Source: Bryobacterales bacterium
GTDB taxonomy: Bacteria > Acidobacteriota > Terriglobia > Bryobacterales > UBA6623
NCBI GenBank assembly: GCA_965217195.1
Contig: CBDCHL010000003.1
Location: forward strand, 157,260-221,259
DNA: 64,000 nt
Direction of reading: 5' to 3'
Shown here: positions 1 through 64,000 of the stretch, piece by piece
Layout: the number at the start of each line of letters is the position of its first letter
Numbering within the stretch: the stretch's first letter is position 1
The notes under the pieces: generated by a model
What the model saw: the letters and a program-made list of their open reading frames with translations, nothing else
Databases searched by the model: none
Told to the model about the DNA's origin: nothing
Translations under genes and position numbers: made by a program

Positions 1-1333
1 GCTTGCGATATTCCCGGCGGAACAGCTTGTCCGCGTCGGGGTCGTTGATCGGGCGCTCGTTGTCGATGTCCCAATCGACGCGCCGCCCCAGCCGAAACGC
101 CAGGTTCCCCAGGTGGCAGGCGATCATCGAGTCGTGCCCGATCTCGATGTCGGAGCGCGGCTTCTCACGCGTCCGCATGCATTCGAGGAAATTCTCGACG
201 TGAGTGAGGTGGTAGTCGAGCTTGTCGGTCCGCACCTGCTGCCGCGGCAACCCGGCGGACTTGAAGGTCTTGAACTTCTTGGAATCCAGCTGATCCGTCT
301 CGGGATACACCTCCCATCCCGAGCGATCGATCACCAGCACGCCGTCATTGCCGTGAAACTGCACGCCGTGCTCGCGGGCTTCCGGGCCGCGGCCCACGCC
401 TAGCGCGTGTTCCCAGATCATGCTGAAGTTCGGATACTGCCACAGCACTTGCTGGGTGTCGGGCGTTTGCGCGCCGTCGTCGGGGTACCCGAACTTGCCG
501 CCGATCGACACCGCCGAGGTCGGAGCCTTGATCCTCATCGCCCAGTTGGCGATATCGATCATGTGCGCGCCCCAGTCGGTCATCAGCCCGCCCGAGTAGT
601 CCCAAAACCATCGGAAGCTGAAGTGAAAGCGGTTCTCGTTGAAAGGCCGTTTCGGCGCCGGCCCCAACCACATGTCGTAATCGACGCCTTCGGGCGCAGC
701 GCTGTCAGCGCGAACCGGGGTCTCGCCTTTCCAATCGAGGTAAACCCAGGTCCGCACTTGTCGAATCTGCCCTAGCTTGCCGCTCTTGACGTACTCGACC
801 GCGTCGGTATAGTGTTCGGCGCTACGCTGCTGCGTTCCCATTTGCACAACGCGTTTCTCCCGGCGTGCCGTGTCGACCATAACCCGCCCTTCGGGGACCG
901 TCAGAGCCAGCGGCTTCTCCACATAGACGTCTTTACCCGCTTTACAAGCCATGATCGTCGGAAGGGCGTGCCAGTGATCGGGCGTCGCGACGATCACCGC
1001 GTCGATGTCGTTGCGGTCGATCACGCGGCGGAAGTCTTGGGTCAGGAACTCGGCCTTTTGATCAGCCCGTTCGACGACCTTCTCTTGGGTCTTGTCGATT
1101 TGGGCCTTGTCGACATCGCAGAGCGCGGCGCACTCGACCTCGCCGGTCTTGAGGAAATCGCGCAGGTCGCTGCGGCCCATGCTGCCGCAACCGATCAACC
1201 CCACGCGAATGCGGTCATTCGCGCCGATCACGCGCGAGGAAGACGCCGCCGTCGCGGGAACAGCAGTGCCGCCGGCGGCGGCCGCCAATCCGGCGGAGCT
1301 TTTCAAAAAATTGCGTCGACTCTGAGAAGGCAT
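1..1333 (-). CDS. Gfo/Idh/MocA family oxidoreductase with twin-arginine signal (3' end beyond the window edge)
   Basis: Absent from the ORF track because it has no in-window stop. My minus-strand translation from ATG 1333-1331 gives MPSQSRRNFLKSSAGLAAAAGG...RVGLIGCGSMGRSDLRDF (Tat motif plus Rossmann GxGxxG). It stays open to base 1 (...HVENFLECMRTREKPRSDIEIGHDSMIACHLGNLAFRLGRRVDWD). The plus-strand ORFs listed here are antisense shadows. Confidence 0.8.
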   Translation of the reverse strand, partial: MPSQSRRNFLKSSAGLAAAAGGTAVPATAASSSRVIGANDRIRVGLIGCGSMGRSDLRDFLKTGEVECAALCDVDKAQIDKTQEKVVERADQKAEFLTQDFRRVIDRNDIDAVIVATPDHWHALPTIMACKAGKDVYVEKPLALTVPEGRVMVDTARREKRVVQMGTQQRSAEHYTDAVEYVKSGKLGQIRQVRTWVYLDWKGETPVRADSAAPEGVDYDMWLGPAPKRPFNENRFHFSFRWFWDYSGGLMTDWGAHMIDIANWAMRIKAPTSAVSIGGKFGYPDDGAQTPDTQQVLWQYPNFSMIWEHALGVGRGPEAREHGVQFHGNDGVLVIDRSGWEVYPETDQLDSKKFKTFKSAGLPRQQVRTDKLDYHLTHVENFLECMRTREKPRSDIEIGHDSMIACHLGNLAFRLGRRVDWDIDNERPINDPDADKLFRREYRK

Positions 1334-1501
1334 CCTGAACTCCTTAGGCCCCGACGGCCTGGTTTCAGGGTAGTCAAGCCGCGCCGAGGCGGCAACCCCC
1401 GCCACCGGGCCGTCTCAAAGGGTTGCGCCGCGGACGGAAACCAACAATAACGTCAGCTCGATTCTCAACGAGTTTGGCCCCGAAAACGGTATTGTTCCGG
1501 T

Positions 1502-2374
1502 TCAGCCGGCCGAGCAAAATTCAAACGCGAGAGGCTGCTTAGGCAGGGCATGCCGCCAAGTTTGAAATAGCGATCGGCTAGGTGACGACGAGTCGACGAC
1601 GCGCGCCGGCAGAACGATAGGGAGGGGATCTCGGTCGAAAGGGTAAGGCCGCACGGTGATATGGTGGCGATCGAGCGGCCTAAGCCCCAACGAAACTCGA
1701 TCGTCCAGGCTGGCGCGGGGAACATCATCGAACGACCGCTCCCCGGCCGCGCCGAGGCACAAATAGAGCGACAGAGCGTCGCCGAGCTGCAAGAGCCTCG
1801 CGTGGGGATCGAGGTGCTCGGCATCCACGGCGGCAGCCCAAGACCGGTCGGCACGCAAACGCTCTTTCAAGTCCCGTTGGCCGTCTCCGAGCTCGGCGAC
1901 AAATTGCACGGCTTCGTCCCATTCCTCTCCCCGCGGACGCGCGATCGAACCGGGTAGACCGAAAAGCGGGTGTTGATGCGCGGCCACGAGCGGCTTGTCG
2001 ACGCGCGGAGCGACGAGACGGTAGGCGTGGAGACTGATCAATAACGCGACATAGGGGTGACTGTGCTCGAATCGGGCAATGCCGCGCCGCCAATTCGCGA
2101 AACCGGCCCGCTGACTCATATCAATCAAATGCAGCGGCAGGCCGTCTCGCGGATCGATTTCCGGATCGGCCTCCCATTCCCACCAACCGTTATCGTGCTC
2201 GGCGACGCCAAGAACGGTCTCGGCGCGCAGGCGTTCCGCGTCGAAAGAAGCTGCAAAATAGCCCGGCGCGGCGAACTCTCCGCTGCCCCAGTGAGCGGCC
2301 AGGTAGCCGGAGATCGCGGCATGGTCGGGCTGGCTAATAAGCCAAGTTTGGTCGCCAACGGTGGTCTTAAGCAT
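1502..2374 (-). CDS. conserved hypothetical protein, DUF3891-like
   Basis: 290-aa ORF. The blocks ISQPDHAAISGYLAAHWG, AEHDNGWWEWE and HPYVALLISLHAY resemble DUF3891 as I remember it. Function unknown. Confidence 0.5.
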   Translation of the reverse strand: MLKTTVGDQTWLISQPDHAAISGYLAAHWGSGEFAAPGYFAASFDAERLRAETVLGVAEHDNGWWEWEADPEIDPRDGLPLHLIDMSQRAGFANWRRGIARFEHSHPYVALLISLHAYRLVAPRVDKPLVAAHQHPLFGLPGSIARPRGEEWDEAVQFVAELGDGQRDLKERLRADRSWAAAVDAEHLDPHARLLQLGDALSLYLCLGAAGERSFDDVPRASLDDRVSLGLRPLDRHHITVRPYPFDRDPLPIVLPARVVDSSSPSRSLFQTWRHALPKQPLAFEFCSAG

Positions 2375-2514
2375 GGCGGAACGGCCTTCTCGCTATCCCG
2401 ATCCGACCGTCGAGACATCGGCGTCGCTTGAAGATATTTAGTCTCGCAAAATCAGGCTCGCGGCAGGGGGAGGAACGCACTATACTCCTGAAAGCGCATC
2501 AGGCAAACGCACAG

Positions 2515-3594
2515 ATGAGACCTCTGAAGCCGCTGGTGACGAGATTCGCTGCGCCCATCCTCTGCACCATGCTGAGCATCGTGGCCGGCACCCCTTTGCA
2601 CGGAGCCGGTTGCGACCAAGCCAAGGCCGCGCTTGCCCGGGCTAACCAGGCTCTCGACCGGCGGAATCTCGCCATCGCGCAACAAGTGCTTTCTTCGCTG
2701 GAGGCCGCCGCTTGCGACGAAGTTGTGCTGCTCTCAGCGCGCCTCGCCGAAGCCCACGCAAAACCGCAAGAAGCCGCGCAGTCGTACACCCGCTACACGA
2801 CCCTGGCTCCAGTTGACGCCAAAGGCTTCGCCCTCTTCGGAATGTTCCTGCTGAACAACGGCCGTTACCCGCAAGCCGAAGCAGCTTCGGAACAAGCCTT
2901 CGCGCTCGACCCGCGGCTTCCCGAAGCATTGCTGTTGCGAGGCCGTATTCTCGGGCTCAAGGGAAAGGCATCGGAAGCGCAGTCAAACCTCACCGAAGCC
3001 GTCCGTTTAGGACCCGACAACCCCGAAACCCACTATCAACTCGGCGTCTTTCATGACGGCCGTCAGCAGAGTCACAAAGCCGCCGCCGCGTTTGAAAAGG
3101 TCGTGGCACTAACGCCCGACGACCCACGAGCCTACGACTACCTTGCGCTCAACCTCGAGCCGACCGGAAATGTCAAGAGAGCGGAATGGGCCTATAAGAA
3201 AGGCCTGTCACTGAACCGTGGGCCGCGCTTTGACGCATTTCTCGACTACAACTATGGTCGTTTCCTAATGAAGCGAAACCGCTTGACGGATGCGAAAAAA
3301 CACCTCGACAAGGCTGTTACGCTGACACCCCAAGTGCGTTCTGCTCGCTATGAACGCGGCAAGCTCAATCTCAAGCTCGACAACCTCAAAGCCGCCCGCG
3401 ATGACGCCGAACGGGCGCTGGCGCTGGAGGATCCCGCGGGCGTGATCCTCGATCTGCAGGTTCACTATCTGCTTGCTAGGATTCACCGGCGATTGGGAGA
3501 CCACGAAGAAGCGCGGAAATACTCGGAACTGAGCCGCAAATCCTCTGTTCCGCTTGCCGCGAGGCAAGGGAGAGGCCGCGGCGGGGGCCGCTAG
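2515..3594 (+). CDS. TPR repeat protein, probably exported
   Basis: The ORF is 2428..3594. The internal ATG at 2515 gives a signal-like MRPLKPLVTRFAAPILCTMLSIVAG. It contains repeated 34-aa helical A/Y/L-rich units such as AYDYLALNLEPTGNVKRAEWAYKKGLSLN. Confidence 0.7.
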   Translation: MRPLKPLVTRFAAPILCTMLSIVAGTPLHGAGCDQAKAALARANQALDRRNLAIAQQVLSSLEAAACDEVVLLSARLAEAHAKPQEAAQSYTRYTTLAPVDAKGFALFGMFLLNNGRYPQAEAASEQAFALDPRLPEALLLRGRILGLKGKASEAQSNLTEAVRLGPDNPETHYQLGVFHDGRQQSHKAAAAFEKVVALTPDDPRAYDYLALNLEPTGNVKRAEWAYKKGLSLNRGPRFDAFLDYNYGRFLMKRNRLTDAKKHLDKAVTLTPQVRSARYERGKLNLKLDNLKAARDDAERALALEDPAGVILDLQVHYLLARIHRRLGDHEEARKYSELSRKSSVPLAARQGRGRGGGR

Positions 3595-3694
3595 GGTCCA
3601 CCCCGGCAATCCGGCGATAGTGGTTTAGGGAAGAAAAAAGCCGCGGGTTTATTCGAACCGCGCGCTACGAGTTCTCAGTTTCCCCCAGGCTTTT

Positions 3695-6136
3695 CTATTG
3701 CGCGGCTTGGGCCACAGTCGTCTTCGGGTCTTCGACGCTGAGTTTAGCCTCGATCGGTTTCATTTTGAGCGGAACGTGCTTCTTCTCCGAGCCGGGCAAG
3801 GTGGAGGACGCCGTGATCTGAATGTCGTAGCGGCCGGGTTCGACTTCGTCGCCCGCCGTGCAACTCAACTCAAACTTGGCCGCGGTGGCGACCTCGGCTT
3901 CTTTGCAGGAAACCCCTACGGGAAGGCTGTCGAGCTTCACTCCGATGGGCGAGTCAAATCCCGGCTCGCGGGTCACGGACCCGACGAGGGTCGTGGTCTC
4001 GCCCGGCGCCAGGCTGATTTCCGTCGGCAGATTCACGCCGTACCCGAGCACCATTTCAAAGACCACCGCCGGGGCGTAAACAATGCGGGCCGCGCCGTCG
4101 ACTTTTATCTTGCCGCTCAGCAGCAAATCGAAGCGTAGAGGCAAGTCGGCGAACTCGGTGCCGAATCCGACGCTCTCTGAGGTAACGAGCGTCATCTTTC
4201 CCTCTTTGGCGTATTTCCTGCGCTCGCTGCGCTTGATGAAAGTAGCGATGCCGAGGCGAGCATCGACCTCTTCCGGCGGGCGGATACCCGGTTGACGAGC
4301 GTGAAAGCTCCATGACAACTCGTGATTTTGGCCCATGATCAGGCGCACTAGGCGGGGCGTGAGAACTTCGAGCACGGCCGGCTCTTCGGGGGCCACGGTC
4401 GCCACAAGCGCCGTGTTCATCAGGGGCGCTTCGATGCTATCCGGGGTCAACGGAACCCCCCCGGCATCGGCCGCCACGCTGACGACCGCGGGACTGAGGG
4501 CGTGGCGCCGGAAGGTTCTGTCTTCGGTCTTTCCCACGCCCCAGACATCCAGATCGAGCATGCGCGCGGGCGCTCCCGGTTTGGGCGTCAACGTCACCAC
4601 CGCCCTACGGAATCGAAGGCCTCCCTCGGCTCCGACCGGTGTCGGGGCGATATTTCCGCCGCTCATCTCGATGTCGTCGGGGAGGTTGGGAATTTCAATC
4701 TTTATCGCGCCCTGATAGCCGCGGCGATTCGCGAGCACAGAGAAGATGGCGGTTCCGCGTTCGGGGATGTTGAGGTATGGGGTCGTCACGGTCAGTTGGA
4801 AATCGCCCGGTTCGCGCTTAGCCAGCAGGCGATAGGCAAACTCGCGCCCGCCGCGGCCAAGCAGATCTTCCACCCTCACGTCCAGTTTGCGCGTGCCGTC
4901 GGGAATGGTCAGGACCAAGAAGGGGTCCTCACCCGGCCCCATGCTTGAAACCACGGCGTAGACATTGTCTTTCGGGGGAATGTCGCCCGCCGACGCCAAT
5001 TTCGTCCCCGCCTCGTTGTAGAGCGTAAGTAGGGCATAGAGCGACGAGGTGCCAAGTGAAGCGGCGTCCATCTCGAAACGCCAAGTTTCGCCCGGCGCCA
5101 CGGCGAGAGAATATCGATCGACTTCGCCCGTCTTGGCGACGCGTCCGTTGACAACAACTCCGGGCTTGAGGGTCTTGTTCTTGGCCTTGCGGGGCTCGAA
5201 GGTTTCGGCATCGGGGCCGACCGCGAAGTTGAGCGGCAGCGCACCCGGCTTGCCAGGAACCCGGATGCGGATGGAGCGAGTCTTCTCATCGACCCCTGTG
5301 AGGTCGGGACGTATCGCCGCCGGCTTGGCCAAGTTGCCGCCGAAGAGCTCGGCTTTCACCTTGTCGCCGCGCCGCCAACCGAGCGGGAAAATGCCGTCGG
5401 CGTAATTGAAATCGCCGATCTTGAGGCGGTAGAAATTTTCCCTTAGCGCACCGAACTTCGCTTCGTGCACTTCGACGAAATAGGAGCCGGCTTGGTCGAA
5501 AACGACCTCGGCTCGCGGATCGACTCCCAAACCCGGGGCATCCGCATTGCGGGCCAGTACGTTTCCGTCGGCATCGAGCACGCGCAGAACCGGGTCAATC
5601 GCCGAACCGGCGCGCCTCGCTTCAACTTCGAAAATGAGCCGCTCGCCGGCCCGCGCTTTGAAGCGGTAATAGTCGCGGTCTCCGGGCCCGAGGTTCCCGT
5701 TCACGATGACGGGTGTGGTGACCTCTTGAGCGGTCTCGGCGGAATCATTGAGCGGTTCGTCGATCTCGGCTTCCGACTCAGCCTCGATGGTTTCGGGAAA
5801 CGCCCCAAGGGTGAACAGCAATACGTTCGAGAGTCCATCGCGAGTTCGAATGCGAACCGGGTAGGTGTCAATCGCCGCGTCGCTCGGGATTTCGAGCAGA
5901 AATGGGAGTTCCAACCCGGCGCGGCCTTCGCTCTTCGGGGGCGTCAGGGCCGTAATCCCGCCGGGCAGTGACGTCAGAATCTCGGCGTCGGACGTGAGGC
6001 CGGTTCCGACGAGGGTCAGCTTAGCGGCCTTACCGCGCTGAGCGCCGCGCGGCTCGAGTTTTTCGAGCATGGGCGCGGCCGCGAAGGCGTTAACGACCAT
6101 CAACGGCGCCAACCACCAACCGATTGAACGTTTCAT
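3695..6136 (-). CDS. large secreted protein with PPC-like (pre-peptidase C-terminal type) beta-sandwich segments
   Basis: 822-aa ORF. ATG 6136 gives the signal peptide MKRSIGWWLAPLMVVNAFAAAP. Segments GDRDYYRFKARAGERLIFEVEARRAGSAIDPVLRVLDADGNVLARNAD and GEVDRYSLAVAPGETWRFEMDA look like PPC-type domains. Function unknown. Confidence 0.6.
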   Translation of the reverse strand: MKRSIGWWLAPLMVVNAFAAAPMLEKLEPRGAQRGKAAKLTLVGTGLTSDAEILTSLPGGITALTPPKSEGRAGLELPFLLEIPSDAAIDTYPVRIRTRDGLSNVLLFTLGAFPETIEAESEAEIDEPLNDSAETAQEVTTPVIVNGNLGPGDRDYYRFKARAGERLIFEVEARRAGSAIDPVLRVLDADGNVLARNADAPGLGVDPRAEVVFDQAGSYFVEVHEAKFGALRENFYRLKIGDFNYADGIFPLGWRRGDKVKAELFGGNLAKPAAIRPDLTGVDEKTRSIRIRVPGKPGALPLNFAVGPDAETFEPRKAKNKTLKPGVVVNGRVAKTGEVDRYSLAVAPGETWRFEMDAASLGTSSLYALLTLYNEAGTKLASAGDIPPKDNVYAVVSSMGPGEDPFLVLTIPDGTRKLDVRVEDLLGRGGREFAYRLLAKREPGDFQLTVTTPYLNIPERGTAIFSVLANRRGYQGAIKIEIPNLPDDIEMSGGNIAPTPVGAEGGLRFRRAVVTLTPKPGAPARMLDLDVWGVGKTEDRTFRRHALSPAVVSVAADAGGVPLTPDSIEAPLMNTALVATVAPEEPAVLEVLTPRLVRLIMGQNHELSWSFHARQPGIRPPEEVDARLGIATFIKRSERRKYAKEGKMTLVTSESVGFGTEFADLPLRFDLLLSGKIKVDGAARIVYAPAVVFEMVLGYGVNLPTEISLAPGETTTLVGSVTREPGFDSPIGVKLDSLPVGVSCKEAEVATAAKFELSCTAGDEVEPGRYDIQITASSTLPGSEKKHVPLKMKPIEAKLSVEDPKTTVAQAAQ

Positions 6137-6490
6137 GGAAGCCTCCCGGGCGGCCGTCATCACGACCGAAGCGGCTCGCGGGTGATGACCATTCGTCCCC
6201 CGGAGCCGCCGTTACTTCGCTGATGATAGCAAAGTAGTTGCGCCGGCCCGCAAAGCAGTCTAGGGACATGAAGATGGGGGTCCGCTGTGTCCAGATGGCG
6301 CGGGAGCGGCGATCTTAGGCGAGTTCGCCCGGACGAGCAGGAGTACCTCACTTGCGCCACGTCGGGTGCCGACACCTGCGTCGGAGGGACCGCTCGGCGC
6401 GCCGCTACCGCATCTCCCATATCTTCCTCGACTTTCCCGCCGCCGCCTCCCAAACCGTTTCTGCCTGAACGTGCTCTGCCGTAAAGATGT

Positions 6491-7129
6491 TTAGGCGGTC
6501 ACGGAACCATAGCTCAGGCTCTTTTTTCTCAGCAACACTTGGTAGTCGCTGTGGACGACGTCAATCTGACGGCGAAAACAACCCATGAAGGCGTCAATCG
6601 CGATCTCGGGCTTGAGATCCGCCGGCCGTTCTCTCGGCCACTTGTAATCGTCAAGGATGAGAAGGCCCCCGGTCTTTAACAACCTCCAGGCTAAAACGAC
6701 ATCCTCTAACACGTGGAAGGCCGTATGACTACCGTCGATGTAGATGATGTTGTAGAAATCGAGAGGCAGTTCTCTTAACTCCACCTGCGAGCGGCCTTTG
6801 ATAAACGTCGCTCGGTCTTCAGCCCCGGAGGCGCGAAGATTGGCCAGGAAAACCGGCTCGGGGTTACCACCGGGATAATCGGGCAAAGCCCAATTGAACG
6901 CGTCAATAAACGTAGCTCGCGAGGAGGAGTGCGTCAGGATGTTGTCGATCATCCAGATCGCCGACCTGCCCTCGAACACGCCGACCTCCAAATATTGAAT
7001 GCCCGGTTTCTTCCGGTAGTCGGCGAGTGCGTTCTCCCAGACTGGGAGGTGTCGGGAGAACCAATCGCCCCCATGGAAGCGATATCGGTCACTGACGGGT
7101 TCCCGCGGCAACGTGCTGTTTCGTCTCAT
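6491..7129 (-). CDS. class I SAM-dependent methyltransferase (Methyltransf_24-like)
   Basis: 212 aa. It has YLEVGVFEGRSAIWM (motif I-like) and IYIDGSHTAFHVLEDVVLAWRLLKTGGLLILDDY. Confidence 0.65.
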   Translation of the reverse strand: MRRNSTLPREPVSDRYRFHGGDWFSRHLPVWENALADYRKKPGIQYLEVGVFEGRSAIWMIDNILTHSSSRATFIDAFNWALPDYPGGNPEPVFLANLRASGAEDRATFIKGRSQVELRELPLDFYNIIYIDGSHTAFHVLEDVVLAWRLLKTGGLLILDDYKWPRERPADLKPEIAIDAFMGCFRRQIDVVHSDYQVLLRKKSLSYGSVTA

Positions 7130-7267
7130 ACTGAAACCTCACTGCTGAGAAGTCCGAATCCGAGACGCCGAGACGCGCCACAGTCATCGACCGGTACGAA
7201 GCAGGCGCGAACAGAGTGGAAGCGCTTCGGCGGTCCCCGACATCGATAGGGCCGGCCGAGGTCAATC

Positions 7268-8398
7268 TTATTTCGGTGACGGCTTTTCTTCGCTCTGCTC
7301 GGCTTCTCGGACTTGTGCGGCTTCCTCCCGCTTCTGGACTTCTCGCACGATTTCGCGGAGATACTTCGTGGTCTTCTCCGCTGCCGGCATCGACGCAACC
7401 CCGTCTCGATAGGCTTCGATAACGCGCTGCTTCTGGTCCGGATCGACAATCAAGTAACGGTGTCGACCATCTGTGGACGGCGTGAAGGTGGTCCGCCCGT
7501 CGTCGAGAACGGTGACCTCGCCGGGTTCGGAAAGTTCGAAGTATCCTTCGTCCGGGTGAGCCGCGTGCAGGGCCGCCGCCAGAGCCCCGGCGGCCGCGTC
7601 GTAGGGCATCGATCGGTAGGCGCGATAGGCGTCAACGACCGGGTGATAGGGAGTCCAAGTGAAATCCTTCTCAATGCTCGAAGCCGGGTAGGGCAGCTCG
7701 CGGCCGACTTCATCACCCGCGGCGACGATCGGCGTGGGCCATTCGGCGAAGAGCTTGCGGGCGGCCGGAATATCATGCGCGATGTTGTACTCCGGTCCTC
7801 CTTCCGGATAGGCACCGCCCGCGACCACAAGCAGACGCACCTTCTTCGAGATCAAATCATTAATCCCGCGCAAGCCGAGCACGCGGGCGAGATTCGTTGC
7901 CGGGCCCGTCAGAACCACGACACCGTTTTGGTCATGCAGAGCGGTGAAGGCGTTACGGATGACCGCCGCCACGTCGGCGGTGTCGGTGGGCTTGTTGATC
8001 TCATGCCTGTACGCCGGCTCACGGGCAGCGTCGCGACGTGACAGCACAGCGGTGATCATCGGTGCGTCGGGGGATGATTCCCCTTCGGTCAACAACCCGA
8101 CCGGCAAGGCCCGCTTGCGACGCCGGAATTTCCGCGGCAACTCACGCTGTTTCCAGTCCGTGAAAAACCACGCTATCGCATCGCAGAAAGCGGCCGCCTG
8201 CAAATTTCCGTGGCTGACGGTGACCGACACGACACGCCCTTCGGGTTCGGGCTTCGCGGTAAGGCCATGGAGGAAGGCTAAGGCCAGGACGTCATCGATC
8301 TTCCGTCCCATCGCGGAGTCGAAGATAACCCCTACGGGAGGTTTCTTTTTGCCGGGGAACTGCATTTTCGAGAACGCGGGTGAGTCGTGCTCGGTCAC
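7268..8398 (-). CDS. nucleoside hydrolase-like protein
   Basis: 376 aa. The N-terminal VIFDSAMGRKIDDVLALAFLHG resembles the DxDxxxDD Ca-binding motif of inosine/uridine-preferring nucleoside hydrolases, with an insertion. It has a Lys/Glu-rich C-terminal tail. Confidence 0.5.
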   Translation of the reverse strand: MTEHDSPAFSKMQFPGKKKPPVGVIFDSAMGRKIDDVLALAFLHGLTAKPEPEGRVVSVTVSHGNLQAAAFCDAIAWFFTDWKQRELPRKFRRRKRALPVGLLTEGESSPDAPMITAVLSRRDAAREPAYRHEINKPTDTADVAAVIRNAFTALHDQNGVVVLTGPATNLARVLGLRGINDLISKKVRLLVVAGGAYPEGGPEYNIAHDIPAARKLFAEWPTPIVAAGDEVGRELPYPASSIEKDFTWTPYHPVVDAYRAYRSMPYDAAAGALAAALHAAHPDEGYFELSEPGEVTVLDDGRTTFTPSTDGRHRYLIVDPDQKQRVIEAYRDGVASMPAAEKTTKYLREIVREVQKREEAAQVREAEQSEEKPSPK

Positions 8399-8582
8399 GC
8401 CGGCGGACCGTTAAGACTACTATACGCGCGTGAAACATTACACTGAAACCGCCGGCGCGGGGCGTGCGAAGATAGTAACGTAAGGGAGAGCAATCGCACT
8501 GCCCGCGCGACCGAAACGGCGGTGCCGCGAGCCACGCTCGGCCGAGCCCCTGACATTAGGCCAAGTAAAGGACGGCCACATC

Positions 8583-9761
8583 ATGAAAAGTCGAATTCTG
8601 TTTTTCCTCGCGACGGTCTGCCTTCTGGCGACCTCGCTGGGCGCCGACGTCCTGATCGTGGAAGAAATCATCGCCAAGATCAATGGTGATATCCTGCTCC
8701 GCTCCGAATACGATACCGCGCTCAGCGAGCTGCGCGCGCAGGTTCGGGACGCGAAAGACTTCAACGAAGAGCAGAAAGAGGAGCTGCTCGCGAAGCGGGA
8801 AAAGGAATCGTTGCGCGATCTGATTGATCGACGCCTGATGGTGCAGCGTGGCAAGGAATTGGGAATAAGCGTGGAGGCTCAGGTGTTGCGCCAGCGTGAC
8901 GAGATGATGAAGCAGTACAAGATCGAGACGATCGACGAGTGGGAGGACTGGGTCTTTGAGCAGACTGGAGCGCCGGCGGAAGACTTGAAGGACCGCATGA
9001 GGGAGTCGTTTCTCTCCCAGGCGGTGATGGGGCAGGAAGTCGGTTCGCGGATCGTGATTCCCCGCGCTCAAATCGAAGAGTACTACGCCGAGCACAAGGG
9101 AGAGTTTATCCGCAAGGAAGGCGTGCACTTGCTCGAATTCTTGATCTCAACTGCGGGCAAGAATGCCGAGGAACTCAAAGCCGCCGAAAAGAAGGTCGAG
9201 GACTTGCACAAGCGGCTCATCAAAGGCGAGCGGTTCCGGGAGCTGGCCAAGCGGCATTCGGAAAACCCACGGACTGCGCCTTCGGGAGGAGACATCGGCA
9301 TTTGGCGGCGCGGCGACTTGCGCAAGGAAATCGAAAGTGCGGTTTTCGATCAACGTCAGGGTCACATCACCGATCCGCTCAAAACGCCGAACGGCTACCT
9401 GATCTTGAAAGTGGAAACGAAGTACCGCGAGGGACAAGCGGAGCTGTCGGAAGTGCAAGAAGAGATTCGTAACCGCCTGATGGCGCCGCGCTATGAGCCC
9501 GAGGTCAGGAAGTTCCTGACCCGGCTTCGCCAGGAAGCCTACATCGAGATTCGGCCCGGGTATGCGGACAGCGCAGCGGTAGCGGGCAAAGATACGTCAT
9601 GGACCGACCCGGCGAAGCTGGCTCCGGTGACAACGACTCGCGAGGAGGTCCTCGCGAAGAAGAAGAAACGGCGTTTGCTTTGGGTCATCCCGCTCCCCGG
9701 CGGCGGCGACAAAGACAAGAAGAAGGACAAGAAAGACAAGAAGGACGAAGCCGACGACTAG
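8583..9761 (+). CDS. SurA-like periplasmic peptidyl-prolyl isomerase (parvulin domain)
   Basis: The signal peptide is MKSRILFFLATVCLLATSLGA. A SurA-N-like region is followed by the parvulin motif SGGDIGIWRRGDL...GHITDPLKTPNGYLILKVE. It ends in a KD-rich tail. Confidence 0.75.
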   Translation: MKSRILFFLATVCLLATSLGADVLIVEEIIAKINGDILLRSEYDTALSELRAQVRDAKDFNEEQKEELLAKREKESLRDLIDRRLMVQRGKELGISVEAQVLRQRDEMMKQYKIETIDEWEDWVFEQTGAPAEDLKDRMRESFLSQAVMGQEVGSRIVIPRAQIEEYYAEHKGEFIRKEGVHLLEFLISTAGKNAEELKAAEKKVEDLHKRLIKGERFRELAKRHSENPRTAPSGGDIGIWRRGDLRKEIESAVFDQRQGHITDPLKTPNGYLILKVETKYREGQAELSEVQEEIRNRLMAPRYEPEVRKFLTRLRQEAYIEIRPGYADSAAVAGKDTSWTDPAKLAPVTTTREEVLAKKKKRRLLWVIPLPGGGDKDKKKDKKDKKDEADD

Positions 9762-9921
9762 CCTTCGGTCGTGTGGGCCGGATCCGGGCCGGCGCAGCTC
9801 CGGCGCCCACAACCTCAACGCAACAACCCCGGACGGGGCACAGCAAGTTCTGATTTCGTCCCTGCCGGGCGCGGTCGGGAATCACTCGTTTTCGAGCGCC
9901 GGCTGCATACCCTTCTGAGAC

Positions 9922-11067
9922 ATGTCCGCGAAAACCAGATTCGTCGAAGACCTCCAAGCGGACGAGAAGGTCACGGACTTCTTCTTGGTGCAAACCAAGG
10001 ACGTGCGGCTGAAGAAGTCGGGTGATCCTTACCTTTCCCTCGTTCTGTCGGATCGAACCGGGCGGGTGGACGCGAAGATGTGGGACGACATCGAGGATGT
10101 CGTCGACACCTTCGGCAGCGGCGATTTCGTCAAGGTCGCCGGGTTCGTCCAGATCTACCGCATGAAGCCGCAGATCACGATCCAGCGGTTGCGCACGGCG
10201 GACGAATCCGAAGTCCGGATCAGCGACTATCTTCCTCACACGAAGAAGAACATTGACGAAATGTTTGCGGCGCTCAAGGCGCGCGTGGCGACTTTCGAAA
10301 ATGCGGATCTTAAGCGCCTGCTTGAATCGTTTCTGAACGACGAGGAAGTAGCAGAGCGCTTCAAGCGTGCACCCGCGGCAAAGTCAATGCACCACGCCTC
10401 TATCGGAGGCTTGCTTGAACACGTCACGTCATTGATGGGGCTCGCGGAACTGGTCGGTGGCCACTACGACTTCATCGATGTGGAATTGTTGCAGACCGGT
10501 GTCGTGTTGCATGACCTGGGCAAGATCTACGAACTGCGTTACGAGCGCACGTTTCAATACACGGACGAGGGACAGCTGCTGGGTCATATTTCGATCGTCC
10601 TGCGGTTGCTGGATCGAAAGTGCGCGGAGCTGCCTGATTTTCCGCCCAAGCTGAAGACGCTCGTCGAGCATCTGATTCTGAGTCATCACGGGAAGTACGA
10701 ATTCGGCTCGCCCAAGCTTCCGTCGTTTCCCGAGGCGCTGTTGCTGCACTACCTCGACGACACGGATTCGAAGCTCGAAAGCATGCGCGCGTCGATCGCC
10801 GCGTACCGCGAGGAAGACAGCGGCTGGACGCCCTACAACCCTTCGCTCGAGCGCAGCCTACTCAACAAAGAACGATTCCTGACGGGCCGCGGGCCCGACG
10901 CAGCCGAGGGCGCCCCCGCGCCGGACGGGGGGTCGCAACAAGTGCAAGGTAAGCCGCCGACCTCGGCCGCGCCGCCGGATCGGCCGAAAACCAAATCTCC
11001 GCGAACCTCGTCTTTGTTCGGCGAGCAACTCCAATCCGCGTTGGACACGCCGAAGAGCGAAGAGTAG
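9922..11067 (+). CDS. OB-fold + HD-domain phosphohydrolase (YhaM-like 3'-5' exoribonuclease family)
   Basis: The N-terminus is OB-fold-like (DFFLVQTKDVRLKKSGDPYLSLVLSDRTGRVDAKMWD). It is followed by HD motifs VVLHDLGK and ILSHHGKYEFGSP. Confidence 0.7.
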   Translation: MSAKTRFVEDLQADEKVTDFFLVQTKDVRLKKSGDPYLSLVLSDRTGRVDAKMWDDIEDVVDTFGSGDFVKVAGFVQIYRMKPQITIQRLRTADESEVRISDYLPHTKKNIDEMFAALKARVATFENADLKRLLESFLNDEEVAERFKRAPAAKSMHHASIGGLLEHVTSLMGLAELVGGHYDFIDVELLQTGVVLHDLGKIYELRYERTFQYTDEGQLLGHISIVLRLLDRKCAELPDFPPKLKTLVEHLILSHHGKYEFGSPKLPSFPEALLLHYLDDTDSKLESMRASIAAYREEDSGWTPYNPSLERSLLNKERFLTGRGPDAAEGAPAPDGGSQQVQGKPPTSAAPPDRPKTKSPRTSSLFGEQLQSALDTPKSEE

Positions 11068-11144
11068 CCTTTTGGTCTTGTGTTCCGCCTTCGCACGGGC
11101 GAAAATAGAGGAAATCCGCGCCGCCAGAGTTCCCTGCGAGATTC

Positions 11145-11540
11145 ATGCCCCCCGCCGGCACCGCCGAAGCTCCCCAACGCCTACTCCCCCCGCTCGAATT
11201 GGCGGCCATGAGATCGCTTTGGGCGCTGGAGCGCGCCACGGTGGCCGAAGTGCGGCAAGCCATGGAAGCGGAGCGCGAGCTGGCCTATACGACGGTCTTG
11301 ACTTTGCTCGACCGATTGGCTCGCAAAGGCGCGGTCTCGCGGCGCAAACACGGCCGCGGTTTTGTCTATGAACCCGTCCTCGCGCGTCAATCCGAACGCG
11401 ACCACGCCGTCGGCCGTTTGATCCACGAGCACTTCGACGGCTCGCGGCGCGAACTCCGCGCTTATCTCGACTCCGAGCCGGGGGCCTCGGATTCAGCGTC
11501 ACGATTGGAACCGGAACCGATCGATTCGGCGCTCCTGTAG
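11145..11540 (+). CDS. BlaI/MecI/CopY family transcriptional repressor
   Basis: 131 aa. It reads LELAAMRSLWALERATVAEVRQAM...AYTTVLTLLDRLARKGAVSRRKHGRGFVYEP, which is the winged-helix penicillinase-repressor pattern. Confidence 0.8.
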   Translation: MPPAGTAEAPQRLLPPLELAAMRSLWALERATVAEVRQAMEAERELAYTTVLTLLDRLARKGAVSRRKHGRGFVYEPVLARQSERDHAVGRLIHEHFDGSRRELRAYLDSEPGASDSASRLEPEPIDSALL

Positions 11541-11743
11541 CACTTGGCCCCGCTCGCTTGGGCGCCCCTTCCGGCTCGAAGAGACTAACCTCCGCGAAGG
11601 GCCTCGACGCCGCGGGTCCGCGGCTGCGGCGTGCTTGCTTGGCTCTCTTTCCGGCCATGGTTTGGAATAGGTGGCGCGAACTTCAGCTCATCTTAGCGTG
11701 ACGCCCGGAAACTGTTGCAATGGTTTTGCGGTTCCTCGTAACT

Positions 11744-11802
11744 CGGTTCACGGTTCACGGTTCACGGTTCACGGCTCACGGCTCACGGCTCACGGCTCAC
11801 GG
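11744..11802. repeat. 7-bp tandem repeat, (CGGTTCA)x4 then (CGGCTCA)x4
   Basis: Read directly: cggttca x4 (11744-11771), cggctca x4 (11772-11799), then cgg. Confidence 0.95.
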
Positions 11803-11937
11803 ACAACCTACCCCACCGTCACGTACCCCGGCGACACGAACCCATCACGCAAGCGTAGCGCAGGGCAGACCTGCGGCTTATTGCCGGCCCGCGAATTTGT
11901 CCGGCCCTCTCGGCTGGTCTCACGGCTCCTTCCGTCA

Positions 11938-12086
11938 CCGATCTCCATACCGTTTTTCTCCCTCGGGCTCCGTCCCCGATCTCGCCGATCTCGTCGCCGA
12001 TCCCTCCGATCCCCAGATCCCGCTCGAGGCTGGGTTCGGGCTCAGTCCCCGATCACCCCCCGATCACCCCCCCCGATCACCCTCCC
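11938..12086. repeat. C-rich low-complexity tract built on CCGATC(N) units
   Basis: Read directly: ccgatctcc, ccccgatctcg, ccgatctcg, ccgatccct, ccgatcccc, then ccccgatcacc x3. It abuts the reverse-transcriptase remnant. Confidence 0.8.
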
Positions 12087-12364
12087 CTGAGGCTCGCAAA
12101 GCACCCCGGCAAGACATTCATTGGCAGGATCGAAAAAGGCTTGACTTCCTGGGCTACCATTTCAGCCCACGGGGGCTGACGCCGGCCCGGCAGACGATTG
12201 AAAACCTTTTGGAGCGTGCTATCCGGCTTTATGGGCAAGAGCCGGGCGAGGAGATGGCTCCCGTCCGGCTTGGAGCGTACGTTCGGCGGTGGGAGGGTTG
12301 GGCGCGTGCAGGCTTAGACAATTGGATCGCCAATGAGCGGCCCATAGCCTTATCTGGCCGCTAG
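12087..12364 (+). pseudogene. 5'-truncated, frameshifted reverse transcriptase remnant (group II intron-like type)
   Basis: Frame 0 reads LRLAKHPGKTFIGRIEKG(L). Frame 2 continues (L)DFLGYHFSPRGLTPARQTIENLLERAIRLYGQEPGE...LGAYVRRWEGWARAGL to the stop at 12362-12364. Together they rebuild the RT motif-7 region ..hp.KT.i.....GFDFLGY.f if one T is restored in ggcttgac. No RT motifs 1-5 lie upstream. Confidence 0.6.
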
Positions 12365-12642
12365 GGCAAGACGGCATTCATCACGTCTTGACAACCATCG
12401 CCTTTCAAAAATTTCTTCCACCGCGCTGCGACCTTCCCGGTTATCTGATGTGTATGGTTGTGATTTGGCGCTCCTCCGCAATTGATGATGCCGGTAGAAC
12501 AAGATTTTTCTCCGGATCCGGCTTTCAGGAAGAGGCCTTGGAATTCGCACGCTGGACCTGCAGTTTGCGTGGCGATTAACACCACAGAGGGTATGCCACG
12601 CACGACAGCGCACCGTCTGAATATGATCCCCGTGGCGTTAGC

Positions 12643-13739
12643 TACTGAGTCTCGCATAATATACTGTCAATCGAGACAAAGAGAAGACTGTTTCCAGAAA
12701 GCGGTAATCAAGCGCGGTTTGCGGCGCATTCGCCGCAGCGCTTTGCGGGCGCGCTCGTCGAGTTCCCAGTAGTCCTTCGGGCAGACGTTGGGCAACTCGT
12801 GCTGCTTCCAGTACGCCCAAATGTATTCCACCGGGTTCAACTCCGGCGCATAGGGCGGCAAGTACTCCGTTGCGATGTGATCCTCGGAGAGCTGGATGAA
12901 CTCCCGCACCAGGCGGCTGCGGTGCGCCGGCAGCCGGTCCCAGACGATCAGCAGTGGGCCGTCGATGTGGCGCACCAAAGCCTTCAGGAAGTCGATGACC
13001 TCCAGCTCGCCGATCGCGCCGGGATAGAGCCGGAAGTAAAAGTTGCGCAACGTCAGCCCGGCCGACACCGACAGCTTGTCCCAGTTGAAGTTGAACTCCA
13101 ACACCGGTGTCTCGCCGCGCGGCGCCCAGGTGCGGCAACGATGCGGCTTCTGACTCAATCCGCTTTCGTCGATGAAGACGATCGTACGTTCTTCTTTGCG
13201 GGCTTTTTTTTAATGGCCGGCCAAGTCTTGCGCTGCCAGCCGCGGATGGCCTCTTCGTTGCGCTCCCGCGCTTTGCCGACGGGCCGTTGCGGGCTCCAAC
13301 CGAGCGCCCGCAGGATCTTCCAGACATGGCCCTCGTGATAGCGCACGCCGAACTCGTCTCCGATCAGACGAGCGACCCGCGGACAGCTCCACAGCGGCGT
13401 CGGGAAGCCGTGCGCCTCGGGGCCTTCCAGCAGCAACGCCTCGAGGCGTTCGAGCTGCGCGGCGTCCAACAGCGGCTTACGGCCGGCGCGGCCGGCCTGG
13501 CGCAACCCGGCTTCGCCGTCACGCCGGTATCGTCGCAGCCACTCGCTGACGCTTTGCCGCGCGACCTTCAATCGCCTCGCTGTCTCGGACTGACTACAGC
13601 CTTGCTCGACCAACCGGATCGCTTTGAAACGGCGCTTCTCCAGGGCCTCGAAATCCCGCCGTACGCCTTTTGTATTTCCCATACATACAAAGACGTACGT
13701 ACCCCAAAAAGGTGTCACTTTATTTTGCGAGATTCAATA
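12643..13739 (-). mobile_element. IS630-family insertion sequence, copy 1 (1093 bp between TA duplications)
   Basis: Imperfect terminal inverted repeats CTGAGTCTCGCATAATATACTG / (rc) TTGAATCTCGCAAAATAAAGTG. It is flanked by TA within a CTAG target (c-TA-[IS]-TA-g). It is identical to 42396..43492 wherever compared. Confidence 0.9.
12667..13682 (-). CDS. IS630-family transposase (HTH + DDE_3), two frames joined at an A8 slippery run
   Basis: The upstream frame is MGNTKGVRRDFEALEKRRFKAIRLVEQGCSQSETARRL...WPAIKKK. The downstream frame is (K)ARKEERTIVFIDESGLSQKPHRCRTWAPRG...VWDRLPAHRS...YAPELNPVEYIW. The frames overlap at A8 (plus-strand T8, 13204-13211). Confidence 0.85.
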
Positions 13740-14187
13740 GTATCTCATCGATGGTATCGTCGAAGTCATCTAAACATGTTGTTAACGGGGTCTGGGCAAC
13801 TGTCGTCGGAAGGACGCTCATGTACAACAACCCGCCCAATAACATCATCGTCATCCTCATTTTTTCATCTCCTCAATCGATACTGTACCCAGATTTCACT
13901 CATGGTTCAACCCACCAAGTCAGGATTTTCTTTGGTGGTTGTTGGTGGATCGCTCGTCCACAACCCACAGAAGCCCTGAATTTTGCCGCTACCGAGGTTG
14001 GGGAATCTCGGAAGTTGCGGCGTCTACCGTCACGTTTGAGGGTGGTCCCGGCGCCGGGCCGGCCTATGACTTAGTCGTATTGACTTTACCCCCCCCACCG
14101 TCTAAGGTTTAGGCTTGAGTTTCTGTACTGGGGTCCTCAGGGGGTCCTCATTGGCTCCGGCAAATTGGCTGTAGGGGGAGAAAACTC

Positions 14188-15228
14188 ATGAAATTCACTC
14201 GATATGGTCACGCAGTTCGTTGCTTGTGCGCTTTTGTCCTTTGTCTTGCGGTTCATGCCGCGGCGCCCCGGGCCCAAGGGGCCGACGCAAAAGTCGTGGT
14301 CGATCGCAGCAAGGATAACGTCGGCCAAGACACCTCCATCGTGCTCGACGGCTTGGGATTCCCGGTTGTCAGCTACCGGGACGCAACCAATAACAATCTC
14401 AAGGTCTTGCATTGTGCGCGGGCGAATTGTCGAGGGCGAAAGTCCATCACCTCCCCCGATACCGGCGGCAACGTGGGCCAGTACACCTCGCTGGCGCTCG
14501 ATGGCGCCGGCAACCCGGTCATTAGTTACTATTCCTCAGGAAATGGCAACCTGAAAGTGCTGCACTGCGATGATCCCAACTGTGTAGGCGACGAGAGCGG
14601 CAACATCAACTCCCCCGATACCGGCGGCAACGTCGGCCGGCACACCTCGCTGGCGCTCGACGGCGGCGGCAACCCGGTCATCAGTTACTTTGACTTCACA
14701 AATCTGTATCTGAAAGTGCTGCACTGCGATGATCCCAACTGTGCCGGCGACGAGAGCGCCAACATCAACTCCCCCGATACCAACGGCGACGTCGGCCGGA
14801 CCCCCTCGCTGGCGCTCGACGGCAGCGGCAACCCGGTGATTAGTTACTTTGACCAAACAAATCAGGACCTGAAAGTGCTGCACTGCGATGATCCCAACTG
14901 TGCCGGCGACGAGAGCGCCAACATCAACTCCCCCGATACCAACGGCGCCGTCGGCTCGTTCACCTCGCTGGCGCTCGACGGCAGCGGCAACCCGGTCATT
15001 AGTTACTTTGACGGCGGAAATCAGGACCTGAAAGTGCTGCACTGCGATGATCCCAACTGTGCAGGCGACCAGAGCGCCAATATCAACTCCCCCGATACCC
15101 GCGGCAACGTCGGCCAGCACGCCTCGCTGACGCTCGACGGCAGCGGCAACCCAGTCGTTAGTTACCGCGACCTCTCAAATCAAAACCTGAAGGTGCTGAC
15201 CTGCGATGATCCCAATTGCGCGAAGTGA
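14188..15228 (+). CDS. secreted protein of six tandem 53-aa repeats (possible six-bladed beta-propeller)
   Basis: A signal-like N-terminus is followed by 6 units of VGxxTSLALDGxGNPVISYxDxxNxxLKVLHCDDPNCxGDESxNINSPDTxG. The DNA period is 159 bp (CTGAA(A/G)GTGCTG at 14551, 14710, 14869, 15028, 15187). Confidence 0.8.
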   Translation: MKFTRYGHAVRCLCAFVLCLAVHAAAPRAQGADAKVVVDRSKDNVGQDTSIVLDGLGFPVVSYRDATNNNLKVLHCARANCRGRKSITSPDTGGNVGQYTSLALDGAGNPVISYYSSGNGNLKVLHCDDPNCVGDESGNINSPDTGGNVGRHTSLALDGGGNPVISYFDFTNLYLKVLHCDDPNCAGDESANINSPDTNGDVGRTPSLALDGSGNPVISYFDQTNQDLKVLHCDDPNCAGDESANINSPDTNGAVGSFTSLALDGSGNPVISYFDGGNQDLKVLHCDDPNCAGDQSANINSPDTRGNVGQHASLTLDGSGNPVVSYRDLSNQNLKVLTCDDPNCAK

Positions 15229-15511
15229 AGCTCGTGGGCCGGCCCCGCACCGGGCGTGGTCAGCGAAAGCTACCGGCCCACCGCTCTTGTGGTGAACGGT
15301 CCCGGTCTCACACCTTCGCCCACATCTTGATCCGCGTCGTGTTCGCGACGAAACAACAAGGCCCCGCTCTAGGGCTCCTGCCGCCGCTTCGCGGCTTAGG
15401 CAATTTGCGATCCGGCCGCGAACCGCCGGGGAGCGGCGACGTGGTTCGTCGAGGGCGAGCATCGTGCGATGCTCGGGGAGATGTCGCCCCCTCCCGAACC
15501 GCCCCCGGGGA

Positions 15512-15558
15512 TGTCGCCACGAGTGGCGACACGGCACGCTGAGAGCGTGCGCCACGTC
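15512..15558 (+). repeat. REP-like double-hairpin element, copy 1
   Basis: TGTCGCCA-CGAG-TGGCGACA (8-bp stem), then GCACGCT-GAG-AGCGTGC (7-bp stem), then GCCACGTCG. Its homologue is at 43975-44023. Confidence 0.7.
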
Positions 15559-15702
15559 GGGTTTCGATTGAGCTTGGCCGCACTTTTCGCTCGGCGGGTT
15601 GGGGTGGTTGGCCGAGGGTTGGGTTTTCACGGCCCGACGGTTGAGGTTGGTTTTGGTTTTGCTGGGTAGTGGTCCTTTTGGGAGTCGCCGAGGCTTGACG
15701 GC

Positions 15703-16551
15703 TTAGCCGCTTGGGATGGAGGACAGGCCTGCTTCTACTTTGCGCCTGATACGCTCGTCGGGCGGGTCCGGGAACTCCTTATTCTTCAAGGCGTTTACTA
15801 AAGCATTGGCTTCGTTCAGTAGCTTTTCGCGCAGCGCGACGTGGCGCGGGTCGCTAGCGCTCTTCGACACGGATGCGGGACCTTTGCGGCCGGCGATCGG
15901 AGTGGGTTGTGCCTGATTGACCGGGCCGTAGTCTTCCCGCGGGCCGTAATCTTCGATGACTTCGTCCCAAGCCGGTTCGCCGGCGGAGCGTGGACTTCCG
16001 TCCACGCCTCGGTCTCTGTTGGTTGCATCTTGGTTTTCCGCTTCGCGGAGTTTTCGGTCTTCTTTGCGGATTTTCATCATCAGCTCGACGGCGCGGTGGA
16101 GGCGGCGGTTCAGATGGCCGTCGTAGCGGGCCAGTTGGTTGAGGAATTGCGTCCCGCCGTACATCGATGCGCCGAGCAGTTGGAGCTTGCCTTCGTGTCC
16201 TTCCCGCATGCGCTCCGGGCGGTATGTTTGTTGATGAACGCGGGTCCTTTCGATCCCGGCGGTCATGACGGTGGCTTCGATACGGGAGAGACGTCGCATT
16301 CTCCACGCCGAGTCGGCGATTTGGAGGACGAGTTCTCTTTCGACGCAGTTTCGGGGGTTGTAGGTGTCCTCGTAAAGAGTGAGGTGACGGTCGAAATCGG
16401 CGGGATCTTCGCCGGGGATGACAGAGTCTAGGGCGAGCAGGCCGTGCTTGAGAGCGTTTTTGGATGAACGCTGCTTGCCCTCGGGTGTACGCGGTCCGGT
16501 AGATTGTTTTGCGTTTTTGCGATTAGCATTGATTTGTGCATTGGTTGCCAT
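15703..16551 (-). CDS. conserved hypothetical protein
   Basis: 282 aa. I recall the N-terminal motif NAQINANRKNAKQSTGPRTPEGKQRSSKNALKHGL as recurrent in uncharacterised proteins of several phyla. No function is known to me. Confidence 0.6.
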   Translation of the reverse strand: MATNAQINANRKNAKQSTGPRTPEGKQRSSKNALKHGLLALDSVIPGEDPADFDRHLTLYEDTYNPRNCVERELVLQIADSAWRMRRLSRIEATVMTAGIERTRVHQQTYRPERMREGHEGKLQLLGASMYGGTQFLNQLARYDGHLNRRLHRAVELMMKIRKEDRKLREAENQDATNRDRGVDGSPRSAGEPAWDEVIEDYGPREDYGPVNQAQPTPIAGRKGPASVSKSASDPRHVALREKLLNEANALVNALKNKEFPDPPDERIRRKVEAGLSSIPSG

Positions 16552-16574
16552 GAATGTTTACCTCAATTTCCTTG

Positions 16575-16659
16575 AAAAAAGGGGGACAGCCAGCCGATTT
16601 CCGGACTCCGCCGGCGTTGAAAGCAACGCAGTTCGACAGGCGGAAATCGGTGGCAGTCC
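16575..16659 (-). terminator. long imperfect hairpin followed by T6 on the minus strand (terminator- or attenuator-like)
   Basis: The arms are 16584-16603 (GGACAGCCAGCCGATTTCCG) and 16641-16659 (CGGAAATCGGTGGCAGTCC): 18 bp with one mismatch and one bulge. The inner stem is GCGTTG/CAACGC. On the minus strand the hairpin is followed by CCC-TTTTTT (16575-16583). It lies 24 nt upstream of the ATG at 16551. Confidence 0.45.
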
Positions 16660-16955
16660 GCGATTTTCACTCCGGGCAGGTTGCCCGTTAGTAGGATACG
16701 GCCGGTAGGGCGACTGAGTGGGGGTGGGGAATCGGTAAGTTGTTGGAGTTAAGGGAGAAATATTTCTTGAGTTGACGTGATGGTTTGGTGTCGCCGGTCT
16801 CCGTTTGCCCTCGGGAGGGGGAACCGGCCGCCGGGCCGGCGGTTCCTTGGGCCCCGCCCCCGCTATCTGTGAACCGGGCTCGCGCCCGAAAAAGCGGTGT
16901 GAAAAATGGGGACTCTCCCGAGCACAGCCCCTGAGTCGCGCGGCCCGGTTTGGGT

Positions 16956-17405
16956 TTACGGGCGCTTCGGCACCAGCACCGTCCGCTTAAGGGTTAGTAC
17001 GGTTTCGTCGCGTTGGTTGAAGCCGCGGGATTCGACGAAGACGAGGCCTCGATCGGGCTTCGATTTCGATTCGCGCAAATTGACGATACGGCTTTCGGCG
17101 TAGATCGTGTCGCCGTGGAAGACCGGCCCGACGTGCTTGATTTCCTTGTATTCGAGGGTGGCGATGGCGCGTCCGCTGATGTCGGCCACACTCATGCCGA
17201 CGACGATGCTGAAGACGAGCGGGCCGACGACCAGCCGCTGTCCGTGCTGCAACTGTTCGGCGTAGTGGGCGTCGATGTGGAGAGGGTTTTGGTTCATGGT
17301 CAATAAGCTGAACCAGGTGTCGTCGGCCTCGGAGATCGTGCGGCCGGGCCAGTGCTTGAAGACCTGGCCGACTTCGAATTCTTCGTAGTATTTGCCGAAT
17401 GCCAT
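16956..17405 (-). CDS. MaoC-family (R)-specific enoyl-CoA hydratase/dehydratase
   Basis: The hot-dog fold pattern is FEVGQVFKHWPGRTISEADDTWFSLLTMNQNPLHIDAHYA. The start was chosen at MAFGKYYEEF. Confidence 0.75.
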   Translation of the reverse strand: MAFGKYYEEFEVGQVFKHWPGRTISEADDTWFSLLTMNQNPLHIDAHYAEQLQHGQRLVVGPLVFSIVVGMSVADISGRAIATLEYKEIKHVGPVFHGDTIYAESRIVNLRESKSKPDRGLVFVESRGFNQRDETVLTLKRTVLVPKRP

Positions 17406-17432
17406 GGGCTCTCCTTCGATGGGTGCCACGGG

Positions 17433-18710
17433 TTACCAGGCGGTCATGGAGTCTTCGAACATAGCGGCGAGGGCCTCTGCGTCGGCGGGACGCGGCGAGA
17501 GTTTCGTCACCCGGTGCTGCGGCAGGGTGCCCTCGACTAAAGCGGGAATGTCGCCCGATGTGAAACCGATCGCCCGCAGACCGTTGGGGACGTTTAACCG
17601 TCGCATGAACGACGTAATCTGATCCGCCAGAACTTTCCCGGCGTCTTCGAGCTTGACGCCGGCAACGGACGCGCCCAGCACCTCGGCGGCCCGCAGATGT
17701 CGCTCGGGGCAAGCCGGGCCCGTGAAGCGGAAAACCGCCGGGGAGTTCAGAATCACCGAAGTCCCGTGCGGTATCAGTGGCCGATCGCCAGGATACCCCG
17801 CGGGCCGATAGGCTTTGACCATGCCCGAAACCGGATAGGACATCCCATGAGGTAAGTGGACTCCCGCGTTCCCGAAACCGACACCGGCGTAGGAAGCCGC
17901 CAACAGCATCATGCCGCGCGCCTCGTCATCACCCGGATCGGCAACGGCGCGAGGCAGGTATTCGCGCACCATACGCAGCGCTTCGAGCGACCAAATGTCA
18001 CTGATGGGATTCGAGCCCTGGTAGGCGGGGCGAAGGATCGGGCGCTCGGGTCGCGGGCGGTCCGTGTAAGGAACCGCGGTATAGGATTCGACGGCATGGC
18101 TGAGAACGTCGAGTCCGGTGGAGGCGGCTACGTCGGAGGGCAGAGTGCGGGTGTTGTCGGGGTCCAAAATCCCCAGCGTAGGCTTGAGGCGGCGGTGCGC
18201 GATTCCGGTCTTGGCGTGGAGTTCGGCGAAGTCGAAAATCGCCACGCCGGTCGTTTCACTTCCCGTGCCGGCTGTGGTGGGAACAGCGAACAGCGGCTTG
18301 AGCGGCCCCGGTACGGGCAGGCCTTTCCCGATCGGAGGATTGACATAGTCGAGGAAATCGGCCGGGTAGGTTGTGTAGAGATTCGCAGCCTTGGCGGTGT
18401 CGATCGTGGAACCGCCGCCGACGGCGACAAAGGCTTCGAACTCGCTTTGCTCCGCGACGCCGATCGCATCGCGGAAAGATTCATCGGTCGGCTCGACGCG
18501 CACGCTGTCATAGAGGGTGTAGCGGATGTTGTTGTCGTCGAGCGATGCGAGGGCGGTTTCGACCGCCGGCAACTTGGCCAAATAGGGGTCGGTCAGCACT
18601 ATGACGCGGCCGATCTTGCGGTCGACCAACTCGGGGCCAAGCTCGCGGGTCGCGCCCGGCCCGTAACGAATATTCGAAGTCGCCATTTCCACGGCGTATT
18701 CCGAGTCCAT
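17433..18710 (-). CDS. iron-containing alcohol dehydrogenase family (hydroxyacid-oxoacid transhydrogenase-like)
   Basis: The start was chosen at MDSEYAVEMATSNIRYGPGATRELG. It has GGGSTIDTAKA and the His-rich metal site region ...HAVESY...GVHLPHGMSY. Confidence 0.75.
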   Translation of the reverse strand: MDSEYAVEMATSNIRYGPGATRELGPELVDRKIGRVIVLTDPYLAKLPAVETALASLDDNNIRYTLYDSVRVEPTDESFRDAIGVAEQSEFEAFVAVGGGSTIDTAKAANLYTTYPADFLDYVNPPIGKGLPVPGPLKPLFAVPTTAGTGSETTGVAIFDFAELHAKTGIAHRRLKPTLGILDPDNTRTLPSDVAASTGLDVLSHAVESYTAVPYTDRPRPERPILRPAYQGSNPISDIWSLEALRMVREYLPRAVADPGDDEARGMMLLAASYAGVGFGNAGVHLPHGMSYPVSGMVKAYRPAGYPGDRPLIPHGTSVILNSPAVFRFTGPACPERHLRAAEVLGASVAGVKLEDAGKVLADQITSFMRRLNVPNGLRAIGFTSGDIPALVEGTLPQHRVTKLSPRPADAEALAAMFEDSMTAW

Positions 18711-18814
18711 TGAATGATTCCTTTGTCCCAATAGTATTGCATCCGCTCGTGAGGGCTCCAACGAGGGAAGATCTCCTGTCAGCGGGACACGCAATGAAGT
18801 AGACCCTTGCCTAT

Positions 18815-20716
18815 TTACAAAATCACGCGTTCGTCACCGACTCGGCGGGTCAGTCTTTGGCGGTCGAGATACTCGAGTAGAGGGATCGCGTATTTACGGC
18901 TAATCCCGGCGAGATCCTTGAAAACCGGGACAGTGAGCCGGTCGGATTCCTGTTTTTGCCGGGCCAGCTTGTTTCGAAGCCCATCGAGGGCTTCGCGGTG
19001 AAAAACCAGTTCGGCGGTCACCTTGACCAAGACGCCCTCTCTCAATAAGCCGTCGAGAATACGCCGCGCGCGCGGACCATCGACCGGCAACTTTTTGAGC
19101 AACTCGGGTAGGGCCGGCACCGCAAGCCCGGCTTCGTGGAACGCGGCGACGATCTTATCACGGGCGGCTGCTTCTTCCTCCCGCAGGACAACGCGATGCG
19201 TCGCGAGACGGACGATCTCACCCTCGACCGCGGCCTTTTTGTCGCGCGCAAGGTGGGCCAACAGTGCGTCAAGAAAGAACGGGGGGGCTTGGGGGAACAA
19301 CGACGTTCGCATCGCTTCCTTGGCGGCTCCGGGCAGCAATGGATTGTCGTGGTGAAAAGCAGTCAAGAGGTCAAGTGTCTTGGTCATCGCGGCGCGGAAG
19401 TCATCGCGGTGAACGAAGTAAGCGGGACTTTCGTGGATGCGGACAATGCGGCCCCTCTGCTCAACCCCCCGTGCGGTTGTTTCCAATTCGGAGTCAAGCC
19501 AAGCCGTTCGAGCCGTGATTTCCCTCGCGCCCGTTCCATGAGCGGCGCCCTTCAGCAAGACTTCCAACACTTCCTCGGGTTCCCCGCGGTCCAGAACTTC
19601 GAGGCGCGGGCGCCACTCTTCGTCCACGCGATGCTTCGGTGCGTGGTTGTCGAGCACGACCCCGCCGCCGATCGTGATAACGGGCGAGAATCGGCGAATG
19701 ATGAATCGGTCTCCCCGCCACAGCGGTAACGCATCGCGAAAACGCATTTGGGCGTAAGCACGCTCGCCGGGTTGGAGCACTTTTCGCCGATCGAGGAAGT
19801 AAACGCGGCCTTCCAGCTCGGCGGTGCCGGCGTGGAAATGGACCCGCGCGCCGTACTTGAGTGGTTTCGCCGAGCCCAGCAAGTCCACGGAACAATCGAT
19901 GCGCCGGGTCGGCTCGAACTTCCCGGCGGCGGTCAGCACCATGCCGCGCGCCAGGCCGTCGGCCGCGATATTAGAAAGGTTGACGGCTGTGCGTTGCCCG
20001 GCGACGGCCTCGGGAACTTCCCCGCCGTGCACTTCGAGGCCGCGCACGCGCACCCGCTTGGCCGCCGGCAATACCTCGACGTCGGAGTCCGCCGAAAGCG
20101 TTCCGGAAACCAACGTACCGGTGACAACCGTCCCGAAGCCCTTCATCACGAAAACGCGATCAATGGGGAGTCGGAAGTGGTGATGGCTGTTTTTCGGCTC
20201 CGCGTCGACAGCCAACTTGCGGAGCGCCGTGCGCAAGTCATCGACGCCGCTTCCTGTTTTCGAGCTGACGGGACAGATCGGTGCGCCTTCGAGAAACGAT
20301 CCGGCGAGATATTCCTCGGTTTCGAGCTTGACCAGCTCGACCAAATCGGGATCGACCAGATCGGTCTTCGTCAGAGCAACCAGCCCGCGACGAACGTCGA
20401 GCAAGCGGCAGATGTCGAAGTGTTCCCTGGTTTGCGGCATGATCGATTCGTCGGCCGCGATGACGAGCATTAGTAGATCGATGCCGCCGACCCCGGCCAG
20501 CATGTTCTTGACGAATCGTTCGTGACCGGGAACATCGACGAATCCGAGCTGTACACCGCCGGCAATCGGTAGATGCGCGAAACCCAAGTCGATCGTAATG
20601 CCCCGGCGTTTTTCTTCCTCCAAGCGATCGGCGTCAATTCCCGTTAGCGCCCGCACGAGCGCGGTCTTGCCGTGATCGATATGCCCGGCGGTACCGACGA
20701 TGATGTTCTTTGTCAA
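18815..20716 (-). CDS. selB: selenocysteine-specific translation elongation factor
   Basis: GTPase motifs [19 protein letters not shown] and TKTD are present. The 633-aa length includes the long C-terminal winged-helix extension typical of bacterial SelB. Confidence 0.85.
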
Positions 20717-20758
20717 CGGCTCAACCTCGGACTTCCAGTTGCGCGCGCTCGCCGACCG

Positions 20759-21802
20759 TCACTCGCGTTCCTGAGCCAGCTCCCAAGCTTTCGCGGCGGT
20801 GTCGGGGACCCGTGCGCCGAGTTTGATGCCGGTCGCGGAAGCAGCGTTGCCGTCCAAAACCCTCTTGTATACGCCTTGCGCGATCGAAGCGGAACGGAAC
20901 AGAGAAAAAGCGAGGTAGAAGTTCCACCGCTCGATTTTCGTTCCCGTTCGACGGCAATAGGCCGCGATGTACTCTTGCTCGGACGGAATTCCCGGCGTGC
21001 GCTTTTCCGGCGTTAAGCCGCCTGACGCACCGAGCGACAAACGATAGGGCAGGCAGTTATAAGCCAGGTCGGCCAGCGGATGCCCCAACGTGGATAGCTC
21101 CCAGTCGAGCACCGCCAGGATTATTGGCTCGGTGGGATGGAAGATCATATTCTCGAGCCGGAAGTCGCCGTGGACCACTGAAGTTTCATCCCCGGGGGGA
21201 ATGTTCTCCGGCAGCCAGTCCATCAAGCGATCGACAGGCTCGATCTTTTGGGTTTGAGCCGCTACATAGTTGCGGCTCCAGCGGCTGATTTGGCGCGCGA
21301 AATAATTGCCTGGCTTGCCGTAATCCGACAGGCCGCGGGCCTCGAAGTCCGTCATATGGATTTTGGCCAGGCAGGCGTTCATCGCGTCGTAGACCACGGC
21401 ACGCTCATCCGGGGCCATGTCGGGCAGGCCGGGATCACGCAGCACGCGGCCGGCGACGTAATCCATCACGTAAAAGGCTGTTCCGATGATCGACTCGTCC
21501 TCACACAAAAGATACACGTGGGGGACCGGCACACCGACCGTGCCGAGCGCTTTCATCACGCGGTACTCGCGGTCGACGGCGTGAGCTCGGGGTAGAAGTT
21601 TCCCCGGGGGCTTTTTGCGGACCACATACTTTCGGTCGTTCGTCGAAACCGTGAAGGTTGGGTTGGACTGCCCGCCGGAAAACTGACGCACCTCGGGTGG
21701 ACCCCGGAGACCCTCGATGTTGCGCTCAAGGTAGGCGAACAACGCCTGCTCGTCGAACACGTGGGCCGGACGCACCGGGATGGTTTCGGGCTGGTGAGAC
21801 AC
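20759..21802 (-). CDS. phosphotransferase-family protein (APH/choline-kinase fold)
   Basis: The catalytic loop is VHGDFRLENMIF, followed by DWELSTLGHPLADLA. Confidence 0.7.
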   Translation of the reverse strand: MSHQPETIPVRPAHVFDEQALFAYLERNIEGLRGPPEVRQFSGGQSNPTFTVSTNDRKYVVRKKPPGKLLPRAHAVDREYRVMKALGTVGVPVPHVYLLCEDESIIGTAFYVMDYVAGRVLRDPGLPDMAPDERAVVYDAMNACLAKIHMTDFEARGLSDYGKPGNYFARQISRWSRNYVAAQTQKIEPVDRLMDWLPENIPPGDETSVVHGDFRLENMIFHPTEPIILAVLDWELSTLGHPLADLAYNCLPYRLSLGASGGLTPEKRTPGIPSEQEYIAAYCRRTGTKIERWNFYLAFSLFRSASIAQGVYKRVLDGNAASATGIKLGARVPDTAAKAWELAQERE

Positions 21803-21963
21803 GGGCGCTTCCGATCGGATGACGTGGCGGCGACGAAGTGCTGATCGCGGAATCCGTCGCCGCCCGAGGACCCATTATAGTGCCCGTCTTGCTGAGGTAA
21901 CCGACGCCCCGGATGCGTGGGTGGGGTACGCGAAAGGCTGTCGCGGAACCGGAGAAGAGCTAA

Positions 21964-22154
21964 CCTGCATTTCTCACCACCTGGCGGTCGAAGCACGCAA
22001 TAGGCCCGTCATTAGTTCGTTACGGTTGCCTGCCGTGCTCACCGTACTGTTGAAGTACGCCTCTTGCTTAAGAAATGGGGCGCCAAGGCGGCCCGTGCCT
22101 CGTACTGACAGCCCTCTCACGCACTTCGCCTCGCCAGGTGGTGAGAAATGCAGG
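21964..22154. mobile_element. MITE-like element, family A, copy 1 (191 bp)
   Basis: The 23-bp terminal inverted repeats are CCTGCATTTCTCACCACCTGGCG ... CGCCAGGTGGTGAGAAATGCAGG. It is flanked by CTAA on both sides (21960-21963, 22155-22158). There is no ORF. A second copy is at 25409-25585. Confidence 0.65.
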
Positions 22155-23093
22155 CTAAGAACGCAGCGCCCGCCCCAATTGCTCGGCAATCTCCCCCAGC
22201 GCCTTTTTCGCGCCGGGAAGGGCTCCGGTTAGGGTGGCGAAGCCGTGGATCGTGTCCTTGTAGCAGGTGTAATCGACCGCGACTCCGGCTTGTTCGAGAC
22301 GGCGGGCATACGCCGCGCCCTCGTCTCGCAAGGGGTCGAACCCGGCGGTTACGATTTGCGCGGGCGGCAAGCCGCCGAGGTCCGCGACTGCCAGGGGAGA
22401 AACTCGCGGATCGGCGGCATCTTCAGGAGCGGCCAGGTAGTGATCGCGAAACCATTCCATGCCCGCCTTCTCGAGATAGTATCCCTTGGCAAATTCCATG
22501 TAGGAGGGCGTGTCGAAAGAAGTGACGGTCATGATCGGATAGATCAGAAGCTGACGGCTGATCGCGGGGCCCCGCCGGTCGCGCGCCGACAACGCGACCG
22601 CGGCGGCGAGGTTGCCGCCCGCGCTGTCGCCTCCCAGGGCCATGCGTGCGGGGTCGGCTCCCAGGCGGGCTGCGTTCGCGGCGGCCCATTCGAAAGCGGC
22701 GTAGCTGTCGTCGAACGCGGCGGGGAACTTGTGCTCCGGCGCGAGGCGGTAATCCACCGAAACCGTCAAGCACTGCGCCCCTATGCACAGCGTTCGGCAG
22801 GCGTTGTCGTGGGTATCCAAATCGCAGAGCACCCAGCCGCCCCCGTGGTAGTAAACCAGCACCGGGAACGGCCCTGCGCCCGAAGGCCGGTACACACGAA
22901 CCGGGATCGCCCCCACCGGCCCTGGGCAAAAGGTATTTTCGACGGCGGCGACGGGAACGGGGTCGCCCCGCAGTTCGACGAGCGCTCGTGAGTTGGCGCG
23001 CGCTTCCTCGGGCGTCAGAGTATTCAGCGGGGGGCGGCCGACTCGCGCAAATCGCTCGAGCAGACCGACGACATCGGGATCGAGTTGATTCAT
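22155..23093 (-). CDS. alpha/beta hydrolase, hormone-sensitive-lipase-like esterase
   Basis: It has the HGGGW oxyanion motif and the GDSAGGNLA nucleophile elbow. Confidence 0.8.
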   Translation of the reverse strand: MNQLDPDVVGLLERFARVGRPPLNTLTPEEARANSRALVELRGDPVPVAAVENTFCPGPVGAIPVRVYRPSGAGPFPVLVYYHGGGWVLCDLDTHDNACRTLCIGAQCLTVSVDYRLAPEHKFPAAFDDSYAAFEWAAANAARLGADPARMALGGDSAGGNLAAAVALSARDRRGPAISRQLLIYPIMTVTSFDTPSYMEFAKGYYLEKAGMEWFRDHYLAAPEDAADPRVSPLAVADLGGLPPAQIVTAGFDPLRDEGAAYARRLEQAGVAVDYTCYKDTIHGFATLTGALPGAKKALGEIAEQLGRALRS

Positions 23094-23199
23094 CGTCTCG
23101 GCTCGGACGGGGGCCCAATTTCACGCCGGCATTCAGAATTCATGAACCAGGTACGGGGCCCCGAGCTCAAGCGACGGGCCGAAGCCGCGTTGAATCTCA

Positions 23200-24219
23200 T
23201 CAGCGATACTGCCGGTGATAGCCTTTCACCTTGAGCGGAATTCGGTAGAGACTCGTATCGACCGTGATGTAGAGAACGTGGGACTCCGCCCCCTTGCCGA
23301 ACTCGACGTTGCTGGGCAGGCCCTCGCCCGTTTCGCCGGGGGGTTGCCCCGCGGGGCCTGTCGGAATGAAAGCAACCTCTTTGCCGTCTGAGTTGACGAC
23401 CATGACGCCCGGCCGTCGCTGCATCCGAATCGTTAAGTAGAGATTGCCGTGTTCATCGACTGTCATACCGTCGCAACCGGCCTCTTCTCCGAAGTCAAGC
23501 AGCGTTCGGCCCGGGCCTTTGACGAGACCGTCGGCGTCCAACGAAAAGGCGAGAATGCGCATGATCTTCTTGTCGTTGTCGTGGTCGGCGACGTACAGGG
23601 TGCCGCCGTCGGGACTAAGAGCCAGGCCGTTGGGCTTGCTCACATCGCGGGTGATCTCCACAACGTTGCCGCTCTCGTCAACGCGATACACGGACCGATG
23701 ATCGAGCTCGAGCGGCTCGTGCCCGAGGTAGCGCGGGTCGCTGAAATAGATCCGCCCGTTGTCGTCGAGGCAAACGTCGTTCGGCGCGTTGAAGCGTTTT
23801 CCTTGGAAGCGGTCGGCGAGCATGGCTTGGCTGCCGGTCTCGACGTTCCAACTTGCGATACGGCGTAATCCGTAGTCGGCTCCCTGGGCGCCGATGAGAT
23901 CGCTATCGGCGTTGAAGATCAAACCGTTGACCTTGCCGCTATCATCCGAAAAGACGGTGGTCCTGCCGGTCTTCGGGTCGAAGCGCAAGATCATTCCCTT
24001 GTTGGTTTCAGGAAGGATATCGGAGAAATAAATGCTCCCGTCGGGAGCGACGGCCGGGCCTTCGGTAAGTCCACCCTCGACATCGACGGTGCGGGTGAAC
24101 AACAGTTCGAGGCGAGTTTCGGCTGAGACGATTCTTTCGCCGGAAGGCGGGGGAATTTCAGCGGCCGAAGTCGGCGTGGCCATTAGGACCACTAGAAGAA
24201 AAATCACTACGAAGGGCAT
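23200..24219 (-). CDS. secreted SMP-30/gluconolactonase/LRE family protein
   Basis: A signal peptide is followed by TEGPAVAPDGSIYFSDI and repeated propeller blades ending in PNGLALSPDGGTLYVAD. Confidence 0.75.
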   Translation of the reverse strand: MPFVVIFLLVVLMATPTSAAEIPPPSGERIVSAETRLELLFTRTVDVEGGLTEGPAVAPDGSIYFSDILPETNKGMILRFDPKTGRTTVFSDDSGKVNGLIFNADSDLIGAQGADYGLRRIASWNVETGSQAMLADRFQGKRFNAPNDVCLDDNGRIYFSDPRYLGHEPLELDHRSVYRVDESGNVVEITRDVSKPNGLALSPDGGTLYVADHDNDKKIMRILAFSLDADGLVKGPGRTLLDFGEEAGCDGMTVDEHGNLYLTIRMQRRPGVMVVNSDGKEVAFIPTGPAGQPPGETGEGLPSNVEFGKGAESHVLYITVDTSLYRIPLKVKGYHRQYR

Positions 24220-24245
24220 AGAAGCCTCCTTGTTCCGCGCGCCTC

Positions 24246-25358
24246 CTACAAACGCTCGAACGGGTGCGTCCGCTGCTTTAGCGGGAACTCGACTCGTCCA
24301 CCGCTCTGCTGCGACTCGTAGATCCCAAGAATCATTTCGAGAGCCCAGCGGGCGTCATGGCCGCTCGAAGCGGGCTTGCGGTCCTGCTTGACGGCCTCAA
24401 ACAGATCGTGAACCATCAACGCATTCGAAAGCGGGCGATCCTCAGCCGCCAAGTCGACGTGTGACGCGCCTTCGATCCACTCCCATGTGCGTTTCTCGCC
24501 CGGCATCCAGCGGTGAGTCCGTAGGATGCGCGGCTGCCCTTTGGGATAGGTCTGATTCGGCAGGTCGATGATGCCACGGCTGCCGTAGATACGGGTACCC
24601 CAGCGGCTTGATCCCTTGCGGTCGCTCGTTTTCGAGGCGAAATACGCATGCACGCCCTTGTCGAAGGCGAACATGGCTGCGATTTGGTTGCCGCCTACAG
24701 GGCCGACCGGTTCGGTGGGCTCGCGAACGTCCCCGGCGGTGAGATCCTTGCCGTCGTGGGTGACGTGGGAGAAGACCCAGCGCGGGTCGCCGAGAAACAT
24801 TCTCGCTAAATCGAACAAATGCGTCCCGAGAACGATCAGGTCTTCTCCGCCGGCGCGGTGGTCTTCCTTGCCCCGCAGACGAACTTCCTGGATCGTGCCG
24901 ATCTCGGCGGCATCGAGCATCTGTTTGACACGAACGGCGTACGGTGACATCCGCATCTGGTGCGCGGTCTGCACCTTCACGCTGTTTTTCTCGATGGCCG
25001 AGATCATGCGATCGGCCTCCTCGAGGTTACGCGCGAAGGGTTTTTCGAGATACATGTGCGCCCCGGCTTCGGCGACCGCGGTTACCATCTCGACCCGCTG
25101 GTCGAGCCAGCGCGGCCCAATGCTGACGTAGTCGGGCTGTTCACGGGCGAGCATCTCGCGATAGTCACGATAGGCGCGCTTGGCCCCGGTTCGTTGCTGG
25201 GCTTGAGCGCGACCTTCGTCGTCAGGATCGGCTACCGCTACCACTTCGACCGAGTCGAAGACGGTCCAAACTGTGTCGAGCCCGTGGCCGTACCCGCCGT
25301 GACCGGTGTCGCCGATAATCGCGGCTCTCGATTTCGCTTTGTCGTTGCCCGTTGCCAT
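24246..25358 (-). CDS. Gfo/Idh/MocA family oxidoreductase
   Basis: The start was chosen at ATG 25358 (MATGNDKAKSRAAIIGDTGHGGYG), which is preceded by GGAGAA. The track start at 25415 lies inside repeat copy 2. EKPFA is present. Confidence 0.75.
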   Translation of the reverse strand: MATGNDKAKSRAAIIGDTGHGGYGHGLDTVWTVFDSVEVVAVADPDDEGRAQAQQRTGAKRAYRDYREMLAREQPDYVSIGPRWLDQRVEMVTAVAEAGAHMYLEKPFARNLEEADRMISAIEKNSVKVQTAHQMRMSPYAVRVKQMLDAAEIGTIQEVRLRGKEDHRAGGEDLIVLGTHLFDLARMFLGDPRWVFSHVTHDGKDLTAGDVREPTEPVGPVGGNQIAAMFAFDKGVHAYFASKTSDRKGSSRWGTRIYGSRGIIDLPNQTYPKGQPRILRTHRWMPGEKRTWEWIEGASHVDLAAEDRPLSNALMVHDLFEAVKQDRKPASSGHDARWALEMILGIYESQQSGGRVEFPLKQRTHPFERL

Positions 25359-25408
25359 TCGGTTCTCCTGCCGGCTCTGTGCCGCGCGGAACAGCGTGGG
25401 ATCGCTAG

Positions 25409-25585
25409 CCTGCATTTCTCACCACCCGGCGGTCGAAGCACGCGATAGGCCTGTCATTACTTCGTTACGGTTGCCTGCCGTGCTCACCGTACTGTTCAAG
25501 TACGCCTCCGCGCGCCAGGCAGCCCGTGCCTCGTACTGACAGCCCTCTCACGCACTTCGCCTCGCCAGGTGGTGAGAAATGCAGG
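25409..25585. mobile_element. MITE-like element, family A, copy 2 (177 bp)
   Basis: It has the same termini as 21964-22154, with one mismatch in the left arm and a shorter centre. It is flanked by GCTAG on both sides (25404-25408, 25586-25590). Confidence 0.65.
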
Positions 25586-25692
25586 GCTAGGGGTTGTTGT
25601 AGCACAGTCGAACGCAGCACATGGATTAACGTCAGCGCGTGATAGGCGCGGACGCCGTGCTGCTAAGTCCCGCAGCAAATCGGGGCGAAGAA

Positions 25693-27966
25693 TTACCCAC
25701 TGTTGCCCTTGCGTAGGGGCGCCATCGTGTTCCCGTAAATTTGCGCGTTTGCCGTCCTGAGCAATTTGCAGGCAACAACGTCGGGGCCGAGTCTACGCCT
25801 GTATTCGTCCGCGATTATCCAATCAGAAGCAATGTTGAGAACGCGTGCGACCCCGTCTGGGCACTGATGGCGATGGGTGATGACGGCGTTCGGTAGATCT
25901 TCGAGACCGGCGGCGCGAACGGCGTCGGTCGCAAGCACCGGTTTGCCGGCTGCCAAATAAATCAACAGCACCTCCTGCATCGCACCGACCAGGGTGGGCT
26001 CGTCCCGGAACGGAGCCCACAGGAAGGCCGCACGGGACAAATAGATATGCCATGTATCAGCCGGCCTCCCGGCGAGCACAATCAAGTTATCCTGCCGCTG
26101 AAGCCGGGCATCCCCGTCGAGTGCCTCAGAGTCCGAGCCGACCAGAATGAAATCCAGTTCCGGATGACGCTCCGCCGTCGACACGAGCAAATCAACGTCG
26201 AGAAGGTCGGCTCGCAGAGGCCCCGCGTAAACCGCCGCCGGCCGGGTGGACGAACTCAACTCGGGCACCGTGTAGCGGCTGCCACGAGCCTTTAGAGCTA
26301 GAGCCCCGCTGGGTCGAAAGGCGCCGCGGAAGGGGATCAGCAGCGAGGCTGCGCGGCGACGGTCCGCCGGCAGCGCTTCGAGGACATTGGTCGAGCCGCC
26401 CAGGAGCCAACTTTCTTCGGGTAGCTCCCGATCCGAACCGCTCATAGGTGCGAGCCAAGCACAAGAAAAGATCGTGTTGGCGTTGCTCGACGGCCGGAGA
26501 GCCGCGGTCCGCGACGGCTCGTTAAGAAAGGAAAGAAGCAACGTCTTTTCCCCGTGTTGTGCCGAGACCTTCTGTATCAGCGCGGCTGCCTGCTCCGTAT
26601 CTTGCACATGGGTCACAGACAAGAACTCCGAATCTGCCCGGCCCACAGCTCCGATGCAGATGAGCGTAACCCGCTGACCTTGCTGCTCCAAGCTGCCGGC
26701 CAGGGCTTCCACCCATTCGTAGTCCGCCTCGCACCCGTCTTCATAGAAAACAAATACTCGAAACGGTTGCCTAACCCGTCGTAAACGCTCCAGGTGGCGC
26801 TCGCGAGCGATCCGCATGTTATCTCGGATCGCGCCATGGTCGTGTCTACCCGTCAGCGAACCATCATGGACGCGATACGCATAAAGGCACTCGTCGCCGT
26901 CGATGCGCCGGACCTCGCCAATCTCGGTGAGTCGCAGCCAGTAGTCGTAGTCTTCAGCGCCAAGCACCGAGCCGTCGTATTCCCCCGCCGCCATGGCCGC
27001 CGAGCGCCGGTAAAGAAAACAGGAACCGACAAAGTTGTCGTCTTCCAGCCCGAGGGCCTCGGTCGATCGAGGAAGGTCGAGTTGGTGGGTGACGTGGGGG
27101 CGCTGATGCATCACCCTTACATCCGAACCGGTCAGCGGGCGACCCCTATCGTCAATGAGTTCGATATTGGAGTACGCCATGCGAACCGAAGGCCGGCGTA
27201 GAAGATAACCCAACAAAGCCGAAAGCATCTCCGGTTTCATGAGGTTGTCTGCCGAAGTCCAGGTAAGGAAGTCCCCGGAGGCCTCTCGAAAGCCTGCGTT
27301 TAGCGCCGCGGCGATACCCTCGTGTCGCCGCTTGATCACTCGCACACGGGAATCTCCCAACCAAGGGGTTAGAGCCGAACTGAGGTCCTCATCCGACCCG
27401 TCGTCCACGACGATCAGCTCCAGATTTTCGTAGCTTTGAGCCAACACGCTACGGACCGAGCCTGCCAGAAACTCTGCCTGGTTCCAAACCGGCAGAACGA
27501 CGCTGATCTTCGGCCGGTAGGTTGGGTGACTAGCGAATGGAAGACCGTCGCCGGCCTGTGTAGTCTTCGGACGTGCGCCCATGTCCGATGGGCCGGGATC
27601 CGCCGAATCGATAGCAAGCGCATCCGCTGAAGGAAGTGCAAGATCGGCGGATTGAAACTCGCGGTAGCCGTACGGGAAGAAGCGGTGATACCAGCGAAGG
27701 TACAGATCGCGGTACCGCTCGCGGAGGTGGAGCGGCGTTAGGGATTCGACGAAATCCAACGCGGCATGAACGCCCCGCCGCATCCGAGCTCGGGGACGGG
27801 AGTTATGGAAGCGGACGATCCACTCGTCTCGAACATGCTCGGCGACTCGAAGCCGCTGTTGAGCCACACGTAGGTCGTCCGCGAGCTGCCGAGCGCGCTG
27901 CTCCCAAGTGGAAGGCTCGCCGGCAGCGGCTTGTTCAAAGGGCTGTTTGACGCCTGGTGGCTCCAT
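25693..27966 (-). CDS. multidomain glycosyltransferase (GT2 domain plus GT1-like C-terminal region)
   Basis: The GT2 signature is VVLPVWNQAEFLAGSVRSVLAQSYENLELIVVDDGS. The C-terminal part has a GT1-like ...LAAGKPVLATD. Confidence 0.7.
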   Translation of the reverse strand: MEPPGVKQPFEQAAAGEPSTWEQRARQLADDLRVAQQRLRVAEHVRDEWIVRFHNSRPRARMRRGVHAALDFVESLTPLHLRERYRDLYLRWYHRFFPYGYREFQSADLALPSADALAIDSADPGPSDMGARPKTTQAGDGLPFASHPTYRPKISVVLPVWNQAEFLAGSVRSVLAQSYENLELIVVDDGSDEDLSSALTPWLGDSRVRVIKRRHEGIAAALNAGFREASGDFLTWTSADNLMKPEMLSALLGYLLRRPSVRMAYSNIELIDDRGRPLTGSDVRVMHQRPHVTHQLDLPRSTEALGLEDDNFVGSCFLYRRSAAMAAGEYDGSVLGAEDYDYWLRLTEIGEVRRIDGDECLYAYRVHDGSLTGRHDHGAIRDNMRIARERHLERLRRVRQPFRVFVFYEDGCEADYEWVEALAGSLEQQGQRVTLICIGAVGRADSEFLSVTHVQDTEQAAALIQKVSAQHGEKTLLLSFLNEPSRTAALRPSSNANTIFSCAWLAPMSGSDRELPEESWLLGGSTNVLEALPADRRRAASLLIPFRGAFRPSGALALKARGSRYTVPELSSSTRPAAVYAGPLRADLLDVDLLVSTAERHPELDFILVGSDSEALDGDARLQRQDNLIVLAGRPADTWHIYLSRAAFLWAPFRDEPTLVGAMQEVLLIYLAAGKPVLATDAVRAAGLEDLPNAVITHRHQCPDGVARVLNIASDWIIADEYRRRLGPDVVACKLLRTANAQIYGNTMAPLRKGNSG

Positions 27967-28255
27967 GTCCTAGGCCGACCCCATGCCGGAGACGCGAAGT
28001 CCTGAACCCGGACTCTGCAATCAACGCAGTAGTGAAATGCGAAGCCGCACGTTGCGGACGTCGAAGCGATCATACCATGATAACGGATGACTCGAACGGT
28101 GTAACTTTTTCTTTCTAAGGCACTTCGCAGTGATTTATCGGTGTCGGCGTCAGAGTGGTAGAGAGACGTGCGGAAGGTGGGGAAAACGAGATTCCGGCGA
28201 GAATCGGATGTGATCCGCGGGCACGGTCGAACCGAGCAAACCAAGAGCGACCTGT

Positions 28256-28597
28256 TCAGACGAGGACGCTTTCAGTCTCTTCCTGGCAGGCGACGCAGCG
28301 CGTCGCCCACGGTACAGCTTGCAGCCTGCGGGCCTTGATGGACGCGCCGCAGCCTTCACACCAGCCGTATTCGCCGGTGCCGATTCGCTCCAAAGCCGAC
28401 TCAACGGCGCGCGTGGTCTCCCAACCCGATGCCATCACCTGCAAAGCCAGCTCGCGGAGGCATTGGGATTGCGCGTCATCAATTGGGTCGGCCGTTTGTT
28501 GAACCTGAATCTCACTCGCCTCAAGTGCGGGTTTCCGAAGCGCTACGAGCTTGTCTTGGAGCTGATTGCGGAAGGTCTCTATTTGTTTCTTGGTCAT
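28256..28597 (-). CDS. DksA/TraR-family C4 zinc-finger protein
   Basis: 113 aa. It has CEGCGASIKARRLQAVPWATRCVACQ (CxxC-N17-CxxC) after a coiled-coil N-terminus. Confidence 0.8.
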   Translation of the reverse strand: MTKKQIETFRNQLQDKLVALRKPALEASEIQVQQTADPIDDAQSQCLRELALQVMASGWETTRAVESALERIGTGEYGWCEGCGASIKARRLQAVPWATRCVACQEETESVLV

Positions 28598-29173
28598 GGC
28601 TACTTCCCCGGCACGTCGCCGGATCCGATCAATGCCTAGCAGAGATTATTCCGTAGGTGCTGAAGAACCACAATGGACAGGCCGCACCATTTTGATTTAG
28701 GTAGTACGACCTAGCGCCGGTGGGCCGTTTGGTTGGTCCCGATTCCAGCCCCCTACCGCGTCGATTGCTGCCTCCAGCACTATCCTGCGTGCAACGCTTG
28801 ACTCCCGGATCACCAGCCTTCATACTGGTTGGTATGTTTAGTGCGCGACCGCGGACTGTAGATTCCGACTTGTCGAAGAGCGCGAGGGTCGAGATGCGCT
28901 TCGAGTACTCTCGACCGCCGCAACGCCGCGAATCATGCCGCGCTCAGAGCGCCCGCCGGATTGCGAGCCGGACGAGCCCGGGTTTTGAAGTGCGTGCAGA
29001 TGGCGTGTCCTGGAGCCTCCTGAGGTATTCTCAAGGCTCGTTCTTGGTGGCAGGCTACCGGCGCCCGGGCATCGACTAACTCAAGACCTCCTCTGGCGGC
29101 ACTTTCCCGGTAACTCCGCCTTGTGCAGCTACAATGAAAGGCTTCTCTCGTCCACAAATAGGGGGACGGCTCA

Positions 29174-30079
29174 ATGGCTTGGCGATTCGAACTTGTGGAA
29201 GGTCCGCTCGGCGGCGTCACCGAGGGACCGGCTTGGGACGGCGAGGCGCTTCTGTTTACCCACATCCCGGCCTCGCGCATCTTGCGCTACGATCCGGCCA
29301 GCGCGGGCTACACGGTTTACCGCGAAGGCACGGAGTGCGCCAATGGCTTGATGTTCGATGCAGGGGGCGCGCTCTTCGCCTGTGAGGGCAACACGCGTCG
29401 AGTGGTACGTTATGAACGCGGCGGGACAACGACAATCCTGAGCGACGCCTTCGAGGGCAAGCGATTCAACATTCCCAACGATCTCGCGATCGATCCGCGT
29501 GGACGAGTCTGGTTTACGGACCCTTTTTACGAAGGGGCGGCCGGGCCCTGGAGCGCGGACCGTTCGCAGAAGGAGCTTGATCACGATTCGGTCTACCGAC
29601 TCGATCCACGAGAAACCGGACGCTGGGCGACGACGCGCGTCACCTTCGACACAACCCGGCCCAACGGTTTGCTATTTTCGCTCGACCATCAGGTACTATA
29701 CGTCGCCCAGAGCGGCCGCCGGCCTGATGAGACGCGGCAGCTTCGCGGATATCCGGTTCTCTCCAACGGATCGTTGGGAGATATGGAAGTGCTGCACGAT
29801 TTCGGCTCCAATCGTGGGATCGACGGCATGTGCCTTGACACCGAAGGCAATATCGTCGCCGCGGCGGGCTGGGAGTTGGGCGGCCCCGGTCCGATGATCT
29901 ACGTTTTCTCGCCCTCGGGCGAAGTGATCGAAACCCACCCGGTCGACGCGAAACGGCCCACCAACTGCTCATTCGGCGGTCCGGATCTGACGATGCTCTA
30001 TGTCACCAGCACGGAAGGGCACTTGTTCCGCGCACAGACCGAGCACCAGGGACGCCTTTGGTGCCCGCCGGCTCAGTAG
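29174..30079 (+). CDS. SMP-30/gluconolactonase/LRE family protein
   Basis: It has GVTEGPAWDGEALLFTHIP, NDLAIDPRGRVWFTDP and PNGLLFSLDHQVLYVA. Confidence 0.75.
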   Translation: MAWRFELVEGPLGGVTEGPAWDGEALLFTHIPASRILRYDPASAGYTVYREGTECANGLMFDAGGALFACEGNTRRVVRYERGGTTTILSDAFEGKRFNIPNDLAIDPRGRVWFTDPFYEGAAGPWSADRSQKELDHDSVYRLDPRETGRWATTRVTFDTTRPNGLLFSLDHQVLYVAQSGRRPDETRQLRGYPVLSNGSLGDMEVLHDFGSNRGIDGMCLDTEGNIVAAAGWELGGPGPMIYVFSPSGEVIETHPVDAKRPTNCSFGGPDLTMLYVTSTEGHLFRAQTEHQGRLWCPPAQ

Positions 30080-30194
30080 CCCGTCGCTGCAACACGGTAT
30101 CCATCCAGGGCATCGAGTCTCTTGGGGCATTATCTGTCTTGCGCTAGAATTCGAAGTGCGCCTAGCGGCTTTACGTTCCTCGAGGAGGATCCCG

Positions 30195-31232
30195 ATGCGC
30201 CATCGACTTTCAGCCTCAGTTGTCGCCGCAATGGTCTTGACGGCTGTGCTCGGCACCTTCTCAACCGCTGCACAACCGCCGGAGGATTCGTCGACCGACT
30301 CGGCTTCCCTCCCCCGCACGGCCTGGGGCGCCCCGGATCTCCAAGGCACGTGGGTGAACAACTCGGCGACTCCTTTGGAGCGGCCGAAAGAGTTCGCCGG
30401 GAAAGAGAAGCTGAACGACGAAGAATTGGCGGCCCTCAAGGAGAAAGCGGACGCAGTGCGCGACGGCGGCGACGCCTTCTTCGGAGACGACTTCGTCAAA
30501 GCCGCCGTGGCCGAGGGTATCAACTACCGATCGTTCGATAACAATACGGGCAACTACAACCAGTTCTGGATCGTCAAGCGAGAGATCGAAAACCGCACGT
30601 CGTTGATCGTCGACCCGCCGGATGGACGAATGCCCGAGATGACCGCGGAAGGCAAAGTGCGAGTAGAGGATCGCGGGAAGAGATTCCGGGGCAAATTCCC
30701 GGCCGGGCCCGAAGACCTAAACCTCCCCGCGCGCTGCATCACTTACGGCATGCCGAATCTCTTGGCGGGGTACAACAGCTACTACCAGATTTTTCAGACG
30801 CCCGACCACGTCATCATTCACCAGGAGCTGATCCACGATGCCCGCATCATTCCGCTCGACGGGCGTCCGCATCTGCCCGAGAACGTTCGCCAATGGCACG
30901 GCGACCCGCGCGGCCGCTTCGAGGGTGACACGCTGGTGGTCGAGAGCAAGAACTTTTCGCCAAAGAGCTACTTCCGCGGAACCAGCGAGAACCTACATTT
31001 GATCGAACGCTTCAAGCGCGTCGACGCCGACACGGTTGCCTACGAAATCACGGTCAACGACCCGACGACCTACACCAAGCCCTGGACGGCGGTGATCTTT
31101 CTCGAGAGCACGAAAGACGCCATCTTCGAGTACGCCTGTCACGAGGGGAACATCTCGATGGAAGGCATGCTCAAAGGAGCCCGTGTGCTCGAACAAGCCG
31201 CGCTCAAAGAAGCCAGAGACCTGCCGGAGTGA
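30195..31232 (+). CDS. secreted hypothetical protein
   Basis: ATG 30195 is preceded by GAGGAGGA. The signal peptide is MRHRLSASVVAAMVLTAVLGTFSTAAQ. I recognise no family. Confidence 0.65.
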   Translation: MRHRLSASVVAAMVLTAVLGTFSTAAQPPEDSSTDSASLPRTAWGAPDLQGTWVNNSATPLERPKEFAGKEKLNDEELAALKEKADAVRDGGDAFFGDDFVKAAVAEGINYRSFDNNTGNYNQFWIVKREIENRTSLIVDPPDGRMPEMTAEGKVRVEDRGKRFRGKFPAGPEDLNLPARCITYGMPNLLAGYNSYYQIFQTPDHVIIHQELIHDARIIPLDGRPHLPENVRQWHGDPRGRFEGDTLVVESKNFSPKSYFRGTSENLHLIERFKRVDADTVAYEITVNDPTTYTKPWTAVIFLESTKDAIFEYACHEGNISMEGMLKGARVLEQAALKEARDLPE

Positions 31233-31334
31233 CCCCGGCGAGCCTCTCGACAGGCGTCCGGACGGCTCGATTGCCAATTGATGGGCCCGTCTAGGTTCAA
31301 CCCAGTCAAGACCCTCGTGAACTAGATCGATCTC

Positions 31335-32819
31335 ATGCGGGAATTCACGCTTTGGTTCAGCGACAACGGCGTCGCCGTCGGGGTCCTCGCCGCCTTCATT
31401 GGCCTGATGATTCTGTCGGCCTGGCGGGCCAACCGGCGTCATGAAAGCCGGCCCGGCCCGGTAGTGATCGCCGTTTCTTTTTACGCCACTTTCCTCAGTA
31501 CGAATACGTTCCTCGGCCAATCGGGCTTCGGATACAAGGTCGGCGTCGCGTGGCTGCTGGCCGGGCTGGTGTTCTTGCTGTGCGCGATTGTCGCCTGGTT
31601 TGTCGTCGCCAAACCGATGATTCTCGACGCCCGAGCGGTGCTGGGGGACGACTTGGATTTGGATCGCGTCACCGTCCCGGCCTACTTGCGAAAAAAGTTC
31701 GGAGGGGACGCGATCGGGTACATCAGCGCCGGCGTCGTCTTTTTCGCGTCACTGCTTTACATGCTCGCGGTGTTTAAGGGAATCGGGCACATCGTAAGCC
31801 GGATCTTGAACCTCTCGTATGAAACGGCGGTCATGACGGTTTTCGTGCTCGTGGTGGCTTACACGTCGTGGGGGATGATTCGGGCAATTCTGCACACAGA
31901 CACCGTGCAGGGCGGCATCATGGTCCTGGGTGTGTTTGCGCTATTCGCGGCCTGTGTCATGCATGCCGACTGGAACGCCGTCGCCGCGAGCCCGGATCTT
32001 GACGCCGCGGGTGCGCCGCTCGCGGGCAGGCTTCTTTCCTGGGACGTCCTGATGTCGCCGTTGTTGATCGTCGGGCTGTCGCTCAGTACGGGAATCAAGA
32101 TGATGGTCGCGCCTCGCTTGGTGGTGCGCTTTTTGATGTTTCGACACGCCTCGGGCCGGCAGATTCAACAAGCGAAATGGCTGACGGTCGGCTTGATGGG
32201 AATCACCGTGCCGATGCTTTTTTCGCTCGGAATTCTCGCCCACGGAATCGTCCCACAAGCTGAGTCGCAGTTCTTCTTTCAGAATACGGATCAGGTGGTT
32301 CCCTACTTGGTGGACCGACTGTTCGGGAGTTTCTGGGGCGCGGTGTTGCTGGGGAGTTTTCTTTGCGCCGCGCTGTCGTCGATTGACTCCGTGCTCCACG
32401 TGGCCGGTTCGGCGTTGGTGGTCGACGGATGGGCTCAATGGCGTCGGTCGGCGACGGAAGCCGCGATCGACAAACTGCAGCGCTGGGTCATGATCCCCGT
32501 GGCGGCGCTCCCGGCTTTATTGGCGCTCGACCCGCCCGACGACGTGGTTCCGCTGACGGCGCTTTCAGGAGCGCTGTTCGGGGCCTGTTTCTTTCCGACT
32601 TTGGTCATGAGCCTGTGGTGGAGGCGAGGCCGGCGAGCAGTGTTGGCGTCGATCGTCGGGGGCGGAGTGGCGGTTACCGTTTGGTCGGCCGGGCTGGGCG
32701 CGGCAGTGGGTTTGCCGGCGATTCATCCTGTTTTCGCGGGATTGATTGTTGCGGCGGTTGCCTATGCCTTTACGCCCGGGACGGCAAGCGACGAGAGATC
32801 TCGGACCGGGGGCACGTAA
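31335..32819 (+). CDS. polytopic membrane transporter, sodium:solute symporter-like
   Basis: 494 aa with about 12-13 hydrophobic segments. The family call rests on overall topology only. Confidence 0.5.
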   Translation: MREFTLWFSDNGVAVGVLAAFIGLMILSAWRANRRHESRPGPVVIAVSFYATFLSTNTFLGQSGFGYKVGVAWLLAGLVFLLCAIVAWFVVAKPMILDARAVLGDDLDLDRVTVPAYLRKKFGGDAIGYISAGVVFFASLLYMLAVFKGIGHIVSRILNLSYETAVMTVFVLVVAYTSWGMIRAILHTDTVQGGIMVLGVFALFAACVMHADWNAVAASPDLDAAGAPLAGRLLSWDVLMSPLLIVGLSLSTGIKMMVAPRLVVRFLMFRHASGRQIQQAKWLTVGLMGITVPMLFSLGILAHGIVPQAESQFFFQNTDQVVPYLVDRLFGSFWGAVLLGSFLCAALSSIDSVLHVAGSALVVDGWAQWRRSATEAAIDKLQRWVMIPVAALPALLALDPPDDVVPLTALSGALFGACFFPTLVMSLWWRRGRRAVLASIVGGGVAVTVWSAGLGAAVGLPAIHPVFAGLIVAAVAYAFTPGTASDERSRTGGT

Positions 32820-32870
32820 TTCGGCCACATGGAATGGACGACTTCACTAAACATAGTCACAATTAGTCAT

Positions 32871-33329
32871 ATGGAAACTGCGGTGAAAATCACCGAGTTG
32901 AAGGCTCGTCTAAGCGCCTATTTGCGGCTGGTTCGGGCGGGCGGCGCAATCATCGTCAAGGACCGCGATACGCCGGTCGCACGGCTGGTTCCCTATCAAC
33001 AGCCGAAGCGCCTAAGAATTCGCCCACACACACGCTCGGTGCGCGAAATCGACGAAATGCTCAAAGCGCGAACGAAGGATGTCGACCTGCCGCCCCGCTC
33101 GACGGACGAAGTTCTGAAGGAAACCCGAAAGGATTATTTCGATAAATGGCCGGCGTCGCAGTCTACCTCGGGGGAAAACGGGGGGGGGGAACCGGGACAG
33201 CCTCGATTGCGATTGCTGAGAATTCAGTGGCCGCCCACTAGAGGCTTTCGATTCAGCAGATTAGCAGAGGTTCATCGGATATTTGCTGATGTCCGGCACC
33301 ATGGTAGGAATCAGTCGAGATCAATGTAA
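32871..33329 (+). CDS. Phd/YefM-type antitoxin with a 3' end replaced by repeat sequence
   Basis: It begins METAVKITELKARLSAYLRLVRAGGAIIVKDRDTPVARLVPY, a typical antitoxin N-terminus. From about 33171 the ORF is translated repeat-B sequence. The same string appears in ORF 34409..34699. Confidence 0.6.
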   Translation: METAVKITELKARLSAYLRLVRAGGAIIVKDRDTPVARLVPYQQPKRLRIRPHTRSVREIDEMLKARTKDVDLPPRSTDEVLKETRKDYFDKWPASQSTSGENGGGEPGQPRLRLLRIQWPPTRGFRFSRLAEVHRIFADVRHHGRNQSRSM

Positions 33330-33379
33330 TCAATGAGTTGGGCAACCTCATTGATGAAATCGAGGCTGTCCAGGTTTCC
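33188..33379 (+). repeat. inverted-repeat element, family B, copy A (192-bp core; arms extend to about 33170-33397)
   Basis: The terminal IRs are GGAACCGGGACAGCCTCGATT ... AATCGAGGCTGTCCAGGTTTCC. The outer subrepeats are G-rich on the left and C-rich on the right. It is about 93% identical to 34428-34619. Confidence 0.7.
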
Positions 33380-33408
33380 GCCCCCCGGTTTCCGCCCTAA
33401 CGGAGGCT

Positions 33409-34122
33409 CTAACACTCTTCCACGTCGAAAGTGACTTGCTCAATCCGTCTAACGGCCGTCGTTGAGTCACGGTCACTCATCTCGACGCCCTCGACAACTT
33501 TCTCGCTGTGTTTCCATAGGAACTTCGCGAGTGCCAAAAAGCCATTATAAACAACATGATTGCGAAAATACAGCGAAACGCTATCCCCGAACGCCCCCTC
33601 CGTTGTGGACTCTTTCGGGAGACCGATAACCACACGGTTGGGTGACGCCATGAGAATGTTTATGGGAAAGAACTGCTGTCTATGGTATATACCAATTTCC
33701 ACATTTGCTTTTCCCGCAAATTCGTGGATTAACCTTGTAACGTGCGGCTTGTCCAAATCGCTGCGAAGAACCACAATGCGGCGATACGCGTCGAATCCGT
33801 CGTCTCGTAACATACGGATTGTTCTGTCAAAATAATTGTGGCGGTCGAGTTCTTGATTGTTATAAGCGGCGTACACAAAAACGCTCTCGCCTTCTGCGCT
33901 TTTGAGCACCCGGTCAAGTAGATCTAAAGTCGGACGGTAACCGCGTGCCAAGAACACTGCGTGGAGGCCTCTATCGGTGGCGACTATGATTGTTACGGTC
34001 AGACCAAACACCAATGCCCAGACCATAAAAACCAGGGAATCGTGGTCCACTGCTAGACTAGCTACCCCGGCAGCAGCGGTTGTTACAGCAAACGTTGCTC
34101 CGACTCGGGTTAGGATGGACAC
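33409..34122 (-). CDS. hypothetical membrane protein (two N-terminal TM helices + ~185-aa alpha/beta-looking domain)
   Basis: 237 aa. The TM segments are GATFAVTTAAAGVASLAV and LVFMVWALVFGLTVTIIVA. GC is roughly 40-48% by hand count. I recognise no family. Confidence 0.6.
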   Translation of the reverse strand: MSILTRVGATFAVTTAAAGVASLAVDHDSLVFMVWALVFGLTVTIIVATDRGLHAVFLARGYRPTLDLLDRVLKSAEGESVFVYAAYNNQELDRHNYFDRTIRMLRDDGFDAYRRIVVLRSDLDKPHVTRLIHEFAGKANVEIGIYHRQQFFPINILMASPNRVVIGLPKESTTEGAFGDSVSLYFRNHVVYNGFLALAKFLWKHSEKVVEGVEMSDRDSTTAVRRIEQVTFDVEEC

Positions 34123-34427
34123 GACGTCTCAAGAAGCGGTATCTGACGGAGCCCCTAGTGGTTTGTTCCAAAAGTGCACGGTAGTAAATCGGAGAAACGT
34201 AGCCGAATGCCGACACTTTGCCCCCGATCCCAAGTGGTTGACGCCAAAGCTTTTCCGTGCCGCGACCGTGAGGGATCGGTTCTTCGATCGCAGCCTCAGC
34301 ATCGTACGTGAATTTTCGAAAGAAAGCACTAGGGGGTCGGGGTAGGCCGTCCCTGATTATAGCCACGATTCCCGTTCCGCCGCGTGGACCGACAGCAAAC
34401 CAGCCACTGTGACGTGGATTGTGGGGC

Positions 34428-34619
34428 GGAAACCGGGACAGCCTCGATTGCGATTGCTGAGAATTCAGAGGCCGCCCACTAGAGCATTTCGATTCAGCAG
34501 ATTAGCAGAGGTTCGTCAGATGTTTGCTGATGTCCGGCACCATAGTAAGAATCAGTCGAGATCAATAGAATCAGTGAGTTGGGCAACCTCATTGATGAAA
34601 TCGAGGCTGTCCCGGTTCC
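34428..34619 (+). repeat. inverted-repeat element, family B, copy B (192-bp core; arms extend to about 34423-34655)
   Basis: The terminal IRs are GGAAACCGGGACAGCCTCGATT ... AATCGAGGCTGTCCCGGTTCC. It is followed by GGTTCCCCC x4. Confidence 0.7.
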
Positions 34620-34681
34620 CCCCCTGGTTCCCCCGCGGTTCCCCCGGTTCCCCCCGACCCGATCTCCCCCCCAAGGACTTT

Positions 34682-36259
34682 TCAGGATTCTGTGTCTAGA
34701 AGTCGAATCACTGGAGGTGTTGCACGTTGAGGACAGACCAGAATGTGGAACGGCAGCACCTTCCTGAATTCGCGGTATGCCGTCGGAATAGCCGACAGGT
34801 CGCGAGACTCGGAAGAGAGAGCTGCCCAGCTCTGTGGCCGATTCGGGAAGCTGGAAACGTTTGTCCCATCTTTTGTCCGCCAGGTGAACACGTCCTCCGG
34901 TCGGTCTGGGGCAAACTCATTTTGCTCGCAGAATGTGACTTTGCGCCATTTCGCCGCAATCAGGTCCCGCTGGCCACGACGCACGAGCATCTCAATTACG
35001 CTTCGCAGAATATACGAACTACCCCTATAGCCTTCTAGGTCTTCATCCTGAAGACGGTCAGGAATCGAGGTCGCCAGAACGTCCTCGATTCCCAAATACG
35101 GACTGGGAAAGACCGCTCCTTTCTGCCCGGCGTTCGACTCTACAAGGGCCACGAACAGTTCCTCTAGGAGCTTTTTCGCGAGTGCCTGTTCCTTCCTGAC
35201 CTCTAGAAACTTGATGATCCAGAAGATATAAGGGAAGGCCGATTCACCCCAAAAACCCCGTCTCTGAAAGTGATCGCGGATGAGCTTCTGAACGTCATCT
35301 GGCGACTTTTCGGACTTAGCTTTCCCGTCTGAAAGAAGCTCGTGACACGCAAGCGCCCCAAGCACGATGGTTGTTCTAGCGCGGAGCATCTGTCCGCCAT
35401 CGGCCCGAACGTCGCCTTCCAAGAAATCCGTTCTGGTGAGAGCCGACTTCCGAAGGAGTGCAAGATTTGCTTCGAGCTCCGCCATGACCAGTTTAAGCGA
35501 GTCCCCCCAGTGGTCCGATGGTATCGAATGTTTAATCACGTAGCGGGCGATACACGCAGCAAGAATGGACCAGCCTTCTGCCATTGCGTAGTGGTTCGCG
35601 GTCTGTTCGAATGAGTTCAGCAGATAGCTTACGATTATGAGGCTGCTAGTGATGGCATCAAGGGCATCCGACTTCTTGCTTGGGGATTCACCAAAGACAG
35701 TGCCATCGAGCACGGCAAACAGCTTCGCCTTGGGAAGCATGCTCCGCCCGTCCTCGAGATACAATTCGAGGAAGGTGCGCATGTCCGGAAGAGCCCTTGG
35801 CACGAAACGCCCTTGCGCATCGACGAACGATTTCAGAAGTGAATCCCTGCCGATCACCTCCAGATGGGCGTACTGACGGTTCTTCCGTACGTTGTCCTCG
35901 TTGCGATCGCTGATCTGAACCCTGACCGGGTCGGTGATTGTGCCGTTCGTGACAAGGTAGGCCTTGTGCGTCTTAGATTTGTTCACGCCCGGATAGTTGA
36001 TCGGTAGTTCCACCAACTCATCAATCTCTCCCTTGATGCTGCGCCACTCCCTCAAGTCCACATCGCCGGTTTTGGTCTGGTAGCCGTGATATTCGACGTC
36101 AGGACCCTTCGTAATGATGTCCTTGCCCTGTTCCATCGGCCCATGAGAGGAGGAGTAGAGTACGCGGTGACGCTGGTGTATGAGCACTTGACAGAACGCT
36201 GCCTGGTAGTTACGTTCGTTGGTCTTAGTCAACCAGTTTTCGATTGCTCTCTCGATCAC
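34682..36259 (-). CDS. Mrr/PD-(D/E)xK-like nuclease N-terminal domain fused to ~370-aa unassigned domain
   Basis: 525 aa. GTG 36259 has GAGAGGAA 4 nt upstream. Residues 15-155 read ERNYQAAFCQVL..HGPMEQGKDIITKG..YHGYQTKTG...HKAYLVTNGTITDP...LEVIGRDSLL. This follows the E / D / QxK order and the trailing Mrr_cat-like strand-helix. Confidence 0.55.
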   Translation of the reverse strand: MIERAIENWLTKTNERNYQAAFCQVLIHQRHRVLYSSSHGPMEQGKDIITKGPDVEYHGYQTKTGDVDLREWRSIKGEIDELVELPINYPGVNKSKTHKAYLVTNGTITDPVRVQISDRNEDNVRKNRQYAHLEVIGRDSLLKSFVDAQGRFVPRALPDMRTFLELYLEDGRSMLPKAKLFAVLDGTVFGESPSKKSDALDAITSSLIIVSYLLNSFEQTANHYAMAEGWSILAACIARYVIKHSIPSDHWGDSLKLVMAELEANLALLRKSALTRTDFLEGDVRADGGQMLRARTTIVLGALACHELLSDGKAKSEKSPDDVQKLIRDHFQRRGFWGESAFPYIFWIIKFLEVRKEQALAKKLLEELFVALVESNAGQKGAVFPSPYLGIEDVLATSIPDRLQDEDLEGYRGSSYILRSVIEMLVRRGQRDLIAAKWRKVTFCEQNEFAPDRPEDVFTWRTKDGTNVSSFPNRPQSWAALSSESRDLSAIPTAYREFRKVLPFHILVCPQRATPPVIRLLDTES

Positions 36260-36824
36260 GCCATTCCTCTCGCTTCTTGAGCATGATTTCTCTGTATCTG
36301 CGCTGAAACAATGGGTCGGACTGCGATTGGGTCATAAGTTGACGAACACGTTCTGCCTGGTCTGGGTGGACAACAAAACGCACTGCGGAAAGATCAGGCT
36401 GACCGGACGAATCGAAATCAATCTGTACCCTTTCAAGCATTTTGAAGAATAGCTCGGCGGAGAAGGGCTGTCCCGCAGCGTCGATTTGGTTGCCAACCCG
36501 TGCCGTCGCCTCGCTAGTCTTCCGAAGGATCATCTCGTGCATGGTTTGAATCTGAAGTTCGACAGATTTCCGCTGGCTCTCGATAAGCGCATCTACCCCA
36601 CGCTCGATGATTGCCGACCGCTCAACCTCGCATGGAATCGCCGTAATCTCTGGAGTTGACTCCTCCACGTGCCCGTCGACATCACCCGAAGTGAATCTTC
36701 CTCCCTCAAAATACGGCGTGGCTTTGATCGCACCTATCAACGGGTCGGCGCGAACCTGCTGTCGAAACTCAAACTCGGCCAACCTTAACAAACGGCCTTT
36801 CAACGTGGGGAAATCGGGCAGCAT
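36225..36824 (-). CDS. hypothetical protein, upstream partner overlapping the nuclease-like gene by 35 nt
   Basis: 199 aa. ATG 36824 is the first start after an in-frame stop at 36942-36944. I recognise no family. It ends ...MLKKREEWRDRESNRKLVD. Confidence 0.55.
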   Translation of the reverse strand: MLPDFPTLKGRLLRLAEFEFRQQVRADPLIGAIKATPYFEGGRFTSGDVDGHVEESTPEITAIPCEVERSAIIERGVDALIESQRKSVELQIQTMHEMILRKTSEATARVGNQIDAAGQPFSAELFFKMLERVQIDFDSSGQPDLSAVRFVVHPDQAERVRQLMTQSQSDPLFQRRYREIMLKKREEWRDRESNRKLVD

Positions 36825-37024
36825 CGTTCCGCGTATCGAACCAATCTGATTCTCGTCGAGTCTCCGACTGAGAGTAACAGACGGGGAAGTTGGAGGGTAG
36901 TCGGAAGGGAAGGTCGAGGGCGCCTTGCCCCGGCGCGAATTCTAAGCCGGCCGCATAAGCGGAAACCAGCCGGAATACGCGTGACGCGGTCCGGGAGGCT
37001 CACCGAGGTCGTTGACCCGGGCCG

Positions 37025-37482
37025 CTAGAGAGGAACCGGGACGGTTTCGAGGATTTCTTCGAGGGCTTGGGTGCTGCGCTCGCCGGCGTGGCCGCTTCCA
37101 AACCGCGTGTCGGGTGCGGAGCGATGGGCGAACACGGGAACAGCCAGCCGTTTCACGTGGTGCGGCGTGCAGTAATCCAGCCCCTCCATTAACGCCAGCG
37201 CCTGCGCGGCCCGGTAGAGCGCGATCGATCCTCGCGGGCTTACGCCCAGCGCCAGCCGTTCGTGATCGCGGGTTTTCTCTACGATTGCCATGAGGTAATC
37301 GACGACGGCGTCATCGACGCGCACTTGCTCGACCTGCGCCTGTAGCTCGGCAACGTCGTGCGCTTCGGCGACCGGCTCGACGCGGCTTGCGAGCTCAGCG
37401 TGGTTCGACCGCAGAATCTCGCGCTCGCTCGCCGGGTCCGGATAACCCATCTGAATCCGCATTAAGAAACGGTCCAACTGCG
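37025..37482 (-). pseudogene. 3' fragment of a second, diverged moxR gene
   Basis: 152 C-terminal codons are colinear with 40134-40591 and differ at 4 amino acids. The homology starts at the stop codon and ends abruptly at 37482. The upstream part of ORF 37025..37627 is unrelated to MoxR. Confidence 0.85.
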
Positions 37483-37675
37483 CAACCCTTGCCAGCAAGC
37501 GAGGATTCAGCCCCGCGACGACTTGCCTACGACCGGCAAACTCGAAAGTGTTGGTGGAATCGGGAACCCTTTTTTCACCACGACAGCGGTCGCGATACAA
37601 TGTTGTCCTGCCCACCATTTCAGGCACAACTTCGACAACGAATCGTCACTGAAAGATTACTAGAATGTCCTCGTC

Positions 37676-39067
37676 ATGAACTCACTCATCCGCACCGTTC
37701 TCCTGTTACTTGCCCTCACTGCCCTATCAGTGGCCCAAGACTGGCCGCCGAACGTGGTTGTTATTTTCGGCGACGACATTGGCTACGGCGACGTCGGCGT
37801 CTTCGGACACCCCACGATCCAGACTCCCAACCTGGATCGCATGGCACACGAAGGCCAAAAGTGGACCAGTTTTTATGCGGCGGCGAGTGTCTGTACGCCA
37901 AGCCGTGCGGGGCTGCTCACCGGCCGGCTCCCCGTCCGCAGCGGCATGATGCACGGTCGCATCCGAGTCCTTTATCCCGAGTCTTGGAGCGGCCTGCAAC
38001 AGAGCGAAGTGACCATCGCGGAGATGCTCAAGCAGAAGAACTACGCAACCCGGCATGTGGGCAAATGGCACCTCGGCCACCTCCCAGACTATCTGCCAAC
38101 GAAGCAGGGGTTCGACTCCTATTTCGGCATTCCGTATTCGAACGACATGGACGCGACCGAACCAACCGCGGCCGCAAGGAGACACGCGCTCCTCAACCCG
38201 ACGAAGATCGACTACTGGAACGTCCCGCTGATGCGCGACGAGGAAGTAATCGAGCGCCCAGCCAACCAATTTACGATCACAAGACGATACACCGAAGCAG
38301 CGGTCATGTTTATTGATGCCAACAAGGAAAAGCCCTTCTTTCTCTACTTCGCCCACACGATGATGCACGTGCCGCTGTTTCGCTCGAAAGCGTTCGAGGG
38401 GCGCAGCATAGCCGGCATTTTCGGGGACGCGATGGAAGAGGTGGACTGGTCGGTCGGGCAGGTGCTCGACACCATCCGCAAGCACGGTCTTGAGGAAAAC
38501 ACGCTGGTCGTCTTTACTTCCGACAACGGCCCTTGGCTGACCTTCGGCACACACGGCGGATCGGCCGGTCCGCTCAAGGAAGGGAAGGGCTCGACCTGGG
38601 AAGGCGGCATGCGCGAACCAACGATCATGTGGTGGCCGGGCACGATCAAGGCCGGCACGACCGTCAACGAGATGGGCTCGACACTCGACCTAATTGCGAC
38701 CATCGCAAGCATCAGCGGGACAAAATTGCCCGACGACCGTAAGCTGGACAGCTACGATCTAACGCCGGCGATGAAAGGTACCGGACCGAGTCCGCGTAAG
38801 GAAATGTTCTACTGGCGCGGTACTGAGTTATTCGCCGCCCGCATGGGTGACTACAAGGCGCACTTCTTCACGCGGACCGGCTACCGCGACCGCGGCGAGA
38901 CGCGGCAGACCCCGCCGCTGCTCTATCACCTGGGCCACGACCCTGGCGAAAAGCATGACATTTCGCGCGAGAACCCGGACATCATCGCCAGGATCACGGA
39001 GATGGCTCGCAAGCACAAAAGTGGCATTGACGAGGTCGAGAACCAGTTGGCGAAGATCAATCGCTAG
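37676..39067 (+). CDS. arylsulfatase-family sulfatase, secreted
   Basis: A signal peptide is followed by the formylglycine motif CTPSRAGLLTGR, with DDIGYGD and GKWHLG. Confidence 0.85.
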   Translation: MNSLIRTVLLLLALTALSVAQDWPPNVVVIFGDDIGYGDVGVFGHPTIQTPNLDRMAHEGQKWTSFYAAASVCTPSRAGLLTGRLPVRSGMMHGRIRVLYPESWSGLQQSEVTIAEMLKQKNYATRHVGKWHLGHLPDYLPTKQGFDSYFGIPYSNDMDATEPTAAARRHALLNPTKIDYWNVPLMRDEEVIERPANQFTITRRYTEAAVMFIDANKEKPFFLYFAHTMMHVPLFRSKAFEGRSIAGIFGDAMEEVDWSVGQVLDTIRKHGLEENTLVVFTSDNGPWLTFGTHGGSAGPLKEGKGSTWEGGMREPTIMWWPGTIKAGTTVNEMGSTLDLIATIASISGTKLPDDRKLDSYDLTPAMKGTGPSPRKEMFYWRGTELFAARMGDYKAHFFTRTGYRDRGETRQTPPLLYHLGHDPGEKHDISRENPDIIARITEMARKHKSGIDEVENQLAKINR

Positions 39068-39285
39068 GATTCGCAACCCGGTCGGCGACCGACTTCGCGC
39101 CCAGAGGTGCGTCCATTATGCGATGTAGATCCGCCCGAACGGCGCAGCGTTTACGAAAGCGAGAGCTTGTATATCCGCGTCGCGTAAATTGACTCGGCGC
39201 AGTCAAATCAAAGCCGCCTCAAGTGTACTCTGCCGCAACTCATTGTCGTTCAGTCTTCGGCCCAACCAAGAGCGTCTGTATTCGC

Positions 39286-39999
39286 TCATAACCAGCTCAG
39301 GACTTCTTGGGTGCTCATTGTGAATCCCCAGACACGTCGAAACATGAGCATTGCGGCCTCGTGGCTGCCGGTGTCGATGGTCGTGCAAGCGTCCTCGGCG
39401 ATGATCACGTGGAAGCCCCGGTCCGCGGCGTCGAGGGCCGTCGTGAAGACGCACATGTCGGAGGCAATCCCGGCGATTACAAGGGTCTCGATCTTCATGT
39501 TGCGAAGGTGGAGATCGATGCCTGTTGAGTGGAAAGCGCTGCTGGTGTTCTTATCGAGAAGCAGTTCATCGGGTCGAGGCTCGAGCCGAGTGTCGATTTG
39601 ATGGTCGGGTGTGCCTGTCGCAGCCAAGTGACCGGATTGGCCGTGCGAGGCGGCGAGTGCAGTCTGCTCACGGCTCCGGCGGCGTTCGGCCAGATCCGAA
39701 CCGTCAGGTAGCAGACTGCCGTGGCGGGTAAAGATCACGCGCCGCCCGAGACGGCGGAACTCCGAGAGGAGCGCCTGCGTCTGATCGAGCGCCTTCTCGG
39801 CCCGGCCACGATAGGCGTCGAAGAGCTCGGGGTCGTGCAACTTCAAACTGTGCACGAGCGCGCCGGTGGGAGCAATGCAGTAGTTCTGCATGTCAATGAC
39901 GCACAACGCCGTCCTTTCTTGATCCAGCGATAGGTTGAAACCCAGGCAGGAGTTAGGCCATTGGTCGTCGTCCAAGAAACGGATGGTCTTACCGGGCAT
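39286..39999 (-). CDS. isochorismatase-family cysteine hydrolase
   Basis: It has LCVIDMQNYC and LVIAGIASDMCVFTTALDAADRGFHV. Confidence 0.75.
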   Translation of the reverse strand: MPGKTIRFLDDDQWPNSCLGFNLSLDQERTALCVIDMQNYCIAPTGALVHSLKLHDPELFDAYRGRAEKALDQTQALLSEFRRLGRRVIFTRHGSLLPDGSDLAERRRSREQTALAASHGQSGHLAATGTPDHQIDTRLEPRPDELLLDKNTSSAFHSTGIDLHLRNMKIETLVIAGIASDMCVFTTALDAADRGFHVIIAEDACTTIDTGSHEAAMLMFRRVWGFTMSTQEVLSWL

Positions 40000-40133
40000 A
40001 AAGGTTTCCTTCCAGGAGCAAGGTTATCGGAAGGCCGGGCCGGGTAGCAAGAGCCGTATCTGCGGGGTCTCACGCAACTCTCTCTTGATCAGAGAATTGG
40101 ACAATTGGCCCGTGTTGTCGCCATGACTCTTCG

Positions 40134-41093
40134 CTAGAGAGGGACCGGCACCGTTTCTAGAATCTCTTCGAGCGCTTGGGTGCTTCGCTCGCCGGCGTGG
40201 CCGCTTCCGAACCGCGTGTCGGGTGCGGAGCGATGGGCGAAGACGGGAACAGCCAGCCGTTTCACGTGGTGCGGCGTGCAGTAATCCAGCCCTTCCATTA
40301 ACGCCAGCGCCTGGGCGGCCCGGTAGAGCGCAATCGAACCTCGCGGGCTTACGCCCAGCGCCAGCCGTTCGTGATCGCGCGTCTTCTCTACGATTGCCAT
40401 CAGGTAATCGACAACGGCGTCATCGACGCGCACTTGCTCGACCTGCGCCTGTAGCTCGGTAACGTCGTGCGCTTCGGCGACCGGCTCGACGCGGCTTGCA
40501 AGCGCAGGGTGGTTCGTCCGCAAGATCTCGCGCTCGCTCGCCGGGTCCGGATAACCCATCTGAATCCGCATCAAGAAACGGTCCAACTGCGACTCCGGCA
40601 GCGGATACGTCCCGTGATACTCGATCGGGTTTTGGGTGGCGACCACCATAAAGGGTTCCGGCAGCGGGTACGAGCGCCTTTCGATGGTAACCTGACGCTC
40701 ATTCATGGCTTCGAGCAGAGCGGATTGCGTTTTGGGCGTGGTGCGATTGATTTCGTCGGCCAACAGAACATTGGTGAAGATCGGACCAGGCTTGAACTCG
40801 AATTCCTCGCGTCCCGCGCTATAAACGGTAACGCCCAAGACATCGCTCGGCAGCATGTCGCTGGTGAACTGGATACGGTGAAAACTGCACGCAAGACTCT
40901 TCGCCAGCGTCTGGGCCAGCGTCGTCTTGCCCACGCCTGGAACGTCTTCGATCAGGAGATGACCGCGCGCGAGCAAGCAAACGACCGCCAGCCGAACGGC
41001 TTCCGGTTTCCCGCGAATCACCGAGGCAAGCGACTGCTCGATAGCCGCCGCCTTCTCGAAAACCGCCGGGACTGTCGATGGTTCGACCGCCAT
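40134..41093 (-). CDS. MoxR-family AAA+ ATPase
   Basis: Walker A is DVPGVGKT and Walker B is LLADEINR. It also has VVATQNPIEYHGTYPLPESQLDRF. Confidence 0.9.
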   Translation of the reverse strand: MAVEPSTVPAVFEKAAAIEQSLASVIRGKPEAVRLAVVCLLARGHLLIEDVPGVGKTTLAQTLAKSLACSFHRIQFTSDMLPSDVLGVTVYSAGREEFEFKPGPIFTNVLLADEINRTTPKTQSALLEAMNERQVTIERRSYPLPEPFMVVATQNPIEYHGTYPLPESQLDRFLMRIQMGYPDPASEREILRTNHPALASRVEPVAEAHDVTELQAQVEQVRVDDAVVDYLMAIVEKTRDHERLALGVSPRGSIALYRAAQALALMEGLDYCTPHHVKRLAVPVFAHRSAPDTRFGSGHAGERSTQALEEILETVPVPL

Positions 41094-41294
41094 GACCTAT
41101 TCATGATACTGAGTAGCGGCGAGCCGCCGGCTCACCCAAGCTCGACTCGCCCATAGCTTGCCGGCAGATGTTAAAGGTTTGCAAAGTAGGTTTTACTTCC
41201 ATTTAACGGCCTCGATATACCCTTCCGGGTTATTCTGACGTCTCAACAAGTGAACGTCATTATCACTGACCGAGATTTCAGGAAGGAGAAAGCG

Positions 41295-41867
41295 ATGAAA
41301 ACGTGGATAGCAGTAGCGATGACCTGCCTCATCACAGCCGGGACCGCCCTGGCTCAAGACGGCTTCGGAGATCGGCCTCGGCGATCGCCGGACGCGCTGA
41401 TAGAAGCCCTCAATCTGACCCCGGAACAGCTAGACTCGCTTCGAGACCTGCGTCGTTCGCAATTCGAGGCCATGCGTCCGATTCGCGGCGAAATGCGCGA
41501 GCTCGGTCGGCAGCTTCGCGAAGAGATGTCGAAAGAGAGTCCCAGCCCAACGGCAGCCGGGCAATCCCTGGTTGACATGAAAGGCAAGCGGGACGAGATC
41601 AAAGCCCTGATGCAGCAGTTTCAAGAGCAAGCTCGCGGCCTGCTCGATGAGAACCAAAACGCGGCTTTGAACGAATTAGAAAGTGGGCGCGAATTGGGCC
41701 AAGCCATTCGACAGGCCACGGGCCTGGGGCTTCTCGATCGCCCGGAGCGTGGGCTTCGCGGCGCCGGAGGTCCGGGTGGTTTCGGCGGGCGCCAGCACGA
41801 CATGCGGCGCTTCTTTGGCGGACGCCGCGGAGGGTTTGGCGGCGGAGACGGTGAAGCTTCGTTCTAA
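41295..41867 (+). CDS. periplasmic Spy/CpxP-like protein
   Basis: ATG 41295 follows AGGAAGGAGA. The signal peptide is MKTWIAVAMTCLITAGTALA. It has LNLTPEQLDSLRDLRR (LTxxQ-type) and a Gly-rich tail. Confidence 0.65.
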   Translation: MKTWIAVAMTCLITAGTALAQDGFGDRPRRSPDALIEALNLTPEQLDSLRDLRRSQFEAMRPIRGEMRELGRQLREEMSKESPSPTAAGQSLVDMKGKRDEIKALMQQFQEQARGLLDENQNAALNELESGRELGQAIRQATGLGLLDRPERGLRGAGGPGGFGGRQHDMRRFFGGRRGGFGGGDGEASF

Positions 41868-42395
41868 GCCGACCTCACGTCGAATCAACCGAGTCGATCG
41901 CGCAAACCTCGGGTCCGGGACTCGTCATAAAGAGCGCCCGGACCCGATAGAGCCATAATCAAGTACTCAACACCCAAGGAGAACTCAACAAAATGAAACG
42001 CAGGTTACTCACATTACTCTCTTGCTCTATCCTTCTTCTCCCGGCCGCCGCATGGGCGCAAGCGCGGGACGGAGAGGGACCCAGGCCCGTGGACCCGCAA
42101 CTCGCCGGTCTTGCTCCGCTAGTCCAGTTTCTGGAACTGGGTGAAGAACAGATGCAAGCCTTGATCGCCTTCCAGCGCGAACGCGGGGAGCAGCTCCAGC
42201 CCTTTTTCCGCGCTTTGGGGGAAAACGCTCGCGCCATGCGTGAGGCGCTTGCCTCGGACACACCGGACCCCACCACAGTTGGGCAACTTACGCTCGACGC
42301 TCAGCGCATCCGTCGCGAGTTGCAGGAAGCGATCGCGCAGCAGCGTGAGGCGGCGCCGTCGGCTCTGAACCTGGCCCCGGACCAGGTGGACAAAC

Positions 42396-43492
42396 TACTG
42401 AGTCTCGCATAATATACTGTCAATCGAGACAAAGAGAAGACTGTTTCCAGAAAGCGGTAATCAAGCGCGGTTTGCGGCGCATTCGCCGCAGCGCTTTGCG
42501 GGCGCGCTCGTCGAGTTCCCAGTAGTCCTTCGGGCAGACGTTGGGCAACTCGTGCTGCTTCCAGTACGCCCAAATGTATTCCACCGGGTTCAACTCCGGC
42601 GCATAGGGCGGCAAGTACTCCGTTGCGATGTGATCCTCGGAGAGCTGGATGAACTCCCGCACCAGGCGGCTGCGGTGCGCCGGCAGCCGGTCCCAGACGA
42701 TCAGCAGTGGGCCGTCGATGTGGCGCACCAAAGCCTTCAGGAAGTCGATGACCTCCAGCTCGCCGATCGCGCCGGGATAGAGCCGGAAGTAAAAGTTGCG
42801 CAACGTCAGCCCGGCCGACACCGACAGCTTGTCCCAGTTGAAGTTGAACTCCAACACCGGTGTCTCGCCGCGCGGCGCCCAGGTGCGGCAACGATGCGGC
42901 TTCTGACTCAATCCGCTTTCGTCGATGAAGACGATCGTACGTTCTTCTTTGCGGGCTTTTTTTTAATGGCCGGCCAAGTCTTGCGCTGCCAGCCGCGGAT
43001 GGCCTCTTCGTTGCGCTCCCGCGCTTTGCCGACGGGCCGTTGCGGGCTCCAACCGAGCGCCCGCAGGATCTTCCAGACATGGCCCTCGTGATAGCGCACG
43101 CCGAACTCGTCTCCGATCAGACGAGCGACCCGCGGACAGCTCCACAGCGGCGTCGGGAAGCCGTGCGCCTCGGGGCCTTCCAGCAGCAACGCCTCGAGGC
43201 GTTCGAGCTGCGCGGCGTCCAACAGCGGCTTACGGCCGGCGCGGCCGGCCTGGCGCAACCCGGCTTCGCCGTCACGCCGGTATCGTCGCAGCCACTCGCT
43301 GACGCTTTGCCGCGCGACCTTCAATCGCCTCGCTGTCTCGGACTGACTACAGCCTTGCTCGACCAACCGGATCGCTTTGAAACGGCGCTTCTCCAGGGCC
43401 TCGAAATCCCGCCGTACGCCTTTTGTATTTCCCATACATACAAAGACGTACGTACCCCAAAAAGGTGTCACTTTATTTTGCGAGATTCAATA
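42396..43492 (-). mobile_element. IS630-family insertion sequence, copy 2
   Basis: It has the same sequence and orientation as copy 1, at an offset of 29753 bp. All ORF translations in the track are identical. It is flanked by TA in a CTAG target (aaac-TA-[IS]-TA-ggcg). Confidence 0.9.
42420..43435 (-). CDS. IS630-family transposase (copy 2), two frames joined at the A8 run
   Basis: The translations are identical to copy 1. T8 on the plus strand is at 42957-42964. Confidence 0.85.
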
Positions 43493-43974
43493 GGCGTCTT
43501 GCAGACGTCGTTGCGCGTTTTCCCGATCGCGGGAATCGCCGCCGGGTTGAATCTTATTGAGGGTTCGAGCGCCCTTGGAGGGATATTCGGAGGAGTCATC
43601 ACGAGTGTCCCCGGTTTCGTCCAACGACCCGGTCCGGGTTTTGTCGAAGGAGACTTCTCCGATGAACTTATGATGAGCAGGGACATGGCACACGAACGGG
43701 CCGAGGAGTTTCAGATGCGCTTTGAAGGCCTCGAAGCCGAGGTCGATCGCATTGGCCGCAACGTCGATCGTGTGTCGCTTCGGATCGGACTGATTCCCAT
43801 ACGGGCGGCCGACGAGTAGCACTGGTCTCATCGCGGTCGGGCAACCGACAAGGTCCGATACTACGCCTGGGATAGAGGGGCGTGGGAGAAAACGGGTCGA
43901 TTGCGTCGCGGCAGGCGCTCGAGCCGTCGTCTCCGGCGCCCTGAGGCGGTTTAGGGACGGCCGGGGCGCGGACC

Positions 43975-44023
43975 TGTCGGCACGAGTGCCGACACGGCAC
44001 GCAAGAGTGCGTGCGCCACGTCG
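43975..44023 (+). repeat. REP-like double-hairpin element, copy 2
   Basis: TGTCGGCA-CGAG-TGCCGACA, then GCACGCA-AGAG-TGCGTGC, then GCCACGTCG. Both stems differ from copy 1 by compensatory pairs. Confidence 0.7.
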
Positions 44024-44229
44024 AGTCGTCGAAGTTTTGGGTCAGTGGGGCCACCGGCCGCGCCGGCTCGATCGACTGAGAAACTGGGTCGGTCGGCTCG
44101 CGGGGAGAAGACCGCGCCGCGAGGCGGCGCGGCTCGGGAGGTCGAAAACTTGATTTCGTTGCAGCCGGCTTTTGATCTCCTGTTGCGGATCCGCCATCAC
44201 ACGGCCGAAATTCGAAGTTTCGGGTCAGG

Positions 44230-45750
44230 CTAGGGAGCGTTTATGCGGCGCGAGAAAGTCAGCGCCACCGCCGTCCCCACCATCGACAGCCACCAAAACC
44301 ACTCCCCAAAACGGCTGAACCAGGTCAAATCCGATTCGTAGCTGAAACGCCCGGTCAAGACGCCTTCCTTAAACGACGGCAGCCGGCCTTGAAGCCTGCC
44401 CGCCGGGTCGATGATCGAGGTGATTCCGTCGTTAGTTGCCCGCAGTACCCAGCGCCGATTCTCGAGCGCCCTCATCCGCGCAATTAACAAATGCTGATGT
44501 CGTGCCGCCGTTCGCCCGTACCAACTGTCATTAGATATGTTGACCAGCACCTCGGCGCCGCCGGCCGTGAACTCCCGGACGCCACCGGCAAATACCGACT
44601 CGTAGCAAATGAACGTTCCAACCGTATGGTCTCCGACCGGCGCCAACGCGAGGCCCTCCCCGGGAAGAAAATCGCCCGCTTCAACGGTGATGCGATCGAT
44701 GAACAATGAAAACGGCCACGGCACGAACTCCCCAAACGGCACCAGAAAACGCTTTGAATAGTGCGCGATCATGTTGCCGTCCGGGTCGAGAGTCACGGCG
44801 GAATTCAACGGCCGCGTGCCGTCTTCGGTTCTTTGAAAGCCCACGCTGTTGAAGATTAGGTACGCCCCCGTCTTGCGCGCCAACTCGGTAATGAATAGTT
44901 CGAAATCGGGGTCGTCGAAATAGTACGCCGGGATGGTATATTCCGGCCAGATGATGATCGAAGGGCGCTCCGTGTCGAATTCGCCCTCGAATCCTTGCGA
45001 CAGCGCCGCCATACGCGCGCGATGCTCGGCAGCGCGGCGGCGCGTCCAACGGCCTTCGACAACTTCGTCGGGATGGATATTCGGCTGGATCAGGCGTACG
45101 GTTTCCCGGCCCTCTCGTCGCTCGGGAACCGACGGCAAGGCATAAAGCAACGGCACGAGCAGCAACCAAGCCAACTGGCGTCGTGGCCGTCGCAGAATCG
45201 CCAGCGCCGCCGCCGTGTTCATCATCATCAGGACGAAAGACAGGCCATAGACGCCTGTATAAGGCGTCGCCCGCGCCACGACCGACATCCCCGCCGCGGC
45301 GTTACCCAGATGCAGCCAGGTGAAGATGAACTGGTGCGTCCCCTCGACGGCGACCCAGGCAGCCGCGACGGCGGGCATCGCCCAAGGCCGCTTCAGCAGT
45401 GGCGCCGCCAAGACAGCGAAGATACCTGTGTGCATCCCCTTGGCGACGAAAAACCCAATGAAAATTGCTGCCGCCGCCGGCGCCGACAAGTGCGCGTAGC
45501 GGTGCATCACGTCGTAGACCCAGTAGCAAGTCCCGCCCCAAAAAACGCAGCCTGCCAGGGCCCCAAGCAACCACTGTTCAGCGCGGCCGCGCGCTTGTGT
45601 CAGCGCTACCAACAAGGGAGCAACCGCGACGGCGGACAGCAGGGAATAGTTGACAGCGGGGAAGCTCAGTACCAGAAGGAGACCGCTGAGCAGGGCCAAG
45701 GCCCAAAGCGTCAAGTGCCGTAGACTCGCGGAGGCCGGCAGAGCGAACAC
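44230..45750 (-). CDS. lnt: apolipoprotein N-acyltransferase
   Basis: The N-terminal half is multi-TM and is followed by a CN-hydrolase domain (IIWPEYTIP, FICYESVF, NISNDSWYG). Confidence 0.85.
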   Translation of the reverse strand: MFALPASASLRHLTLWALALLSGLLLVLSFPAVNYSLLSAVAVAPLLVALTQARGRAEQWLLGALAGCVFWGGTCYWVYDVMHRYAHLSAPAAAAIFIGFFVAKGMHTGIFAVLAAPLLKRPWAMPAVAAAWVAVEGTHQFIFTWLHLGNAAAGMSVVARATPYTGVYGLSFVLMMMNTAAALAILRRPRRQLAWLLLVPLLYALPSVPERREGRETVRLIQPNIHPDEVVEGRWTRRRAAEHRARMAALSQGFEGEFDTERPSIIIWPEYTIPAYYFDDPDFELFITELARKTGAYLIFNSVGFQRTEDGTRPLNSAVTLDPDGNMIAHYSKRFLVPFGEFVPWPFSLFIDRITVEAGDFLPGEGLALAPVGDHTVGTFICYESVFAGGVREFTAGGAEVLVNISNDSWYGRTAARHQHLLIARMRALENRRWVLRATNDGITSIIDPAGRLQGRLPSFKEGVLTGRFSYESDLTWFSRFGEWFWWLSMVGTAVALTFSRRINAP

Positions 45751-45765
45751 GCTTGACTCCGATCC

Positions 45766-46509
45766 CTACACGCGGTTGATCAGCGTCGCGACATAGGCCG
45801 CACCGAAACCGTTGTCGATATTCACGACGCTGACGTTGCTGGAGCAACTGTTCAGCATGCCCAGCAGCGCCGCCAATCCGTTGAAGCTCGCGCCGTAGCC
45901 GACGCTGGTCGGAACGGCGATGATCGGCACGGCTACCAACCCCCCCACCGCGCTCGGCAACGCGCCTTCCATTCCCGCGCAACAAATGATCACGCGAGCG
46001 TCCTTGAAGCGATCGATATTCGACAGCAAACGATGGATGCCCGCCACGCCGACATCGTAAATCGTCTCGATCTCGTTGCCCATCACCTCCGCGGTGACCC
46101 GAGCTTCCTCGGCCACAAAAAGGTCGGCCGTTCCGGCGCAAATGACCGCTATCTTAGCCTTGCCCCGAATTTGGCGATCCCCCCAAACCCGAACCGCTCC
46201 CGAGCGCGGGAAGAACTCCGCCCTTTCATCGAGCTGTTGGAGCGCCGCGGCCGTTTCCTCGGAAGCACGAGTCACGAGCAGATTGTCGGAGCGTTCCAAC
46301 AGCTTTCCCGCAATCTCGACGGTCTCTTCGGTCGTCTTGCCGCGCGCCAGAACGACTTCCGGCATGCCGTGGCGCAAGGCCCTATGGTGGTCCACCTTGG
46401 CGAAGCCCAAATCCTCGAAAGGAAGGTGCTGGAGATCTTCGAGCGCTTGGTCGGGAGAGCGCGAACCGTCTCGTACCGCTTCGAGCAGTTCGCGAAGTTG
46501 GTCAGTCAT
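45766..46509 (-). CDS. larB: LarB-like (PurE-fold) nickel-pincer cofactor biosynthesis carboxylase/hydrolase
   Basis: It has [43 protein letters not shown] and [16 protein letters not shown]. Confidence 0.7.
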
Positions 46510-46524
46510 GTACTCGGAGGATAG

Positions 46525-47022
46525 CTAAAAGGCCGGCCGGTCGCCAACTTGCAGTCCGTGCGCCGCGGCCTGTCCGGCGGCCAACTCGAGCACGTACTGT
46601 GCCGCAAAGCCCTCACCGTAGTTGCGACACGCGGCTTGATTCGGCGACGGACACGGCGGGGTGTTCGCGGAAATGAAAACAATTCGGCGATCCGCATTCA
46701 TCCAAATGATATCGAGGGGTATCAGCGTGTTGTACATCCAAAAAGCCCGCGGCCCCTCGTCCGGAAACATGAAGATCATCCCGCGGTCGGGTGCGAGCTC
46801 ACTGCGGAACATCAACCCGCGGGCCTGCTGCTGGGGCGTCGTTGCCGGTTCGGCGTCAATGACGGCGCCGTCGGGCAAGCGCACCGGGATCGTCAACGCG
46901 CCGGAGCAGGAAGACGATCGCGTGCCGGTTGAGCAGCCCGTCGCAAGCAAGACAGCCGCGGCGGTTGAGAGCGCAACAACTCGCGAACACAAGTGCCGTC
47001 TTAATCGGGACAAGGCGGGCAT
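46525..47022 (-). CDS. DUF192-domain lipoprotein
   Basis: ATG 47022 gives MPALSRLRRHLCSRVVALSTAAAVLLATGC (lipobox). The DUF192-like core is RGLMFRSELAPDRGMIFMFPDEGPRAFWMYNTLIPLDIIWM. The longer track ORF has an Arg/Ser-rich, non-protein-like N-terminus. Confidence 0.7.
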   Translation of the reverse strand: MPALSRLRRHLCSRVVALSTAAAVLLATGCSTGTRSSSCSGALTIPVRLPDGAVIDAEPATTPQQQARGLMFRSELAPDRGMIFMFPDEGPRAFWMYNTLIPLDIIWMNADRRIVFISANTPPCPSPNQAACRNYGEGFAAQYVLELAAGQAAAHGLQVGDRPAF

Positions 47023-47035
47023 TCTCCGAACAGAG

Positions 47036-47929
47036 TCAACCTTGGGGAGGCGGGACCACCACGTCGTCATAGGCGTGCCGACTGGTAATGGCGCCGCCGT
47101 ATTCGAAGACGTTGAGAGCCTGCTCGTAGAGATCGCGTGGGATCGCGATGTCGCCTCTCCAAGTCCCGATTTGCTGATAGCGGCCGATCGTCGCGGCCAG
47201 GACGTCACGGTCGATATCGGGAAAGAATGAGGCTTCCCGCGCGGCGATTTCTTCGGGCGGGGCCTGTGCCACCCACTCACGGGTCTGTTGGTACGCTTTG
47301 GTGAAAGCCCGCGCGGCGTCGGTCTCCAAAAACTCGCGCGTCGCCAACAAGCTGCTGAAGGCGACTTCGGGCATCGCTTCGCCGACCGAGGCGACAACGT
47401 GGCCGAGACCCTCCTTCTCGAGCTGTTGCGGCGCCGGCCCCTGCTGGTGCACGTATTGGCCCAGCCCGGAACGAAACGCCGCCTCGATTTCTTCGACTGT
47501 CCCGGCATCGACGGCCTCGATTTTGTCCCAATCGACGCCCTGTGAATGCGCCGCGTAACGCAGCATCAGCAACGGTTGCCCTCCGTGGTCGGCGAGCAGG
47601 GTCGCCCCCTCGAGCTTGTTCCAATTAAACGCGCTGTCGGGTTCGCGGCCGGCAAGGAAAAACCCGTCGCGGCGGTTGATTTGGGCGAAATGGACAGGCA
47701 GATTTGTCGCCCCCTGGTCCAGCGGTCCCCAATTGGAGCCGACGGCCGACTGCATCACGTCGATCTCTCCATCCTTTAACAGGGAATGGGAGCGCTGCCC
47801 GGGCTGCAAGACGTCGTAGCTGGTTTCGAACCCCAGCTTTGACAACTCGTCGCCGGCGACGGTCGAGATGAGAGGGCTGTAGAAGGCCGAGTGGCGGGAA
47901 ACCATCACTCGGATCAGACCTTCTGCCAT
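47036..47929 (-). CDS. NMT1/THI5-like (periplasmic-binding-fold) protein
   Basis: The start was chosen at MAEGLIRVMVSRHSAFYSPLI (47929). The upstream 235 codons of the track ORF are antisense to the kinase gene. Confidence 0.5.
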   Translation of the reverse strand: MAEGLIRVMVSRHSAFYSPLISTVAGDELSKLGFETSYDVLQPGQRSHSLLKDGEIDVMQSAVGSNWGPLDQGATNLPVHFAQINRRDGFFLAGREPDSAFNWNKLEGATLLADHGGQPLLMLRYAAHSQGVDWDKIEAVDAGTVEEIEAAFRSGLGQYVHQQGPAPQQLEKEGLGHVVASVGEAMPEVAFSSLLATREFLETDAARAFTKAYQQTREWVAQAPPEEIAAREASFFPDIDRDVLAATIGRYQQIGTWRGDIAIPRDLYEQALNVFEYGGAITSRHAYDDVVVPPPQG

Positions 47930-48007
47930 GGCGAAGCCGGGCGCACGAGCCAAGAATGCAGCGTCAGTCGGTATTGGCTGCGGCGGCGCGACGCAGCACC
48001 AAGGATA

Positions 48008-49507
48008 GTGTTTCAGCCCGAAACTGTCAACGTCGTCTTGAGCCGACGTCACCGGCCTCGCGAACCGCCTCCGCCCGCTCCCGTTCAGCCGCCCCGGCCC
48101 GAAGGAGTTTCCCCCGAGCAGGTCAACGCTTCGGGCGAAATTGTCGGTCTTCCCGAGGGAGCCGCCGCAGAGCACGTCCTTTCCCACTACCGCCTGCTCG
48201 AAAAACTTAGCGAAGGCGGCATGGGCGTGGTTTACAAAGCCCTCGACACCAAGCTCAAGCGCCCCGTGGCGTTGAAGTTTCTGCGCGCCGACGTCGTTGA
48301 AGACGCCGAAGCCAAGGAACGCTTCCTGCGCGAAGCCCAAGCCGCGGCGGCACTCGACCATCCCAACATTTGCACCGTCTATGAAATCGACGAGGCCGAG
48401 GGACAAACCTTCCTCGCCATGGCCTTCGTCGCGGGCCGCACCATCAAGGACAAAATCAGCGATCGCCCGCTCAAACTCGACGAGGTAATCGACATCGCCA
48501 CTCAGACCGCCGAGGGCTTGAAGGCGGCTCACAGCCGCGGCGTCGTTCACCGCGACATCAAACCCGCCAATCTGATGCTGACCGAAGAGGGCCAGGTCAA
48601 AATCATGGACTTCGGCCTGGCGCAACTCGCCGAGCAATCGAGACTCACAAAGACAGCGACGATCCTAGGCACACCGGCCTATATGTCGCCTGAACAGACG
48701 AGGCGGAAGCCGACCGATCGGCGCACGGATGTTTGGTCGCTGGGAGTCGTGATTTACGAGATGGTAACGGGGCGGCTGCCCTTCGCGGGCGAGCGGCAGG
48801 AGGCCGTGCTCTATGCCATCGGCAACGAAGACCCCGAGCCCATCACGGCTTTGCGGGCGGGCCTGCCGATAGAGTTGGACTTCATCGTCGGCAAGGCGCT
48901 CGCCAAGGCCCCGGCGGACCGCTACCAGCACGTCGAGGAGATGATCGTCGATTTGCGGGCCCTCGAGCGGCGGACGGAATCGGGCGGCGCCAAACCGAGC
49001 GGCAAACCCGTTACGGCGGCGAGCGGGGAAAGGCCGGAGCGAGCCCGGCGGCTACGCTTGGCATGGGTCGCAGCGGCCGCGGCAGTTGTTCTCACGATCG
49101 CCAGCACGGCCCTTTGGAACTTCTCCGCCCCCACCGAAGCCCCCCTAGAACCCATGCAGCCGGTTCCGCTCACCACCTACCCGGGCGCGGAGGCGGTCGC
49201 TTCCTTTTCCCCCGACGGCAATCAAGTGGCCTTCGGGTGGACCGGGGGGAATACGGAGAGTTTCGACATTTACGTCAAGGTGGTCGGGCCCGGGCCCCCG
49301 CTGCGACTGACCACCCATCCCGACCAGGATTCCGTCCCCGTCTGGTCGCCGGACGGCCGCTGGATCGCTTCTCCGCGGACGTCCCGAAGCCGGAGAGAAA
49401 ATGGGCCTCTACCTGATTTCCCCTCTTGGCGGGAGGGAGCGGAAACTGGCGGAGACGCGGGTTCCTTTCATTTATGCGCTGGGACCCTGTCTGGCCTGGT
49501 CTCCTGA
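48008..49507 (+). CDS. Ser/Thr protein kinase + TM segment (N-terminal part of a frame-disrupted kinase-propeller gene; start uncertain)
   Basis: It has SEGGMGVVYKA, VALKFL, HRDIKPANLM, DFGLA and APE-like PAYMSPE. The TM segment is LAWVAAAAAVVLTIASTALW. Then PD40-type FSPDGNQVAF and WSPDGRWIA precede the loss of frame. Confidence 0.75.
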   Translation: MFQPETVNVVLSRRHRPREPPPPAPVQPPRPEGVSPEQVNASGEIVGLPEGAAAEHVLSHYRLLEKLSEGGMGVVYKALDTKLKRPVALKFLRADVVEDAEAKERFLREAQAAAALDHPNICTVYEIDEAEGQTFLAMAFVAGRTIKDKISDRPLKLDEVIDIATQTAEGLKAAHSRGVVHRDIKPANLMLTEEGQVKIMDFGLAQLAEQSRLTKTATILGTPAYMSPEQTRRKPTDRRTDVWSLGVVIYEMVTGRLPFAGERQEAVLYAIGNEDPEPITALRAGLPIELDFIVGKALAKAPADRYQHVEEMIVDLRALERRTESGGAKPSGKPVTAASGERPERARRLRLAWVAAAAAVVLTIASTALWNFSAPTEAPLEPMQPVPLTTYPGAEAVASFSPDGNQVAFGWTGGNTESFDIYVKVVGPGPPLRLTTHPDQDSVPVWSPDGRWIASPRTSRSRRENGPLPDFPSWREGAETGGDAGSFHLCAGTLSGLVS

Positions 49508-50825
49508 CAGCCGTTGGCTGGCCGTGTGCGATTGGGCGGAGGATTCGCCCGGACGGTTGAGCGTATTCTTGCTCTCGGTGGATTCCGGCGAAAGGCGAAG
49601 GCTGACTTGGCCGCCCGAAGACTCGCGCATAGGCGACGTCATGCCCGCCTTTTCTCCCGACGGTCGCATGCTCGCCTTTTCCCGCTACAGCTCCGGGTTG
49701 AAAGCCGATCTCTATCTGCTGGATCTCGACGAAGATTTGAACCCGCGAGGCGAACCTCGACGCCGTACCTTTATGGAGCAGCTGAGCGGGGCCTCGCCAC
49801 AAAGTTTCACTTCCGACGGCCGCGACATTGTTTTCACGGCGGGGTCTTTCACCAACTCAAGTCTTTGGAGAGTGCCGATATCGGGGACCGCCTCGCCCGA
49901 GCGGCTGCCGTTTGGGGAGAACGGACGTTGGCCGCATCTCTCCCGTCAGGGGAATCGGCTCGCGTATACGGTAGGTAACATCAACTCAAACATCTACCGC
50001 CTCAACCTGCCCGTCGCCGACGGCGTGACCGGCGCGGCGGTCAAGTTGATTGCTTCTTCCCGCTGGGACACACAGCCGCGATATTCTCCCGACGGCAACC
50101 GCATAGCGTTCGTTTCGCATCGCTCCGGGGCCGCGAAAATTTGGACGTGTGACAGCAACGGTTCGAACCCTGCCCAGTTGACTTCGCTTGGCGCGCTGGC
50201 GACCTACCCCCGCTGGGCTCCCGATGGGAAGAGTATCGGATTCAATTCCGATGCCGAAGGGCGGTTCCATGCCTACGTCGTGGACGCCGAGGGCGGCGCG
50301 CCTCGGCGCTTGACGAGCGACCGGTCGTACGGGTCGGGGCCGTCTTGGTCGAGAGACGGCGAGTGGATCTATTTCACATCGGACCGCAGCGGGTTTCCCC
50401 AGAATTTCAAGATGCTGGCGGGAGGAGGCCCCGCCCAAGTCGTTACAGCCGGGCGGGGACCAACCATGGAGTCGCCCGACGGCAAGTGGTTCTACTTTGC
50501 GCGCGGGGCCGCCATCTCTGTGTGGAGAATACCGGTTGAGGGAGGCAGTGGAGAGACGGATGAGGATGCCGAGCAGGTCCTCGAATCCTTGCACGAGCAA
50601 CTCTATGATGTCGTCGAGGAGGGCATCTACTTCGTCCCCCCATCGAAGGGGTCCGATGTTTCCCTTCAGTTCCTCCGCTTTGCCACGGGCGCCGTCGAGC
50701 CGATCCATGAGTTCGAGAGACAGCCCGGCGGCACCATGAGCGTCGCCCCCGACGGCCGATCGATTCTCTTCGGCCAATTGGAGCCGATGGAGGCCGACAT
50801 CATGCTGGTCGAGAATTTCCGGTGA
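49401..50825 (+). CDS. TolB-like PD40 beta-propeller region (C-terminal part of the same gene, +1 frame)
   Basis: It contains repeated SPDG(R/N/K)xxAF units (WSPDSRWLA, FSPDGRMLAF, YSPDGNRIAF, WAPDGKSIGF, WSRDGEWIYF). Confidence 0.75.
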   Translation: MGLYLISPLGGRERKLAETRVPFIYALGPCLAWSPDSRWLAVCDWAEDSPGRLSVFLLSVDSGERRRLTWPPEDSRIGDVMPAFSPDGRMLAFSRYSSGLKADLYLLDLDEDLNPRGEPRRRTFMEQLSGASPQSFTSDGRDIVFTAGSFTNSSLWRVPISGTASPERLPFGENGRWPHLSRQGNRLAYTVGNINSNIYRLNLPVADGVTGAAVKLIASSRWDTQPRYSPDGNRIAFVSHRSGAAKIWTCDSNGSNPAQLTSLGALATYPRWAPDGKSIGFNSDAEGRFHAYVVDAEGGAPRRLTSDRSYGSGPSWSRDGEWIYFTSDRSGFPQNFKMLAGGGPAQVVTAGRGPTMESPDGKWFYFARGAAISVWRIPVEGGSGETDEDAEQVLESLHEQLYDVVEEGIYFVPPSKGSDVSLQFLRFATGAVEPIHEFERQPGGTMSVAPDGRSILFGQLEPMEADIMLVENFR

Positions 50826-51054
50826 CCTGTCGCCGCCGGGGACCCGAAACAACCCCCGGGGCGCGGCAGGGCCTTGGTAAAGGCTTCGGAGACTAGCTCA
50901 CGATCTCGTGAATGACTTCCCCGTGGACGTCGGTTAGGCGGCGGTCGATGCCGCTGAGGAGCCCCGACGCCCGACGTGGCGCACGTCTCCAGGCGAGCAT
51001 GTGGCGGCATTCGTGTCGCCATGTCTCGCGTAGCGCTCCCCGCGGCCCCGCTTC

Positions 51055-52041
51055 CTACCCGAACAAGCGCAACTGCAACTCGCCGGTTGCAACCTCGGGC
51101 ACGTAAACCCTCGGCGACGAGGCCAACCTGCAAGACCGCCGCACCTCGCGAACCCTGCGGCCGATCAGATCCGCGTAGTCCCCCCGCAAATACGGTTCCG
51201 CGCCGTAGCGACGTTTGTAGCGCTCGGCCGCACTGGGGAAGTTCTCCTCAAGAAACGGAAAAAATTGCCGTTGCGCACAGGGCATCAAGAACAGAGTCCC
51301 GCCGCCGAAATACCCCGCCCCGGCCTGCTTCGCCGCTCTTGCGACCGCGCCGAGGTTTTCGATCGAGTCGGTAATCAACGGCATTACCGGGTTGGCGAAC
51401 ACCCCCACTTCAATTCCGGCTTCGGCCAACTGCGTTACGGCTTTCAGTCGCAAATCGGGACGCGGCGCCCGGGGTTCAAGCTTGCGGGCGAGATCCCTGT
51501 CCATTGTTGTGACTGTCATGTTGACCGAAAGGACGTTCGATCGCGCAACTTCCCCGAGCAGCTTGATATCACGAACGATCAGATCCGATTTCGTCGTGAT
51601 CGAGAGTTCGTAACCGCCCTCCGATCTAAAAACTTCGAGGATTGACCGGGTCAGCCCGAATCGCTTTTCCGCCGGTTGATAGGGGTCGGTCGCGGTCCCG
51701 ATGGCAATCGCGCCTTGGGGCCTTCGTTTTAGGTCGTTTCGCAATACGTGCGCGGCATCTTGTTTCGCGAAGATCTTGGTCTCGAACAGCCTCCCGTCTT
51801 CCATCCCCATGAACTCGTGCGTATAGCGCGCGTAGCAATACTTGCACCCAAACTCACAGCCCCGATAGGGGTTGATCGTCCACGTAAAGGGCATGGCCGG
51901 ATTGGACGAGCGATTGAGCAAGCTCCGGGTCGGCAGCTCGAAATACTCGATGGCCGATTTCGAGGCCAATTTCTCGCTCTCGGCTGCTAAACGAGCGATA
52001 CCAACCAAGGGTACAGGAGGGTGCGGTAGCGTGTAGTGCAC
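51055..52041 (-). CDS. radical SAM protein (SplB/DNA-photolyase-like family)
   Basis: It has NPYRGCEFGCKYCYARY (CxxxCxxC). Confidence 0.75.
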   Translation of the reverse strand: MHYTLPHPPVPLVGIARLAAESEKLASKSAIEYFELPTRSLLNRSSNPAMPFTWTINPYRGCEFGCKYCYARYTHEFMGMEDGRLFETKIFAKQDAAHVLRNDLKRRPQGAIAIGTATDPYQPAEKRFGLTRSILEVFRSEGGYELSITTKSDLIVRDIKLLGEVARSNVLSVNMTVTTMDRDLARKLEPRAPRPDLRLKAVTQLAEAGIEVGVFANPVMPLITDSIENLGAVARAAKQAGAGYFGGGTLFLMPCAQRQFFPFLEENFPSAAERYKRRYGAEPYLRGDYADLIGRRVREVRRSCRLASSPRVYVPEVATGELQLRLFG

Positions 52042-52332
52042 AGTCTATATTCGCTTTTTGTTCGCCTATTGTCAAGAGTCACGGAAGCCCCTCCCGCAAT
52101 GCGAGCAACAGAAGCAGAGGCGCGGACGGAAGTCCGCGCTCAGCCTGGTTTACCGGGCTTGGGTTCGATTAGGCCGGCCCTTCAAGGGCCGGTTGAAAGC
52201 GCTCGCGCCCGTGCCGCCGATCCTCCCAAATTCAGGTCGCGTACCCAGTCGCGACCGAGACTAGGGTGCCGTACAGACCTCCCGATCCCCGTATCGCCCA
52301 CCTGCAACGCTTGCGAGAATAGAGAGGCGGCC

Positions 52333-53349
52333 ATGGCGGCTAAACAAAGTCTTCTCGAAGAGGCCATAGAGAGATTCCTCGCCTCGCTGCGGCGGGCCAA
52401 TCTCTCTGCCAACACCATCCGCGGCTACGCCTCCGACCTCAAGGGCTTCGTAACCTATTTCTCCCCACCGGGAGAGACTCCCCCCTCCCCGGCCGATTTC
52501 GAGCCGCTCGAGATTCGTGAGTTCATGGCCGACTGCTACCGGCGGGGAAACACGAATCGCTCGGTGGCGCGAAAGCTCGCCGCCCTGCGCGCTTTCTTTC
52601 GATTCCTAGTACGAGAAGGCTCGGCGCCGAGCAGCCCGGCAGCTCTGCTCAACACGCCCAAGCTTCCGAAAACTCTTCCGCCGGTCATGACGGCCGAGCA
52701 GACGAATCTGCTGGTCGACTCGGTGGGCGCCGCGGCCAGCCCCGCAAACGGCGGTGAAGCCACGGACAAAGCGAGGGGAAAGCAAGCGCACTTCATCGCT
52801 GTCCGCGACCGATTGATATTCGAGCTGCTCTACGGCTGTGGGCTCCGCGTGGGCGAACTGGTGGGACTCGACCGAGCCGATTTCGACCTGGGCGAGCGCT
52901 GGCTTGTCGTCCGAGGCAAAGGCCGCAAACAGCGCCAAGTGCCTTTCGGCGGGGCCGCGGAGAAAGCTTTGGAAAAGTACCTCGATTTGCGAGACGAGGT
53001 TACGTCAATCCCGACCGAGCGTCACGTCGCAGCGCCGGGCCTTCCACCCGGCCGGCTGCGTGAGCGTCACGGCGATGCACTCCTTCTCAACACACGCGCC
53101 GGGCGCTTAACCGCTCGTAGCGTCCAAAGGCTCGTCAAACGCTACGCGCTGCTGTTTTCCGGCGACCCAACACTCCATCCGCACGCCCTGCGGCACGCCT
53201 TCGCCACGCACCTGCTGAGCGACGGCGCCGACCTGAGGGCGATCCAAGAATTGCTGGGTCACGCTGGTCTTTCCACTACCCAGAAATACACCCAACTCTC
53301 GCTCAAAGAGTTGATGGCGACCTACGACCGCAGCCACCCTAAAGCCTGA
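52333..53349 (+). CDS. tyrosine recombinase, XerC/XerD-like
   Basis: ATG 52333 gives MAAKQSLLEEAIERFLASLRRANLSANTIRGYASDL (SAM-like N domain). The catalytic C-terminus is HALRHAFATHLL...LLGHAGLSTTQKYT. Confidence 0.8.
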   Translation: MAAKQSLLEEAIERFLASLRRANLSANTIRGYASDLKGFVTYFSPPGETPPSPADFEPLEIREFMADCYRRGNTNRSVARKLAALRAFFRFLVREGSAPSSPAALLNTPKLPKTLPPVMTAEQTNLLVDSVGAAASPANGGEATDKARGKQAHFIAVRDRLIFELLYGCGLRVGELVGLDRADFDLGERWLVVRGKGRKQRQVPFGGAAEKALEKYLDLRDEVTSIPTERHVAAPGLPPGRLRERHGDALLLNTRAGRLTARSVQRLVKRYALLFSGDPTLHPHALRHAFATHLLSDGADLRAIQELLGHAGLSTTQKYTQLSLKELMATYDRSHPKA

Positions 53350-53470
53350 CGACGCTCCCCTTGCCTTGCGCGCTGATACAGCCTGAGGTATTCTAGGTGC
53401 AGCAGTCGGTTCCGGGCTGTCTTCCCCTTACAACTTCGGTTGTTCCCCTCCTCCCGCCCGAATTGCTTTC

Positions 53471-54718
53471 ATGACGATTTCCGAACTGAAGCACAATAAC
53501 ATCACCGAACTGACGACCGTGGCGCGGGATTTGGAAATCCCCGGCGTCAGCGGTTTGCGCAAGCAAGACCTGATTTTCCGGATCCTGCAAGCACAGGCCG
53601 AAAAAGAGGGGCTGATCTTCGGAGAGGGTGTCCTAGAGACCTTGCCGGAGGGGTTCGGGTTCTTGCGGTCACCTGACTACAATTACCTCCCCGGTCCCGA
53701 CGACATCTATGTTTCCTCGACCCAAATCCGACGTTTCGACCTGCGCACGGGCGACACTGTTTCCGGTCAGGTGCGCCAGCCCAAGGACAACGAGAAATAC
53801 TTCGCCCTCGTGAAAGTCGAGGCGGTCAATTTTGAATCGCCTGAGCAATCAAAAAAGAAGATCCTTTTCGACAATCTCACGCCGCTTCACCCGGACCAGC
53901 ACCTCAAGTTGGAAAACACAAGAGAAAATCTCAGTGGCCGGGTCATGGACCTGCTGGCGCCGATCGGCATGGGGCAGCGCGGCTTGATCGTTTCTCCGCC
54001 GCGAACCGGGAAGACGATGCTGCTGCAATCAATCGCCAACTCGATTACGGCCAACCACCCGGAAGTGGATCTGATTGTCTTGCTGATCGACGAGCGGCCC
54101 GAAGAGGTCACTGACATGCAGCGCTCGGTCAAGGGCGAAGTTGTCAGCTCGACTTTCGACGAGCCCTACGTTCGCCACGTCCAAGTGGCTGAAATGGTGA
54201 TCGAAAAGGCGAAGCGGCTGGTCGAGCACAAGCGCGACGTCGTCATCCTGCTGGACTCGATCACGCGGCTGGCTCGCGCTTACAACACCATCGTGCCGTC
54301 CTCGGGGAAAGTCCTCTCGGGCGGGGTCGACTCCAACGCGTTGCAGCGCCCCAAGCGCTTTTTCGGCGCGGCCCGGAATATCGAGGAAGGCGGTTCATTA
54401 ACCATCATGGCCACCGCGCTCATCGACACCGGCAGCCGCATGGACGATGTGATCTTTGAAGAATTCAAAGGCACCGGCAACATGGAGATTCACCTCGACC
54501 GCAAGTTGGCCGACAAGCGCGTATTTCCGTCGTTCGATATCCATCGCAGCGGGACACGCAAGGAAGAGCTGCTGCTCGACAAAGAAGACCTCAACCGCGT
54601 TTGGGTGCTGCGAAAAGTCCTCAGCCCGTTGGGAGCCAGCGAGTCCATCGAGTTGCTGCTCGACCGGATGGGCAAGACCGGCAGCAACGCCGAATTCCTC
54701 GACTCGATGAAGAACTGA
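53471..54718 (+). CDS. rho: transcription termination factor Rho
   Basis: It has the Rho_N region ([21 protein letters not shown]), an RNA-binding OB region, Walker A PPRTGKT and the [13 protein letters not shown] motif. Confidence 0.95.
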
Positions 54719-54766
54719 GCAGCCTTGGTAGTCAGCTGAGAGTCACGGATAAGATAGTGTCCGACT

Positions 54767-57448
54767 CTACCGGAAAACATCCAGCAGGCGACCGAAGAGA
54801 CCCTTCTTCTGCTTAGGCGATTCCTCCTCGCGAGGCGCCGGAGGCCGCTCCGACAGCGGACCGCGCACACGTCCCATCGGGCGCCGGTTCCCACTACCGG
54901 CCTGCACGAGTTCGGCCTCCGATTCCCTTCGCCGCGGCGAGTTGTCCCATCCCGCCACGTTTGTCGCCAACAGCGTGCGCCGGCCTTGTCCGCCATGGAG
55001 GCGGCAATACTGCATCGGCTGAGAACCGGCGATGAAAACCTCGGTGCGCCGCTCCGGGCATTGGTAGGTCGCGATCTCCTGCGTCACCGGGTCCACGCCG
55101 AGCGTAACGATGCCCTCTACCGGCTCGAACTGCTCTGGGTTCCTGTATGCACGCAATTCGTGCGCGCGCTTCATGAATTCAGTCCAAATTGGAAGTGCCG
55201 ATTTCGAACCTTCGACTTTGAGGTCGGTATTGTCATCGAACCCGACCCATACGATGCACAACAGGTTCGACGTGAAACCGGCAAACCAGCCGTCATCGTC
55301 GGTTCCGGTCTTGCCGGCGGCCGGTTCGGTGAAACCCATGCCCCGCACTCGAACGGCGGTTCCTCGGCGAATAACGTCTTGGAGCATGTGCGTGACGACG
55401 TAAGCAACCCGCGGGTCAATCACTTGCTTGCCTTGCGGCTGATTCCGCACCAACGGCAAACCGGTGCGGTCGCGCACGCTTCGCACAAAGTACGGCGTCA
55501 TCATCTCGCCGCCGTTGGCAAACGCCGTATAGGCACCCGCGATTTCGAGTGGCGTTGCTTCGTAGGCACCGAGCGCTATCGCCGGTGTCGGCAGGATCTC
55601 CTCGCCCAAGCCCACCCGTCGCGCTATCTCCGCCACTCGGTCGAAGCCGACTAGCTCGCCAACTTTTACCGTCGCGATGTTCAACGACTTATAAAGTGCA
55701 CGGCGAAGCGTCACTTCGCCGTAAATCTTGTTGGCGAAATTCGACGGCTCGTAGTACTGGTCGTCGAAGTGGAAGGTCGTGGGCACGTCGTCGACCGTTG
55801 AGATCGGCGTCAGTACGAGTTTCGGCGCGAAACCTTCGTGAAGAACCGGGATGACCTCCGCCTCAGCGGGTTCTGGCTCGGGCTTGGCTTCGGCTTCCCA
55901 CTCCTCGCCGTCCTCCCAGTCCTCCTCTTCTTCGTCGATGAATTCGTCCTCGACCGCCGTTCCAACAGCCGCGGCGTACACAAAGGGCTTGAATGCCGAG
56001 CCGGGCTGCCTGTCGGCCAGCGCTCGGTTGAGCTGACTCAACCCGTAATTTCGTCCGCCCACGACGGCTTTCACCTCGCCGGTCTTCGGGTCCAGCGCCA
56101 CGAGCGCTGCCTGAGCCTCCGGGGGCGTCTTGCCTCGAAAGCGCTTCTGCCTGGCCACCCGCTCATCGACCTCCGCCATACCGATTCGCACCGCTTCGGC
56201 GGCCGCTTTCTGTAACTCCGTGTCGAGAGTCGTATAAACCCAGTAAGACTGCGTAATCAGCTCATCGGAAGTGAACCAATCCTGAAGTCGGTCGTTTACC
56301 AGATCCACGAAGTAGGGCGCCGAACTGGACTCGATCTTGCCGATGGCCAATTGCAATTTCTCACGGTCGGCTTGCTCGAACTCCACGTCGTTGATGACAC
56401 CGTCACGCAGCATCGCCCGCAGCACGCTGCGGCGGCGCGTCGTCGCGCGCTCGGGATGGCGATACGGATTCAAATAGCTGGGCCGCTGGATCAAGCCGGC
56501 CAGCAAGGCCGCTTCGCCCAGCGTCAACTCGCGGGTGTCCTTATCGAAATAAGCTCGCGCCGCCTCGCCCATCCCGAGGACGTTGAAGCTGCCGCGGCGT
56601 CCTAGGTTGACCTGGTTGACGTAAAGCTCGAGGATCTTTTCCTTGCTGAGCCGCGTCTCGAGTTGCATGGCGATCAGCAGCTCGGCCAGTTTGCGCGCAT
56701 ACGTCTGCTCCGGCGTTAGGAAGAAACCGCGGGCGAGCTGTTGGGTCAACGTCGAGGTTCCGCGCGGCCGGCGGCCTTGCACGACGTAGCCGTCATACGC
56801 CGCTTTTGCCGTACGGATGAAGTCGAAGCCGTAGTGGCCGTAAAAGCGATGGTCTTCAATCGCCACGACAGCGTCGATGAGCACCTGCGGAATCTCTTCG
56901 TGCGTCAAGATCCGTCGCTTGGAGCGGTCGTGGTCGAACAGGTTCGTGATTAGCTCAGGCTCGAGTTCATAGACCGTCTGCGGGTTGTTGTCGCTGAGCG
57001 AGACGATCCGCGTCACTACCCCTTCACTGAAGTACAAAACCGCCGGCTCTTGGCGGAAATAAGACATCGCGCCCGGATAGATCTCCAAACTGTCTTGCTT
57101 AGTCAGAAAATGACCGATGCGGTTGTGGCGCGATTCCGAGTACCCGGCTTTGCGCAACAGCGACAGGACCTCCTCGGGCGTGATCTCGTCGCCTACGTAG
57201 ATCGCTTGCGGAGCGGCAAGAATCTTCGAGGTCCGATTGAAAGGCCCGCGCGCCAGTTTGGCGTCGATGACCTTCTCGTATTTCCAGTAGAAATGGCTGA
57301 ACGCCGCCGCGCACGCGATGACGATGATCAGCATCAACGCGGCCGTAACTTTGCCGAAGGGGGTTTTGGCGAAGCGACCGACTCGCCTCAGGGTCGCCAA
57401 AAACCGGCCGCCCTTGCCCGAGCCGCGAGACCGTTTCTTGCGAGGCAT
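54767..57448 (-). CDS. mrcA: penicillin-binding protein 1A-type bifunctional transglycosylase/transpeptidase
   Basis: GT51 motifs are EDHRFYGHYGFD and RGTSTLTQQLAR. Transpeptidase motifs are SAFKPFVY and KTGT. It has an N-terminal TM anchor. Confidence 0.9.
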   Translation of the reverse strand: MPRKKRSRGSGKGGRFLATLRRVGRFAKTPFGKVTAALMLIIVIACAAAFSHFYWKYEKVIDAKLARGPFNRTSKILAAPQAIYVGDEITPEEVLSLLRKAGYSESRHNRIGHFLTKQDSLEIYPGAMSYFRQEPAVLYFSEGVVTRIVSLSDNNPQTVYELEPELITNLFDHDRSKRRILTHEEIPQVLIDAVVAIEDHRFYGHYGFDFIRTAKAAYDGYVVQGRRPRGTSTLTQQLARGFFLTPEQTYARKLAELLIAMQLETRLSKEKILELYVNQVNLGRRGSFNVLGMGEAARAYFDKDTRELTLGEAALLAGLIQRPSYLNPYRHPERATTRRRSVLRAMLRDGVINDVEFEQADREKLQLAIGKIESSSAPYFVDLVNDRLQDWFTSDELITQSYWVYTTLDTELQKAAAEAVRIGMAEVDERVARQKRFRGKTPPEAQAALVALDPKTGEVKAVVGGRNYGLSQLNRALADRQPGSAFKPFVYAAAVGTAVEDEFIDEEEEDWEDGEEWEAEAKPEPEPAEAEVIPVLHEGFAPKLVLTPISTVDDVPTTFHFDDQYYEPSNFANKIYGEVTLRRALYKSLNIATVKVGELVGFDRVAEIARRVGLGEEILPTPAIALGAYEATPLEIAGAYTAFANGGEMMTPYFVRSVRDRTGLPLVRNQPQGKQVIDPRVAYVVTHMLQDVIRRGTAVRVRGMGFTEPAAGKTGTDDDGWFAGFTSNLLCIVWVGFDDNTDLKVEGSKSALPIWTEFMKRAHELRAYRNPEQFEPVEGIVTLGVDPVTQEIATYQCPERRTEVFIAGSQPMQYCRLHGGQGRRTLLATNVAGWDNSPRRRESEAELVQAGSGNRRPMGRVRGPLSERPPAPREEESPKQKKGLFGRLLDVFR

Positions 57449-57502
57449 CAGGTCGTATTCGGCCGCCGGCCGGGGAGAGAAGATAGGACCGAAGAAGTCG
57501 GT

Positions 57503-59236
57503 CTAGGAAGCTGCGGGAAGGGCTGCCTGGACCTTTTCTTGAACCTTGACGGCAGCTTCTTCGAGTGTAACATCGGTCGATAGACGTGTCGACCGCTCGC
57601 TCAGTTCCACCAAGCCGTCGCCGACTTTCTTGCCGATTGTGACCCGGAAGGGGATTCCGATCAACTCGGCATCCTTGAATTTCACGCCCGCGCGCTCCGC
57701 GCGATCGTCAAGCAGCACATCGAGACCGAGATCGAGACAGCTTGCGTAAAGCTTCTCGGCCGCTTCACGCTGCTCGTCATTCTTGAGGTTTACCGGAGTA
57801 ATCACCACTTCGAAAGGCGCGATCGAGACGGGCAGCGCCATGCCGGCTTCGTCGTGGTTTTGTTCGATGACACCGCTCAAAATGCGCTCGAGGCCGATGC
57901 CGTACGATCCCATGATCGGCGCGACTTCCTTGCCGTCTTTGTCCAGGACGCGCAAACCCATGGACTCGGAATACTTGTAGCCGAGCTGGAAAATGTGGCC
58001 GACCTCAATGCATTTCTTGAGCCCGAGCGCCTTCCCGCATCGAGGACAACCGTCGCCCGGCTCGACCTCGCGCAGGTCCTCGAAGCGGGCCTCGAAGTCG
58101 CGACCCGGCGTGACGTTTTTCAGATGCCGGTCATCTCGATTCGCGCCCGCAATGAGGTTGCGCCTACCGTCGAGTGCTTTGTCGGCGATGACATCCATAT
58201 CCGACACGCCAACCGGGCCGATCGAACCGACTCCCGCCCCGAAGCATTCCTGAACTTCTTCCGGTTGCGCCGGCCGCGCCTCGCCGGACGAAACCACGGT
58301 CGATAGCTTGGCTTGGTTGAGCTGGTGATCGCCCCGCAGCAGCAAGAGCAGGGGTTTCGGCCCGCCCTCCTGGGGAATGACCATGACGAGGCTCTTGATG
58401 TGTGAAGACTCGGGCAGCCTGTCGAAGGCCGCCACCTCGGCGATCGTCTTCTTACCGGGTGTTTCGAACTCTTCAGGAGGCCCGTCCCCCGCCGGGTCCG
58501 CGACTGCCGGGACCCGCGGGGTCGACTCTGCCTTCTCGAGATTCGCCGAATAGCCGCACGAACCGCAAACCACCACCACGTCCTCGCCCGCCTCCGAGGG
58601 CAAGACGAATTCATGGGACTTACTGCCACCCATCGCCCCGGAATGCGCTTCGACGGCGAGATAGTCCAACCCGCTGCGCGAAAAAATGCGGCAATAAGCC
58701 CCGTGATGCTTTTGGTAGCTGACTTCCAGCCCTTCGGCATCCATATCGAACGAATATGAATCCTTCATCGTGAATCGCCGCACGCGCATCAGCCCCGACT
58801 TAGGGCGCGGTTCGTCACGAAACTTCACCTGAATTTGGTACCAAAGCTGCGGCAGTTGCTTATAGCTGCGCAACTCGCCTCGGGCAATTGTGGTCATGAC
58901 CTCTTCCTCGGTCATACCGAGACATAGATCCCGTCCCCAACGGTCTTGGAGACGAAACATGTCCTTGCCCATCGTTTCCCAGCGCCCGCTCTCACGCCAC
59001 ACTTCGGCCGGGTGCATCTCGGGCAAATGAAATTCTTGCGCCCCGATGGCGTCCATTTCTTCGCGCACAATTCGCTCGATCTTCAACAACGAACGCTTGG
59101 CCAAGAAAAGATAACTATAAATTCCCGCCGCGAGTTGGCGAATGTAGCCCGCCCTCAGCAGCAGTTGATGGCTCGGCGCCTCGGCTTCCGAAGGCGTGTC
59201 GCGAAGGGTAGGGATGAAAAGCCGACTCCAGCGCAT
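57503..59236 (-). CDS. proS: proline--tRNA ligase
   Basis: ATG 59236 gives MRWSRLFIPTLRDTPSEAEAPSHQLLLRAGYIRQL. Class II motifs and a ProRS editing-domain-sized insert are present. Confidence 0.9.
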   Translation of the reverse strand: MRWSRLFIPTLRDTPSEAEAPSHQLLLRAGYIRQLAAGIYSYLFLAKRSLLKIERIVREEMDAIGAQEFHLPEMHPAEVWRESGRWETMGKDMFRLQDRWGRDLCLGMTEEEVMTTIARGELRSYKQLPQLWYQIQVKFRDEPRPKSGLMRVRRFTMKDSYSFDMDAEGLEVSYQKHHGAYCRIFSRSGLDYLAVEAHSGAMGGSKSHEFVLPSEAGEDVVVVCGSCGYSANLEKAESTPRVPAVADPAGDGPPEEFETPGKKTIAEVAAFDRLPESSHIKSLVMVIPQEGGPKPLLLLLRGDHQLNQAKLSTVVSSGEARPAQPEEVQECFGAGVGSIGPVGVSDMDVIADKALDGRRNLIAGANRDDRHLKNVTPGRDFEARFEDLREVEPGDGCPRCGKALGLKKCIEVGHIFQLGYKYSESMGLRVLDKDGKEVAPIMGSYGIGLERILSGVIEQNHDEAGMALPVSIAPFEVVITPVNLKNDEQREAAEKLYASCLDLGLDVLLDDRAERAGVKFKDAELIGIPFRVTIGKKVGDGLVELSERSTRLSTDVTLEEAAVKVQEKVQAALPAAS

Positions 59237-59518
59237 GATCGTGACCGTTTGGACCCGGCACGCGGCCGGAAACAAAGAGCGGCGGGTGCCGGCCCGCCGT
59301 CAGTGCCCAAGATTCGCGAGCAGCCGATGAAGAACGTCCTCTCGCGAAAAACGCTCATTGTAGCACGCGGAAATTGCGAGCTTATGAACGTCTTCGCGGG
59401 ACGCTCAAGGTGTATTATCATGCGGAAGTCTTCTGTCGGGGCGGGGCAACCGCGGGCTCTCTGAAAAACCGACGTCGGGCTCAGTAACGCCCTCCAGCCT
59501 CCAGCCGAAACAACCGCC

Positions 59519-60775
59519 ATGGCCGCGCCGGAAGCCATTCGGGATCGCGTCGGACACGCACAGGGTTCCGCCAAACTTGAGTCTCCCATCAAGCCGGAAA
59601 AGGCGCCCCTGCGCATCGGCATCGACATTCGGCGCTTGGGCGATTTCGGTGTAGGCGCCTACATCAACAACCTCGTTCACGCACTCCGCCGAGCTGAAAC
59701 CCCCTCCACAAGCTACGTTCTGATCGGCAACGAGGGCCAATTCGAACGATTGGGCCCCCTGGGCCCGAACTTCGAGTCACAAATCTACCCCCGCCGTTTC
59801 AACTCCCGCCGCAGTCATTTCGACTTTCTGCTAGGCCTACGCGGGCTCCAGTTGAACGTCTTCCATATGCCCCATCGTTGGGTGCCCTATTTTCTGCCGG
59901 GACCCTATGTGGCGACCCTGCACGATATCAACAACATCCTGTTCCCGGAAGAGGACCCTTCTTCGTCGCCCGAACGCGTACGGCGCCACATGTTGGCCCG
60001 CGGCTTGCGGCGGGCGGCGCGAGTGATCGCGGTCTCGGAGGCGACCAAGCGCGACGCCGTCACCCACCTGGGGCTTTCCCCCGATCGCATCGAAGTCGTC
60101 CACAACGCCATCGACGAACAGGTCGGCCGGCCGGTCACCGACAATGAGCGGATTGAGGTACTGCACCGCTACCAGATCCGAGGTCCCTTCGTGCTCTATA
60201 CGGGGCGCATCCAGCCGCACAAGAACATCCCCCGCCTGATCGAAGCCTTCGCGGTAGCGAAAGCAGAGCTGGAGAAGCGGCCCGAATACAGCGAGCTGAC
60301 GCTCATCGTCATCGGAGATCAATCCGATGCGTTCCCTGCTGTGCGCCATGCTGTGATGCGCTCGCGCGTTCAGCAATCGGTGCGATTTCTGGGATTTGTT
60401 CCGGTCGAAACCCTGCGTTGTTTCTACGAAGCGGCAACCGCCTTTCTGTTTCCCTCCCTGTACGAAGGTTTCGGTCTGCCGCCCCTCGAAGCAATGGCCC
60501 ACGGTACCCCGGTCATCACTTCGAATCTTTCTTCGATGCCCGAGGCTGTCGGGGATGCGGCCGTGTTGGTGAACCCCGAAAACGTCTTCGAAATCGCGCG
60601 CGGCTTGCAACGTGTTCTGCTCGACGAAACTCTTCGAGAGCAGCTTAGGAGGCGCGGACGAGAACAGGTAGCTCGCTTTAGCTGGGACCAGTCAGCGCGT
60701 CGCGTGCTTGCTATTTACCATCAGGTCGGGAGGGATCAATATCACGTTCGAATTCAACGAGCGAGGGCTGAATAG
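59519..60775 (+). CDS. GT4-family glycosyltransferase
   Basis: It has YTGRIQPHKNIPRLIEAF and FPSLYEGFGLPPLEAMAHGTPVITS. Confidence 0.8.
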   Translation: MAAPEAIRDRVGHAQGSAKLESPIKPEKAPLRIGIDIRRLGDFGVGAYINNLVHALRRAETPSTSYVLIGNEGQFERLGPLGPNFESQIYPRRFNSRRSHFDFLLGLRGLQLNVFHMPHRWVPYFLPGPYVATLHDINNILFPEEDPSSSPERVRRHMLARGLRRAARVIAVSEATKRDAVTHLGLSPDRIEVVHNAIDEQVGRPVTDNERIEVLHRYQIRGPFVLYTGRIQPHKNIPRLIEAFAVAKAELEKRPEYSELTLIVIGDQSDAFPAVRHAVMRSRVQQSVRFLGFVPVETLRCFYEAATAFLFPSLYEGFGLPPLEAMAHGTPVITSNLSSMPEAVGDAAVLVNPENVFEIARGLQRVLLDETLREQLRRRGREQVARFSWDQSARRVLAIYHQVGRDQYHVRIQRARAE

Positions 60776-61084
60776 GCAGCGTTATTGCATGCCCCTCATC
60801 GAACTCGAGCCCGGTCCAATGTGAAGTGGAGATCAGCCGGCAGACCGGCTGAGAGCCGGCCGGCCGGTACCGTTGACTAGGACCGGCACGAAAGGCCGCG
60901 GGCTGTTTGAGCCCTGCCCCGAAAATGGGGAGGACGCAGGTCTGGCGAAAAGCGCCCAGACCTGAGCTACCGGGGGGACCCGCCTTGGGTTGGCGGCCCA
61001 TCTTCATGTTTTGTTGTGGCCTGAATGACCCTGAAAATGTAGAAACTCCTGGGACCGGCACGAGGGCCGGTCGTCACCCGCGGC

Positions 61085-62281
61085 TTACGTAGATTCGACG
61101 AAGTCGGAGACGTCCATCGCGTAGAGGGCGGGCTCTCCCTCACGATCGGTGACATAGTAAACCCATTTACTGTCGGGCGAAAAGATGGGTTCGGGGCAGG
61201 CGGCAAAGGGATCGTGGCGTTTCGAGCCGGCGATGGGGTAGGGCTTGCAGCCGGCGCCGTGCTCGGCCATCGTGATCTCCCGTCCCAATCTTGGAAAGAG
61301 CAGATAGATGTTCGGTCCGGTGATGCTGCGACTGGCGCCGACGATCGCCGAGCCGTCGGCGTTCGGGCTGAGCCATCCGAAGTTCGAGCAGCGAGACAGC
61401 GTTCGCTCGCGGCCGGTCTTGGGGTCTACGCAGCGGACCTCGGCTGCTCGACCCGAGGCATCGGGAAAGAAAGCGTAGCAGACCTCGCGTCCGCTGGGCG
61501 ACCAATAGGCGTGGCCGATCTGCTCGTCCCCTTGCCGCGGCCGTAAGTTTCTCTTGTAGCGGCCGTCGAATGAGACATAGCGCAAGCGGCCGTCAACGCG
61601 GCCCCACGGGCCTTCACGGGCGTAGAGCAAGTCCCTCGAGCGCGGCCGAAAGCGGGGATGACTGAGCCAGTGGTCCTCCTCGGTTACGGTATGGGCCTTT
61701 TTGCTCGCGACTTCGACCACTTGAATGCGGCAGCGCGGGCGACGCTCGAACTGGGATTCGTAGTCATCGACTTGCCGGCCGGCCTGCATCTCGACGAGCG
61801 CCGCGAAGCGCTCGTCGGCGGACAGCGAGAGGTGTCCGGTAGCACGCCAACCGGAGGGAGTCCGATATAAGGTCCGTGCCCTTCCGCCGCGAGAAGAAGC
61901 CTCGAGCAGTGAATCTCGTTGTAGATAGAAGAAGTTGCGCCCGCGACGATCGAGAACGGCCGAATAGGAATGCACGCCGCCGCCTTCGGTGAGTTGGACC
62001 ATGTCGCCGTCGGGAAGATTCAGACGGTAGATTTGCCGGTTTCCCGATCGTTCCGATGCGGCCAGCAGGAAGGAATGATTCCGTGCAATCGAGCGGTGGT
62101 GGTAGTGGGGCAAGTGGTGCAGGATCGACGGGTCGGAAAAGCGAATGATTTTTCGCCCGGTCAACGGATCTTCGAGCTCTACCTTTTCGGACGCAATCTT
62201 GAGGCCGCGCCGGGCCGGCATGACTGCAGCGCGTAGAGAAACGGCCGCGGCGAAGAAACCCCTGCGAGTCCATCGACTCAT
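61085..62281 (-). CDS. Tat-signal beta-propeller protein, oligogalacturonate-lyase-family-like
   Basis: The Tat-like start is MSRWTRRGFFAAAV. The TolB-like blade pattern ...NRQIYRLNLPDGDMVQLTEG... resembles the Ogl-type family as I remember it. Confidence 0.45.
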   Translation of the reverse strand: MSRWTRRGFFAAAVSLRAAVMPARRGLKIASEKVELEDPLTGRKIIRFSDPSILHHLPHYHHRSIARNHSFLLAASERSGNRQIYRLNLPDGDMVQLTEGGGVHSYSAVLDRRGRNFFYLQRDSLLEASSRGGRARTLYRTPSGWRATGHLSLSADERFAALVEMQAGRQVDDYESQFERRPRCRIQVVEVASKKAHTVTEEDHWLSHPRFRPRSRDLLYAREGPWGRVDGRLRYVSFDGRYKRNLRPRQGDEQIGHAYWSPSGREVCYAFFPDASGRAAEVRCVDPKTGRERTLSRCSNFGWLSPNADGSAIVGASRSITGPNIYLLFPRLGREITMAEHGAGCKPYPIAGSKRHDPFAACPEPIFSPDSKWVYYVTDREGEPALYAMDVSDFVEST

Positions 62282-62416
62282 CGATTAGTCATGGTAGCAT
62301 CGGGCTCACCGTGCCCCTGGTGTCGCGGAGGCCTCGCCTTGCCGGGATTAACGCAGCCGGCTCGGTCGACCATTTAACAAAACATGGTCGCTATGTTTTA
62401 TCCTTGTTCACAGCGG

Positions 62417-64000
62417 ATGAGAGTTTTTCCGAAGGTCCGGTTTCGGGAGGTGACGACCGTGCGCCTGCTTCGGCAGCTTCGATTCTTGCTTTGCTGCGGT
62501 CTCTTGCTCGTAGTTCCGGCGGCCGCTACCGATCTCCTCGTTGTCTTCGGCGAAGGCGACACGGCCGCGATCTACGACGCCGATACGTTCGCGTTGCTGG
62601 GCACGCCGACGGTCGGCGAAGGCGCGTTGCGGGCCTTAGGGATTCCCGACCCCGCGGATCCGGACAAGCTTCTCAAGATCGTAATCCTGACGGAGAGCTC
62701 GCTGGTCGTTCTCAGTCCCGAGCCTCCTTTCCCGGTGTTGGGCTCCAGCCTACTCGCGGACAGCGTGGTGAACCCACGGGCGCACGCGGTCCTCACGCCG
62801 GACGCTTCAAGATTGTTGGTCCTATCGGGGAGCTTTATACACGTTTTCGACACGGCAACCCCGGGCGCCCCGGCACCGCTGTCGCTTTCGCTACAAAGCG
62901 CAGGTACGGGCGTAGCCGTTCGGATCGACGGCGAGCGAGCGTATATCTCGCGCGCCGATTCGACGAAGTTGCGGCTCCTCAACCTGACATCTACTCCGCC
63001 GCAGTTTCTGAGTGGGCCGCCCGACCTTCCGGCCGAAGCGCTGGGGCTGGTTGGAGCTCCAAACGGTTTCGCGATCTATGCCTTAGCCAACGACTCCATT
63101 TTTGAAATCGATCCGTTTGCAAACAAGATCACGGCTGAAATCGAAACGCTCGAACCGGCTCCTGGGGCATTCCTGTTTGACCCTGACGCGCCGATCGAGA
63201 CAGCGTTCTTCGAACAGGAAAGCTCGATCATCACGTACTCGATGCCCAATCATTCCCTGGAGGACGTCTTCTTCACGACCAGCGACGTCGTAGAGTCGAT
63301 TTCCCCCGGTCAGGGCCTGATTCACGTCCTAACCGAATTCAAAGGGCGGCTTTTCAAGATCGATCGCGATGCGAAGCTCCAGCTGCCGATCGACAATCCC
63401 GATACGGGGTTCCCGTTCACGGGGGCGGCGGTGGATATGCAGCTTGGCGCGGGGGGACAAACCCTCTACGTCGCGTTCCGCGGCCCCGGCGCGATCATTC
63501 GTATGGATGCCGCGGCGACCACGATTCTGGATGATTGGGATCTTCCCGCCGCGCCGAGCGGCATCGACGTGGTTGTGCTGCCGGGCACGACCGCGACCAC
63601 GCTCGAGGTTTACGGGGGCGATCAGCAGATCGGCGAAACCGGCAAGGCCTTTGCCATGCCTCTGGCCGTCCGTGTGCTTGGGGCGGACCTGAGGCCGGTG
63701 ATGGGCCAGACGGTCGAATTCAGCAGCGACGAGCCGAGCGTTATATTCGATCCTGCTGAAGCGGTCAGCGATGCGAATGGCGTGGCGCACACGCGGGCGA
63801 CTCCGGGGACCAAAGAGATCTTCGAGGTCGATGCTCTGATCGAGCCCGCGGATGAAAAAGTAACGTTTCAGCTCAATACAGCGCCGGCAGATCGAGACGG
63901 ACTGATCAAGATTGACGGGGACTTTCAATACATCCTGCAGAACAGTCCGTTCCCGTTCCCGCTGGTCGTGGAAGCGCGGGAGAACGGCGCACCCCTGGAA
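62417..64000 (+). CDS. secreted protein with bacterial Ig-like (Big_1-type) domain(s), 3' end beyond the window edge
   Basis: Absent from the ORF track because it has no stop before 64000. My translation from ATG 62417 gives MRVFPKVRFREVTTVRLLRQLRFLLCCGLLLVVPAAATD... It continues to ...LEVYGGDQQIGETGKAFAMPLAVRVLGADLRPVMGQTVEFSSDEPSVIFDPAEAVSDANGVAHTRATPG, an Ig-like pattern. No frame-2 ORF is listed here, which is consistent with an open frame. Confidence 0.7.
   Translation, partial: MRVFPKVRFREVTTVRLLRQLRFLLCCGLLLVVPAAATDLLVVFGEGDTAAIYDADTFALLGTPTVGEGALRALGIPDPADPDKLLKIVILTESSLVVLSPEPPFPVLGSSLLADSVVNPRAHAVLTPDASRLLVLSGSFIHVFDTATPGAPAPLSLSLQSAGTGVAVRIDGERAYISRADSTKLRLLNLTSTPPQFLSGPPDLPAEALGLVGAPNGFAIYALANDSIFEIDPFANKITAEIETLEPAPGAFLFDPDAPIETAFFEQESSIITYSMPNHSLEDVFFTTSDVVESISPGQGLIHVLTEFKGRLFKIDRDAKLQLPIDNPDTGFPFTGAAVDMQLGAGGQTLYVAFRGPGAIIRMDAAATTILDDWDLPAAPSGIDVVVLPGTTATTLEVYGGDQQIGETGKAFAMPLAVRVLGADLRPVMGQTVEFSSDEPSVIFDPAEAVSDANGVAHTRATPGTKEIFEVDALIEPADEKVTFQLNTAPADRDGLIKIDGDFQYILQNSPFPFPLVVEARENGAPLE

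What the first reader, a model, noticed from the sequence alone, without database searches (positions are those of the whole stretch)
33170..37024. Lower-GC ~3.9-kb block wedged between a broken antitoxin gene and a broken moxR copy
I hand-counted GC on sample 60-nt lines. Inside the block: 33661-33720 at 38%, 35041-35100 at 53%, 35641-35700 at 53%, 36421-36480 at 53%. In the flanks: 32701-32760 at 58%, 37081-37140 at 72%. All three credible ORFs in the block are on the minus strand and have no assignable family apart from the nuclease-like head. The left edge is where a Phd-type antitoxin ORF stops being antitoxin and becomes translated repeat (~33171). The right edge is the stop codon of a truncated moxR copy (37025). 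There is no integrase or transposase inside, so the mobilisation mechanism is not evident.
Basis: partly seen in the sequence, partly recalled or inferred. Interest (0 to 1): 0.6.

Follow-up and report, generated by a model that had tools for sequence, protein, structure and literature searches.

The report
Low-GC islet with candidate nuclease defence pair
The low-GC stretch is real, but it is a patchwork of separately acquired accessory genes rather than one inserted element, and its main cargo is an uncharacterised, widely exchanged two-gene operon (a restriction-type nuclease plus a small partner) that in other bacteria usually sits beside restriction-modification systems and is probably an anti-phage defence module.

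Summary
Window 33170-37024 has 54.2% GC against 61.2% for the rest. It is the lowest-GC and most tetranucleotide-deviant 3.9-kb stretch of the 64 kb, and its genes have GC3 of 0.54-0.64 against 0.72-0.77 for host genes.

The compositional edges are 32829 (start of the Phd antitoxin gene, 10 nt after the transporter stop, where synteny with four Bryobacterales genomes ends) and about 36824 (start of ORF199). They are not 33170 and 37024.

The block is a mosaic of three parts:
1. An orphan Phd/YefM antitoxin gene whose 3' end runs into a 228-nt element with terminal inverted repeats.
2. A rare two-transmembrane-helix protein gene (ORF237), bracketed by two 92%-identical copies of that element. 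Insertion sequences (IS) have hit this gene in two same-species contigs.
3. An overlapping operon, ORF199 then ORF525, conserved across phyla. It always shows the same 35-nt overlap and always has lower GC than its flanks. In 4 of 9 contexts it lies next to restriction-modification genes.

ORF525 has an N-terminal Mrr-like PD-(D/E)xK nuclease domain followed by a large helical domain. ORF199 has no detectable relative of known function.

No Pfam, PADLOC, NCBIfam or PHROG family covers the pair. The most likely reading is an undescribed nuclease-based defence or addiction module. This function is inferred, not shown.

The parts
32829..33169 (+). Phd/YefM-type antitoxin gene, with no toxin partner. 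The ORF continues to 33329 as translated repeat.
   Evidence: Pfam PhdYeFM_antitox E = 2.7e-9 and NCBIfam phd_fam. GC is 55.1% and GC3 0.59. Synteny with Bryobacterales genomes ends just upstream, at the transporter stop 32819.
33170..33397 (.). Copy A of a roughly 200-230-nt element with terminal inverted repeats (MITE-like).
   Evidence: 39-nt arms are 87% complementary with 149 nt between them. The core terminus is GGGGGGGAACCGGGACAGCCTCGATT. The DNA fold has z = -8.0, driven by the termini.
33409..34122 (-). ORF237: a protein with two transmembrane helices and a roughly 170-aa domain, from a rare family of unknown function.
   Evidence: Only 12 relatives were found among 1.84 billion representative proteins, 28-37% identical and of the same length. 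Hydrophobic N-terminus. Lowest GC (50.4%) and GC3 (0.54) in the block. Interrupted by IS elements in the same-species contigs L001 and L002.
34123..34422 (.). Spacer between ORF237 and repeat copy B, with no recognisable gene.
   Evidence: The ORFs in it have no Pfam hits at E <= 1.
34423..34660 (.). Copy B of the inverted-repeat element, same orientation as copy A. It has a tail of four GGTTCCCCC-like sub-repeats.
   Evidence: 92% identical to copy A over 202 nt. Sequence read. No other copy in the window or in 1.14 Mb of fetched loci.
34682..36259 (-). ORF525: an N-terminal Mrr-like PD-(D/E)xK nuclease domain (about residues 1-150) and a large all-helical C-terminal domain (about 157-525).
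   Evidence: AlphaFold2 pLDDT 88. Foldseek matches NucS/EndoMS (probability 0.99 and 0.93) and EcoO109I (0.84) over the first 125-136 residues. E15, D47, Q61 and K63 are invariant in 36 homologues. A remote Rhodococcus homologue passes the Pfam Mrr_cat threshold. More than 424 homologues, none with a Pfam domain.
36225..36824 (-). ORF199: small, mostly helical partner protein and first gene of the operon. Its last 35 nt overlap the ORF525 start.
   Evidence: 96 homologues. The N-terminus MLPDF is invariant and the C-terminus REEWRDRESNRKLVD is nearly invariant. AlphaFold2 pLDDT 81 with no PDB or BFVD fold match. It lies upstream of the ORF525 homologue in 10 of 11 loci, and is truncated in the eleventh.
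36225..36259 (-). 35-nt dual-coding overlap, with a GAGG Shine-Dalgarno-like sequence just upstream. This is the probable translational coupling site.
   Evidence: The same overlap length is seen in all loci, including the Rhodococcus plasmid. The nucleotide sequence is almost invariant across loci whose pair GC runs from 29 to 57%.
36825..37024 (.). Spacer with host-like GC (63%) upstream of ORF199. It presumably holds the operon promoter.
   Evidence: GC. No sigma-70-like consensus site was found on the minus strand here.
37023..37482 (-). Duplicated 3' part of moxR. It is the left arm of a 460-bp direct repeat whose right arm is 40132-40591, inside the full moxR gene at 40134-41093.
   Evidence: 94.3% identity, 26 mismatches and no gaps. 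AAA_lid_2 domain only. The full copy has AAA_3 plus AAA_lid_2.

Best explanation
The block is a small accessory-gene islet in a variable region of a Bryobacterales-like (Acidobacteriota) chromosome. It was assembled from at least three separately acquired pieces.

The functional core is the operon ORF199 then ORF525 (36824 down to 34682, minus strand). This is a compact two-gene cassette that moves between phyla as just the two genes.

ORF525 carries an Mrr-type PD-(D/E)xK nuclease domain (E15, D47, Q61-x-K63) fused to a roughly 370-residue helical domain. ORF199 is made first, and ORF525 is translated by coupling through a 35-nt overlap, so the two proteins should be produced together and probably form a complex.

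My best guess at the mechanism is as follows. The helical domain, the small partner, or both keep the nuclease inactive or give it specificity. On invasion by foreign DNA or a phage cue, the nuclease cuts DNA. That would make the pair a nuclease-based anti-phage or anti-mobile-element system, acting either like a restriction enzyme or by abortive infection.

The left third of the block is unrelated baggage: an orphan Phd antitoxin clipped by a small inverted-repeat element, and a rare membrane-protein gene lying between two copies of that element. This is a spot where insertion sequences keep landing.

Shown: the composition, the anatomy, conservation of the pair and its overlap, the nuclease fold and motif, and the neighbourhoods. 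Inferred: complex formation, regulation, the defence role and the route of acquisition.
For: Foreign composition:
- GC, GC3 and tetranucleotide measures all mark the block as atypical.

Pair conservation:
- More than 424 ORF525 homologues and 96 ORF199 homologues.
- The two genes are adjacent, with the identical 35-nt overlap, in Acidobacteriota, Thermodesulfobacteriota, Elusimicrobia and other contigs.
- Both are recognisably present on a Rhodococcus plasmid (hhalign 98.4% and 96.9%).

Mobility as a two-gene unit:
- Nucleotide homology to L003, L006 and L095 ends at the gene boundaries.
- The flanks differ in every locus.
- The pair has lower GC than its flanks in 9 of 9 loci.

Defence-type neighbourhoods:
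- Type I restriction-modification (L003).
- Methylase with a ResIII helicase, plus a PIN/RHH toxin-antitoxin pair (L006/7).
- Methylase with RE_XcyI, plus ScoMcrA (L004).
- Eco57I/MmeI-type enzymes with HEPN and DUF4062-HATPase_c_4 (L016).
- ATP-dependent endonuclease with a DEAD/DEAH helicase (L013).
- HicB (L017).

Nuclease domain:
- AlphaFold2 pLDDT 88, and Foldseek matches to NucS/EndoMS and EcoO109I.
- Invariant E15, D47, Q61 and K63.
- The Rhodococcus homologue scores 22.8 on Pfam Mrr_cat, above the 21 cut-off.

Mosaic nature:
- Two repeat copies flank only ORF237.
- ORF237 is disrupted by different IS elements in two contigs that are 99.9% identical to the window, while the pair stays intact there.
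Against: - There is no experimental evidence, and no match to any of the 5027 PADLOC models, for the window proteins or for six relatives.
- The window protein itself does not reach any Pfam nuclease model.
- Three of the nine contexts are not defence-like: L015 lies inside a CoA-metabolism cluster, L008 lies among IS fragments, and L095 has none.
- Nine contexts is a small sample, and no background rate was computed.
- No phage-borne, and only one plasmid-borne, homologue was found.
- The fold of the helical domain is unassigned; only weak TPR-like matches with E > 0.1 were found.
- No genome with an empty site was found, so acquisition is inferred from composition and patchy distribution only.
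Confidence: 0.55

Rival explanations
1. ORF199 and ORF525 form a type II toxin-antitoxin (addiction) module. ORF525 is a nuclease toxin and ORF199 is the upstream, co-translated antitoxin. The module persists as selfish DNA and stabilises the region rather than defending against phages.
For: The layout is typical of type II systems: a small gene first, an overlapping large gene second, and tight coupling. The pair sits beside other toxin-antitoxin genes: Phd in the window, PIN/RHH in L006, HicB in L017. Its distribution is patchy and its GC is low.
Against: ORF199 shows no DNA-binding or known antitoxin domain, and no toxin-antitoxin family hit exists for either protein. A 525-aa toxin with a 370-aa helical domain is atypical. 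In L095 the small gene is 5'-truncated while the large gene remains intact, which is unexpected if ORF199 were an essential antidote. This reading is not mutually exclusive with defence.
Confidence: 0.2
2. The whole block is one mobile element: a repeat-bounded composite transposon or a decayed integrative island. It inserted between the antitoxin gene and moxR and broke both.
For: The block has low GC throughout. Inverted-repeat elements are present. One edge touches a clipped Phd gene and the other a truncated moxR. IS activity is documented at this place.
Against: The two repeat copies bracket only ORF237, not the pair, and no third copy lies at the right edge (the 37032-37050 match has E = 5.9). 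Homology of the pair to other genomes stops at the gene ends. Elsewhere the pair never carries ORF237, the repeats or a moxR fragment. The moxR fragment is one arm of a repeat that encloses the sulfatase and isochorismatase genes. The Phd gene is itself low-GC. No integrase, transposase or tRNA is present.
Confidence: 0.1
3. The genes are native, and the low GC reflects their own coding constraints or weak expression rather than horizontal acquisition.
For: Same-species contigs all carry the block. No empty site was found.
Against: The third-codon-position GC is depressed, which amino-acid content cannot explain. The tetranucleotide signature is the most deviant in the window. Homologues that are 73-79% identical sit at unrelated places in other genomes, and are low-GC there too. 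Synteny with relatives stops exactly at the left edge.
Confidence: 0.05

Closest known systems
Mrr-family / type IV restriction endonucleases (Pfam Mrr_cat, PF04471; PD-(D/E)xK superfamily)
   Same: ORF525 residues 1-150 have the PD-(D/E)xK core fold. The motif is G-K-D47 ... Q61-x-K63 with an upstream glutamate (E15). From memory, this Q-x-K variant is the one typical of Mrr_cat. A remote homologue of the family passes the Mrr_cat threshold.
   Different: The nuclease domain is N-terminal, whereas in Mrr it follows a DNA-binding domain. It is followed by a 370-residue helical domain with no known relative. It needs, or at least always travels with, a small partner gene. The window protein does not itself score on Mrr_cat. 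Dependence on DNA modification is unknown.
NucS/EndoMS mismatch endonuclease (PDB 2vld, 5gke)
   Same: This is the best structural match for the N-terminal domain: Foldseek probability 0.93-0.99 and rmsd about 4 Å over about 125 residues.
   Different: The similarity is at the level of the fold only (14-16% identity; whole-protein E-values 0.5-1.4). ORF525 has no NucS N-terminal dimerisation/DNA-binding domain, and its gene context is unrelated.
Effector-plus-sensor defence proteins such as Avs/STAND, which combine an N-terminal nuclease with a C-terminal helical-repeat sensor
   Same: The overall logic of an N-terminal nuclease effector followed by a large helical, TPR-like region. Occurrence in defence islands.
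   Different: No NTPase module and no Walker A motif were seen when the sequence was read by eye. No PADLOC hit to Avs or any other model. The protein is far smaller. The resemblance is an analogy, not evidence of membership.
Type II toxin-antitoxin operons
   Same: A small upstream gene overlapping a larger downstream effector gene, patchy distribution, and residence among other toxin-antitoxin genes.
   Different: Neither protein matches a known toxin or antitoxin family. The effector is unusually large.
Miniature inverted-repeat transposable elements (MITEs)
   Same: The 33170-33397 and 34423-34660 elements are short, non-coding and have 26-39-nt terminal inverted repeats.
   Different: Only two copies are seen, 1.2 kb apart. 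No dispersed copies, no target-site duplication and no parent IS with matching termini were found.

Membership tests
PD-(D/E)xK nuclease superfamily / Mrr_cat (PF04471) | alpha-beta-beta-beta-alpha-beta core fold | tested here: met
   The AlphaFold2 model (pLDDT 88) has helix 15-28, strands 32-36, 48-51 and 57-63, a helix at 69-84 and a strand at 98-104. Foldseek matches NucS (2vld, probability 0.99), EndoMS (0.93) and EcoO109I (0.84).
PD-(D/E)xK nuclease superfamily / Mrr_cat (PF04471) | Conserved catalytic residues: D before strand 2, (E/Q)-x-K on strand 3, and an acidic residue on helix 1 | tested here: met
   E15, D47, Q61 and K63 are invariant in 36 homologues that are 40-79% identical. 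Their positions fit the predicted secondary structure.
PD-(D/E)xK nuclease superfamily / Mrr_cat (PF04471) | Sequence scores above the Pfam gathering threshold | tested here: not met
   The window protein and 35 relatives have no nuclease hit. Only the remote Rhodococcus homologue passes (22.8 bits against a cut-off of 21). It is linked to the family by hhalign at 98.4%.
PD-(D/E)xK nuclease superfamily / Mrr_cat (PF04471) | Metal-dependent DNA cleavage | not testable with these tools
   Requires biochemistry.
Type IV (modification-dependent) restriction enzyme of the Mrr type | N-terminal DNA-binding domain followed by a C-terminal Mrr_cat domain in a single polypeptide | tested here: not met
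   The nuclease domain is N-terminal, the remainder is an unassigned helical domain, and a partner gene is always present.
Known anti-phage defence systems (PADLOC-DB v2.0.0) | Component proteins match the system's HMMs | tested here: not met
   No hit at E <= 1 for ORF237, ORF525 or ORF199, and no hit at E <= 0.1 for the pair relatives tested or for two ORF237 relatives.
Defence-island-resident genes (guilt by association) | Recurrent neighbourhood of known defence genes in unrelated genomes | tested here: inconclusive
   Restriction-modification genes lie within 8 kb in 4 of 9 independent contexts, and other nuclease, helicase or toxin-antitoxin genes in 3 more. The sample is small and no background rate was computed.
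Type II toxin-antitoxin system | Antitoxin with a DNA-binding fold and a toxin from a known family | tested here: not met
   No Pfam or NCBIfam hit for either protein, and no PDB fold match for ORF199.
Type II toxin-antitoxin system | Toxicity of the large protein that is neutralised by the small one | not testable with these tools
   Requires expression experiments.
MITE | Short non-coding element with terminal inverted repeats | tested here: met
   Elements of about 200-230 nt with 26-39-nt arms that are 87-100% complementary.
MITE | Many dispersed copies, target-site duplications, and a parent IS sharing the termini | tested here: inconclusive
   Only two adjacent copies were found. There are none elsewhere in the 64-kb window, in 1.14 Mb of loci or in viral contigs. 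The termini differ from the two IS elements seen here. The rest of the genome could not be searched.
Integrative genomic island | Integrase or recombinase, flanking att repeats, and often a tRNA target | tested here: not met
   The block has no recombinase domain, the window has no tRNA, and the block has no flanking direct repeats.
Phd/YefM antitoxin (PF02604) | Scores above the Pfam threshold and is paired with a downstream toxin gene | tested here: inconclusive
   The domain passes (37.1 bits against a cut-off of 29.8). No toxin gene follows; the 3' end runs into repeat copy A.

The most novel reading that the evidence does not exclude
ORF199 and ORF525 define a previously undescribed, phylum-spanning two-gene anti-phage system. 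It combines an Mrr-type nuclease fused to a novel helical sensor domain with a small partner of novel fold. The two genes are locked together by a 35-nt dual-coding overlap that is almost invariant at the nucleotide level in genomes where the pair's GC runs from 29 to 57%.
Probability: 0.4. Interest if true: 0.6.

Novelty: new variant of a known kind. Interest (0 to 1): 0.42.

Why it matters
The low-GC islet itself is ordinary: accessory genes accumulate at a variable, IS-prone site.

The value lies in the ORF199-ORF525 cassette. It is a well-conserved family with more than 400 members across soil and sediment phyla. It has no annotation in Pfam, NCBIfam, PHROGs or PADLOC, it has a clear nuclease active site, and it keeps company with restriction-modification systems.

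If it is a defence system, it adds a compact nuclease-plus-partner architecture from lineages (Acidobacteriota, Thermodesulfobacteriota, Elusimicrobia) that E. coli-centred screens do not reach. It would also supply two domains of unknown fold whose role in sensing or regulation could be studied.

Tried and rejected
Family and fold searches that found nothing:
- Rfam at E <= 1 over 32500-37700 gave no RNA family, so the repeat is not a known RNA.
- A PDB sequence-profile search with the ORF525, ORF199 and ORF237 alignments gave nothing meaningful.
- The best BFVD match of ORF199 is a 181-aa phage 'coat protein' (TM 0.38-0.41, probability 0.2). I rejected it as not significant.

Searches for the pair on mobile DNA:
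- Viral contigs, the GenBank phage collection and E. coli genomes hold no homologue of the pair.
- Plasmids hold one remote homologue.

Synteny and empty-site searches:
- The genome scan with the transporter gave four Bryobacterales/Acidobacteriia genomes, all of which lose synteny at 32819.
- The metagenome scan with the sulfatase gave 89-91% identical genes in other contexts.
- Neither scan gave an empty site.

Ideas tested and dropped:
- I tested whether the repeat is a deletion derivative of the local IS elements. The termini do not match.
- I considered that the repeats might be integron attC sites. From memory, the ends do not fit the R''/R' consensus, and only the termini pair. No attC model was available to test this.
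- The 706-710-aa homologues are not fusions of the small and large proteins. They carry a C-terminal extension.
- Codon-usage distance is confounded by gene length: the host-like moxR fragment also scores z = 7. I therefore relied on GC3.
- Two literature searches found no description of this pair.

Full report

Yes.

- The stretch 33170-37024 has 54.2% GC against 61.2% for the rest of the window. Of all equal-length windows, only 0.9% are as low, and all of those overlap this locus.
- The 500-nt profile falls to 0.49-0.56 between 33250 and 36750, and returns to 0.58-0.65 on both sides.
- The block is the strongest tetranucleotide outlier in the 64 kb (z = 4.6), and it is also high for dinucleotide relative abundance (z = 3.1).
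- Third-codon-position GC is 0.54 for ORF237, 0.58 for ORF199, 0.64 for ORF525 and 0.59 for Phd. The surrounding host genes have 0.72-0.77. The deviation is therefore not an effect of amino-acid content.

Two corrections apply to the edges.
- The Phd gene is itself low-GC (55.1%), so the tract begins at 32829. That is 10 nt after the transporter's stop codon.
- The 200 nt between ORF199 and the moxR fragment are 63% GC, so the tract ends at about 36824.

**2. Anatomy**

Reading left to right, the region contains the following features.

- A sodium:solute symporter gene at 31335-32819.
- A Phd/YefM antitoxin ORF at 32829-33329. From about 33170 its reading frame runs into a repeat.
- Repeat copy A at 33170-33397.
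- ORF237 at 33409-34122, on the minus strand.
- A 300-nt spacer.
- Repeat copy B at 34423-34660.
- ORF525 at 34682-36259, on the minus strand.
- ORF199 at 36225-36824, on the minus strand.
- A moxR 3' fragment at 37025-37627.

The two repeat copies are 92% identical over 202 nt and lie in the same orientation. Each has terminal inverted repeats of 26-39 nt (core GGGGGGGAACCGGGACAGCCTCGATT) around a 149-nt interior. Copy B ends in four GGTTCCCCC-like sub-repeats. The '96-aa ORF' at 34409-34699 is simply a translation of copy B.

If copy A is removed, the Phd frame would terminate within 0-13 codons. The exact number depends on the element's boundary, which I worked out by reading. The antitoxin gene is therefore clipped at its very end rather than halved. 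No toxin gene follows it.

**3. The ORF199-ORF525 pair is a conserved, mobile two-gene cassette**

Conservation:
- ORF525 has more than 424 homologues and ORF199 has 96. None has a Pfam domain, and almost all are annotated as hypothetical.
- In every locus fetched, the small gene precedes the large one with the same 35-nt overlap.
- The taxa named in the records include Acidobacteria, Thermodesulfobacteriota and Elusimicrobia.
- A Rhodococcus qingshengii plasmid carries a remote version with the same geometry. hhalign gives 98.4% for the large protein and 96.9% for the small one.
- One locus (L095) has a 5'-truncated small gene.

Mobility:
- Nucleotide similarity to the nearest relatives (L003, L006 and L095; 72-79%) spans 34681-36828 at most. 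That is exactly the two genes.
- The flanks are different in every genome.
- In 9 of 9 loci the pair has lower GC than its flanks, in backgrounds from 34 to 63% GC.

Neighbourhoods of the pair:
- a type I restriction-modification system (L003)
- a methylase with a ResIII helicase, plus a PIN/RHH toxin-antitoxin pair (L006/7)
- a methylase with RE_XcyI, ScoMcrA_N and an IS21 element (L004)
- two Eco57I/MmeI-type enzymes, a methylase, a HEPN protein, a recombinase and DUF4062-HATPase_c_4 (L016)
- an ATP-dependent endonuclease, an exonuclease and a 1167-aa DEAD/DEAH helicase (L013)
- HNH, XRE and HTH_17 proteins (L014)
- HicB (L017)
- IS fragments (L008)
- the middle of a CoA-metabolism cluster (L015)

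This is the pattern expected of defence-island cargo. However, nine contexts without a computed background rate are suggestive, not proof.

**4. What the proteins look like**

ORF525:
- It folds confidently (pLDDT 88, pTM 0.89).
- Residues 1-150 form an alpha/beta domain. Foldseek matches it to NucS/EndoMS (probability 0.99 and 0.93, rmsd about 4 Å over about 125 residues) and to EcoO109I (0.84). The whole-protein E-values are 0.5-1.4 because the rest of the protein finds nothing.
- In 36 homologues that are 40-79% identical, E15, G45, K46, D47, Q61 and K63 are invariant. In the model, E15 opens helix 15-28, D47 precedes strand 48-51, and Q61-x-K63 lies on strand 57-63. This is the canonical PD-(D/E)xK layout in its Q-x-K variant. 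From memory, I associate that variant with the Mrr catalytic domain.
- The Rhodococcus homologue passes Pfam Mrr_cat (22.8 bits against 21) and is annotated 'restriction endonuclease'. The window protein and its closer relatives do not pass.
- Residues 157-525 are all-helical with only weak TPR-like matches. This region carries invariant motifs such as FLEGD..DGG and WGESAFPY. I saw no Walker A motif when reading the sequence.

ORF199:
- It is mostly helical (pLDDT 81) and has no PDB or BFVD fold match.
- It has an invariant N-terminus MLPDF and a nearly invariant C-terminus REEWRDRESNRKLVD.
- The last 11 codons overlap the first 11 codons of ORF525 (MIERAIENWLT) in the +1 frame, and a GAGG Shine-Dalgarno-like sequence lies just upstream of the GTG start.
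- This 35-nt segment is almost invariant at the nucleotide level in loci whose pair GC ranges from 29% to 57%. That is consistent with dual-coding constraint and translational coupling.

**5. The rest of the block**

- ORF237 belongs to a rare family. Twelve relatives were found among 1.84 billion representative proteins, about 240 aa long and 28-37% identical.
- It has two N-terminal hydrophobic helices and no family, PDB or PADLOC match.
- One homologue lies beside the BrnT/BrnA toxin-antitoxin pair and a DUF433 gene.
- Two metagenome contigs that are 99.9% identical to the window carry the same block but with ORF237 interrupted. One has the 1095-bp IS630-like element, which also occurs twice in the window at 100% identity (TA duplication). 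The other has a 1.8-kb DDE_Tnp_1_4 element (TGTAAC duplication). The pair is untouched in both.
- ORF237 is therefore dispensable and is not part of the pair's function. Elsewhere the pair never travels with it.
- The inverted-repeat element looks like a MITE. Only these two copies were found, with none elsewhere in the window, in 1.14 Mb of fetched loci or in viral contigs. Its termini differ from both IS elements. MITE membership is therefore open.

**6. The edges and the 'broken moxR'**

- The moxR fragment is the left arm of a 460-bp direct repeat (37023-37482 matching 40132-40591; 94.3% identity, 26 mismatches, no gaps). The right arm is the 3' part of the intact moxR at 40134-41093.
- The repeat encloses the sulfatase and isochorismatase genes, and its homology stops 2 nt beyond the moxR stop codon.
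- The simplest reading is an inference. A circular fragment from a related strain, carrying part of moxR plus isochorismatase and sulfatase, integrated by a single crossover into moxR. In that case the pair was already moxR's downstream neighbour.
- The fragment thus marks an event to the right of the block, not the block's insertion scar.
- Consistent with this, the closest sulfatase homologues (89-91% identical) sit in unrelated contexts.
- On the left, four Bryobacterales/Acidobacteriia genomes keep the upstream genes (glycosyltransferase, SGL, a 410-aa protein and the transporter at 76-88% amino-acid identity). They share nothing with the window beyond 32819.
- No empty site could be found, so acquisition rests on composition and on the pair's scattered distribution.
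- The window has no tRNA. The block has no recombinase.

**7. Mechanism and rivals**

*Best explanation (about 0.55).* The pair is a nuclease-based defence or exclusion module. ORF199 and ORF525 are co-translated. The Mrr-type domain is the effector. The helical domain, ORF199, or both gate or target it. The steps after 'has a conserved nuclease active site and lives in defence neighbourhoods' are inferred.

*Rival 1 (about 0.2): a plain toxin-antitoxin addiction module.* The layout fits. However, no known toxin or antitoxin domain is present, and one locus retains the large gene with a truncated small gene.

*Rival 2 (about 0.1): a single mobile element comprising the whole block.* This is contradicted by where the repeats lie, by where homology to other genomes ends, and by the nature of the moxR repeat.

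*Rival 3 (about 0.05): native genes with odd composition.* This is contradicted by GC3, by the tetranucleotide signature and by the distribution of homologues.

**8. Comparison with known systems, and novelty**

- The N-terminal domain of ORF525 belongs, by fold and motif, to the PD-(D/E)xK/Mrr superfamily.
- The whole protein is not an Mrr-type type IV enzyme by architecture.
- The pair matches none of the 5027 PADLOC models, nor any Pfam, NCBIfam or PHROG family.
- Two literature searches found no description of it.
- It resembles effector-plus-sensor defence proteins in outline but lacks an NTPase.

I rate it a new variant of a known kind: a candidate nuclease-based defence cassette. The low-GC islet as such is ordinary. 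Interest is moderate (0.42). The family is large, clean and unannotated, and it comes from under-sampled phyla. Its function is inferred only by association and by domain.

Noticed in passing
window 36225-36259 (minus strand); same place in L003, L004, L006, L008, L014-L017, L095: The 35-nt overlap between the end of the small gene and the start of the large gene is almost invariant at the nucleotide level (RTGATMGRGAGAGCHATMGMMAAYTGGTTGAYTAR) in loci whose pair GC ranges from 29% to 57%. It is the most conserved part of both proteins.
   Followed up: partly
window 37023-37482 and 40132-40591: A 460-bp direct repeat of the moxR 3' end (94.3% identity, no gaps) brackets the sulfatase (37676-39067) and isochorismatase (39286-39999) genes. 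Homology stops 2 nt past the moxR stop codon. This looks like the footprint of a single-crossover integration of a circular fragment from a related strain.
   Followed up: partly
window 12644-13738 and 42397-43491; L001 12334-13428: A 1095-bp IS630-like element (TA target duplication, HTH and DDE_3 ORFs) is present in two 100%-identical copies in the window. A third copy lies inside ORF237 in a same-species metagenome contig, so the element is recently active.
   Followed up: yes
L002 12179-13985 (corresponds to window ~34082-34087): A different 1.8-kb IS element (DDE_Tnp_1_4 transposase, 6-bp TGTAAC duplication) is inserted in the 5' end of ORF237 in another same-species contig. This short stretch is an insertion hot spot.
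   Followed up: yes
proteins P0025-P0029 (homologues of ORF525, 706-710 aa): A subgroup that is about 61% identical carries an extra C-terminal domain of about 180 aa (it begins RLRIVFLGWGSLIWDPR...). This domain has no Pfam hit. From memory, the motif is reminiscent of gamma-glutamyl cyclotransferase/ChaC-like proteins, but this was not tested.
   Followed up: partly
L004 6433-7452 and L005 2549-3640: In the Thermodesulfobacteriota-type loci, a 339-363-aa gene with no Pfam or PADLOC hit lies immediately upstream of the small gene (overlapping its start by about 10 nt in L004). It could be a third component in that subfamily. It is absent from the other loci.
   Followed up: no
window 32819/32829; L009-L012: Gene order upstream of the transporter is conserved in four Bryobacterales/Acidobacteriia genomes. 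All similarity to the window stops at the transporter's stop codon, and nothing from 32829-64000 is found within 10 kb in those genomes. This is a rearrangement or variable-region boundary larger than the block.
   Followed up: partly
contig of P0220 (ENA ERZ27297570, no DNA held): A homologue of ORF237 lies next to the BrnT/BrnA toxin-antitoxin pair, a DUF433 gene and an HATPase_c_4 fragment. This hints that the rare membrane-protein family also lives in accessory, toxin-antitoxin-rich regions.
   Followed up: no
window 34600-34660: The right end of repeat copy B is followed by four tandem GGTTCCCCC-like motifs. Copy A has two such motifs at each end. The sub-terminal repeats could be protein-binding sites, but their role is unexplained.
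   Followed up: no

Follow-up and report, generated by a model that had tools for sequence, protein, structure and literature searches.

Several described systems build a PD-(D/E)xK nuclease domain into an arrangement with which the gene pair reported here can usefully be compared. In type IV Mrr of the E. coli kind, a winged-helix (wHTH) domain is N-terminal and the nuclease C-terminal within a single polypeptide, which cuts DNA according to its modification, whereas Shedu (SduA, DUF4263) carries a PD-(D/E)xK domain with a catalytic Q, for which the nearest structures are Card1 and EndoMS (5gke). In the variant KELShedu a small upstream partner of 110 aa, encoded 3 bp away from the nuclease gene, binds the nuclease, and the outcome is abortive infection. 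Hachiman combines HamA (DUF1837) with the helicase HamB, while in Card1 and Cap4 the design logic is to join a nuclease with a sensor domain. Finally, there is Lamassu, which we take to comprise LmuA (a Cap4-type PD-(D/E)xK head at the N-terminus followed by a helical C-terminal domain) and a small LmuC, to occur in defence islands, and so to resemble the present pair in layout.

The pair in question, here called genes A and B, was found in a stretch of 64,000 nucleotides from a Bryobacterales bacterium (the window). The initial annotation had put it forward as a candidate defence-type module, and this reading is supported by profile searches, by the predicted fold and by co-occurrence of the two genes; it is probably an undescribed microbial immune system, the defence role being suggested by genomic context.

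The gene pair and its surroundings

Both genes lie on the minus strand. Gene A (36225-36824) starts with ATG and encodes a partner protein of 199 aa, apparently of novel fold; gene B (34682-36259) starts with GTG and encodes 525 aa, made up of an Mrr-type PD-(D/E)xK nuclease head (residues 1-150, 35810-36259) and a largely helical body (residues 151-525, 34685-35809). The ORF table and the sequence itself bear out the two overlapping reading frames originally described: 35 nt (36225-36259) code for both proteins in different frames, and a Shine-Dalgarno-like GAGAGGAA can be read on the minus strand from 36271 to 36264, 4 nt 5' of the GTG of B and within A, where it falls on the R-E-E codons of KREEW. 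The peptides quoted at that stage (ERNYQAAFCQVL, HGPMEQGKDIITKG, EYHGYQTKTG, HKAYLVTNGTITDP, LEVIGRDSLL and RYVIKH) are likewise all present in B. Chance as the origin of the pair is far exceeded, given that both ORFs belong to large conserved families and that the geometry of the overlap is identical in 40 of 40 loci.

As to the surroundings, the GC content over 33000-37000 is 0.52-0.56 against about 0.60-0.63 in the flanks, in agreement with the lower-GC insert proposed earlier, and this low-GC patch is rich in IS and MITE sequences. The toxin-antitoxin debris and repeats noted beside the pair correspond to the N-terminus of an orphan Phd/YefM antitoxin (32829-33329) and to a 202-nt element that is bounded by terminal inverted repeats and occurs twice (33182-33383 and 34423-34624); a search of Rfam over 32500-37700 returned nothing. 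Upstream of A lies an intergenic region of 200 nt (36825-37024, minus strand), edged by a shortened duplicate of the 3' end of MoxR. This is the presumed promoter region, and a promoter can only be presumed there because the consensus scan found nothing within it and ran at chance level overall; the terminator consensus scan also ran at chance level.

The nuclease head and helical body of B

The AF2 model of B has a pLDDT of 88.4 and a pTM of 0.88, and its residues 1-150 are predicted with confidence (pLDDT about 77-94) to adopt a PD-(D/E)xK fold, the alpha-beta-beta-beta-alpha-beta core comprising H15-28, E32-36, E48-51, E57-63, H69-84 and E99-104. A Foldseek search with the head returns NucS/EndoMS (2vld and 5gke, probability 0.98-0.99) and Card1 (6wxw, 0.80), the NucS/EndoMS match being confined to the nuclease core of ~125 residues. 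Homologues of B number 424 at the 90% level, with 1,391 representatives at 50% identity; in an alignment of 55 sequences the signature E43-x-G-K-D47...Q61-x-K63 is invariant, as is N105, and a divergent branch of the family retains the same signature in the form EFGKDF...FQSKxG. B has, in other words, the features by which members of the superfamily are recognised, namely the core fold together with a conserved acidic residue at the start of beta2 (D47) and QxK on beta3.

The link to Mrr in particular is made through more distant relatives. Neither the B protein of the window nor its 55 close relatives match Mrr_cat (PF04471) at E <= 1 or 0.1. A distant homologue from Rhodococcus passes this profile (22.8 bits, gathering cutoff 21), about 12 of the 81 relatives of that homologue carry PF04471, and the two branches of the B family are homologous according to hhalign (probability 98.5%, E = 3e-15). 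It is because the distant branch passes Mrr_cat that the head of the window protein can be called Mrr-like, by transitive homology. This branch is found in cultured Rhodococcus, Nocardioides, Paenibacillus and Bacillus, and those members that pass the profile bear the NCBI name 'restriction endonuclease'. Cultured carriers of the pair include Bacillus sp. T33-2 (PGVB01000025.1), Paenibacillus sp. JJ1722 (CP182500.1) and, on a plasmid, Rhodococcus qingshengii pdjl-6-4 (WP_054801557.1 and WP_064075238.1). Taken together with the AF2 fold, the Foldseek matches and the invariant signature, the transitive link supports the original reading of residues ~15-155 as an Mrr-like PD-(D/E)xK domain, and we infer that B is a metal-dependent DNA endonuclease.

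The body is predicted to consist of ~10 long helices and, after them, a small alpha/beta subdomain. It contains a series of conserved motifs (LEGD..GDGG..R, WGESAFP, NPYY, GSSY, EDxFxW, QSW and PHR), and part of it (HMM positions 293-424) is retained in the divergent branch; it has no Pfam or PDB profile match, and Foldseek offers weak TPR/solenoid matches only (probability < 0.55). A search of the body for Walker, HNH, helicase or methylase domains found none, as had been the impression from the sequence. It may serve as a platform for regulation, target sensing or oligomerisation. Homologues of 706-710 aa (P0025-P0029), considered as possible fusions of A and B, proved instead to consist of B followed by an unrelated C-terminal domain of ~185 aa (GWGSLVWDP...), for which there is no Pfam or PHROG match.

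The partner protein A

Homologues of A number at least 96, of which 0 are annotated. In the family alignment every sequence begins with MLPDF, and the C-terminal tail (...KREEWRDRESNRKLVD) is almost as constant. At the N-terminus the wobble positions differ (CTG CCC GAT TTC in the window, TTG CCG GAT TTT in locus L018), and the constraint therefore acts on the protein. The 199-aa partner had been described as having no recognisable motif, and profile and structure searches proved similarly empty: the AF2 model (pLDDT 85.8) has no relative in PDB or BFVD, and A is, as modelled, a fold without known relative. Assignment as an HK97-type coat protein was considered and rejected, its sole support being an insufficient BFVD match (TM 0.40, probability 0.11, E = 4.6).

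Conservation of the pair and of the overlap

A homologue of A precedes B in every locus recovered (>45 independent loci, from about 12 bacterial and 3 archaeal phyla), so that the adjacency which the initial annotation had proposed to check amounts to co-occurrence in 100% of loci. In all 40 non-redundant loci of the core branch the start codon of B (20 ATG, 18 GTG, 2 TTG) stands exactly 35 nt before the end of the stop codon of A, the overlap having the consensus NTG ATNGAGAGAGNNATNGAAAAYTGGTTGAY TAA; its bases form the last 11 codons and stop of A and at the same time the first 12 codons of B, which is in the +1 frame relative to A. In the divergent branch the overlap is 32, 35 or 47 nt, with the frame relation unchanged. 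A purine-rich GAGGA, AAGGA or CAGGA is common at the Shine-Dalgarno position across loci, and the conserved geometry makes translational coupling of A and B plausible. A conserved RNA structure masking the start of B finds no support from RNAalifold (-1.4 kcal/mol, with essentially zero covariation), and a programmed +1 frameshift joining A to B is ruled out by the start codon that each of the 40 loci keeps at precisely the same position.

The two proteins diverge in step (r = 0.91), A being the faster in 91% of pairs; faster evolution is usual for sensor or regulator subunits. Clustering of the flanking ORFs reveals no third conserved gene, those directly upstream being heterogeneous.

Distribution and neighbourhood

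The B family ranges over Bacteria, CPR lineages and Archaea, but the distribution of the pair is patchy. Its GC content is below that of the flanks in 32 of 33 loci (by 5.9 points on average), and near-identical strains differ around the locus; the pair thus bears a signature of horizontal transfer. As regards carriage, there were 0 matches in cultured phages or IMG/VR contigs, and one PLSDB plasmid.

Location in defence islands, another point proposed for checking, is frequent: of 13 independently annotated contexts, about 9 have defence or conflict genes as neighbours, while several loci lie amid ordinary metabolic genes with no defence neighbour. The contexts include a type I RM system with PLD; an XcyI RM system with McrA and IS21; TIR with a type III RM system and VapBC; a type III RM system with PIN, DUF6602 and UvrD; VapBC arrays; a Rhodococcus plasmid with OLD endonuclease, exonuclease and DEAD helicase; an integrase/TrwC element with Schlafen-AlbA2, PIN and NACHT; NERD with two reverse transcriptases and MazG; and VgrG-EndoU. 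Transposases often adjoin the pair, and DNA methylases are the sole class enriched among the 135 nearest ORFs (a comparison using crude ORF calls and no formal background control).

Possible function

On balance, we lean towards regarding A and B as a self-contained, horizontally mobile nuclease module directed against phages or plasmids, either restriction-like or abortive in its action. A more specific proposal, to be held more tentatively, is that they form an undescribed two-component immune nuclease of bacteria and archaea, in which A and the helical body, acting as a sensor, might control the Mrr-type head, and in which the overlap, frozen by evolution in the +1 frame at 32-47 nt (35 nt for the core branch), would hard-wire co-expression. 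A and B would be made from one mRNA; since the start of B and its Shine-Dalgarno sequence lie inside the last 12 codons of A, ribosomes translating A would cross the initiation site of B, linking the synthesis of the two proteins. A may then bind B through its invariant termini, and might either gate the nuclease or supply recognition of a target or trigger. Once the complex was activated, the head (E43, D47, Q61 and K63), borne on the helical body, would carry out metal-dependent cutting of foreign DNA or, where the response is abortive, of the DNA of the cell itself. Of the elements of this scheme, the two genes, their obligate linkage with its fixed overlap, the nuclease fold and catalytic signature of the head, the tie to Mrr_cat, the signature of horizontal transfer and the defence-island neighbourhoods are shown by the data, whereas nuclease activity, complex formation, coupling and immune function are inferred; the gating step is conjecture, because neither the body of B nor A contains a recognisable sensor, DNA-binding or NTPase domain.

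Alternatively, the pair could be a selfish addiction module resembling a toxin-antitoxin (TA) system, with B as toxic nuclease and A as its labile neutraliser; its persistence would then be due to post-segregational killing and not to protection from phage. This is unlikely, though a good deal about the loci would suit it: a small upstream gene overlaps a larger downstream effector, VapBC/PIN-FitA and Phd modules are often nearby, and the pair shows low GC, patchy distribution and decay. Decayed copies occur at 6 loci, too small a sample to settle whether A is indispensable, and in five of these the pattern is what an antitoxin would require, B being broken and A intact in two (L034 and L039) and both broken in three, so that an intact B never accompanies a broken A. 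At the sixth (L056), however, B is intact over its full length although A has lost its first ~55 codons together with the sequence upstream; this should be lethal if the cell depended on A as an antitoxin, unless that copy of B is not expressed. Moreover, no DNA-binding autoregulatory domain was recognised in A by profiles, alignment or AF2 model, and a 525-aa toxin with a conserved body of 370 aa would be atypical for a type II system. The boundary between defence and TA is in any case blurred, many Abi systems being TA-like.

Considerably less probable is that the pair serves a mobile element, as a homing or transposition-associated nuclease driving its own spread. A unit of 2,908 bp (110 bp upstream, A and B, and 600 bp downstream) does occur twice in one chromosome with 99.86% identity, the pair has been inserted within same-strand metabolic operons (L054 and L015), the low-GC signature is restricted to the pair, and transposase fragments often flank it. 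Against this, no transposase, integrase or recombinase domain is encoded in the unit, its ends show neither terminal repeats nor target duplications, and almost all genomes carry a single copy of the pair. The flanking IS elements come from many unrelated families and are for that reason to be regarded as neighbours rather than parts, while L004, with the left flank of L018 on one side and the right flank of L019 on the other, suggests that recombination and not transposition has caused rearrangement.

Least probable of all is a housekeeping nuclease of DNA repair or recombination, such as an endonuclease for mismatches or branched DNA, akin to NucS/EndoMS and provided with an accessory factor, since, even though NucS/EndoMS are the nearest solved structures to the head and some loci adjoin gyrA, DnaB or metabolic genes, the distribution is not lineage-wide, GC departs from that of the host at nearly every locus, pseudogenes are frequent, near-identical strains vary around the locus, and both a NucS Pfam match and the NucS-type N-terminal domain are absent, the head being nearer in sequence to Mrr_cat.

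Should the favoured reading, that of a mobile immune nuclease, be confirmed, a large and wholly unannotated family (1,391 or more clusters at 50% identity) would gain a function, and the helical body with its new-fold partner would represent a new sensor/regulator architecture for restriction-like nucleases. The strictly conserved dual-coding overlap offers a natural case of out-of-frame constraint on two proteins and of expression coupling. The hypothesis is directly testable, given that cultured Firmicutes and Actinobacteria are among the carriers.

Comparison with known systems

In profile and structure searches neither A nor B could be assigned to a named system or to any housekeeping family. 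The A and B of the window are unmatched in Pfam, NCBIfam, PADLOC, PHROGs and PDB sequence profiles, and in PADLOC-DB 2.0.0 (5,027 models) no family matches A, B or the 237-aa protein next to them at E <= 1; nor is the pair described in the literature searched (on KELShedu and on END nucleases, together with a domain-centric discovery paper of 2026). The earlier view that its composition differs from that of known PD-(D/E)xK systems holds good in view of these empty searches, and the profile matches or domain arrangements that define Shedu, Hachiman and E. coli-type Mrr are lacking. For Hachiman there is no PADLOC or Pfam match, and no helicase is a conserved neighbour of the pair. Lamassu differs in its SMC-like ATPase partner LmuB, absent here, and has 0 PADLOC matches.

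NucS/EndoMS and Card1 remain the best structural matches to the head (0.80-0.99), and B may share with Card1 and Cap4 the logic of joining a nuclease to a sensor, if the body is indeed one. The NucS N-terminal domain, CARF and SAVED are nevertheless absent from B, whose helical body is unrelated to them; no cyclic-nucleotide synthase is linked to B, and B has neither a NucS match in Pfam nor the two-domain NucS architecture. With Shedu, B has in common the nearest structures and the catalytic Q, and with KELShedu the small upstream partner, but B matches neither DUF4263 (PF14082) nor PADLOC SduA at E <= 1, the domain order is reversed, Shedu lacks a helical body, and the partners are unrelated in size, the shorter KELShedu partner having no counterpart to the 35-nt overlap.

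With type IV Mrr, lastly, B shares the PD-(D/E)xK domain and its D...QxK signature, and both are found beside RM systems. In B, however, the nuclease is N-terminal, and no winged-helix DNA-binding domain was detected by profiles or in the AF2 model; to the nuclease the pair adds a 370-aa helical body of no known family and an obligatory, overlapping partner of 199 aa.

Gene arrangement and the overlap

Both genes of the pair are on the minus strand: A, the upstream one, occupies 36824 to 36225 and encodes 199 aa from an ATG, and B, the downstream one, occupies 36259 to 34682 and encodes 525 aa from a GTG. Bases 36225-36259 (35 nt) belong to both genes, read in different frames, and GAGAGGAA is located 4 nt ahead of B's GTG. 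These particulars, as given in the initial annotation, all agree with the ORF table and the sequence, and every peptide motif quoted there is found in the translation. Among 40 non-redundant loci the distance from the start codon of B (ATG in 20, GTG in 18, TTG in 2) to the end of A's stop is without exception 35 nt, and the overlap DNA is near-invariant (NTG ATNGAGAGAGNNATNGAAAAYTGGTTGAY TAA). Where one gene has a wobble position, the other has codon position 1 or 2, and in the family alignments both overlap peptides are invariant (...WRDRESNRKLV in A, MIERAIENWL in B), from which it follows that selection acts on both proteins there. Such a start site within A would tie translation of B to that of A. 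A frameshift fusion of A to B was also considered, but the conserved start codon speaks against it; no conserved RNA structure was found around B's start, nor any Rfam match around the pair.

The two proteins

Searches of both proteins against Pfam, NCBIfam, PADLOC-DB 2.0.0, PHROGs and PDB-sequence profiles gave no match for either, and these libraries, taken together with Foldseek, place neither in a named system, as had been anticipated. In the AlphaFold2 model of B (pLDDT 88.4, pTM 0.88), residues 1-150 fold into the alpha-beta-beta-beta-alpha-beta core that characterises restriction-endonuclease-like nucleases, for which the closest PDB structures found by Foldseek are NucS/EndoMS (2vld and 5gke, probability 0.98-0.99), with Card1 (6wxw) at a probability of 0.80; E43, G45, K46, D47, Q61, K63 and N105 are invariant in the family alignment. 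The earlier description of this head as Mrr-like is thus supported by fold, motif and transitive sequence homology (see below); the window's own B protein gives no hit to the Mrr_cat profile. The 370-aa body is modelled as about 10 long helices followed by a small alpha/beta subdomain, carries the conserved motifs LEGD..GDGG..R, WGESAFP, NPYY, GSSY, EDxFxW, QSW and PHR, and yields only weak solenoid or TPR-like matches in Foldseek. For A, also modelled with AlphaFold2 (pLDDT 85.8), no structural relative was found in the PDB or BFVD.

Distribution and co-occurrence

At 90% identity the B family comprises 424 clusters and the A family 96, none of them with an annotation or Pfam domain; an exhaustive profile search with B gave 1,391 cluster representatives at 50% identity, 629 of them with E <= 1e-30; nearly all representatives are of 510-550 aa and match end to end. 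Scanning one genome per species gave 39 loci, all in MAGs, from Latescibacterota, many Acidobacteriota, Thermodesulfobacteriota, Chloroflexota, Actinomycetota, Saccharibacteria, Gammaproteobacteria, Myxococcota, Nitrospirota and Ignavibacteria, and among archaea from Aenigmatarchaeota, Nanoarchaeota and Nitrososphaerota. A homologue of A stands immediately upstream of B in all 39 and in every metagenomic contig examined, which bears out the co-occurrence of the two genes in every locus recovered. Their divergence runs parallel (r = 0.91), A evolving faster than B in 91% of pairwise comparisons. Homologues of 706-710 aa, considered as possible A-B fusions, proved to be B with an additional C-terminal domain; in five metagenomic examples (P0025-P0029) this domain of about 185 aa (RIxxLGWGSLxWDP...EFSRVSxGxRLTLVID) is without a Pfam or PHROG match, and its GWGSL motif may recall gamma-glutamyl-cyclotransferase/ChaC-like folds.

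Cultured phages and IMG/VR contigs gave no match to the pair, and a tblastn search of plasmids located a distant relative on one only, pdjl-6-4 of Rhodococcus qingshengii, where a 195-aa hypothetical gene and a 511-aa 'restriction endonuclease' overlap by exactly 35 nt. Profile comparison relates A to Rhodococcus A over its full length (probability 96.9%, E = 1.6e-10) and B to Rhodococcus B across 375 columns that take in some of the body (probability 98.5%, E = 3e-15); Rhodococcus B in turn passes the Pfam Mrr_cat cutoff (22.8 bits against 21), and about a dozen of its relatives carry PF04471. The relatives of Rhodococcus B include proteins of cultured Nocardioides, Paenibacillus and Bacillus; in those genomes an A homologue of 202-216 aa (E = 1e-14 to 6e-32) likewise shares 32 or 47 nt with B, in the +1 frame, and the B proteins retain the EFGKDF...FQSKxG catalytic signature.

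Surroundings in the window

The toxin-antitoxin debris and repeats reported beside the pair are real, consisting of an orphan Phd/YefM antitoxin N-terminus (32829-33329) and two copies, 92% identical, of a MITE-like element of about 202 nt (33182-33383 and 34423-34624) with terminal inverted repeats of 26-39 nt and core CCGGGACAGCCTCGATT. The Phd/YefM ORF is cut short by the left copy, and two spurious ORFs translate the repeat as 'GQPRLRLLRIQ...'. The copies, the only ones in the window, flank on both sides a gene for a 237-aa protein (33409-34122, minus strand) with two N-terminal transmembrane helices, whose family search gave a weak SLATT_1 hint alone (E = 0.076). Two near-identical sister contigs of the window's lineage (L005 and L006) carry the same pair, each with a different IS in the 237-aa gene (1,098 bp in L005, a 1.8-kb DDE_Tnp_1_4 element in L006), marking this patch as a mobile-DNA hotspot; the gene itself may be a separate conflict gene, dispensable or toxic. 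Window positions 42396-43493 (1,098 bp) are 100% identical to the L005 insertion, in which a DDE_3-type transposase is called, and the IS is therefore active in the lineage.

The 3' 460 nt of a MoxR-type AAA ATPase gene (40134-41093) are duplicated at 94% identity (37023-37482 and 40132-40591), the duplicate being a truncated 200-aa copy (37025-37627) that adjoins the pair; sulfatase and isochorismatase genes lie between, and the arrangement may have been left by an old integration or duplication. Directly downstream of B's stop, partly overlapping the end of a MITE copy, is a G-rich tandem array (34611-34681; on the B strand about 4 copies of GGGGGAACC-like units, period 9-11), which could be a candidate G-quadruplex or terminator surrogate.

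Neighbourhoods and interpretation

No third gene is conserved among the flanking ORFs across loci, and what lies directly upstream of the pair varies from locus to locus. By a qualitative tally, about 9 of the 13 neighbourhoods that were annotated independently contain known defence or conflict genes: type I RM with a PLD nuclease; XcyI RM, McrA and IS21; TIR, type III RM and VapBC; type III RM and PIN directly upstream with DUF6602 and UvrD downstream; PIN/FitA module arrays; OLD endonuclease, exonuclease, an AAA_15 fragment and a DEAD helicase on the Rhodococcus plasmid; an integrase/TrwC element with Schlafen-AlbA2, PIN and NACHT; NERD, two reverse transcriptases, a MazG-like protein and transposases; and a VgrG-EndoU toxin. 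Further loci have DUF499, DEAD+MZB, methylase or AAA_15/UvrD neighbours, DNA methylases being the sole enriched class in a crude census of the 135 nearest ORFs; at some others the pair sits amid metabolic genes, at times within an operon.

Two lineage-restricted layouts were also seen. In Thermodesulfobacteriota, loci L002 (8433-9452) and L003 (2549-3640) have an extra, unannotated gene of 339-363 aa overlapping A's start by 10 nt, without a Pfam match or a homologue beside other pairs, which could be a lineage-specific third component. In the Nitrospirota-like loci L045 (5271-11792) and L055 (10642-13814) a UvrD-type helicase of 712 aa is encoded downstream of the pair; L045 has an AAA_15/AAA_21 ATPase ahead of the pair as well, a layout that perhaps recalls Gabija components placed on its two sides.

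The most economical reading, and one that we consider moderately probable, is that the pair is a defence-type nuclease module spread by horizontal transfer, in which B would be the effector, an Mrr-type DNase, and its body together with A would serve regulation or target sensing. The immune role and every detail of gating are what we infer from a conserved nuclease pair in defence neighbourhoods.

Decayed copies occur in six loci: the damage is confined to B in L034 and L039, affects both genes in L037, L043 and L044, and in L056 takes the form of a 5'-truncated A beside an intact B. This last locus weighs against a toxin-antitoxin or addiction module, which the gene layout and TA neighbours would fit and which we regard as rather unlikely.

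The lower-GC insert described around the pair is confirmed (52-56% over 33000-37000 against about 60-63% in the surroundings), and the pair falls below its flanks in 32 of 33 loci, by 5.9 points on average and 21 at most. One genome (OZ244870.1) holds two 2.9-kb A-B units, 99.86% identical, at ~0.05 and ~0.71 Mb (L018 and L019), comprising the pair and short flanks and nothing more. Duplication, insertion into operons and the GC signature would all suit a nuclease belonging to a mobile element, but the unit is without recombinase or defined ends and usually single-copy, making this improbable. In L004, a related metagenomic contig, the left flank of one of the two copies continues into the right flank of the second, pointing to a large rearrangement through recombination between the copies. 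A housekeeping repair nuclease, for which the NucS/EndoMS likeness speaks, is more improbable still in view of the patchy distribution, GC deviation and pseudogenes.

Comparison with known systems

Judged by the membership criteria of Shedu, Hachiman, Lamassu, NucS and the classical Mrr architecture, the pair falls outside each, and no description of it was found in the searchable literature. In its working it would most resemble Mrr-type or Shedu-type nucleases, which couple a QxK-bearing PD-(D/E)xK domain to a module for sensing; KELShedu, a two-component system described recently, shares the structural neighbours of the B head (Card1 and 5gke) and has its own small partner, which binds its nuclease. 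What is familiar in the pair is the catalytic domain together with the general logic; its body, partner protein and gene arrangement are novel.
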